Below are positions 1 through 33,168 of a stretch of 33,168 nucleotides of DNA, one piece after another. Each line of letters begins with the position of its first letter. The stretch's first letter is position 1. The position numbers and the translations under genes are program-made. The DNA is taken from the NCBI GenBank assembly GCA_031412115.1, contig JANOCJ010000110.1, forward strand, positions 1-33,168, in the 5' to 3' direction. The notes under the pieces were generated by a model that was not told where the DNA came from, made no database searches, and saw only the letters and a list, made by a program, of their open reading frames with translations. This DNA comes from Flavobacteriales bacterium (GTDB taxonomy: Bacteria > Bacteroidota > Bacteroidia > CAMBQF01).

Positions 1-771
1 ATCGCTTAGTTGTTTTACCGATGAGCCTACCTCTGTGTTGCTTCCGCCAAAGGTTTTAGACCATGTAACAGTGCCTGTTGAAGTGGTTTTGATAAGGTAA
101 GATTGAATACCATTACCATAACTCGATGCATAGCCCGAAACAACATAGCCGCCGTCTGCTGTTTGCTCTACAGAACGGCCCTCTTCGTCTGATGCACCAC
201 CGTAGGTTTTAGACCATGTAACACCACCCGTAGCATCGGTTTTAATAAGCACCAAATCCCTACCGCCCGAACCTACACTTAGGGTGTAGCCCGCAATAAT
301 ATATCCCAAATCGCTTGTTTGGCGTACCGAGTAGCCAAAATCGGCAGTACCGCTGGCACCATACGTTTTACTCCACGTAACAACGCCGTTGGCATCGGTT
401 TTTACCAAATAAACATCGCCAATAATATCCACATTATCGGTTTGCCCGGTCATAATAAAGCCACCGTCGGCAGTAGGTTTTATGCTCTCAAATTCATCGT
501 AGCCTACGTTGCCGTAATTTTTTGTCCATACCGTATCGCCACTGGCATTCAGGCGCACCAAATAGGCGTCCCAACTGCTGTTCATAGTGTTGCTAATGGT
601 GCGGCCGCACATTATATAGCCGCCATCGCTAAGCTGTTCAACGGCGTATATATATTCTTCCGACGTGCCGCCGTACGATTTTTGAAACGTAGTTTGCCCG
701 TAAGCAGTGGTAGCTAATAAAAGCAATGCAACTAAAAGGCTGCGCATTAATTTAGATAGGGATGTGAGCAT
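1..771 (-). CDS. Secreted beta-propeller repeat protein (runs off the left edge; missing from the ORF track)
   Basis: Manual translation from ATG 771 (alternative ATG 747): signal peptide MRSLLVALLLLATTAYGQ, then ~50-aa repeats 'W(S/T)K(T/N)(Y/F)G...(E/R/K)Q(T/L)xDGGY...LxKTDxxG'. The frame stays open to base 1. Confidence 0.85.
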   Translation of the reverse strand, partial: MLTSLSKLMRSLLVALLLLATTAYGQTTFQKSYGGTSEEYIYAVEQLSDGGYIMCGRTISNTMNSSWDAYLVRLNASGDTVWTKNYGNVGYDEFESIKPTADGGFIMTGQTDNVDIIGDVYLVKTDANGVVTWSKTYGASGTADFGYSVRQTSDLGYIIAGYTLSVGSGGRDLVLIKTDATGGVTWSKTYGGASDEEGRSVEQTADGGYVVSGYASSYGNGIQSYLIKTTSTGTVTWSKTFGGSNTEVGSSVKQLSD

Positions 772-869
772 TGGTTTACTATTTTATTGTGCTAATATAT
801 TGATAATTACTATTAAAAAGCATGATTTAATATAAGCCAACAAAATCAATTCTTTTAGAGTTTTGCTAG

Positions 870-877
870 TATATTTG
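870..877 (+). promoter_or_regulatory. Bacteroidota -7 promoter box TATATTTG
   Basis: Matches TAnnTTTG, 15 nt before ATG 893. Confidence 0.5.
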
Positions 878-892
878 TTTAAACAAACTACC

Positions 893-1273
893 ATGAGCAA
901 CCTAAATATACCCGAAGAATATCAGGCTGTAATGCCCTATATAATAGTTGACGACCCTGCAGCCCTTAAGCAATTTATGATAACCGTATTGGGCGCAAAA
1001 GATAAAATGCACCACCCCAACCCCGACGGTAGTTTTGGCCATGCCGAAGTTACCATTGGCGATAGTTGCATTATGTTCTCAAACGCTATGCCCGAATGGG
1101 GTGTAAATACTGCAGGGCTTTTTGTGTATGTTGACGATGCTGATGCTGCGTATAAATTGGCATTAGAGAATGGAGCTACATCGCTTATGCCACCTGCCGA
1201 CCAACCTTACGGCCGCAGCAGTGGTGTTAAAGACCCTTTTGGCAATACCTGGTGGATAACAGCGGTAAAATAA
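893..1273 (+). CDS. VOC/glyoxalase (PhnB-like) family protein
   Basis: HAEVTIGDS, LFVYVDDAD and DQPYGRSSGVKDPFGNTWW motifs. ATG 893 is preferred over TTG 863. Confidence 0.9.
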   Translation: MSNLNIPEEYQAVMPYIIVDDPAALKQFMITVLGAKDKMHHPNPDGSFGHAEVTIGDSCIMFSNAMPEWGVNTAGLFVYVDDADAAYKLALENGATSLMPPADQPYGRSSGVKDPFGNTWWITAVK

Positions 1274-1374
1274 TTCCCCCACCCCTAACCCAAGCCATTC
1301 ATATAATTGACTGATTTTAGAAGCAAAGACATTACGTTGTTATTTTTTAATTCCTTCATTTTTTAATTTAATTA

Positions 1375-1965
1375 ATGAACCCCCATTTCTTCACCCCCGC
1401 CCAATTCCGTAAATGGTTAGAAAAAAACCACGATAAGGAAACCGAAATTATAGTTGGCTTTTACAAAAAAGGCACAGGCAAAGAGAATATGACATGGACA
1501 GAATCGGTTGAGCAAGCCCTTTGCTTTGGCTGGATTGACGCTGTGCGCAGGGGTATTGATGAGGAAAGCTATACCATACGTTTTACGCGCCGCAAGCCCA
1601 ACAGTATTTGGAGCAACGTAAACATTGCCCATGTTGAACGCCTAACAAAATTAGGCCTTATGCAACCTGCTGGCATTAAAGCTTTTGAAGCCCGCAAGCC
1701 CGAAAAATCGGGAATATATGCGTTTGAAAAGCCTGATAATAATGGGCTGCTGGAAGAGAATATCAACCGATTCAAAAAAAATAAAAAAGCTTGGGAATGG
1801 TTTAGCAGGCAAACGCCATCGTACCAAAAAACAGCAGGCCATTGGGTTGAAAGTGCTAAGCAGGATGCGACTAAAGAGAAGCGTTTAGCGCAACTAATGG
1901 AATCATCTGAAAAAGGAGAATTAGCCCCGCCATTCCGATGGAGCAAACAAGCACCAAAAAAGTAA
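1375..1965 (+). CDS. YdeI/OmpD-associated (bacteriocin-protection) family protein
   Basis: FRKWLEKNH, ALCFGWID, FTRRKPNSIWS, GLMQPAG and W..SAKQ..T..KRL motifs. Confidence 0.9.
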   Translation: MNPHFFTPAQFRKWLEKNHDKETEIIVGFYKKGTGKENMTWTESVEQALCFGWIDAVRRGIDEESYTIRFTRRKPNSIWSNVNIAHVERLTKLGLMQPAGIKAFEARKPEKSGIYAFEKPDNNGLLEENINRFKKNKKAWEWFSRQTPSYQKTAGHWVESAKQDATKEKRLAQLMESSEKGELAPPFRWSKQAPKK

Positions 1966-1971
1966 AACGGT

Positions 1972-2739
1972 TTAACCTTTTTCGCTGCGATTGATGTATA
2001 GCAGGTAGTTTAGCGCGGTGATAATAACAAAATATATGCCTGCGGTAGCGTAATAATTACCGGGAACATTAGCTTGTGCCATAGGAATAACATTCATTAC
2101 ACAAAATGCTGCCGGTAGTAGGTAGGCATACTTCCACAAATTGGCTAAAATAAGTGCTGCAACCAGCATTAACAAACCAATGCCAACCGGCACTAAAAAG
2201 TTTTTAAAGCGTAGGCTAATTAGGTATTGTGCGGCAACAAGCGGCAATATGGTAATGAAAATTTTAGTGTTACTTTTTAGTATAGCCAATACTGGTAGCG
2301 ATTCTTTAGGCATAGCGCCATCTATTAGCAGGGTAGATAAATAGCCTACCGCTATTACAGCAATATTGAAGAAGATGAAGAACTGTAATATCATTAACAA
2401 TATAGCCGATAGCTTAGCAATAAATACCATGGTAAAGCTTTGTGGCGTGGTATGTAGCTGTTTCCAGGTGTTGTTTTTATATTCTAACTGGGTTATTAAA
2501 CTGGCAAATAAAATAATAGTCATGGGTAGTAAAAACGATAGCATGCTGCTCCACATTTGGTTGTAATGCATTTGCCATATACCGGGCATTGTAGGAAACG
2601 AGTTGATGCTATACTCGGTGTGTAAAAATGCACCCATCTGTATTAATGGAATAAAACATCCCCCTACTACACATATCCAGAATGATGTGCTGCGCTTTGT
2701 TTTAAGCCATTCGCTTTGCAGGCTGTGTAAGTAAACCAT
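1972..2739 (-). CDS. ABC transporter permease (LanE/BcrB-like ABC-2 type)
   Basis: SEWLKTKRS N-terminus, EYKNNTWKQL..P motif and about 6 hydrophobic segments. Lies directly after the ATPase gene. Confidence 0.85.
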   Translation of the reverse strand: MVYLHSLQSEWLKTKRSTSFWICVVGGCFIPLIQMGAFLHTEYSINSFPTMPGIWQMHYNQMWSSMLSFLLPMTIILFASLITQLEYKNNTWKQLHTTPQSFTMVFIAKLSAILLMILQFFIFFNIAVIAVGYLSTLLIDGAMPKESLPVLAILKSNTKIFITILPLVAAQYLISLRFKNFLVPVGIGLLMLVAALILANLWKYAYLLPAAFCVMNVIPMAQANVPGNYYATAGIYFVIITALNYLLYINRSEKG

Positions 2740-2740
2740 A

Positions 2741-3688
2741 TTAGTTTTTTACTAAATCAATAAATATTGCTTCTAAATCATTTTTAACCACGGCTATTTC
2801 GTATACCTGTATGCCGCTGTTTACAAGGTTGGCGTTAATTTTTGCAATCACTTCTTTTTCAGCAGCAGGCATGCTTACCGCACCATTGCTTTGCACGGGT
2901 TTTAATCCTTGCGCAGCAATAAGCTCTTTTGTTTTGGCTGCATTATCAGTAGTAAATTTTACGGTTGACGATTGGGTTTGCTTTAAATGCAAATCATTTA
3001 ACGTGCCTTGAAACAACACTGAACCTTTGTGTATAATGCCCACATGGGTTACCATCCGTTCAATCTCGGCCAGCAGGTGGCTTGATATTACGATGGTGGT
3101 GCCTAACTCTTTATTCAGCTTTTTAAGCAACTCGCGTACCTCAATAATGCCGTTAGGGTCAAGGCCGTTGGTAGGCTCATCCAATATTAGCAATTTGGGG
3201 TTGTGCAGCAGGGCAACAGCAATACTCAAGCGCTGTTTCATCCCAAGCGAAAATTTGCCTGCTTTTTTCTTTTTAGTATCTGCAAGGCCAACAATTGCTA
3301 GTACTTCAGCAATACGCTCATTAGGGCATTGATAAATTTTCTGCCAAATTTTTAAATTTTCAACGGCTGTTAAATGTGCGTATAACGATGGGGCCTCAAT
3401 CAGCGACCCTATGTTTTTCAGTATCTCTACACGGTTGCTGTCAAACTCTTTATCAAAAATTTTAATAGTGCCCTGCTGTTTTTTTAGCAAGCCCAATACC
3501 AACCGCAGGGTAGTGGTTTTGCCCGCGCCGTTAGGGCCTAAAAAGCCGTAAATAGCACCAGTTGGCACTTGTAGGTTAATGTTGTTTAGCACAACATCGC
3601 CACCCGAAAATTTATACGTTAGATTTTCTGTTTCTATGCAATACACAGTATGCGTTTTTGAATTTTTAAGCGTTGCAATATGCAACAA
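2741..3688 (-). CDS. ABC transporter ATP-binding protein (LanF/BcrA-like)
   Basis: Walker A GPNGAGKTT, E-loop LIEAP, signature FSLGMKQR, Walker B LILDEPTNGLD and SSHLL. Start is TTG 3688 or GTG 3646. Confidence 0.92.
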   Translation of the reverse strand: MLHIATLKNSKTHTVYCIETENLTYKFSGGDVVLNNINLQVPTGAIYGFLGPNGAGKTTTLRLVLGLLKKQQGTIKIFDKEFDSNRVEILKNIGSLIEAPSLYAHLTAVENLKIWQKIYQCPNERIAEVLAIVGLADTKKKKAGKFSLGMKQRLSIAVALLHNPKLLILDEPTNGLDPNGIIEVRELLKKLNKELGTTIVISSHLLAEIERMVTHVGIIHKGSVLFQGTLNDLHLKQTQSSTVKFTTDNAAKTKELIAAQGLKPVQSNGAVSMPAAEKEVIAKINANLVNSGIQVYEIAVVKNDLEAIFIDLVKN

Positions 3689-3690
3689 GT

Positions 3691-4116
3691 TTACATATTA
3701 ATGATGTACTGCATTATTTTCAATTCATCATTTACGTAGCTCATATAGTAGTCTTCATTGGCACGGCCATGGTCGTAGGTTACGGTGTAGCTTAGTTTTA
3801 TTTCGCCGGTCATTTCATGCCCTTCTTTAATAATATTGCTGCGTGCAGAATCTAACTTAAACTCAATAATATTACCCGATGCAGCTTCAATTTTTTTAAA
3901 GTTAGAAATGTGCTGGGCATATTGTGCGTCATCCTTTTTTATAAGGGTTAACTCCATTGCTTTATCAAGCTCAAGCGCTTTGCGATGGTTTAAAAATTCA
4001 GTAGAAACCTTTTGACCTTTTTCTAAATCTTCTTTATCGTTTACGCGCGTTTCGCGGGCATCGCAGGCGGCAAGCAAAATGGTAAAGCAAATAAGAGAGA
4101 TGGGTAGCACTTTCAT
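3691..4116 (-). CDS. Hypothetical lipoprotein
   Basis: Lipobox LAAC after a hydrophobic stretch; 2 nt from the ABC ATPase ORF. Confidence 0.75.
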   Translation of the reverse strand: MKVLPISLICFTILLAACDARETRVNDKEDLEKGQKVSTEFLNHRKALELDKAMELTLIKKDDAQYAQHISNFKKIEAASGNIIEFKLDSARSNIIKEGHEMTGEIKLSYTVTYDHGRANEDYYMSYVNDELKIMQYIINM

Positions 4117-4238
4117 AATTTTTTTGGTTAGATGTGTGGTGCGTTATACCTAACATTTGGGTAATAGTTACATATTTGTATTTTTGGGTTTACCATCAAC
4201 GAAGATTTTTTGCCGGAATACTAAAAAACCAAAAATTA

Positions 4239-4757
4239 ATGCATATTGAAACAGAAAGGCTACGCCTGATTGCTTGCACCAAAGAAATTACCGAGGCGGT
4301 GTTAACCGGCGATGAAGCCATTAAAAACGTATTAAAAATAAACATACCCGCTAAATGGACGGAGTTTGGCGAACCCGCATTCCGCTTTACGCTGCAAAGG
4401 CTTAATGAAGTACGCGGTGAGTTTATGTGGTGGTCGTATTTGCCCATATATAAGGCCGAAAATATTTTGGTAGGTAGTTGCGGCTTTAAAGGCGCGCCCA
4501 ATGAAAATGGTATGGTTGAAATAGGTTATGAGGTAGCAGAGAGCTATCGCAACAAGGGCTTGGCTACTGAGTTTGCAAAGGCATTGATTGATTTTGCTTT
4601 TAGTCATGCTGAGGTAACAATGGTGCAGGCGCACACATTGGCCGAAGAAAATGCATCGTGTATGGTTTTGCAGCGTTGCGGCATGAAGAAAATAGAGACA
4701 TTTGAAGACCCTGACGATGGGCTTGTATGGCGCTGGGAATTAAAAAAGAATGCTTAA
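4239..4757 (+). CDS. GNAT N-acetyltransferase (RimJ/RimL type)
   Basis: IETERLRL, EIGYEV..YRNKGLATE and N.AS..VLQRCGM motifs. ATG 4239 lies downstream of TATTTTTG at 4179-4186. Confidence 0.9.
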   Translation: MHIETERLRLIACTKEITEAVLTGDEAIKNVLKINIPAKWTEFGEPAFRFTLQRLNEVRGEFMWWSYLPIYKAENILVGSCGFKGAPNENGMVEIGYEVAESYRNKGLATEFAKALIDFAFSHAEVTMVQAHTLAEENASCMVLQRCGMKKIETFEDPDDGLVWRWELKKNA

Positions 4758-4795
4758 GTGGATGGTTTTTATTTTCCTTTTATAATTACATCGCC

Positions 4796-6079
4796 ATGAA
4801 CGAAGACTTTCTGCACTATATATGGAAATTTGGGTTGTTTGATTTAAACAACCTGAAAACCACCACCGGCGACGATGTTACCGTTATTCAGCGCGGTGGG
4901 CACAACCCCAATGCAGGGCCCGATTTTTTTAACGCCCGCGTTAAAATTGGCGATACTACATGGGCTGGAAATGTGGAGATACACACCCGTTCGTCTGACT
5001 GGCAACGGCATAACCATAGTGCCGACGATGCCTATAAAAATATTATTTTGCATGTGGTTTTTGATGATGATAAACCACTGGCCGATGCCCTGAACAACCC
5101 CGTTGCAACCATTGAACTGAAAGGCCGCATCGACCTTAAATTTTACAATACCTACAAAACGTTTACTGATGCAAAGGGCTGGATTCCCTGCGAAAGTTCT
5201 TTGCCGCGCGTTGACCCTTTTATAATGGAAAGCTGGCTGGAACGGTTGGCTATTGAGCGCTTGGAACGAAAATCGACCGCAGTGCTTGATGTGTTGGCTG
5301 CAAACAAAGGCAGTTGGCAGGAAACATTTTATCAGTTAATGGCAGCCAATTTTGGCTTTAAAGTAAATGCCGAGCCCTTTGCTTTGCTGGCGCGCAGCAT
5401 ACCCGAAAATTTATTGGCACGCCAAAAAAACAGCGACCTGCAGATAGAAGCATTGCTGTTTGGCGTTGCTGGATTGCTGGAGAGTGAGTTTGTAGACGAA
5501 TATCCCAACAAGCTAAAAGCCGAGTTTAAATTTTTAAAGGCCAAGTATAACCTGCCCACACTGCCGGGCCATATATGGAAGTTTTCGCGCATGCGGCCCG
5601 ATAATTTTCCTACCATACGTATTGCGCAATTTGCCGCGCTTATCATCAATTCAAACGGCCTTTTTGCTAAGATGCTGGACACTAAGCGCACGGCTGCTTT
5701 AAAAGGCTTTTTTGATGTAAAAGCATCGGAATATTGGGATACGCATTATGTGTTTGATAAGCCTTCGGCAGAGAAGCCCAAACACATGGGTGCATCGTCT
5801 GTAAATAATATAATAATCAATACCATAGTGCCTACGCTGTTTGCCTATGGTATAGATAGGGACGAGCGCTATAGCAAAGAGCGGGCATTGAGTTTATTGG
5901 CTAAAACCGAACCGGAAAGTAATATCATTGTAAAAGGCTGGCAGGGTTTAAATGTTGCTATGAACAGCGCACAGCAAACCCAAGCCGGTATTGAATTAAA
6001 AAATTTGTACTGCGATGCAAAAAAATGCTTATTTTGCAGTGTTGGAACTCACTTATTAAAAAATGGTAAGCGCAATTAA
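4796..6079 (+). CDS. DUF2851 family protein
   Basis: MNEDFLHYIW, AGPDFFNA, GNVEIH..SSDW..H.H, RPDNFPTIR and C-terminal C..K.CL.C motifs. Confidence 0.88.
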   Translation: MNEDFLHYIWKFGLFDLNNLKTTTGDDVTVIQRGGHNPNAGPDFFNARVKIGDTTWAGNVEIHTRSSDWQRHNHSADDAYKNIILHVVFDDDKPLADALNNPVATIELKGRIDLKFYNTYKTFTDAKGWIPCESSLPRVDPFIMESWLERLAIERLERKSTAVLDVLAANKGSWQETFYQLMAANFGFKVNAEPFALLARSIPENLLARQKNSDLQIEALLFGVAGLLESEFVDEYPNKLKAEFKFLKAKYNLPTLPGHIWKFSRMRPDNFPTIRIAQFAALIINSNGLFAKMLDTKRTAALKGFFDVKASEYWDTHYVFDKPSAEKPKHMGASSVNNIIINTIVPTLFAYGIDRDERYSKERALSLLAKTEPESNIIVKGWQGLNVAMNSAQQTQAGIELKNLYCDAKKCLFCSVGTHLLKNGKRN

Positions 6080-6284
6080 ACGGAATTTTGAGCATAAGGC
6101 CTTTGGCGTATGTACTTATTTGGGCGAAAAGCTCCACATGGAGCCACGCCCAATCCGTATGTTTTTTATCTATACCTCGTTCCTAACCATCGGGTCGCCG
6201 GTTATTATTTATATGATACTGGCATTTTGGCTGCGCATGAAAAATTACATACGCCCCGGCCGCACACGGGTGTGGGATTTGTAA
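6063..6284 (+). CDS. PspC-domain small membrane protein
   Basis: FGVC..LG...IR.FFIY.SF...GSP..Y..LAFW pattern; overlaps the DUF2851 3' end. Confidence 0.85.
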   Translation: MVSAIKRNFEHKAFGVCTYLGEKLHMEPRPIRMFFIYTSFLTIGSPVIIYMILAFWLRMKNYIRPGRTRVWDL

Positions 6285-6300
6285 CCCTCTTAAAATTTAT

Positions 6301-7071
6301 ATGCGTTATATTTTACTTATTCTATTTGCAATAACAACCACTTTACATGCGTCAGATGTTACCGTTTTTTCAAATACAGGGTATAAATTCTGGGTTATTG
6401 TAAATGGAGAGAAAATGAATACCCAAGCTTCTGAAAAAGTTGTTTTCTCAAAGCCTGCTGGCATATACCTTATGCGGATTATTATCGATTCGAACCTTAA
6501 AAATAATATGAGTAGCAATAGCAATATTGAGGTTAAAGAAGCTTCGGGCAACTTGTTTAAGGTTGATTGCGCCAATATTTTTACCGATAATATTGCAACA
6601 GAGCTGGCTATTACAATAAGGCCTTATACATTGGTAAATGCCAATGATTTAAGCGGCAAATGGACGCTGAAGATTAACACCATTAAAATTGAAAACATAA
6701 GCATATATATGTTGGAAACAGGGGTGTCTTCTGAATTTGAACAGGTTGTGATTTCTGACGATTCAGGCATTGCTTTTTTAAACGGAGAGATAGACCGTGT
6801 TACCAATACAATTTATATTAATGGGATTACAGGGGCATTTTATAATTATGTAAAATATAATTATTTGGGAGATGCCAGAGGCGCAACCTGCGATTGGTTT
6901 TATCATAATGGTTTTACTACTGTTTTACACCAGTCACAAAATTCATCTTATGCATCTTCTCCAAAGCTGCTTTATTATTTTATTACCAATAAAGACATTG
7001 TTTGTGGAGAAGAAAACCTGCCGCTGTATGACAAAAAAAACATTCAGTTAAATTTGATATTGGAACGCTAA
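6301..7071 (+). CDS. Hypothetical secreted protein (AT-rich)
   Basis: 256-aa ORF with a signal peptide. Its stop overlaps the next ATG (TAATG). Confidence 0.7.
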   Translation: MRYILLILFAITTTLHASDVTVFSNTGYKFWVIVNGEKMNTQASEKVVFSKPAGIYLMRIIIDSNLKNNMSSNSNIEVKEASGNLFKVDCANIFTDNIATELAITIRPYTLVNANDLSGKWTLKINTIKIENISIYMLETGVSSEFEQVVISDDSGIAFLNGEIDRVTNTIYINGITGAFYNYVKYNYLGDARGATCDWFYHNGFTTVLHQSQNSSYASSPKLLYYFITNKDIVCGEENLPLYDKKNIQLNLILER

Positions 7072-7967
7072 TGCCTTCCATCCTCATTACCGGCTCAAAC
7101 GGCCTTGTTGGGCGAGAGTTAATCAGGGCTTTTGCTAAGACAGATTTTACTATACATGCAACATCTTCTTCTCCCGATAAAATCAATCAGCCCGGCGTAA
7201 ATTTTTATCAATTAGATATTAGGGATAAAGAGGGCTTTTTTAATTTGATAGAAACCCTAAAACCAAGCGTTGTAATACACTCGGCCGCCATTAGCGCACC
7301 CGATGTTTGCGAAACGGATAAAGCACTGTGCAATGCCGTTAATATTGATGGCACACAACACGTTGCCGATGCTTGCAAAGCAGTTAACGCCCGCATGCTT
7401 TTTATCTCTACCGATTTTATTTTTGATGGCCAAAATGGGCCGTATGCAGAAGAGGCTATTCCAAACCCTGTAAGCTACTACGGTTGGAGCAAATTGGAAG
7501 GAGAAAAAATTACACAACAACTTCCGCATTGGGCTATTGTGCGTACCGTTTTGGTGTATGGCGATACCGTTGGATTGAACCGCGCCAACTTTGTTACGTG
7601 GGTAAAAACATCATTAGAAAAGGGCGAGAAAATACGCATAGTAAACGACCAGTTTCGTACCCCAACCTACGCGCCCGATTTAGCTTTTGGAATAGTGCAA
7701 GCCACAAAGTATTTGTTAGATAAAAACACCAACAAAATTTGGCACCTGAGTGGCCCGCTGCCGCTTATAAGCGTATACGATATGGCCTTGCAAATCGCCG
7801 CGTTTTATACGCTTGATGCTTCGCTTATTGAGCCTGTTGCATCTGCAAGTTTGCAGCAGCCCGCAAAACGCCCCCCAACTACCGGCTTTAGTATTGCCAA
7901 AGCACAAAAGCTGCTCAATTACAACCCCGTACAATTTATCAACGGGCTTGACAAACTGGCTTTGTAG
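7071..7967 (+). CDS. RmlD-like SDR oxidoreductase (dTDP-4-dehydrorhamnose reductase family)
   Basis: ITGSNGLVG, ISTDFIFDG, YYGWSK (YxxxK), DQFRTPT and AKRP motifs. Not inside an rml cluster, so the substrate is uncertain. Confidence 0.85.
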   Translation: MPSILITGSNGLVGRELIRAFAKTDFTIHATSSSPDKINQPGVNFYQLDIRDKEGFFNLIETLKPSVVIHSAAISAPDVCETDKALCNAVNIDGTQHVADACKAVNARMLFISTDFIFDGQNGPYAEEAIPNPVSYYGWSKLEGEKITQQLPHWAIVRTVLVYGDTVGLNRANFVTWVKTSLEKGEKIRIVNDQFRTPTYAPDLAFGIVQATKYLLDKNTNKIWHLSGPLPLISVYDMALQIAAFYTLDASLIEPVASASLQQPAKRPPTTGFSIAKAQKLLNYNPVQFINGLDKLAL

Positions 7968-8098
7968 GTTGTATATTTATAGTTCGTAATTAATAATCTC
8001 AAACAGTAAGGATGCCTTTTGCCCGCCTTGTATGCCATAGCATGTGCTAGTGGTATGTATATGCGTGCACAGCTTTTGAAATGATAATGAATAAAATC

Positions 8099-8132
8099 CC
8101 CCTCTCCTTTAGGAGAGGGGCTAGGGGTGAGG
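8099..8132 (+). repeat. REP-like palindrome with G-rich tail
   Basis: CCCCTCTCCT-tt-AGGAGAGGGG followed by ctaGGGGTGAGG. Confidence 0.75.
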
Positions 8133-8136
8133 TAAC

Positions 8137-9222
8137 ATGGATAATTTAGAAAACGAAGAATATATACATGGGCGTGGGGCGCAACTCATCCCCCAAAATA
8201 AATTTTTAAAACTCTCATACGCGCAAGAGCATATTGAGGGTATTGACAAGCCGTGGAACCTTGACCGTAAAACGCAGGTGTATGAGGAGTTTCCTAAAAA
8301 AATAGTAAACAAGGTTAGCAGCCCCGATATTGGTATGATGTACTCTATGAACCCCTACCAGGGTTGCGAACATGGCTGCATATACTGCTACGCCCGCAAT
8401 ACACACGAGTATTGGGGCTTGAGTGCAGGGATGGATTTTGAGCAAAAAATTATTGCCAAACCCGATGCACCTAAAATATTAGAGAAACAATTGCGCAGCA
8501 AAAATTGGGTAGTATCGCCTATTATGTTTTCGGGCAATACGGATTGCTACCAACCGCTGGAGCGTAAGATGCAGCTTACCCGCCAAATGCTGGAGGTGCT
8601 GCTAAAATTTCGGCATCCGGCAGGTATGATTACCAAAAACGCGCTTATACTGCGAGACAAAGATATTTTGGCGGAAATGGCTAAGTTGAAACTGGTAAGT
8701 GTAATGGTTTCCATTACATCGCTTAAAGAAGATTTGCGCCAAAAAATGGAACCGCGCACCGCTACTGCCAAAAGGCGTTTACAGGTAATTGAAGAACTTA
8801 CTAAAGCGGGCATACCTACAGGCATTATGACGGCGCCAATCATTCCCGGTTTAAACAGCGATGAGGTGCCTGCATTGATAAAAGCCGCTGCCGACCATGG
8901 TGCAGTTATGGCAGGCTATACCATTGTGCGCCTAAACGGTGCCATTGGGCCCATTTTTAGCGACTGGATACATAAGGCATACCCTGATAGGGCCGAGAAG
9001 GTATTAAATCAAATTAGCGAAGCCCACGGCGGGCAATTAAATGATAGCCGTTTTGGCACCCGCATGCGCGGCGAAGGAAAAATTGTGGAGTCTATTTCGC
9101 AGATGTTTAAGCACTCGGTAAACAAGCACATAAAAAGCAAAGGCCGCCAATCTGTTGAGTTAGATTTGACGGCCTTTAGGGTACCCGATGAACACGGGCA
9201 ATTAAATTTATTTGATACCTAG
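8137..9222 (+). CDS. PA0069/Rv2578c-family radical SAM protein (SplB-like)
   Basis: NPYQGCEHGCIYCYAR (CxxxCxxC), NTDCYQP, EPRT, APIIPGLN and RMRGEG motifs. Confidence 0.92.
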   Translation: MDNLENEEYIHGRGAQLIPQNKFLKLSYAQEHIEGIDKPWNLDRKTQVYEEFPKKIVNKVSSPDIGMMYSMNPYQGCEHGCIYCYARNTHEYWGLSAGMDFEQKIIAKPDAPKILEKQLRSKNWVVSPIMFSGNTDCYQPLERKMQLTRQMLEVLLKFRHPAGMITKNALILRDKDILAEMAKLKLVSVMVSITSLKEDLRQKMEPRTATAKRRLQVIEELTKAGIPTGIMTAPIIPGLNSDEVPALIKAAADHGAVMAGYTIVRLNGAIGPIFSDWIHKAYPDRAEKVLNQISEAHGGQLNDSRFGTRMRGEGKIVESISQMFKHSVNKHIKSKGRQSVELDLTAFRVPDEHGQLNLFDT

Positions 9223-10226
9223 TTTACCACAGGGTTAGCATCGTTTTGGTTAAAACGGGTATAAAGGTCGGTGTCTAGTATGGTTAGCCATACTATTTTG
9301 CCGGTATATGTTCCTGTGGGGTCGTAAGTAATTTTTGTTTTAATAAAGTATTCGCCGGTTACGGCATCTAAAAACACCTTTTTATTTAATAGCACAAAGG
9401 TTGTTTTTTCGCCCAGCGTAATGTCTTCTAACCAATCGGTACCATCTTCATATCCTATTGCGCCATAGGCTAAGTTTACAGTGCCGGTAATGCCGGTGCG
9501 CTCGGTAGGGTAGGTGGGCAAATCATATGAGCCTGCATCGCCAACGTTAGTATTGGTTGATGCAGAAGCTACCGGTGGCGGGCCGGTAATAACTAAGCCC
9601 GGATAATCCATCTTGGTGTCAAAATCGGTTAAGGCAGCGTAAGCATAGCCTACTTTACCTACATATTGGCCATCAAGCACTTTAAACTTAGCGTAGCAAA
9701 GTTCAAGGCAATCGTAGGTGCGCACCATTTTGCTATTTAGCAATTCTACCTTAGTGCCTTTAGGCAGGTTGGTGGTAGTATCGGTAAAACCGTTTACCCA
9801 AAAAGGCAACCCATCAAAGGTTACAACACCTTTCCAACCGGTAGTTTGGGTGGGTATAATGTTTTTAAAGTTGATGGTTATCTTTCCGGCCTGCTCGCTG
9901 TAAAAAGGCGCAAGGCTGGTAGCCGATACTGGTATATATCCTACTAAACCGTTGTTGGCAGAATTGCTGTAATCGTAAACAATTTTAACTTTTATGGTAG
10001 CGGCTCTGCTTTTGTCTTTGATGGTTGTAAAGTTAAGCAACTCAAACGATACGCTGCTGCTAACCGTATGTGTTTCATCATCGTGCCCAAACACTTTTAG
10101 TTGCGAAGACGTTTTAATACAGCCTTTAATACCCGTAACAACGGTGGGTATACGGTTTATAAACGATTGGGCGTTAAGGCTGCTTATACCGGCTACCACC
10201 AATAACAATACTATGTATTTTTTCAT
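9219..10226 (-). CDS. Secreted protein with three ~100-aa internal repeats (SH3b-like); paralog A
   Basis: Signal peptide MKKYIVLLLVVAGISSLNAQ from ATG 10226; colinear with 10287..11294. Confidence 0.8.
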   Translation of the reverse strand: MKKYIVLLLVVAGISSLNAQSFINRIPTVVTGIKGCIKTSSQLKVFGHDDETHTVSSSVSFELLNFTTIKDKSRAATIKVKIVYDYSNSANNGLVGYIPVSATSLAPFYSEQAGKITINFKNIIPTQTTGWKGVVTFDGLPFWVNGFTDTTTNLPKGTKVELLNSKMVRTYDCLELCYAKFKVLDGQYVGKVGYAYAALTDFDTKMDYPGLVITGPPPVASASTNTNVGDAGSYDLPTYPTERTGITGTVNLAYGAIGYEDGTDWLEDITLGEKTTFVLLNKKVFLDAVTGEYFIKTKITYDPTGTYTGKIVWLTILDTDLYTRFNQNDANPVVN

Positions 10227-10286
10227 ATCAGCTTTTATAAAAATCAAATTACGTTTTATACAATAAGCCACTAAAGCTTTGTAGCA

Positions 10287-11294
10287 CTAGTTTATTGTTG
10301 TCTCGCTTTGTGTTTGTGAAAAACGGCTGCTAAGCGATGTGTCAAGAATAGTGATGTACATAGTTTTGCCGGTGTAAGTGCCGTTAGGGTCGTACGTTAC
10401 TTTTACTTTAATGTAGTAGTCGGTATTTAAATCATCGTAAAACACTTTTTTATTTAGCACAACAAATGTTGCGTTTTCAGGTAATTTTACCTCGGCAGCC
10501 CATACGCCATCATCTTCATAGGCATAAGCACCGGTTGATAATACCACAGTACCGGTAATGCCGGTACGCTCGGATGGATAATTAGGTAATGCACCATAGT
10601 CTTCAACAGTTGTAGGGGTAGTTGTTTTAGCCGTAGTGGTAGGTGGGCCGGTAATAATCATACCCGGGTAATCCATTTTGGTATCAAACGTGGTAAGGGC
10701 AGGGTATAAGTAGCCTACTTTGCCTGTGTGTGGGCCGTCAAGCACTTTTACTTTAGCTACACACAATGAAATACAATCGTGTGTGCGAATCATTTTGCTA
10801 TTTAAAAGCTCAATTTTAGTTCCGGTTGAAAGTGGTGGGTCAATGTCTTCAAACGAGTTCATACGCAAGGTAAGGCCTTCAAACGTTACTTCACCTTTCC
10901 AGCCGGTAGCAACCGTTGGTAAAAGGTTTTTGTAATCGTACATAATTTTTGATAAGCCGCTGTTGTAAAACTGGTTAAAGCTGGTAGCGGTAACAGGCAA
11001 ATAACCTATAAGGCCAACGTTTGATGAGTTGTCGTAATCGTAAGTAATTTTTACTTTAATGGTATTTACTTTGTTTTTGTCTTTGATAGACGACATGTTA
11101 AGCAACTCAAAGCTAACCCCCGATTTTAAAAAGTGGTCCATATCATCGTGCCCATAAACTTTTAATTGGGCATCGGCGGTGGTACAGCCTTTTAGGTTGG
11201 TGGTTACCGTTGATAAACGGTCAATAAACGATTGTGCTGTAGCGCCGCCAACAGCAGCCACTACAAATAACATAAGGAGTAATGATTTTTTCAT
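10287..11294 (-). CDS. Secreted protein with three ~100-aa internal repeats (SH3b-like); paralog B
   Basis: Signal peptide; shares blocks such as VSFELLN, ELLNSKM.RT.DC..LC.AK, FDTKMDYPG and ERTGITGTV with paralog A. Confidence 0.8.
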   Translation of the reverse strand: MKKSLLLMLFVVAAVGGATAQSFIDRLSTVTTNLKGCTTADAQLKVYGHDDMDHFLKSGVSFELLNMSSIKDKNKVNTIKVKITYDYDNSSNVGLIGYLPVTATSFNQFYNSGLSKIMYDYKNLLPTVATGWKGEVTFEGLTLRMNSFEDIDPPLSTGTKIELLNSKMIRTHDCISLCVAKVKVLDGPHTGKVGYLYPALTTFDTKMDYPGMIITGPPTTTAKTTTPTTVEDYGALPNYPSERTGITGTVVLSTGAYAYEDDGVWAAEVKLPENATFVVLNKKVFYDDLNTDYYIKVKVTYDPNGTYTGKTMYITILDTSLSSRFSQTQSETTIN

Positions 11295-11433
11295 TTTATG
11301 GTTTTTTAGTTATCAAACGCGACAAATCAAAAGCTGGAGAACAGGCATAATGTACATTTTTACAACCTACACAATGCCGCATTTTACCGCAAATTAACAA
11401 ATGATTTGCATTGAATACCTAAAGCCTAAAAAA

Positions 11434-11483
11434 TATTTATCACCACAATGATAAATAGTTAGCCATTGTTGGGTTGCTAACTA
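11434..11483. promoter_or_regulatory. Two adjacent inverted repeats (creD terminator and/or operator)
   Basis: TATTTATCA-N6-TGATAAATA (11434-11457) and TAGTTAGC-N12-GCTAACTA (11456-11483). Confidence 0.35.
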
Positions 11484-11526
11484 GCCCATTTTAATGTTGC
11501 ATAGTATTATGATTGAATACATGATA

Positions 11527-12948
11527 TTAGCTAACATCATTGGCAGGTGGCGGCGGGGTAGTACCGCCCAGGTTGTTCCAATCTATTTTTCTTGATAAAT
11601 ACATAGTAAGCGCCAGCACCACAAACAACCCTATACTACCCAGTAGTAGCGAGAACTCTTCTATTTGCAGCGTGGTATATAAAAAGCCATATAGCATTGC
11701 CAACGTAAAAAACACAATGGTTGCGCTGCGTTTCTTTTTTATAAAAGAGTAGGAGTAGAGCGTAATTTGCGCTACCACGCTAAGTGCTGCAATTAAGTAA
11801 GCGGTGTTAAACCCAAGCTGTTCAGACAGTGAAATAAGCAGCAGGTAAAACACACACAGTGCCAAACCGGTTAAGAAATACTGAATAATGTGGATAGGTG
11901 TTTTGCTCAAAATTTCGGTTAAAAAGAAAACTAAAAATGTAAGGGCAATAAACATAATGGCATACTTTCCGCTGCGGTGCGCCTTGTCGTAATGGTCAAC
12001 CGGAAAGATAAGTTTAACCCCAAAGTTAGAGTCGCTAACGCTGTATTTGCTACCCACCCATTTTTGCGGGTAGTTGCGGTTTAGGTGCAACACATTCCAT
12101 TGGGCATTAAAGCCTGTGGTCGTAATATTGTGGGTATCGGGCAAAAAGGCCCCGTCAAAACTAGGGTCGCCCCAGGTAGAGTTTAGTTCTACCGTATTTT
12201 CTTTCCCTAATGGAGTAAAGAACAATGCCGAGCTGCCATTGATATCGGCCACTAGTTCAAAATCCAATGCTTCGGCAGCGGTTACATCAAGCCCTGCTGA
12301 TATACCCGAACTGGCAATATCCGTTGATGCCATACCGGGTTTAGCCTCGTACGTATATGATTTAGATGAACTGAAACTGCTGCTATTATCGCGGCTGTTG
12401 GTGTTTTCTTCAACTACTGCTGTATTAGGCAACACCTGCTCGGCAGTGGCAGGGTCGGCAGTAATGCCTTTGCCGTTTACTGATATTACAACGGTTTTTT
12501 TAATGCCCTTTAAATCGCTAATGCCCATATTTATGGTAGCACCTTTCCACAAAACTTTCTCGGGGGCTACACCAACAAAATCGGCTACGGGTTTGGCAAA
12601 ACTGCCTTTTATGGTAAGCTTGGTATTGTATAGCACCGCTTTGTATATGCCGCGGTGGCGCACTTCGGGTGTAAGGTTGCCAATAATATTTAGCTTATCA
12701 GGCAAAAAGTATAGGTAGTCAATTTTTCCGCTATCGTCTTTGTATGGTACTGATATAAAAGGGCCGGTAATATACTGTTCCTGCCCCCATTTGGCGCTTA
12801 TTTCGCGCACGGCGTTTTGGCCGGTATTCTCACGCTCGCTAACAATGCTGTTAATTAGTGCTGCCGGTATAAGCAGCAATAAGGTAAGAATAGCAATAGC
12901 AATTAATTTTACGGTAGGCGATTGGCGGAACCAGTTATTGACACTCAT
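11527..12948 (-). CDS. creD: Cell envelope integrity inner membrane protein CreD
   Basis: LLLLIP...ERE, R.RGIY, W.DPSFDG.FLP, KYAIMFI.LTF, IH.IQY.L.G and LLISLSE motifs, with a C-terminal transmembrane block. Confidence 0.93.
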   Translation of the reverse strand: MSVNNWFRQSPTVKLIAIAILTLLLLIPAALINSIVSERENTGQNAVREISAKWGQEQYITGPFISVPYKDDSGKIDYLYFLPDKLNIIGNLTPEVRHRGIYKAVLYNTKLTIKGSFAKPVADFVGVAPEKVLWKGATINMGISDLKGIKKTVVISVNGKGITADPATAEQVLPNTAVVEENTNSRDNSSSFSSSKSYTYEAKPGMASTDIASSGISAGLDVTAAEALDFELVADINGSSALFFTPLGKENTVELNSTWGDPSFDGAFLPDTHNITTTGFNAQWNVLHLNRNYPQKWVGSKYSVSDSNFGVKLIFPVDHYDKAHRSGKYAIMFIALTFLVFFLTEILSKTPIHIIQYFLTGLALCVFYLLLISLSEQLGFNTAYLIAALSVVAQITLYSYSFIKKKRSATIVFFTLAMLYGFLYTTLQIEEFSLLLGSIGLFVVLALTMYLSRKIDWNNLGGTTPPPPANDVS

Positions 12949-13171
12949 GGTGTTGGGGGTTGTTTTTTATGTAAACGTACGCATTGGCAGCAATATTTTA
13001 ACCCGGCAATAATTAATTTTTCACCCTGCCTTTTTTAATGAGATTTACATTTTACTATGGCATGCTTTAGCTGATATTACCCCTTTTACTAAAAACAAAT
13101 AAACAAAGTTTATCGTCCCCTCGTTCTGTCATTTCGTATTATTGCAACTTGAAATTGGTTTAAATAGGCGT

Positions 13172-14752
13172 ATGAGCAATAAAAACAGCATATTTAGTAG
13201 CTTAAAGCAAGACTTACCTGCTGCATTGGTGGTGTTTTTAGTAGCCCTGCCATTGTGTTTGGGTATAGCCTTAGGCTCTAACGCCCCCAACCTTTTTGCA
13301 GGCCTTATTGCCGGCATAGTGGGTGGCATTGTTGTAGGGGCAATAAGTGGTTCGCAACTTAGTGTTAGCGGCCCTGCTGCCGGTCTAACAGTTATAGTAG
13401 CCGCAGCTATTGCTAAACTGCCTGCTTACGAAGCTTTTATATTGGCCGTAGTAATGGCGGGCATATTGCAAATAGTATTTGGCAAACTAAAAGCTGGCTT
13501 TTTGGGCGATTATATACCCGCTGCCGTTATTAAAGGCATGTTGGCTGCTATTGGATTACTGCTTATTTTAAAGCAAATTCCCCACTTGTTGGGTTCAGAT
13601 GCCGACTTTATGGGCGATGAGGAATTTGAGCAGCCCGACAAGCAGAACACATTTAGCGAAATTTGGGAAGCCTTAAACCACATTACCCCAAGCACCTTTT
13701 TTATTGGCATTGTTGCTATCCTTATCCTTATAGCTTGGGAAACATCATTTTTTAAAAGAAACAAAGTATTATCGCTATTACCAGGTTCGCTGGTGGCGGT
13801 GTTGGCGGGCATAGGCATAAATATTTTATACCAGGTATACTGGCCTCATTTGGCAGTACGTGCAGAGCATATGGTGGCTATTCCCGTTGCCAAATCGTTT
13901 GCTGAGTTTGGCTCATTTTTTACCTTTCCCGATGTAAAGTACCTTGGCAATGTAGATGTTTGGATAACAGCCGTTACCATTGCCATTGTAGCCAGTTTAG
14001 AGTCGTTGTTAAGCCTTGAAGCCAGCGATAAGCTTGACCCTTACAAGCGCATGTCGCCCCCCAACCGCGAGTTGGTAGCCCAAGGCACAGGCAATATCGT
14101 ATCGGGCCTTATAGGCGGCTTGCCCGTTACGGCTGTAATTGTGCGCAGTTCGGCCAACGTAAGTGCCGGGGCACGTACTAAACTAAGCGCCATTTTGCAT
14201 GGTGTTTTGCTGTTGGTGTGCGTTGCCTTTATCCCCAATTTATTAAACCTTATACCGCTTTCGGCATTAGCCGGTGTACTATTGTTTGTGGGCTATAAGC
14301 TAACCAAACCCTCTCTTTTTAAAGAGTTGTATGCCAAAGGCTGGCCGCAGTTTTTGCCTTTTATAATTACCATTTTGGCTATACTCCGTACCGATTTGCT
14401 GATAGGTATTATCATCGGCATACTGTCGGGCTTGTTTTTTGTTATCCGCAGCAATTTTAAAAAGGCCATTTTTACCGCACAGGATGGTGATAAATATTTA
14501 ATCCGTTTTCGCAGCGAGGTTTCATTCCTTAACAAGCTAGCCGTGCGCAAGTGGCTTGAAAGTATACCGGCAAATAGTTATGTGTTAATTGATGCATCAA
14601 AATCAAATTTTATTGATGGCGATATTGTAGATGATGTAATTGATTTTACTAAACATGCACAATTAAAAAATATTAAGGTTGAGTTTAAGCCCGCTAAAAA
14701 CGGCCACGACCATTTTCAACAAGAAACCACCACCGTACATACAAATGAATAG
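13172..14752 (+). CDS. SulP family anion (probably bicarbonate) transporter
   Basis: VALPLCLGIALGS, VSGPAAGL, NRELVAQG.GN and GGLPVTAVIVRSSAN motifs; degenerate STAS domain; overlaps a carbonic anhydrase gene. Confidence 0.93.
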   Translation: MSNKNSIFSSLKQDLPAALVVFLVALPLCLGIALGSNAPNLFAGLIAGIVGGIVVGAISGSQLSVSGPAAGLTVIVAAAIAKLPAYEAFILAVVMAGILQIVFGKLKAGFLGDYIPAAVIKGMLAAIGLLLILKQIPHLLGSDADFMGDEEFEQPDKQNTFSEIWEALNHITPSTFFIGIVAILILIAWETSFFKRNKVLSLLPGSLVAVLAGIGINILYQVYWPHLAVRAEHMVAIPVAKSFAEFGSFFTFPDVKYLGNVDVWITAVTIAIVASLESLLSLEASDKLDPYKRMSPPNRELVAQGTGNIVSGLIGGLPVTAVIVRSSANVSAGARTKLSAILHGVLLLVCVAFIPNLLNLIPLSALAGVLLFVGYKLTKPSLFKELYAKGWPQFLPFIITILAILRTDLLIGIIIGILSGLFFVIRSNFKKAIFTAQDGDKYLIRFRSEVSFLNKLAVRKWLESIPANSYVLIDASKSNFIDGDIVDDVIDFTKHAQLKNIKVEFKPAKNGHDHFQQETTTVHTNE

Positions 14753-15377
14753 TATTGAAAAAATATTGCTTGAAAATAAAGCCTGGGCGCAGGAAAAGGT
14801 ACAGGATGACCCTGACTTTTTTGAACGCTTAGAGAAGATACAACGTCCTGAATTTTTATGGATAGGCTGCTCTGATAGCCGCGTACCGGCAAATGAAATT
14901 ACCAATACCGACCCCGGCGAAATGTTTGTACACCGCAACGTTGCCAACCTTGTAGTACATACCGACCTTAACCTGCTTAGCGTATTGCAATATGCCGTTG
15001 AGGTGCTTGAGGTAAAACATATTATTGTTTGCGGCCACTACGGTTGCGGAGGTGTTAAAGCGGCCCTTACACGCCAAAGCCACGGTATGCTTAACAAATG
15101 GCTGCGCAACATTAAAGATGTGTACCGCGACTACCGCGAGGAAATACAAGCCCTGCCCGATGAGGAAAGTCAAACCAACCGGTTGGTTGAGGTGAATGTA
15201 AAAGAGCAAGTAATAAACCTGGCCCAAACATCTATTGTACAAAAGGCCTGGAAATATAATAAGCGCCCACACCTACACGGTTTGGTATACAGCCTACACG
15301 ATGGTATTTTAAAAACTATTTTTGAGCTACCACCCAACAGCTACATTGACCCTGTGTATACCTACGATAATTTGTAA
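14745..15377 (+). CDS. can: Beta-class carbonic anhydrase
   Basis: WIGCSDSRVP, FVHRNVAN and CGHYGCGG zinc-ligand motifs. Confidence 0.95.
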   Translation: MNSIEKILLENKAWAQEKVQDDPDFFERLEKIQRPEFLWIGCSDSRVPANEITNTDPGEMFVHRNVANLVVHTDLNLLSVLQYAVEVLEVKHIIVCGHYGCGGVKAALTRQSHGMLNKWLRNIKDVYRDYREEIQALPDEESQTNRLVEVNVKEQVINLAQTSIVQKAWKYNKRPHLHGLVYSLHDGILKTIFELPPNSYIDPVYTYDNL

Positions 15378-15396
15378 TAAATCGGTTTTTAAAGCT

Positions 15397-15444
15397 CTCC
15401 CTTATAAAGGGAGTACCATTTTGCTGTAAGCAAAATGGGAGGGA
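15397..15444 (+). repeat. REP-like double hairpin with G-rich tail
   Basis: CTCCCTT-ata-AAGGGAG, then CCATTTTGCT-gta-AGCAAAATGG, then GAGGGA. Lies between convergent genes, so it may also terminate transcription. Confidence 0.65.
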
Positions 15445-15474
15445 TTATTTACCGCAAAGAGCGCAAAGGTTAAT

Positions 15475-15500
15475 GTCATTCCCGCGCAGGCGGGAATCTC
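15475..15500 (+). repeat. GTCATTCCC-type REP palindrome (fits the dRS3 consensus ATTCCC-N8-GGGAAT)
   Basis: gtcATTCCCgcgcaggcGGGAATctc; core at 15478-15497. Confidence 0.75.
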
Positions 15501-15522
15501 ACTAGCGGTAAGAGTTTAGTAA

Positions 15523-15906
15523 TTACAAATCCTTCGATGATACTTTAATAATGTTACCGTCTTCATCTAATTTCCATCCTTCAAGAATAACATCTCTTAC
15601 TATTGAATCAGGACTAAAATTTATAATTAAGTCTTTCCTCTCTATTGGATCAACGCCTAAAAACTCAGATTTATACCAAACTGAATATCCAAAAGCATCG
15701 CTAAATTCATTTTCCCCCAGCAAATCAACAACCTGGTTTTTTGATTTACTGATTAGAATTTTGCTGCCAATTAAATCATCAACCATTGATAGTCGAGACC
15801 CTGCTAATACATCATGGTGCTTCCATTCTTCGCTATTAAATTTCTTGCCTTTATTACAAGATAAAAGCATAGAAGAAACTAATATAAACAGAAATAATCT
15901 TTGCAT
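15523..15906 (-). CDS. Hypothetical lipoprotein (AT-rich; SmpA/BamE-like motif)
   Basis: Lipobox LLSC; KFNSEEWK..R..MVDDL and SK.QV.DLLG motifs. Confidence 0.75.
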   Translation of the reverse strand: MQRLFLFILVSSMLLSCNKGKKFNSEEWKHHDVLAGSRLSMVDDLIGSKILISKSKNQVVDLLGENEFSDAFGYSVWYKSEFLGVDPIERKDLIINFSPDSIVRDVILEGWKLDEDGNIIKVSSKDL

Positions 15907-15928
15907 CTTTCAATTAGCTAAATCAACA

Positions 15929-18900
15929 TTACATATTCCTCCTATACTGCCCGCCAACCTCAAATAGTGCGTAAGTAATTTCACCCAACGAGCAGTATTT
16001 GCTGGCTTCCATCAGCTTCTCAAACATATTGTGGTTATGTATAGCGGCCTGTTGCAATTCCTTAATAAATGCAGGGCGTTTATCCTCGTTGCCTTTGTGC
16101 AAACGCTCCAACATTTGTATTTGGAATTCCTTCTCCTCCTCGGTAGAACGGATAACCTCTTTAGGCAATACTGTTGGAGAACCGGTTGATGATAAAAACG
16201 TATTCACCCCAATAATCGGGAACTCCCCGGTATGTTTCAGCATTTCATAATACAAACTTTCTTCCTGTATTTTGCCGCGTTGGTACATGGTTTCCATCGC
16301 GCCTAAAACACCGCCACGTTCTGTAAGGCTATCAAATTCTGATAATACAGCAGTTTCAACAAGTTCAGTCAACTCATCAATAATAAACGAGCCTTGCAAC
16401 GGATTTTCATTTTTAGCTAAACCTAACTCTTTATTTATGATAAGTTGGATAGCCATTGCACGGCGCACAGAACCTTCGGTTGGCGTGGTAATAGCCTCGT
16501 CGTAAGCGTTGGTATGAAGGCTGTTGCAGTTATCGTAAATAGCGTACAATGCCTGTAGCGTAGTGCGTATATCGTTAAAGTCAATCTCTTGTGCATGCAG
16601 CGAGCGGCCCGATGTTTGGATATGGTATTTCAACATCTGCGAACGTTCATCAGCGCCATATTTATTCTTCATGGCTTTGGCCCAAATGCGGCGTGCCACG
16701 CGGCCTATAACACTATATTCAGGGTCAATACCGTTAGAGAAAAAGAACGATAAGTTTGGTGCAAACTTATTTATATCCATGCCGCGGCTTAGGTAATACT
16801 CAACATACGTAAAACCGTTTGCCAAGGTAAATGCAAGCTGGCTGATAGGATTGGCGCCCGCTTCGGCCATGTGGTAACCCGATATAGACACCGAATAAAA
16901 ATTACGCACATTTTGGTCAATGAAATATTGCTGCACATCGCCCATCAATCGCAAGCTAAATTCCGTGCTAAAAATGCAGGTGTTTTGTGCCTGGTCTTCT
17001 TTCAGGATATCCGCTTGTACTGTGCCACGCACGGCGGCTAAGGTCTCTGCTTTTATCTTTTCATAAACGTCTTTCGGCAAAACTTTATCACCCGTAATGC
17101 CCAGTAGCATCAAGCCTAAACCGTCGTTGCCTTTAGGTAATTCACCTTGGTATGATGGGCGTTGCAAGCCTTTATCATCCCACAATTCTTTCAGCTTTTT
17201 CTCTATGTCTTTTTCTAATTTATTTGCTATGATATACTTCTCACAAGCTTGGTCAATAGCGGCATTCATAAAGAATGAAGTGATGATAGAAGCTGGTCCG
17301 TTGATGGTCATAGACACCGACGTTTTCGGGTCACTCAAATCAAACCCTGAGTACAGTTTTTTGGCATCATCCAAACAACAAATTGATACACCCGAGTTGC
17401 CTATTTTGCCATAAATATCAGGGCGTATAGCAGGGTCGTGGCCGTACAGCGTAACACTATCAAACGCGGTAGACAAACGCTTGGCAGGCATGCCTAAACT
17501 AACGTAGTGAAACCGACGGTTGGTGCGCTCGGGGCCACCCTCGCCGGCAAACATACGGGTAGGGTCTTCACCCTCGCGCTTAAAGGGGAAAACCCCCGCT
17601 GTATAAGGGAATTCACCGGGGAAGTTTTCTTGCAAATTCCACTTCAAAATCTCGCCCCAGCTTTCGTATTTAGGCACTGCAACCTTTGGTATTTGCAGGT
17701 GCGATAAACTCTCGGTATGCGTTTTGATTTTCAGCTCTTTGCCGCGTACTTTGTAAACATAATATTCGCTAACGTAGTTGCTTTTGCGTTGCTCCCACGT
17801 TTCTAAAATCTTCTTGTTGTAGCCGTCAAAGCTCAGTTCTATGGTGGCATAGGCCTCTTCCAAGCCTTTTATCAAACGGTCTTTATCTTCAATTTTTGAT
17901 TGCTGTAATGTTTCAATAGACTTACGCAAACTAAACAGTTTTTGCGCCACTTCGCCTTGTGATACTACCCACTCGTCGTACTTGCGGTTGTTCTCGCTAA
18001 TCTCGCTCAGGTAGCGGGTTCTGGCGGGTGGTATAATGTAAATCTTTTCCGACATTTCATCCGATACATGGTAGTCAGATGTTAGCGGAGCGCCTGTCTT
18101 TTCAGCCAAAGCATTCATCAAAGCCTTGTACAGCCGGTTCATTCCGGGGTCGTTAAACTGCGATGCAATGGTACCAAACACAGGCAGTTGCTCATCATCC
18201 GTATCCCACAACTGGTGGTTGCGTTTGTACTGCTTTTTCACGTCGCGCAAGGCATCTAACGCGCCGCGTTTATCAAATTTATTTAGGGCAATTACATCAG
18301 CAAAATCAAGCATGTCAATCTTCTCTAACTGAGTGGCAGCGCCATATTCAGGCGTCATCACGTAGAGGCTCATATCGCTATGTTCCAGTATCTCGGTATC
18401 GCTTTGCCCAATACCCGAAGTCTCTAAAATTACCAGGTCAAAATTGGCTGCTTTAAGCACATTTACAGCCTCTTGCACGTATTTACTAAGGGCTAAATTG
18501 CTTTGGCGCGTAGCTAACGAGCGCATGTATACACGCTCATTTCGTATAGAGTTCATGCGGATACGGTCGCCGAGCAAAGCCCCGCCAGTCTTGCGTTTCG
18601 AAGGGTCAACCGAAACAATGCCGATATTTTTATCCGGAAAGTCCATCAAAAAACGGCGCATTACTTCGTCTACAAGGCTTGATTTTCCTGCACCTCCGGT
18701 GCCGGTAATGCCTAGTACGGGAGTCTTCGATTTGGCAGCTAATATGTCTACTTCGTCAATAGTGTTTTTGCTCTCTTTCTCAAAGTTTTCAGCAGCCGAT
18801 ATAAGGCGTGCAATGCTGTGGTGATCCTTTGCTGACAAGTGTTTCAGCTCGCCGTTCAACTTGTCTCCCGTTGCAAAATCCGACTGTTGCAGCAAATCGT

Positions 18901-19309
18901 TAATCATACCCTGCAAACCCATGCTACGCCCATCATCGGGGCTGTATATGCGAGTAATGCCGTAGGCTTGTAATTCCGCAATTTCGTTGGGTAAAATAAC
19001 ACCGCCACCACCCCCGAACAGCTTGATATGGCTGCATCCGCGCTCTTTCAGCAAATCGTACATGTACTTAAAATACTCCACATGGCCGCCCTGGTACGAT
19101 GTAATGGCAATGGCATTGGCATCCTCTTGTATGGCGCAATTCACAACCTCGGCAACGCTACGGTCGTGGCCCAGGTGGATAACCTCGGCGCCCGTGCTCT
19201 GCAATATGCGCCGCATAATGTTTATAGCGGCATCATGCCCGTCAAACAGCGCAGCGGCGGTAACTATACGTATTTTATTTTTCGATTTATAAGGGGTTAC
19301 AACATCCAT
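15929..19309 (-). CDS. icmF: Fused isobutyryl-CoA mutase IcmF (B12-binding domain, MeaB-like GTPase and mutase barrel)
   Basis: [10 protein letters not shown]12 motif; [20 protein letters not shown] and NKFD GTPase motifs; PTRMFAGEG with Phe at the specificity site; [10 protein letters not shown]; 1126 aa. Confidence 0.93.
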
Positions 19310-19340
19310 AATTTTCCAATTCCTGCTGCGAAGCTACAAA

Positions 19341-19381
19341 AAAATCCCCCTCCTGAGGGGGTGCCCGAAGGGCGGGGGAGT
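19341..19381 (+). repeat. 41-bp REP-like repeat, copy 1
   Basis: AAAATCCCCCTCCTGAGGGGGTGCCCGAAGGGCGGGGGAGT, identical to 19833-19873. Confidence 0.9.
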
Positions 19382-19686
19382 ATTTGTATTACACAGTAAT
19401 ACAGAATACCCGCAACATCCAGCCTTTTTATGTTGATTTGCGGCAGTATTTAAGTTGCTGCAACCTAAAGCCAAGCTTGTAACTGTTAGTATATGAGGCT
19501 ATTGCGTTAGTTTAAAAGTGCTAAACTATCATACAAGTCAAGTAGCCAAGTTGTACACAACCGCTTGCCTTTTGCTACTACTTTGCGCTAATAGCAGGTA
19601 AAGTGCAGTTGCTTTTGTACACCTATTGCGGTGATGTATGGCCCTTATTAGCTATTCAAACCGAATTTACCCTACAAAAAGCGTTA

Positions 19687-19745
19687 AAAAACGAATAAAA
19701 ACTGCATAAAAACATTCAAAAACGAAAATAAACTGCATAAAAAAC
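19687..19745 (+). repeat. Imperfect tandem repeat, ~31-bp period, 2 copies
   Basis: AAAAACGAA..AAACTGCATAAAAA occurs twice. Confidence 0.6.
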
Positions 19746-19796
19746 GATTTTTTTTGATGCTTTTTAAAAGTACCCATTTTTCAATTTCGTGAGACG

Positions 19797-19822
19797 GATT
19801 TTTATCAACGTTGATAAAAATC
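19797..19822. other. Perfect 26-bp palindrome
   Basis: GATTTTTATCAACGTTGATAAAAATC equals its own reverse complement. Confidence 0.85.
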
Positions 19823-19832
19823 TGTTGGATTT

Positions 19833-19873
19833 AAAATCCCCCTCCTGAGGGGGTGCCCGAAGGGCGGGGGAGT
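19833..19873 (+). repeat. 41-bp REP-like repeat, copy 2
   Basis: Direct repeat of 19341-19381, offset by 492 bp. Confidence 0.9.
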
Positions 19874-19878
19874 TTTTT

Positions 19879-19945
19879 GGGCGTTACCTCGTTGCACTCG
19901 GCCCGGGCTATCCGGTCGCAGGAGCTCCCTACTATCCCTAACGCG
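19879..19945 (+). repeat. GC-rich structured intergenic element (probably another repeat family)
   Basis: GCGTTA (19881-19886) pairs with TAACGC (19939-19944), with an internal GGAGCTCC palindrome. It is a GC-rich island before an AT-rich gene. Confidence 0.45.
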
Positions 19946-19979
19946 GCTGGCGCGTGAAATTAATCGCGATATTTGTAGT

Positions 19980-21263
19980 ATGGATGTAATAAATCAACAA
20001 GAAGACCTAATAGCTTATTTTGGCATTAATCCACCCGATGTTAAAAATCATTTTACTGGATTATTAGAAAATCTTCTTCATGTAGACCGACACAATATTA
20101 ATAATTGTAATATTTCGAAGCTTATTTTTTCTCAATTTAGTTTTGGGTATAATAATGTGGAAAAGGTCAATTTTCAATTAATTGAGTTTGGAAATTGTCT
20201 TTTTGAATCAGTGATTTTTATTGATGTGAATTTTTCGTTATGCCAATTAACGACATGTACTTTTTTAAGATGTACCTTTATTAATACGACTTTCTCTAAG
20301 TCCCATTTAAATTCTTGCCATTTTAACGAATGTGATATTATAAGTCTAATTATAGAAGGTGGAAATGTATATTATTCCGAATTTCAACGTAACTATATAA
20401 ATACAATAAAATGTATTAATACAGCAATTGTTAAATGTGAATTAAATAATAACAGACCAGATAATAGAAACAAAAAATCTCCATACTTTTTATTTATTGA
20501 TTCCATTCTTAATTCTTCTTTGATTTCTTTTGAATCACATATAGAATATTCATTTGTAAATACTAAAATTATAGCAAACTCCTTTGTATCATCAGTATTG
20601 AAAAACCATTTTTTTGCAGATGTAACTTGTGATTCGCCTAATTATATTGACTTGCAATCGTTGTCAATAAGTGAAAAACTAAATAGTAAAATATTAAAAG
20701 AACTATTCAACATTAATGGAGATGACATACAAGTATATGTGTCTGATTGTTTCCTTGAAATAAAATATGAAACCGTATTTATTTCTTTTAGCTTTAAAAA
20801 TATTGATTTTGCCAGACAGTTAAGCCAAAGTTTGTTATTAAAGGGTGTAAAAACATGGTTTTGGCCCGAAGATGCACCTGGAGGAAAGCGTACGAAAGAT
20901 ATTATGTACAAGGGAATCCAAGAGAATGAAAGAGTGATATTTATTTGCTCAGAAGATTCTTTAAAAAGTGTAGCCTGCCATTATGAATTAAGCGAGGCTA
21001 GAAAAAAAGAAGGTCAGCTATGGAAAGAAATTTTATTTCCTATTGCCATAGATAAAAGTGTTTTTGACGAAGATTTTATCAGAAATATCCGCAAATATAA
21101 AAAAGATGTTGCCGACGAGTGGATTGCTAATATAGAATGGCTGAAAGAATATAACGTATTGGATTTTTCGGTATTTATTGATTCAAAATATAATGCTGAT
21201 AATTTTAATAAAGCCATAAATAATTTAGTTGCCGATTTAAGAAAACCAATTGAAAAAACCTAA
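19980..21263 (+). CDS. Pentapeptide-repeat plus C-terminal TIR domain protein
   Basis: Hydrophobic residue every fifth position (KVNFQ LIEFG NCLFE SVIFI DVNFS LCQLT TCTFL RCTFI NTTFS). TIR motifs VFISFS..N..FA..L, W..ED..GG, S..S.KS..C..EL and LFPI.ID. Confidence 0.88.
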   Translation: MDVINQQEDLIAYFGINPPDVKNHFTGLLENLLHVDRHNINNCNISKLIFSQFSFGYNNVEKVNFQLIEFGNCLFESVIFIDVNFSLCQLTTCTFLRCTFINTTFSKSHLNSCHFNECDIISLIIEGGNVYYSEFQRNYINTIKCINTAIVKCELNNNRPDNRNKKSPYFLFIDSILNSSLISFESHIEYSFVNTKIIANSFVSSVLKNHFFADVTCDSPNYIDLQSLSISEKLNSKILKELFNINGDDIQVYVSDCFLEIKYETVFISFSFKNIDFARQLSQSLLLKGVKTWFWPEDAPGGKRTKDIMYKGIQENERVIFICSEDSLKSVACHYELSEARKKEGQLWKEILFPIAIDKSVFDEDFIRNIRKYKKDVADEWIANIEWLKEYNVLDFSVFIDSKYNADNFNKAINNLVADLRKPIEKT

Positions 21264-21274
21264 CTCCCCCCTTA

Positions 21275-21298
21275 TGCAATCCCCTCCCTTCCTGCATC
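21275..21298 (+). promoter_or_regulatory. Putative ECF-sigma-type promoter TGCAAT-N13-GCATC (copy 1)
   Basis: The same motif with the same 32-nt offset to the ATG recurs at 21800-21823. Confidence 0.4.
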
Positions 21299-21306
21299 TA
21301 TAGTGT

Positions 21307-21795
21307 ATGAAACACCTTTTACTCTTTATATTCACGCTATTTACCCTAAGCACCAGCGCCCAAACACCTTCTGTTATAAGGCTTCTTGAGCTACTAAGAG
21401 ATAGCGATATAAATATCAGTGCCTATGCTGATTCGCTTGGGTATACAGAACATACTTCTACGCCTCAAATTGGCAATATGTATGAGTATGCTGGCGAGAC
21501 TTATACAAAGAAAGACACGTCTAACAAAAGTTCCATAGTGTATTTATCGGGGCATCATTATGCCATGAATCAGTGGCCACTAATGGTTTCTATTTCCTAT
21601 TATACTTCTTCTAAAACCGAATTTGATACACTGGTTGATGAAATTAAAGCACTTGGCGCTAAAGAGTTTTTTTACAAAGATGGCGACCCGTACTACCACT
21701 TGTATAATTATTTTGATATGAAGATTTCAACCTACATAAATACTACCGGCAGGGGGGCAAAGTATACCATTAGCTTTAATGGTAATTATTGGTAG
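21307..21795 (+). CDS. Hypothetical secreted protein, paralog 1
   Basis: Signal peptide MKHLLLF..SAQ; homologous to 21832..22338. Confidence 0.8.
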   Translation: MKHLLLFIFTLFTLSTSAQTPSVIRLLELLRDSDINISAYADSLGYTEHTSTPQIGNMYEYAGETYTKKDTSNKSSIVYLSGHHYAMNQWPLMVSISYYTSSKTEFDTLVDEIKALGAKEFFYKDGDPYYHLYNYFDMKISTYINTTGRGAKYTISFNGNYW

Positions 21796-21799
21796 GCTG

Positions 21800-21823
21800 T
21801 GCAATTTAATACCTTCCTGCATC
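21800..21823 (+). promoter_or_regulatory. Putative ECF-sigma-type promoter (copy 2)
   Basis: TGCAAT-N6-CCTTCCTGCATC at the same offset as copy 1. Confidence 0.4.
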
Positions 21824-21831
21824 CTTAGTGT

Positions 21832-22338
21832 ATGAAACACCTTTTACTCGTTATAGCATCTGTCCTAACACTCTCAGCCCAAGCCCAAACTAAGCCGCCT
21901 ACAATGGCTAAGTTGATTAAGCTATACACCGATACCAATACAGCAGCCATTACTGATTATGCCCACCAATTGGGCTTTAAAGGCGAGGCATTTGGTATAA
22001 ACCATGTAGGCAATACGTATGATTATATGGTGTATACCTTTGCATTAAAAGACACTGCCATCAAGCAACATACCTATTTGAGTTATACCTGGGGGCAACA
22101 TGGTATTTACATTCCGTATAGCTTAACCGCTATATCCTACGGCACCAATTCGCAAGCGGAGTTTGATGCATTGGTTGCAGAAATTAGGGCCAAGGGCGCA
22201 ACGATGGAAGATTACGGAAAATCGCTGCCGGGCAACTATTATTTCAGGTACAAAAATGTAACCATAAGTGCCTGTACAAATCTTGCAAATGCAAGCGGTG
22301 CAAAATATACTATCACTATTGGTGGTAGGGGCCAGTAA
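21832..22338 (+). CDS. Hypothetical secreted protein, paralog 2
   Basis: Shares GN.Y.Y, ISY.T.S..EFD.LV.EI.A.GA and GAKYTI blocks with paralog 1. Confidence 0.8.
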   Translation: MKHLLLVIASVLTLSAQAQTKPPTMAKLIKLYTDTNTAAITDYAHQLGFKGEAFGINHVGNTYDYMVYTFALKDTAIKQHTYLSYTWGQHGIYIPYSLTAISYGTNSQAEFDALVAEIRAKGATMEDYGKSLPGNYYFRYKNVTISACTNLANASGAKYTITIGGRGQ

Positions 22339-22343
22339 AAACT

Positions 22344-22451
22344 AACCTCACCCCTTGTCACTCCTTCGTCGTGACTTTCCCCTCTCCATACACTTCGACT
22401 GCGCTTAGTATGACCAGAGGGGCGAATTGCGCAGCAAGACAGGGAGAGGTT
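22344..22451. repeat. Nested composite REP-like element
   Basis: Outer arms AACCTCACCCCTTGTC / GACAGGGAGAGGTT. Inner hairpins GTCAC..GTGAC, CCCCTCT..AGAGGGG (enclosing CTTCGACTGCGCTTAGTATGAC) and TTGC..GCAA. Confidence 0.65.
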
Positions 22452-22466
22452 TTGAGGAGATATTCT

Positions 22467-22474
22467 TACCTTTG
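22467..22474 (+). promoter_or_regulatory. -7 promoter box TACCTTTG (near-leaderless transcript)
   Basis: TAnnTTTG match, 4 nt before ATG 22479. Confidence 0.6.
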
Positions 22475-22478
22475 CCCC

Positions 22479-23003
22479 ATGCATTACCCTCCCGCACACC
22501 TCGAAACAGAACGGTTAACCATACGCCCGCTTACCTTGGACGATGTAGAAACCTGGCGCCCTTTTACGGAAGATGCGCAGGCTATGGAGTTTATGATAAC
22601 CTTTTACCGCGATGAAACCATTGACGCGCCGCTGCATTGGATAACGTTTCAACTAAACCGCTATGCCGAAGGGCGCTATGGCCTAATGGCGCTGCTTGAT
22701 AAACACACCGGCGATTTTATTGGCTTGTGTGGATTGTTGGCACAGGTTATTGATGATATGCCCGAACTGGAGGTGGGTTACCATATCTTTCCTAAACACT
22801 GGGGTAAAGGCTACGCGCCCGAGGCTGCTAAGTTTTTTATGAATTATGCCTTTGATAACAACCTGTCTGACAACATTATATCGGTAATAGATGTAGGCAA
22901 TGTAAAGTCGCAACGGGTGGCCGAAAAGAATGGTTTGTTCCGCGAAAAGCAAACGGTGCAAAAAGACGACGATGTGTACGTCTACCGTAGATTTAAGTCG
23001 TAA
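22479..23003 (+). CDS. GNAT N-acetyltransferase (RimJ/RimL type)
   Basis: LETERLTIRP, EVGYHI..KHWGKGYAPEAA and N.KSQRVAEKNG motifs. Confidence 0.9.
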   Translation: MHYPPAHLETERLTIRPLTLDDVETWRPFTEDAQAMEFMITFYRDETIDAPLHWITFQLNRYAEGRYGLMALLDKHTGDFIGLCGLLAQVIDDMPELEVGYHIFPKHWGKGYAPEAAKFFMNYAFDNNLSDNIISVIDVGNVKSQRVAEKNGLFREKQTVQKDDDVYVYRRFKS

Positions 23004-23036
23004 CCTTTAAACCCTCTTATTTATAATCCGTCTATC

Positions 23037-23081
23037 TTAATGTTGAAACATACATTAACCGGATATGTATTTGTAAATTTG
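23037..23081 (+). promoter_or_regulatory. Palindromic operator-like site plus -7 box
   Basis: TTAATGT-N8-ACATTAA (23037-23058) and TAAATTTG (23074-23081) ahead of GTG 23088. Confidence 0.45.
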
Positions 23082-23087
23082 AGGTAA

Positions 23088-23477
23088 GTGAGGCAATTTA
23101 CTGTTATATTATTTTTAATGGCGGTGCTATTTACCGCTACACCTTTGCAGCAACTGTTTAAGCTGCCTGTATTGGTGCAGCACTATTATGAGCATAAGCA
23201 AATTGATAAAAATATTGGGGTAATTGCGTTTTTAAAACTGCATTATTTTGAGGAGGAAGATGGGGCTGATGCTGATGATAAGCGCGACCAACAGCTTCCA
23301 TTTAAATCAGTAGCCGATTTTATATCGCCTACAACTACAAACGCCAACCCCACTGCCCATACCGAGATTGTTATAAAGCCTGAAATAACAGGCAAACCGG
23401 TGCAAAACCCTGTAAATAAAACACTAATTTCATCGCAGTTCCTGTCTGCCATTTGGCAACCCCCCAAAGCTGTTTAA
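23088..23477 (+). CDS. His-motif leader-type protein ending IWQPPK (putative arrest peptide)
   Basis: Hydrophobic N-terminus, KLP.L.QHY.EH, FLKLHY, LPFK, an unstructured linker and C-terminal IWQPPKAV. Confidence 0.75.
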   Translation: MRQFTVILFLMAVLFTATPLQQLFKLPVLVQHYYEHKQIDKNIGVIAFLKLHYFEEEDGADADDKRDQQLPFKSVADFISPTTTNANPTAHTEIVIKPEITGKPVQNPVNKTLISSQFLSAIWQPPKAV

Positions 23478-23537
23478 TTATACCATTTTTGCACGCCTTG
23501 CATGCAGTAATTTTTTATCATTAAACACTTTTTAGCT

Positions 23538-24029
23538 ATGAACGGAACACACCTTCATTTGCTGCTCAACCATTTTCCTATTGTAGGAACGTTGATAGCA
23601 GCCGCCCTTATGGCATGGGCAGTATTTAAAAACGATGCCCGATTGAAAAACATTACCGCCATAATGGTAATTATATTGGCCGTAATATCATTTATTGTTG
23701 ACCAAACCGGCGAAACCGCCGAAGAGGTTGTTGAAAAGCTGCCCGGCATTAGCAAAGCAGCCCTTGAAGCACATGAACATGCTGCAGGCCCGGCCAATTT
23801 AGTACACATGCTGGCAGGCTTGTTTTGCATAGGCTTTTTAGTGGTTGAACGCCGCAAATTGCCTGCCGCCAAAAATGTTTTTATTGCTTGCTTTGCCATT
23901 ACAGTTGTAGCGTTTGGCCTTATGGCACGCGCGGGCTATTACGGTGGTAAAATTCGCCATACGGAAGTTGATGGCGCGACGCAACTAGTACCAGCCAATG
24001 CAGGCAGCCAACAGGGCGACGACGACTAA
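23538..24029 (+). CDS. DUF2231-like membrane protein with conserved histidines
   Basis: HLHL..NHFPI, TGE.AEE, HEHAA and GG.IRH.E motifs; about 4 transmembrane segments. Confidence 0.7.
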   Translation: MNGTHLHLLLNHFPIVGTLIAAALMAWAVFKNDARLKNITAIMVIILAVISFIVDQTGETAEEVVEKLPGISKAALEAHEHAAGPANLVHMLAGLFCIGFLVVERRKLPAAKNVFIACFAITVVAFGLMARAGYYGGKIRHTEVDGATQLVPANAGSQQGDDD

Positions 24030-24053
24030 TTTTTTGCAGATTATTATAAAACA

Positions 24054-24743
24054 ATGACAACACCCAACGAGAAACACTTTAATAGCCCGCAAACAGTTAC
24101 TGATATTGTACTGGGCATGTCTGACGGCCTTACGGTACCCTTTGCCTTGTCGGCGGGGCTTACCAGCGCCCTTGGCGATAACCACCTGATAACAACTGCC
24201 GGCATTGCCGAAATTGTTGCAGGTTGCATTGCTATGGGCCTTGGTGGATACCTGGCAGGTCGCACAGAGGCTGAGCATTATGAAAGTGAACTGAAACGCG
24301 AGCATTTTGAAGTGGATAATTTTCCGGAGAAAGAAGCGCAAGAGATAAAAGACATATTGGCTGATTACAACATTAGCGAGAACATACAACAGCTTTTTGT
24401 TGACGATTTATCGAAAGACAAAGACAAGTATGTTGACTTTATGATGAAATATGAGCTTGGGCTTGAAAAACCTGCTAAAAACGCTGCTTTAAAAAGCGGT
24501 TTTTTTATTGGTGCTGCTTACGTTGTAGGCGGCTTTGTGCCCTTAGCCAGTTACTTTTTTACCGACACGCCTTACCAGGGCTTGTTGTATAGCTGCATTA
24601 TTACATCAATAGTGCTATTTGTGTTTGGTTTTATAAAAAGCAAAATTATTGGGCAAAACCCCATAGTAGGGGCATTTAGGGTGCTTGTAGTAAGCTCCAT
24701 TGCTGCCGGCGCAGCGTTTTTTATTGCCAAACTTATATCTTAA
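24054..24743 (+). CDS. VIT1/CCC1 family iron/manganese transporter
   Basis: DIVLGMSDGLTVPFAL.AGL, AEI.AG.IAMGLGGYLA and FMM.YELGLE.P motifs. Confidence 0.93.
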   Translation: MTTPNEKHFNSPQTVTDIVLGMSDGLTVPFALSAGLTSALGDNHLITTAGIAEIVAGCIAMGLGGYLAGRTEAEHYESELKREHFEVDNFPEKEAQEIKDILADYNISENIQQLFVDDLSKDKDKYVDFMMKYELGLEKPAKNAALKSGFFIGAAYVVGGFVPLASYFFTDTPYQGLLYSCIITSIVLFVFGFIKSKIIGQNPIVGAFRVLVVSSIAAGAAFFIAKLIS

Positions 24744-24755
24744 TTAAAACACAAA

Positions 24756-25250
24756 ATGAAACTAAAAAATAATAAAGTAAGAATTCGCTTGGTTACACTG
24801 GCTACTATTTGCGGCTTTGTAACGTTGATGATAGTAGCCCAAAGCTGCGAAAAGGGTGGTGAAAACGAAACCAAAATATCGCAACACAACGAAACGGAAA
24901 GCCACAACAATGGCCAAAACTGCATGAACTGCCACAAAAGCGGTGGCCAAGGCGAAGGATATTTTAATGCTGCAGGTTCGGTGTATGATAGTTTGCAAAC
25001 TGCCCCTAGCGCCAATGGTACAATAAAGCTATACACCGGGCCCGATGGTACCGGAACGCTTAAATATACTATTGAGGTAGATGGCAAAGGCAACTTTTAT
25101 ACCACCGCGGGTATTGATTTTGGCAGCGGCGGTTTATACCCTTCTATTGTTGGCACATCGGGCCAGCAAAAGTTTATGAGCAGTGCTACCATTACCGGCG
25201 CTTGCAACAGTTGCCACAACAATACCGAAGATAAAATTTGGGTTAATTAA
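24756..25250 (+). CDS. Diheme c-type cytochrome lipoprotein
   Basis: Lipobox-like AQSC; two CxxCH motifs (CMNCH and CNSCH); SHN.G before the first. Confidence 0.75.
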   Translation: MKLKNNKVRIRLVTLATICGFVTLMIVAQSCEKGGENETKISQHNETESHNNGQNCMNCHKSGGQGEGYFNAAGSVYDSLQTAPSANGTIKLYTGPDGTGTLKYTIEVDGKGNFYTTAGIDFGSGGLYPSIVGTSGQQKFMSSATITGACNSCHNNTEDKIWVN

Positions 25251-25272
25251 CCTGGGTTTTAGTTAAAAATAC

Positions 25273-25298
25273 AAAGGGCGCTTATGGCGCCCTTTTTT
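25273..25298. terminator. Bidirectional intrinsic terminator
   Basis: AAAGGGCGC-ttatg-GCGCCCTTTTTT between convergent genes. Confidence 0.8.
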
Positions 25299-25319
25299 AG
25301 TTTATTTAAACTAGTAATA

Positions 25320-27683
25320 CTATTTTCCTAAATATACTAAACGCATTGTTTGGCGTTGCTTTCCGGTGGCTACGGTAAGTGAATAAATACCGGCATCAAG
25401 CCCACTCATATCTACCGGCGTTTGTATTTGCCCGCGGCCTGCAAGGTTAAAGCTGCGCACTATGCGGCAGGTCATATCAAGCACCTGCACAGTATACGTA
25501 GTTTGCATTGGCGACGATATTTGCAAGTTAAAATTCTCGTCAGATGGGTTGGGCCATACCTTTACCCCCATGCTGGCAAGGCTTTCGCTAATGCCCGTAG
25601 CCGGAACTTTGTAGCAAGTGCCACCAATTTTAGTAATGGTGCGCTCGTAGTTTTCGTTTACTATATCGGTAATGCTTTCTATGCAAATTACGGTGTCGGT
25701 AATGTCAGTAAAATAAATGCGGCACAATGGGGTAGGGGTAGTGTATTTATCAATTAACAACCCTTGGTATGATATACCTATAACCTGTTGACCGCCCGGT
25801 GCATACTCAGGGTTTATTGGGTAATCCATAGGGTTTACCAAATTTTGCACGCCCAATATATTTAAGCCATGCATGGTAAACTGGTAAGCGTTTACTTTAT
25901 GGCTGGGGTTTTTAATGGCAACATCTACATAGTTTTGGGCAATGTTTACGGCCTCTATTGATAGGGTAACCGTATCTTCAAAATTTACATAGTTAATAGG
26001 AAAGTTGCATTCGTTGCCATTGGTGGGGTTGCCAAGCAATGCGCATTTATTATCAAGCGCAGCATCAAACACGGTAATACTGCCGTTTCCGCTCAAATCT
26101 AAACAAGGCAAAACAGGTACCGATGTGTTGAGCATATCATGTACATACTTTTGCGCGTCTATACTTTCGCGTAGGCTGTTGCCGTCAATATCGCCCCGTA
26201 TGGCAGTGCCATTGCAGGTGCCGTTGCAATCGCTTTCCGATGTACCAAAAGGCACGCCCATACAATCAACAAACTGCGGGCAGTTGTTATCAATAACAAA
26301 TGATGGTATACCATTTTGGTCGCGGTTTAGGCGGATGCAAACTTGTGCCTGGTTGTTTTCAAACGTTCTTTCTACGCGGCCCAGCGCATCGGGGCTTTGG
26401 TCCCAGTTTACGCGCACCACCATAGTGTATTTACCGGTATCTACATCAGTTATATCAATCCACTGGCACATAAGGCCTGCATCATATATATCGCCACAGC
26501 CTGCGGTAATGCCCATATTTTCGCAACCGTATTGGCCAACACCTCCGCCGCTGCATTCTAAATCTAACACACAAAATCCGTTTTTAAAACCAACGGGTAT
26601 TGAGTTGCCTTGCATATCAAACAATAAGTATTGGGCATAGCCTACATAGTGCCAATGCTGATGGCAGGGGTCAAAAACAAACTGGGTGCCCGCCTGCGGG
26701 GTACCAATGTAATAATCCATCTCGCCAATATTTTTAATATGGGTAGTAAAGCGAATAATATCGCGCAGGCCATAGCCGGTTACGCAGCCTTCTTCTACAT
26801 AACAATTATCTGTAACTATCTGGTCAAGGTCAAGCGATCCTAAAATAGCACCTTGGTCAACCATTAAATCGGGCGCAAAGGGGCACAAAGGGTCGCCAAA
26901 GGCAATGCATGGCCCCGCCACAGTTGCCAGCGGGTTGTAGTTGCAGCTATTGGGGTTCATGCAACCAACAACCGGCCCTACATATTGTAGCGCCCAGTTA
27001 ATGCCGCTGCTGCCGCAGTTGCCTGCATCGTCGCCAATGCGTATATAATACGTTTGGGCAGAATCTAAGTAAGCCGTAACAACAGCCTGTGTGCCGCAGC
27101 CACCGCCATCATCATCATAAAAAACAGTTCCCAATTGGGCATCATTCCAGGTAAGTCCATCGCACTCGCTATATACCCAAACTTTAGTGTCGCAGGTGTT
27201 GGTGCTGCACGTAGTTATCAGGTAAGTGCCAATACTATCGGGGGTAAAAGCGTACCAGGTATTAGCAGTGGGGGCAGTATAGTTGCCCAAGCCAACAGGT
27301 ATTGCGCTGTTGCATGAGTAGCCCGGGGGGCAGTTAAAGTAAGCCGATTCGGTATTAGTAAACTGGCCGCCGGTAGCCACTACCTGCCCGCCAAACGTTA
27401 CTGTGTATGAGCCATTGCCATAGTTGCAGCAAATACCATCGCCGTAGCTATCGTTTATGGTAAAACGCAGGCAAACATTGCTGGGCGCGCATACTGTGCC
27501 ACCATTAGCATTACCTGTAGCGTATTGCACATTGGTTTGGGCGTTGCTCAACGTCCACGATGTTTCGTTAGGATAACTATCGGGTACAATGGTTACTACA
27601 ACCTGTGTTTGTCCGTTGGGGCACTGCGCGTATGCATTAGCCGAAAATGAAATAACAGCTAATAAAAGTAAAAGTCTTTTCAT
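25320..27683 (-). CDS. Lysyl oxidase family protein with T9SS C-terminal sorting domain
   Basis: RFTT..KNIG, CHQHWH, FKNGFC and GC.DIY....CQWIDITDV motifs; signal peptide; C-terminal VWPNPS...L.AGIY.L.V...RLV. Confidence 0.9.
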   Translation of the reverse strand: MKRLLLLLAVISFSANAYAQCPNGQTQVVVTIVPDSYPNETSWTLSNAQTNVQYATGNANGGTVCAPSNVCLRFTINDSYGDGICCNYGNGSYTVTFGGQVVATGGQFTNTESAYFNCPPGYSCNSAIPVGLGNYTAPTANTWYAFTPDSIGTYLITTCSTNTCDTKVWVYSECDGLTWNDAQLGTVFYDDDGGGCGTQAVVTAYLDSAQTYYIRIGDDAGNCGSSGINWALQYVGPVVGCMNPNSCNYNPLATVAGPCIAFGDPLCPFAPDLMVDQGAILGSLDLDQIVTDNCYVEEGCVTGYGLRDIIRFTTHIKNIGEMDYYIGTPQAGTQFVFDPCHQHWHYVGYAQYLLFDMQGNSIPVGFKNGFCVLDLECSGGGVGQYGCENMGITAGCGDIYDAGLMCQWIDITDVDTGKYTMVVRVNWDQSPDALGRVERTFENNQAQVCIRLNRDQNGIPSFVIDNNCPQFVDCMGVPFGTSESDCNGTCNGTAIRGDIDGNSLRESIDAQKYVHDMLNTSVPVLPCLDLSGNGSITVFDAALDNKCALLGNPTNGNECNFPINYVNFEDTVTLSIEAVNIAQNYVDVAIKNPSHKVNAYQFTMHGLNILGVQNLVNPMDYPINPEYAPGGQQVIGISYQGLLIDKYTTPTPLCRIYFTDITDTVICIESITDIVNENYERTITKIGGTCYKVPATGISESLASMGVKVWPNPSDENFNLQISSPMQTTYTVQVLDMTCRIVRSFNLAGRGQIQTPVDMSGLDAGIYSLTVATGKQRQTMRLVYLGK

Positions 27684-27703
27684 GGGGTGCGATTAAAGCA
27701 TAT

Positions 27704-27711
27704 CAAAGTTA
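27704..27711 (-). promoter_or_regulatory. -7 promoter box TAACTTTG
   Basis: TAnnTTTG match, 20 nt before ATG 27683. Confidence 0.55.
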
Positions 27712-27779
27712 ACAAATAACCTGAAAGGTTAGCCACTACCGTGGGGGTCTTACTTTCTTTCTTGTCAACTGCCTGCGGC

Positions 27780-28273
27780 GCCTCCCTGCCGGGGGCGTTC
27801 ATTTCTTTTGCTTGCACAAAAGAAACGAACCAAAGAAAATGCACCACGAAACCCAACCTTCATTTCGCCTTGCCCGTCCGAATGGATGAAGCCATTCATC
27901 CGGGCGGACACTACGTGCGCCACCCGCACAGGCCTTGCGAAATTTCAGGTTCGAACGTTTCGTGGACGTCCCTCACACAAATAAAATGTGAGTAATCTTG
28001 CGCAAGCAATAAACCGGCCTAGCGTTTTGAGGCGGGGAACCCGCAGAGAAGTGGAGCGCTGAAAATCTGCGCTGCTCGACGTTTCGATGCCCTTAGGCAC
28101 ATCGAAACTAGTTTGCAGATTTTAGCGTAACGCCCTCTAAGCGGGTCGCCGAGAAATGCAGCCGGGAGTTTTCTTTATCCATAAGTTAATTGTTTTTTAA
28201 AGTGGATGAATTAACTTCGTTTGCTTACTTTCTTTTGCGGAAAAAGAAAGTAAGGCCCTCCCGGCAGGGAAGC
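27780..28273. other. Large structured intergenic element (MITE-like repeat or ncRNA)
   Basis: Terminal inverted repeat TCCCTGCCGGG (27783-27793) / CCCGGCAGGGA (28260-28270), with more than 10 nested internal helices. Confidence 0.65.
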
Positions 28274-28303
28274 CAGCAATCTATTCCTTACTACCTTTAC
28301 CCT

Positions 28304-28789
28304 ATGGCAAACAGCAAAATAAAAAGCAGCACGCATTGGGCAGACAAGATGAAAAAGCCTGCTGCGCCCTTTGTAGAGGTTGTTGAAGAACAAAAGGGGC
28401 CTGTTTACCCACCGGGCCGTATGCTTATTGCCACGCCCATAGCTATTGACGACATTGTGCGCACCATACCTAAAGGAGAATTGCTGACAAGTGGTAAGCT
28501 GCGCAATATGCTGGCGGCTAAATACGACGCTGATTATGCCTGCCCTATGACAACGGGAATATTTTTACGCATTGCGGCTGAATATGCCGAAGAACAACGT
28601 AGTGGCGGAGTGAAAAATATTACGCCTTATTGGCGCGTTATACGCGATGACGGCTCGTTAATAGATAAACTGCCCGGTGGGGTTACCCACCAGGCAGAGT
28701 TGCTGGCTAAAGAGGGGTTTACCTTTCAGCCGAAAGGAAAAAATAATTTGCGGGTGAAGGATTTTGCCCTCCACCTGTATCACGCTTAG
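28304..28789 (+). CDS. MGMT-family DNA-binding protein, alkyltransferase-like (no catalytic Cys)
   Basis: IPKGELLT, CP.TTGIF, PYWRVI (in place of PCHRV) and Q.ELL..EG motifs. ATG 28304 follows TACCTTTA. Confidence 0.8.
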   Translation: MANSKIKSSTHWADKMKKPAAPFVEVVEEQKGPVYPPGRMLIATPIAIDDIVRTIPKGELLTSGKLRNMLAAKYDADYACPMTTGIFLRIAAEYAEEQRSGGVKNITPYWRVIRDDGSLIDKLPGGVTHQAELLAKEGFTFQPKGKNNLRVKDFALHLYHA

Positions 28790-29088
28790 TGTACAATATT
28801 CAGTTTGGCCATCAGTTTGTCTGATACCGGGTCGCTATAAAGGCCATAGCCGTTTACCAACAATCCTTTTGTACCATCTGCTGCCTGTATGGCATACAAA
28901 ACCGACTGGTCGTCAGGGTCTGTCATGCCTTCAAAACGCACCACTTTTACCACCTCAAAATCGTCGGGTTTAAGGGTAAGGTTAAGGGCAATACATTCCA
29001 AGCAATAGCCTTTGGCGTTAAAATCGTGGGTAAAGCCTTCCTCTTTCAAGTCATCAATGGCATCTACCAGGCTTTCGTATGTTTTCAT
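28786..29088 (-). CDS. Conserved small Bacteroidota protein
   Basis: L..EGFT.DF, RFEGMTDPDDQS.LYAI and KG.LV.GYG motifs; 2 nt downstream of dps. Confidence 0.8.
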   Translation of the reverse strand: MKTYESLVDAIDDLKEEGFTHDFNAKGYCLECIALNLTLKPDDFEVVKVVRFEGMTDPDDQSVLYAIQAADGTKGLLVNGYGLYSDPVSDKLMAKLNIVH

Positions 29089-29090
29089 AA

Positions 29091-29588
29091 TTAGGGTTGG
29101 TTTAAGTATGCACTGTACATCCATACCAGTTTTTCCTGTTGACGGATGTAATCGCTCATTAGGGCATGGGTGCCTTCGTCTTCGTCCGATAGGTCAAGTA
29201 TCAACCGTTCTTTTTCTAATATAATGCGCAGGCCATCTAAAATAAGCCCTACCGCTGTTTTGCCATCGGTTACGTTGGTACTTTCTTTAATTTCTGAGCG
29301 TTTTAGGTATTCAGAAAAAGCATGGGTAGGTATTTTGCTTAATGTGCGTATACGCTCGGCTATTTCGTCAATTTTTACCTGCAAATCATTATACAGTTCT
29401 TCAAATTTTACGTGGAGTACAAAAAAGTTGTCGCCTTTTAGGTTCCAGTGGTAACCGCGCACGTTAATATAATATACGTGGTAGGTGGTAAGTAAATCAT
29501 CTAATTGTTGGGCCAGCTCATTGGCCAGTTTGGGTTCTAAGCCAATGCTTGTAGTGCGTGCAGCTTTTTTATTTTTGCTATTTTTCAT
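29091..29588 (-). CDS. dps: Dps DNA-protecting ferritin-like protein
   Basis: HWNLKG..FF.LH.KFEELY, DEIAERI and EKLVWM ferroxidase motifs. Confidence 0.95.
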   Translation of the reverse strand: MKNSKNKKAARTTSIGLEPKLANELAQQLDDLLTTYHVYYINVRGYHWNLKGDNFFVLHVKFEELYNDLQVKIDEIAERIRTLSKIPTHAFSEYLKRSEIKESTNVTDGKTAVGLILDGLRIILEKERLILDLSDEDEGTHALMSDYIRQQEKLVWMYSAYLNQP

Positions 29589-29746
29589 TTTAATTTAGTT
29601 TTTTTAATGGTCAATACATTTACTAAACACCAATAACTTAGTAGTTGTTTACTTTGGTGTGCCAATATGGCAAAAATAAACATAAAGGCATGATTAATGT
29701 TGTAACATCAATTAAAGAATTAACATATCCATAAAAAGGAGAAACA

Positions 29747-30457
29747 ATGAAAACCTTGCTTCACACAGCAGACACCCGTGGTGGTGCAAACCACGGCTGG
29801 CTTAACGCCAAACACAGTTTTAGCTTTGGCCAGTATTATGACAAAACCCGCGAGCATTTTGGTGCCTTGCGTGTGTTAAACGATGATGCCATTGCCGGCG
29901 GTACCGGTTTTGGAACCCATCCGCACGATAATTTTGAGATTGTAACCATACCGTTGGAGGGTGGTGTGGAGCATAAAGACAGTATGGGCAACCATGGCAT
30001 AATCCGCCCCGGCGAGGTGCAAATTATGAGCGCCGGAACGGGTATACAGCACTCTGAAAAAAATGCCGACCATGATAAGGAGTTGAAACTGTTTCAGATT
30101 TGGGTATCCCCCAAAGAGCGCGACATTGCCCCACGGTACGACCAACGAGCATACCCTGTTGAAGGCCGCCAAAACCGCTGGCAAATTGTAGTATCGCCAA
30201 AGCATGACGAGGCTGTTTGGATTAACCAGGATGCCTACTTTAACTTAGGCCATTTTGATGCCAATAAAGATGTGGAATACAAAGTAAACACCCCTGGCAA
30301 CGGCATTTATTTAATGGTGGTTGAAGGCAGTGTTGAGGTAGATGGTAAAACCCTTAACCGCCGCGATGCAATTGGTATTTGGGAGACTGATGCCATCAAC
30401 TTAAAAACCAATAGCGAAAGCGAATTGTTGCTTTTGGAAGTGCCGATGGAATTTTAA
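29747..30457 (+). CDS. Pirin family protein (YhhW-like)
   Basis: HSFSF, LRVLNDD, GFGTHPH, H.DSMGN, MSAGTGIQHSE and FQIW motifs. Confidence 0.93.
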   Translation: MKTLLHTADTRGGANHGWLNAKHSFSFGQYYDKTREHFGALRVLNDDAIAGGTGFGTHPHDNFEIVTIPLEGGVEHKDSMGNHGIIRPGEVQIMSAGTGIQHSEKNADHDKELKLFQIWVSPKERDIAPRYDQRAYPVEGRQNRWQIVVSPKHDEAVWINQDAYFNLGHFDANKDVEYKVNTPGNGIYLMVVEGSVEVDGKTLNRRDAIGIWETDAINLKTNSESELLLLEVPMEF

Positions 30458-30481
30458 TATTAGTTGGAAATAATAAATGCA

Positions 30482-30516
30482 AAAAGGGGATTTAGCAATG
30501 TGCTAAAACCCCTTTT
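30482..30516. terminator. Bidirectional intrinsic terminator
   Basis: AAAAGGGG-a-TTTAGCA-atg-TGCTAAA-a-CCCCTTTT between convergent genes. Confidence 0.75.
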
Positions 30517-30534
30517 GTTTTATAATAGAATGGT

Positions 30535-30912
30535 TTACATATATTTTGACAAAAAGCCTATAAACTCGCGGCGAAGCGCGTTAAAAGCCTCTTCAAAACT
30601 GTCAACGCTGCTGCGCTCATTGCTATGGTCGTGTAGCGACACGTGCGCTGCTGCAGGGTTGGTGTCTACTTTGCTTTCAACAAAACTTTCGTGCTCATTT
30701 ATAGCATGGCGCAATTCATCCATTTGCTCTTTGCGCATAATAAACTGGTTTTGAAAATGCTCGGCATGGGCCAAAAAATCAGGGGCGTTGTTCTTACTCA
30801 CAACCTCTTGCAATTGCTTTTGCAATACAGCCAAATCATCAGTATAAAAATTTAGTTTATTTAGCCAGGTGGTATGCTCTTCGTGTAGCGTAAATGCTTT
30901 TACTTGTTCCAT
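30535..30912 (-). CDS. Hypothetical helical protein with several His/Glu residues
   Basis: LH.EH..W...L.FY, HFQNQF and HE motifs; -7 box TACTTTTG at 30933-30940 on the minus strand. Confidence 0.75.
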   Translation of the reverse strand: MEQVKAFTLHEEHTTWLNKLNFYTDDLAVLQKQLQEVVSKNNAPDFLAHAEHFQNQFIMRKEQMDELRHAINEHESFVESKVDTNPAAAHVSLHDHSNERSSVDSFEEAFNALRREFIGFLSKYM

Positions 30913-30962
30913 AGGTGTTTATTTTGTTATTGCAAAAGTATCCTATGGCAACGGCCCTAATT

Positions 30963-30998
30963 ATGATATTGGTCAGCACAGAAACTGATGTTTGTCAG
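30963..30998. promoter_or_regulatory. Tandem Crp/Fnr-like boxes
   Basis: ATGAT-attg-GTCAG and CTGAT-gttt-GTCAG, offset by 22 bp. Confidence 0.5.
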
Positions 30999-31000
30999 GC

Positions 31001-31924
31001 TTACAGCGTATACCGTATGCCTACCGATTTTTCGTAAAACCACGATTTGATGGACGAGTTGCCCCATACCAAATATTCTACCCCACCTTTAAGCATACCA
31101 AATAGGGCCAGGTGTTTCAGCACTTTATCTGTTTTACTTAACCTAAATGCTAATGTAATGGGTATGTAGGGCCTAAAAACAAAAGCCGAACGGCTTTTGC
31201 CGCCGTCATTAACCTCATAGTTTACGGTGTTGTCAAGTTCTATAGTGCTGTAATCAATCAATGCCCAATAAAAGGGTTTAGTATCGGGGTATAAGTTGCG
31301 GCTGTACCCCTCGGTATAGCTACCTGAATATTGGTTGGCCAGCGTAGCCCCCATACTTACGCCAAGCCCGGCGCTTATGTATATGCGCGCTTGCGGGTTT
31401 GATGAGTATTGGTAATTTAAATCGGCACAAAGGGTGCTAAAAGTGTTGCTAAATGTAAAGCGTTTGTAGTTTAGCGAGTCAACTTTAAAGGGCGTAGTAC
31501 CCATGGTAAAACTATCTACAGTAGCATAGCCAATATTATTTAAATCGGCCGATATGTCTATAAAATTTGAGTACCATAAACCTACGCTAAACACATGCCT
31601 GCCGTTGCCTTTGTTTTGTAGCCGCTCAGGGTTTAGGGTAAATTGGGCGTTAAGGCCAATGGCAAAATCATTTTGTTTGGCCCAGTTGCCATTTAAATTG
31701 TACGAAAAGTTTGGCGATATGGTAACCCCCGGCAGTGGCGACCCTTTAGCGGCAATATTTTTTGTCATCATAGGGCTGCCAATACTGTAAGAATCATAGT
31801 CGGCGCGCCCATCGTATAGCGATATGCCGCTAAATAATAGTAACGGCTTTTTCTCCTCAACAGGTTGTTGGGTATACCCCATTTGAAAGGCTATGAGTGC
31901 GAGTATTAGGGTAAGGTGTTTCAT
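31001..31924 (-). CDS. Hypothetical exported protein, probably an outer-membrane beta-barrel
   Basis: Signal peptide from ATG 31924, amphipathic beta-strands and C-terminal VGIRYTL. Confidence 0.65.
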   Translation of the reverse strand: MKHLTLILALIAFQMGYTQQPVEEKKPLLLFSGISLYDGRADYDSYSIGSPMMTKNIAAKGSPLPGVTISPNFSYNLNGNWAKQNDFAIGLNAQFTLNPERLQNKGNGRHVFSVGLWYSNFIDISADLNNIGYATVDSFTMGTTPFKVDSLNYKRFTFSNTFSTLCADLNYQYSSNPQARIYISAGLGVSMGATLANQYSGSYTEGYSRNLYPDTKPFYWALIDYSTIELDNTVNYEVNDGGKSRSAFVFRPYIPITLAFRLSKTDKVLKHLALFGMLKGGVEYLVWGNSSIKSWFYEKSVGIRYTL

Positions 31925-31963
31925 GGTAATAGTTAAACGGTTTGTTAAGTGTATTATTTTCAC

Positions 31964-31990
31964 TCCTCACTCCTAGCTTCTCTCTACTCT
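31964..31990 (+). repeat. Left arm of a 27-bp inverted repeat (7-nt periodic)
   Basis: TCCTCACTCCTagCttCTCTCTACTCT, 23/27 identical to the reverse complement of 33084-33110. Confidence 0.7.
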
Positions 31991-33066
31991 AAAATAAAAC
32001 TCTTCAGCAATTTTTTATCAGTTGCGCCCCAGTACTCTGCCACTACCTTTCCGTCGGGGTAGTAAAGTAGTTTTACTAATCCGCCTTGTTGGTCTTCGGT
32101 AAATAAATCGGGGTATTTGTTCATTTTTTTGTGCGATAATTTGCTGCCCGAACCCGATACAATATAGTGGTCGTCTCCATTCTGAAAAAACTGTAAAAAA
32201 TGCTCGTGGCCCGATGCGTTGATGATGCCCTTGTACTTAGCCTCGATAGCAAAAAAGCGGTTGCGCATGCGCTTAAAGCGCGGCTGCGGAATATCCTGCG
32301 ATAACAAGCGGTTTGCACCTATCAACCCTAATAATTGAAATGGGGTATAGTTGACCAAAAAGCGCAGCGGTTGTTTAGCTGTGCCATGGCCACCGTTGGT
32401 AAACAGTGGGTGGTGGTAAAGCAACACCACACGCTCGTTTAAGGCAGCACTAGCCGCCAGCATACTATCTAAGCGATTAAAGAATATATCGGCCGTTTCT
32501 TTTTTGCTTTTGCCCGGCAGTTTATCTTTTTTATGAAAGTGTAAAAACCATTGTGTATCAATAAAAATATAGCGCAGGCCTTTTACCGGACTAAAACTTT
32601 CAGGCCCCGGTAAGCCCGCCGTTGGGGCAAACTGTAGGCGTTTGGCCTCGGGGTCATTGCTGGTTTGCGCGCCGGTGTATACGTAGTTTTCTATATACTT
32701 TTCCTCTTCTTTAACAGCCTTTAAACCACCGGGTAATTGCTCGTCCCAATCGTGGTTGCCGGGTACAAAAAATACATAGCCCGGGTGGTTGTTTACCACC
32801 TGTAGTTGGCTCAACAGGTTGCGCTCGCTTTCAGTAGTATCGCCTGGCGTTTTGCTAAGGTGCAGGCCTGCGGGGTACACATTATCGCCCATAAAAATAA
32901 CGCTGCTGTTGGGCGTAGTATCAGCCATAGCCTTTAGCATTTGCAGCGTAGCGCCGGGCGTAGCCTGCTTACCGGCATCGCCAATTAAAAATACGGTATA
33001 AGGCTGCTGCGCAAGTAATAGAGCGGAGAAACAGAAAGAGAGCGTAAGGAGGATGATTTTTTTCAT
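31984..33066 (-). CDS. Secreted calcineurin-like metallophosphoesterase
   Basis: GDAG, GDNVYP, GNHDW, HHP and GHEH motifs; signal peptide; TACCTTTG at 33072-33079 on the minus strand. Confidence 0.9.
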   Translation of the reverse strand: MKKIILLTLSFCFSALLLAQQPYTVFLIGDAGKQATPGATLQMLKAMADTTPNSSVIFMGDNVYPAGLHLSKTPGDTTESERNLLSQLQVVNNHPGYVFFVPGNHDWDEQLPGGLKAVKEEEKYIENYVYTGAQTSNDPEAKRLQFAPTAGLPGPESFSPVKGLRYIFIDTQWFLHFHKKDKLPGKSKKETADIFFNRLDSMLAASAALNERVVLLYHHPLFTNGGHGTAKQPLRFLVNYTPFQLLGLIGANRLLSQDIPQPRFKRMRNRFFAIEAKYKGIINASGHEHFLQFFQNGDDHYIVSGSGSKLSHKKMNKYPDLFTEDQQGGLVKLLYYPDGKVVAEYWGATDKKLLKSFILE

Positions 33067-33083
33067 TACCCCAAAGGTAATGC

Positions 33084-33110
33084 AGAGTAGAGAGCGGAGA
33101 GGAGTGAGGA
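33084..33110 (-). repeat. Right arm of the 27-bp inverted repeat
   Basis: AGAGTAGAGAGCGGAGAGGAGTGAGGA. Confidence 0.7.
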
Positions 33111-33111
33111 T

Positions 33112-33168
33112 TCAGTTATGGCACTGGGCAAGGGCAAGTGTGATCGCCTGCTCGTAGGTGAGCACACT
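33112..33168 (-). CDS. Possible C-terminal end of a gene entering from the right edge
   Basis: Open frame SVLTYEQAITLALAQCHN-stop; only 19 codons are visible. Confidence 0.35.
   Translation of the reverse strand, partial: SVLTYEQAITLALAQCHN

Follow-up and report, generated by a model that had tools for sequence, protein, structure and literature searches.

A family of small Bacteroidota proteins encoded directly upstream of heavy-metal exporters, with a candidate role as ribosome-stalling metal-sensor leaders

A 129-residue open reading frame (ORF), located directly upstream of genes for a DUF2231-like membrane protein, a VIT1-family protein and a secreted CxxCH protein, was found to belong to a separate, unnamed protein family that is spread through the Bacteroidota; stalling switches are known in other bacteria. 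The ORF lies in a stretch of 33,168 nucleotides from a Flavobacteriales bacterium (GenBank assembly GCA_031412115.1, contig JANOCJ010000110.1), in the following termed the window. Across the family, we observed conserved residues and motif spacing, a linkage to heavy-metal pumps and a recurrent, locus-specific helix. We lean, if only slightly, towards the view that the ORF is a cis-acting, stalling sensor-leader of the CutF/SecM type.

The leader family and its genomic setting

Each coordinate given in the initial annotation of this region matches the sequence (Table 1), and the ORF marked there proved to be real, being a member of a large Bacteroidota-wide family. This family comprises 1503 representative clusters at E ≤ 1e-3; the leader has 12 close homologues and 286 relatives in species genomes, including strains of Pedobacter, Flavobacterium, Arcicella and Mucilaginibacter, and all 80 retained loci are Bacteroidota by their record titles. 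A metagenome scan for near relatives yielded only three loci at 41–42% identity, and profile searches of the leader against Pfam and NCBIfam gave no matching model. We assigned the start to position 23,088 and not to the ATG at 23,118, because homologues retain an N-terminal M/V/L-K/R-K/R start; the latter codon was rejected, as homologues keep the basic N-terminus and have no Met at that position.

Table 1. Positions of the leader, its promoter, the helix and the downstream genes in the window.
Feature	Position	Strand	Remarks
−7 box TAAATTTG	23074..23081	+	matches Bacteroidota sigma-A −7 box TAnnTTTG
Leader (candidate sensor) ORF	23088..23477	+	129 aa, GTG start at 23088, TAA stop 23475-23477
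Hydrophobic stretch (residues 4-17, FTVILFLMAVLFTA), putatively a signal or anchor	23097..23138	+	mean Kyte-Doolittle 2.63
His motifs	23181..23246	+	H32-x3-H36 on one helix, H52-Y53 on the next
Acidic stretch and LPFK motif	23268..23306	+	D61, D63, D67, Q68, L70, P71, F72, K73
Candidate arrest sequence LSAIWQPPK, residues 119-127	23442..23468	+	conserved C-terminal motif
5' arm of helix AAAGCTGTTTAAT	23466-23478	+	codons K127, A128, V129, stop and one further nt
Inner stem-loops of intergenic hairpin	23480..23518	+	RNAfold
3' arm of helix ATTAAACACTTT	23520-23531	+	−18..−7 of ATG 23538
DUF2231-like membrane protein	23538..24029	+	proposed first regulated gene; E 4.5e-6, 27.2 bits vs cut-off 26.4
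VIT1-family (Fe/Mn exporter-type) gene	24054..24743	+	PF01988, E 6.7e-66
Secreted protein with two CxxCH motifs	24756..25250	+	CMNCH, CNSCH; last operon gene

The −7 box abuts the leader start, and a nearly leaderless mRNA is therefore predicted, with transcription probably starting at about position 23,086, i.e., two nucleotides upstream of the GTG. Among 76 loci examined, 64 bear the motif, and in 48 of these its end is separated from the first in-frame NTG by 4–7 nt; in the transcription start site map of F. psychrophilum, the box is placed at −12 to −5 (PMC9723704). Across the family, the start codon is mostly non-AUG. Only two of 76 intergenic regions contain a −7 box of their own, which led us to reject the idea that the downstream gene has an internal promoter.

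The N-terminus of the leader is basic and continues into a hydrophobic segment of 12–14 residues, modelled by AlphaFold2 as part of a helix at residues 2–17. Throughout the family, Lys or Arg precedes the hydrophobic segment in 68 of 71 scored members and Asp or Glu in none of the 71. This hydrophobic N-terminus would mediate export of the leader, and Pro19, following T-A-T, would make cleavage at T18 doubtful. The QHYYEH (residues 31–36) and LHY (residues 51–53) motifs lie in a region modelled as two helices (26–39 and 45–53), and their His residues are putative metal ligands. In 115 aligned sequences, H32, H52, Y53, L70, P71, P125 and P126 are invariant, while H36, D63, D67, F72 and K73 are conserved in at least 90%. 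The His motifs and the C-terminal Pro-Pro, which had been pointed out from the single sequence, thus fall on positions that are invariant across the aligned family and are therefore no accident of a single ORF. The leader of the window contains no Cys, and the Cys count of family members ranges from 0 to 7.

The distance from H32 to Pro-Pro amounts to 88–95 residues in 89 of 90 scored proteins (mode 92) and that from LPF to Pro-Pro to 52–57 residues in 84 of the 90, the linker being fixed in length and not conserved in sequence. All 150 top representatives, including those with an unalignable linker, carry Pro-Pro inside the last 15 residues; [W/F]xPP is found in 149 and WQPP in 122 of them. 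Three residues follow Pro-Pro in 73 of 90 scored proteins, and in 65 of 76 loci the first Pro codon and the stop are 15 nt apart. The Pro codons (CCC CCC in the window, 23,460–23,465) are invariant as CC-CC with variable third positions, and selection therefore acts on the peptide. Family conservation and fixed spacing thus support the notion of a conserved, export-type His-motif leader with a C-proximal Pro-Pro. Foldseek found nothing in the PDB that matches the leader, and VIA-align, run on 48,161 chains, was uninformative, as its best Z of 3.7 fell on unrelated channel helices. A literature search for WQPP, WQPPK and IWQPPK returned unrelated matches only, and it counts against an arrest function that QPPK is a sequence without demonstrated arrest activity.

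Downstream of the leader, the genes agree with the initial annotation, with Pfam matches to DUF2231 and VIT1. In the four closest genome loci (L002, L003, L004 and L029), it is likewise the DUF2231-like gene that comes after the leader. The VIT1 gene starts 24 nt past the preceding stop; for the CxxCH protein every cytochrome-c Pfam match stayed under the cut-off, and the gene after it is convergent. A same-strand gene lies downstream of the leader in 77 of 77 loci with enough sequence, at a median distance of 92 nt in the 77 loci folded (the window and 76 homologous loci, with L036 left out) and of 60 nt in the window. In 72 of the 77 homologous loci, the downstream gene is an ACR_tran (RND pump) gene, and all three pumps tested in full matched TIGR00914 (CusA/CzcA) with 1166–1186 bits against a cut-off of 701. 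Consequently, the placement upstream of metal genes holds for the family, which directly precedes metal exporters. As to the regulated target, the operon named in the initial annotation is present, but the usual target of the family is a CusA/CzcA RND pump, and the DUF2231/VIT1/cytochrome operon is a local variant.

A helix between the leader stop and the downstream initiation region

RNAfold of positions 23,440–23,560 reproduced exactly the hairpin described in the initial annotation, with one bulged C and inner stems, at a minimum free energy of −22.1 kcal/mol. The 200 dinucleotide shuffles had −14.6 ± 2.6 kcal/mol (z = −2.87), and a single shuffle folded equally well. The interior of the hairpin is not conserved among homologues. 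Duplexes of the 5' arm with the initiation region of its own locus had a mean of −9.1 kcal/mol vs. −6.3 kcal/mol for cross-locus pairs, the observed mean being reached in 0 of 5000 permutations, and in 50 of 76 loci (18.8 expected) the best partner of the 5' arm lay within −28 to +2 of the start. Pairing of the flanks around the fixed core was likewise higher within a locus (0.447) than across loci (0.404; reached by 51 of 5000 draws). As control, 36 other same-strand gene pairs of the same loci gave a mean of −5.9 kcal/mol, and duplexes of −10 kcal/mol or stronger occurred in 8% of these pairs vs. 50% of the leader pairs (P = 2.8e-5). In the region tested, a convincing helix is absent from about a third of the loci.

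On a MAFFT alignment of 61 regions from leader end to downstream start, in which the 3' arms are out of register, RNAalifold found no consensus structure. A fixed 8-bp helix on the same alignment paired in 69.4% of cells vs. 68.8% for column shuffles (164 of 500 as high), and its covariation was no higher than that of the shuffles; the two arms (TGTTAAT / ATTAACA) show plain sequence conservation within the majority clade. Of the proposed conservation of the stem, the recurrence of a locus-specific helix therefore stands against permutation, position and gene-pair controls, but column-wise covariation is not significant. The helix joining the stop region of the leader to the downstream initiation region, at 10–20 nt ahead of the start, thus recurs across the family beyond controls. 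A further example comes from the same genome, which encodes a divergent paralogue of the leader (22% identical, ending in SSIWQPPKIG) that adjoins a czcA-like gene, 82 nt upstream of it, and has its own matching helix with arm sequences that differ from those in the window.

Following the +15/16 toeprint rule, a ribosome holding P125 and P126 in its P and A sites would extend to about position 23,475. When the footprint of such a stalled ribosome was imposed, the modelled unpaired probability of −18 to +4 rose from 0.22 to 0.62 in the window, and the accessibility of the initiation region from 0.44 to 0.51 as a mean over loci; a footprint shifted 24 nt upstream had no effect. The gain is modest overall, with a rise of at least 0.05 in 36 of 76 loci and a fall in six.

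Known arrest peptides and alternative explanations

In CutF of Rhodobacter capsulatus, a stall at a C-terminal proline motif opens a stem-loop that covers cutO's ribosome-binding site (PMC9973294; bioRxiv 10.1101/2025.02.05.636593). Like CutF, the leader is a small protein with a C-terminal proline motif and, putatively, export and metal ligands; it is encoded immediately upstream of a gene for metal detoxification, the downstream initiation region is masked by an intergenic stem-loop, and periplasmic metal prolonging the stall is the proposed signal. The two differ in their ligands (CxxxC in CutF vs. putative His/Asp in the leader) and in their proline motifs (PPP vs. WQPP). Moreover, the leader masks an A-rich initiation region without a Shine-Dalgarno sequence and would be translated from a nearly leaderless mRNA with a mostly non-AUG start. 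Compared with the operational definition of CutF-like proteins in PMC9973294 (<150 aa, Pro-Pro in the last 15 residues, an N-terminal signal peptide, a gene downstream), the leader agrees in its 129 residues, P125-P126 and a gene 60 nt away in the window and present in all 77 loci, and its signal peptide is putative. The further hallmark of arrest peptides is present too, in that an intergenic helix covers the initiation region and extends into the footprint of the stalled ribosome, although column covariation is not significant.

Membership in DUF2946, on the other hand, was not detected. PF11162 did not match the window protein at E ≤ 0.1 or any of 115 family members at E ≤ 10, these 115 had no CzcI or DUF2946 Pfam match, and a search of the whole genome with PF11162 gave no matches. 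In eight of 101 genomes of the phylum, PF11162 matched weakly to a different set of proteins ending in RAPP or RGPP, and hhalign of the family profile against five such proteins gave a probability of 1.5%, with the small profile limiting sensitivity. The CXXC metal motif of DUF2946 (CxxxC in CutF) is absent from the window protein, and Pro-Pro is preceded by W/F-Q, not by R-A. The spacing of CXXC and RAPP in DUF2946 is conserved (PMC9426467); the leader family likewise keeps a conserved motif-to-Pro-Pro spacing, but over other distances than the 45 residues found in DUF2946. Judged by sequence, the leader is thus analogous, and not detectably homologous, to DUF2946, and "analogue," as the initial annotation had it, is the right word, because the CutF-like traits are present, the signal peptide putatively, and the DUF2946 tests failed. 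The idea is less new than was implied there, because Ozturk et al. (mBio 2023; PMC9973294) already catalogued CutF-like Bacteroidota proteins beside ACR_tran genes: in their list D, Bacteroidota account for 19% of the entries, with ACR_tran neighbors. The leader family may be one of the 29 CutF-like clusters of that study, whose His-only clusters 14 and 17 are described with HupE/UreJ, and not RND pumps, as neighbors.

CruR of Bordetella pertussis (Bp2923, DUF2946/PF11162; Roy et al., mBio 2022, PMC9426467) is likewise encoded by an upstream ORF of a metal-transport operon and has a signal peptide, which is putative in the leader; its control of the operon was shown. CruR arrests when its two Pro codons occupy the P and A sites, and RAPP/RGPP upstream ORFs beside Cu genes are reported to be lacking in Bacteroidota (both PMC12992588). 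In contrast to the leader, CruR acts by Rho-dependent termination across a GC-rich spacer of 162 nt, and Cu relieves its stall (PMC9426467). It also differs by CXXC and RAPP, both absent from the leader.

SecM, VemP and MifM are encoded upstream of secA, secDF2 and yidC2. These force-sensing peptides monitor export activity, not metals, and their arrest motifs are unrelated to that of the leader. As summarized in PMC9973294, they resemble it in their N-terminal export signal and in an arrest motif few codons before the stop, and the stalled ribosome opens a helix masking the downstream initiation site, as proposed for the leader.

Against a stalling function, the AlphaFold2 model, which is fairly confident throughout (pLDDT 84.6, about 80 across residues 100–129; pTM 0.55), is also compatible with a mature protein that folds and uses WQPP structurally. 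Such a product could bind metal as an accessory or regulatory protein of the efflux system, either anchored in the membrane or periplasmic, similar to CzcI or CusF, with WQPPK as structural or interaction motif and the helix reflecting ordinary translational coupling or stoichiometry. The conserved His and Asp residues resemble a metal site, and the nearest named language-model clusters are "DUF2946 / CzcI PF28244" (0.92) and DUF6769 (0.90), which serve as a lead only. CzcI of Cupriavidus metallidurans resembles the leader, whose export is putative, as a small periplasmic protein at the head of the czc RND operon; according to PMC9973294, it differs in having no proline motif at its C-terminus and is regarded as a regulator that senses metal. 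However, an accessory role requires neither the constant position directly upstream on the same strand, nor the narrow distance, nor a helix that includes the stop codon of the leader. It also fits poorly with a [W/F]xPP motif that is fixed to the codon relative to the stop despite a linker diverged past alignment, and with a linker kept in length without conservation of its sequence. We regard this explanation as rather unlikely, while accessory-protein and sensor-leader roles are not mutually exclusive.

A further option is an action on transcription or RNA stability, in which the position of the ribosome at Pro-Pro would control access of Rho (as in CruR or TnaC) or cleavage by an RNase, and the helix would be a stabilizer or processing site. 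CruR, with the same overall architecture, indeed uses Rho-dependent termination (PMC9426467), 13 of the 77 folded loci have long intergenic regions of 186–370 nt, and Ts follow the 3' arm in the window. Runs of at least five Ts in −14 to −1, however, occur in only five of 76 loci, for which reason an intrinsic terminator was rejected. Most intergenic regions are short, as the median given above illustrates, and the described preference of the 3' arm for the initiation region is predicted by translational masking. Altogether, we consider a role in transcription or stability improbable. That the hairpin of the window is a chance fold of AT-rich intergenic DNA, which folds readily, and the C-terminal motif is without regulatory meaning is a highly improbable and already disfavored explanation, to which the lack of covariation above shuffles lends some support, but against which stand the z-score of the hairpin, the register-free family-wide tests, all of which were significant, and the independent matching helix of the paralogue.

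Proposed mechanism and implications

For the stalling sensor-leader, we infer export, a pause, the sensing of a metal and the direction in which expression responds, and we propose the following events. The operon would be transcribed from the sigma-A promoter abutting the leader start, giving a nearly leaderless mRNA, and the hydrophobic N-terminus would bring the nascent chain to the Sec translocon. A ribosome arriving at W-Q-P-P would stand about 92 residues past H32 and 55 past LPF; the His/Asp motifs would by then be periplasmic and the C-terminal dozen residues inside the exit tunnel. Slow Pro-Pro peptide-bond formation would let the ribosome pause on the 5' arm of the helix; without the pause, the helix would pair the stop-codon region with the A-rich −18 to −7 of the next gene. 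The ribosomes of Bacteroidota work without Shine-Dalgarno pairing and need an unstructured upstream region, and opening of the helix would therefore license initiation of the DUF2231-like/VIT1/CxxCH operon. In F. johnsoniae, the structure of the mRNA tunes initiation (PMC6847099). The pause would be prolonged by metal at the exported His/Asp site, in the way that Cu acts on CutF, and exporters would thus be made at high periplasmic metal. A ribosome terminating at the stop would also open the helix, and pausing would therefore not be strictly required.

Going further, we tentatively propose, as an idea that falls somewhat short of an even chance, that [W/F]-Q-P-P could represent a new arrest module of phylum-wide, His-based periplasmic metal sensors, which would be of DUF2946-independent origin, nearly leaderless and mostly non-AUG-initiated, and would unmask the Shine-Dalgarno-less initiation regions of CusA/CzcA genes, and here of VIT1. 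The switch could be called modular, since the sensor domain diverges (22% identity between the paralogues) while the arrest module and the geometry stay fixed. Independently of stalling, the promoter flush with a mostly non-AUG start codon is a second oddity of these loci.

The 1503 representative clusters are at present without annotation and need a family name and a protein-family model. To our knowledge, little is understood of how Bacteroidota regulate heavy-metal efflux. If the proposed mechanism is true, WQPP would be a new arrest motif for studies of the ribosome tunnel, and the leader would show how ribosome pausing opens an A-rich initiation region in an organism without Shine-Dalgarno pairing. 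Most CusA/CzcA pumps of the Bacteroidota would then be under the control of a nascent-chain sensor, which would replace or add to transcription factors.

The leader ORF and its operon

The leader ORF begins at a GTG codon, ends with TAA and encodes 129 amino acids, and the elements described in the initial annotation are all in place, i.e., the His motifs QHYYEH (residues 31–36) and LHY (residues 51–53), the Pro-Pro pair P125–P126 encoded by CCC CCC (23460–23465), and the two complementary arms at the end of the leader and ahead of ATG 23538. Folding of positions 23440–23560 with RNAfold recovered the proposed hairpin including its inner stems, with one bulged C and an MFE of –22.1 kcal/mol compared to –14.6 ± 2.6 kcal/mol in 200 dinucleotide shuffles (z = –2.87), one of which was as stable. 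The downstream genes are those proposed, i.e., a DUF2231-like membrane protein (27.2 bits, Pfam cut-off 26.4), a VIT1-family transporter (E 6.7e-66) and the presumed cytochrome, which carries two CxxCH motifs and matches cytochrome-c Pfam models only below cut-off. The four genes of the operon are separated by 60, 24 and 12 nt, and the next gene is convergent.

Coordinates of the leader, its regulatory elements and neighboring features
Feature	Position	Strand	Remark
Leader ORF	window 23088–23477	+	stop codon 23475–23477
Sigma-A –7 box TAAATTTG	window 23074–23081	+	ends 6 nt before leader GTG 23088
5' arm AAAGCTGTTTAAT	window 23466–23478	+	last three leader codons plus stop
3' arm ATTAAACACTTT	window 23520–23531	+	complementary to AAAGCTGTTTAAT; –18 to –7 of ATG 23538
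Divergent second leader	L103 (another contig of the window's genome) 2843–3226	–	adjoins 1457-aa czcA-like RND gene; own stop-to-start helix
Lysyl-oxidase-domain protein, 787 aa (E 3.1e-30)	window 25320–27683	–	T9SS C-terminal sorting domain; convergent with the operon
Small ORF, 162 aa	window 21307–21795		in tandem with its 168-aa paralogue; near-identical signal-peptide-like starts (MKHLLL...), motifs common along the length
Small ORF, 168 aa	window 21832–22338		paralogue of the 162-aa ORF

Of 74 homologous loci, 63 have a TAnnTTTG box in the 120 nt preceding the leader, and in 55 of these 63 it ends 0–9 nt from the start. Among 76 loci examined, 64 bear the motif, and in 48 of them the first in-frame NTG follows its G by 4–7 nt (4 nt in 19, 5 nt in 23, 6 nt in 4, 7 nt in 2); this first codon is TTG in 31, GTG in 12, ATG in 12 and CTG in 9 of the 64. 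As the box occupies –12 to –5 in the transcription start site map reported for F. psychrophilum (PMC9723704), the leader ORF would begin at +1 to +3, and for the window the motif position puts the predicted transcription start at ~23086, next to the GTG at 23088. The sequence pattern hence predicts leader mRNAs that are nearly leaderless and mostly initiated at non-AUG codons. Short-leader mRNAs are reported to make up 3.7–5.5% of transcripts in two Bacteroidota (PMC7366714, PMC9723704).

A peptide family with a fixed C-terminal module

The leader protein has no match in Pfam or NCBIfam, and the ESM Atlas clusters holding it are named “hypothetical protein” and have no Pfam family in common. 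A word-indexed search returned 12 homologues, exhaustive phmmer 1503 representative clusters at E ≤ 1e-3 (409 at E ≤ 1e-10), and a pattern plus tblastn scan of one genome per species 286 relatives; the record titles of the 80 loci kept all name Bacteroidota lineages (Chitinophagaceae, Sphingobacteriaceae, Flavobacteriales, Cytophagales, Bacteroidia). In an alignment of 115 sequences, H32, H52, Y53, L70, P71, P125 and P126 are invariant and T18, K25, P27, H36, D63, D67, F72 and K73 are conserved in at least 90%, so that the annotated His motifs and Pro-Pro, falling on such columns, represent the family signature.

All 150 top representatives of the phmmer set, which was not selected by the C-terminal motif, carry Pro-Pro among their final 15 residues, with W or F two positions ahead of the pair in 149 (WQPP 122, FQPP 10, others 17); the corresponding 80/80 count from the genome scan is biased, since this motif was one of the scan's two patterns. 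The module was also found in six proteins too divergent in their C-terminal half to align with the leader query. Among the 90 of 161 proteins in which a strict regular expression located all three motif patterns, the H32-to-PP distance is 88–95 residues in 89 (mode 92), the LPF-to-PP distance is 52–57 residues in 84, and three residues follow PP in 73, with a linker between LPF and PP that is unconserved in the 115-sequence alignment. Third positions vary in the two Pro codons, whose CC is retained, and in the Gln codon; the constraint thus acts on the peptide. With its fixed motif spacing and a Pro-Pro placed three residues ahead of the C-terminus, the leader family resembles DUF2946 as described by Roy et al. 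(PMC9426467).

The N-terminus is basic and then hydrophobic, with K/R preceding the hydrophobic segment in 68 and D/E in none of 71 scored members (median hydropathy of the 12-residue window 2.68), from which we infer export. Cleavage after T-A-T is doubtful because Pro19 follows directly, and the segment may therefore be retained as a membrane anchor.

A same-strand ORF follows the leader in 77/77 loci, the remaining three of the 80 ending too early to show one. The gap, with refined starts, has a median of 92 nt and measures 60–114 nt in 61 of the 77 folded loci (the window plus 76 homologous loci; L036, where a T9SS-sorted protein takes the place of the pump, was left out). The downstream gene is ACR_tran in 72/77 loci, and the three pumps checked in full are all TIGR00914 CusA/CzcA heavy-metal RND proteins, two of them fused to an outer-membrane-factor domain. 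The ~1450-aa pumps found after most leaders (e.g., L005:5492–9829 and L002:5962–10311) are CusA/CzcA RND permeases fused to an OEP domain, which the ~1050-aa forms do not have. In the four loci closest to the window (L002, L003, L004, L029), a DUF2231-like gene lies between leader and pump; the window shows a variant of this gene order, with VIT1 and the CxxCH protein at the position of the pump. In L003 (L003:5938–9767, complete genome CP096135.1), the RND gene that follows leader and DUF2231-like gene is present as two ORFs (345 and 930 aa), spanning model positions 1–336 and 338–1020, which suggests a frameshift or assembly error.

On another contig, the window's genome encodes a czcA-like pump with 70% identity to that of L002, and 82 nt upstream of its gene lies a second family member that the protein search of this genome had missed. 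It is only 22% identical to the window leader, features the motifs IPHIIHHYYDH and DEHF as well as extra Cys/His, and ends in SSIWQPPKIG; the sensor part can consequently diverge widely with the C-terminal module kept. In a further genome (G107, contig C25), two family members (L098 and L102) lie ~2.4 kb apart on the same strand, suggesting tandem leader-plus-target units.

Stop-to-start helix and geometry of a proposed pause

Folding from the leader end to the downstream start in 76 homologous loci revealed a recurrent long-range helix, whose 5' arm runs from the final or penultimate leader codon through the stop into the first few nucleotides beyond, and whose 3' arm lies immediately before the next start codon or spans it. 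The arm sequences differ, e.g., GCTGCTAATATTTT with AAAATATTAGCA in L002, TCCTGCTG with CAGCAGGA in L017, TTTTCTTAATTA with TAATTAAGAAAA in L026 and AATTTGCTGATCATTTT with AAAATGATTACAGATT in L065, and at the second leader of the window's genome AUAGGUUAAUACCAU pairs with AUGGUAU...UUAACCUAU ahead of the AUG (MFE z = –2.66). Duplexes between stop –9 to +15 and –30 to +6 of the downstream start average –9.1 kcal/mol within a locus, compared to –6.3 kcal/mol for 5700 cross-locus pairs (own-locus mean reached in 0/5000 permutations), –6.0 kcal/mol for the 5' arm with the control region –66 to –31, and –5.9 kcal/mol for 36 other same-strand gene pairs of the same loci, 8% of which reach –10 kcal/mol as opposed to 50% of leader pairs (Mann-Whitney P 2.8e-5). 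Within a search range reaching from 16 nt past the stop codon to position 60 of the following gene, the best 5'-arm partner is centered at –28 to +2 in 50/76 loci, with 18.8 expected (binomial P 5e-14). When nothing but pairing of the stop codon and two nucleotides sets the register, the paired flank fraction is 0.447 for own loci and 0.404 for cross pairs (51/5000 draws reach 0.447).

Column covariation did not rise above shuffles: on the MAFFT alignment, RNAalifold predicts no consensus structure, and a fixed 8-bp helix is 69.4% paired versus 68.8% in column shuffles, with three pairs showing double changes, fewer than in shuffles. In the majority clade both arms are conserved (TGTTAAT, a Cys codon plus stop, against ATTAACA), and pairing is weak in roughly a third of loci within the windows of the duplex test. 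A –7 promoter box for the downstream gene is absent from 74/76 intergenic regions. We regard it as quite probable that initiation at the downstream gene is coupled, through the helix, to translation of the final part of the leader. A terminator was rejected, as runs of at least five T's within –14 to –1 occur in 5/76 loci.

The leading edge of a ribosome lies ~15–16 nt from the first P-site base according to the toeprint rule. With two Pro codons in the P and A sites, as reported for CruR arrest (PMC12992588), the edge in the window would be at ~23475, so that 10–11 nt of the 13-nt 5' arm would be inside the ribosome; the first Pro codon is 15 nt from the stop in 65/76 loci. When this footprint was forced to be unpaired, the modeled mean unpaired probability of –18 to +4 rose from 0.44 to 0.51 in the 76 loci (36 up by at least 0.05, 18 by at least 0.15, 6 down; Wilcoxon P 8e-6) and from 0.22 to 0.62 in the window, and a footprint shifted 24 nt upstream caused no change in the accessibility of –18 to +4 (P 0.70). 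The –20 to –1 region is 46% A, and Bacteroidia ribosomes are described to disregard Shine-Dalgarno sequences, with mRNA structure and upstream nucleotides tuning initiation (PMC6847099, PMC9976891). Assuming ~30 residues in the exit tunnel and ~17–20 across SecY (PMC9973294), LPFK, 52–55 residues from PP, would sit at the periplasmic mouth during the pause, with the Asp and His motifs outside.

Family, spacing, pump linkage and recurrent helix thus support the interpretation as stalling sensor wherever sequence analysis reaches, and we lean modestly towards the full model with its proposed pause, export and metal response. The main rival, a mature CzcI-like accessory protein whose gene is joined to the next by ordinary translational coupling, appears unlikely: it would fit the fairly confident AlphaFold2 prediction (pLDDT 84.6, pTM 0.55; helices 2–17, 20–23, 26–39, 45–53, 64–67 and 116–122), for which Foldseek found no match in the PDB and VIA-align a best Z of 3.7, but the cis geometry argues against it.

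Relation to CutF, CruR and SecM

By mechanism, CutF and CruR are the closest systems. CutF is reported to combine a Sec signal with a CxxxC motif and a C-terminal PPP, and copper lengthens its stall, with melting of a stem-loop that covers the cutO ribosome-binding site (PMC9973294; bioRxiv 10.1101/2025.02.05.636593). CruR, with CXXC and RAPP, is described to act through Rho (PMC9426467). The nearest named clusters by ESM features are DUF2946/CzcI (0.92, 104 shared features), to be taken as a lead only. PF11162 matches 0/115 family members even at E ≤ 10, and its search of the window's genome gave no match; unlike DUF2946, the family contains neither CXXC nor RAPP, and hhalign gave a probability of 1.5% against a profile of five RAPP/RGPP-ending proteins that PF11162 had retrieved from further genomes of this phylum; as the profile is small, there may be distant homology. 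By these sequence comparisons, the leader family falls outside DUF2946. Weak PF11162 matches in other genomes of the phylum (L082–L085, L089) are distinct small proteins with His/Cys-rich centers, bearing RAPP or RGPP two to three residues before the stop (L082–L085) or RAPP ~19 residues before it (L089); as this set ends in RAPP/RGPP, true DUF2946-type leaders occur in some lineages of the GTDB-defined phylum. RAPP/RGPP uORFs beside copper genes are stated to be absent from Bacteroidota in the account of Fujiwara et al. (PMC12992588).

In length, Pro-Pro within the last 15 residues and same-strand neighbor, the leader family corresponds to the operational definition of the “CutF-like” class of Ozturk et al. 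(PMC9973294), and may already be inside their list D, which is 19% Bacteroidota and includes ACR_tran neighbors. The text of that study treats His-only clusters solely beside HupE/UreJ and names no WQPP motif, Bacteroidota helix or leaderless start; a full-text literature search for WQPPK and IWQPPK returned nothing relevant. The proposed regulatory logic is the one already known from CutF, CruR and SecM. What differs is the peptide family, its putative ligands, the candidate arrest motif and the kind of initiation region, in a leader family that spans a whole phylum where such switches are so far uncharacterized.
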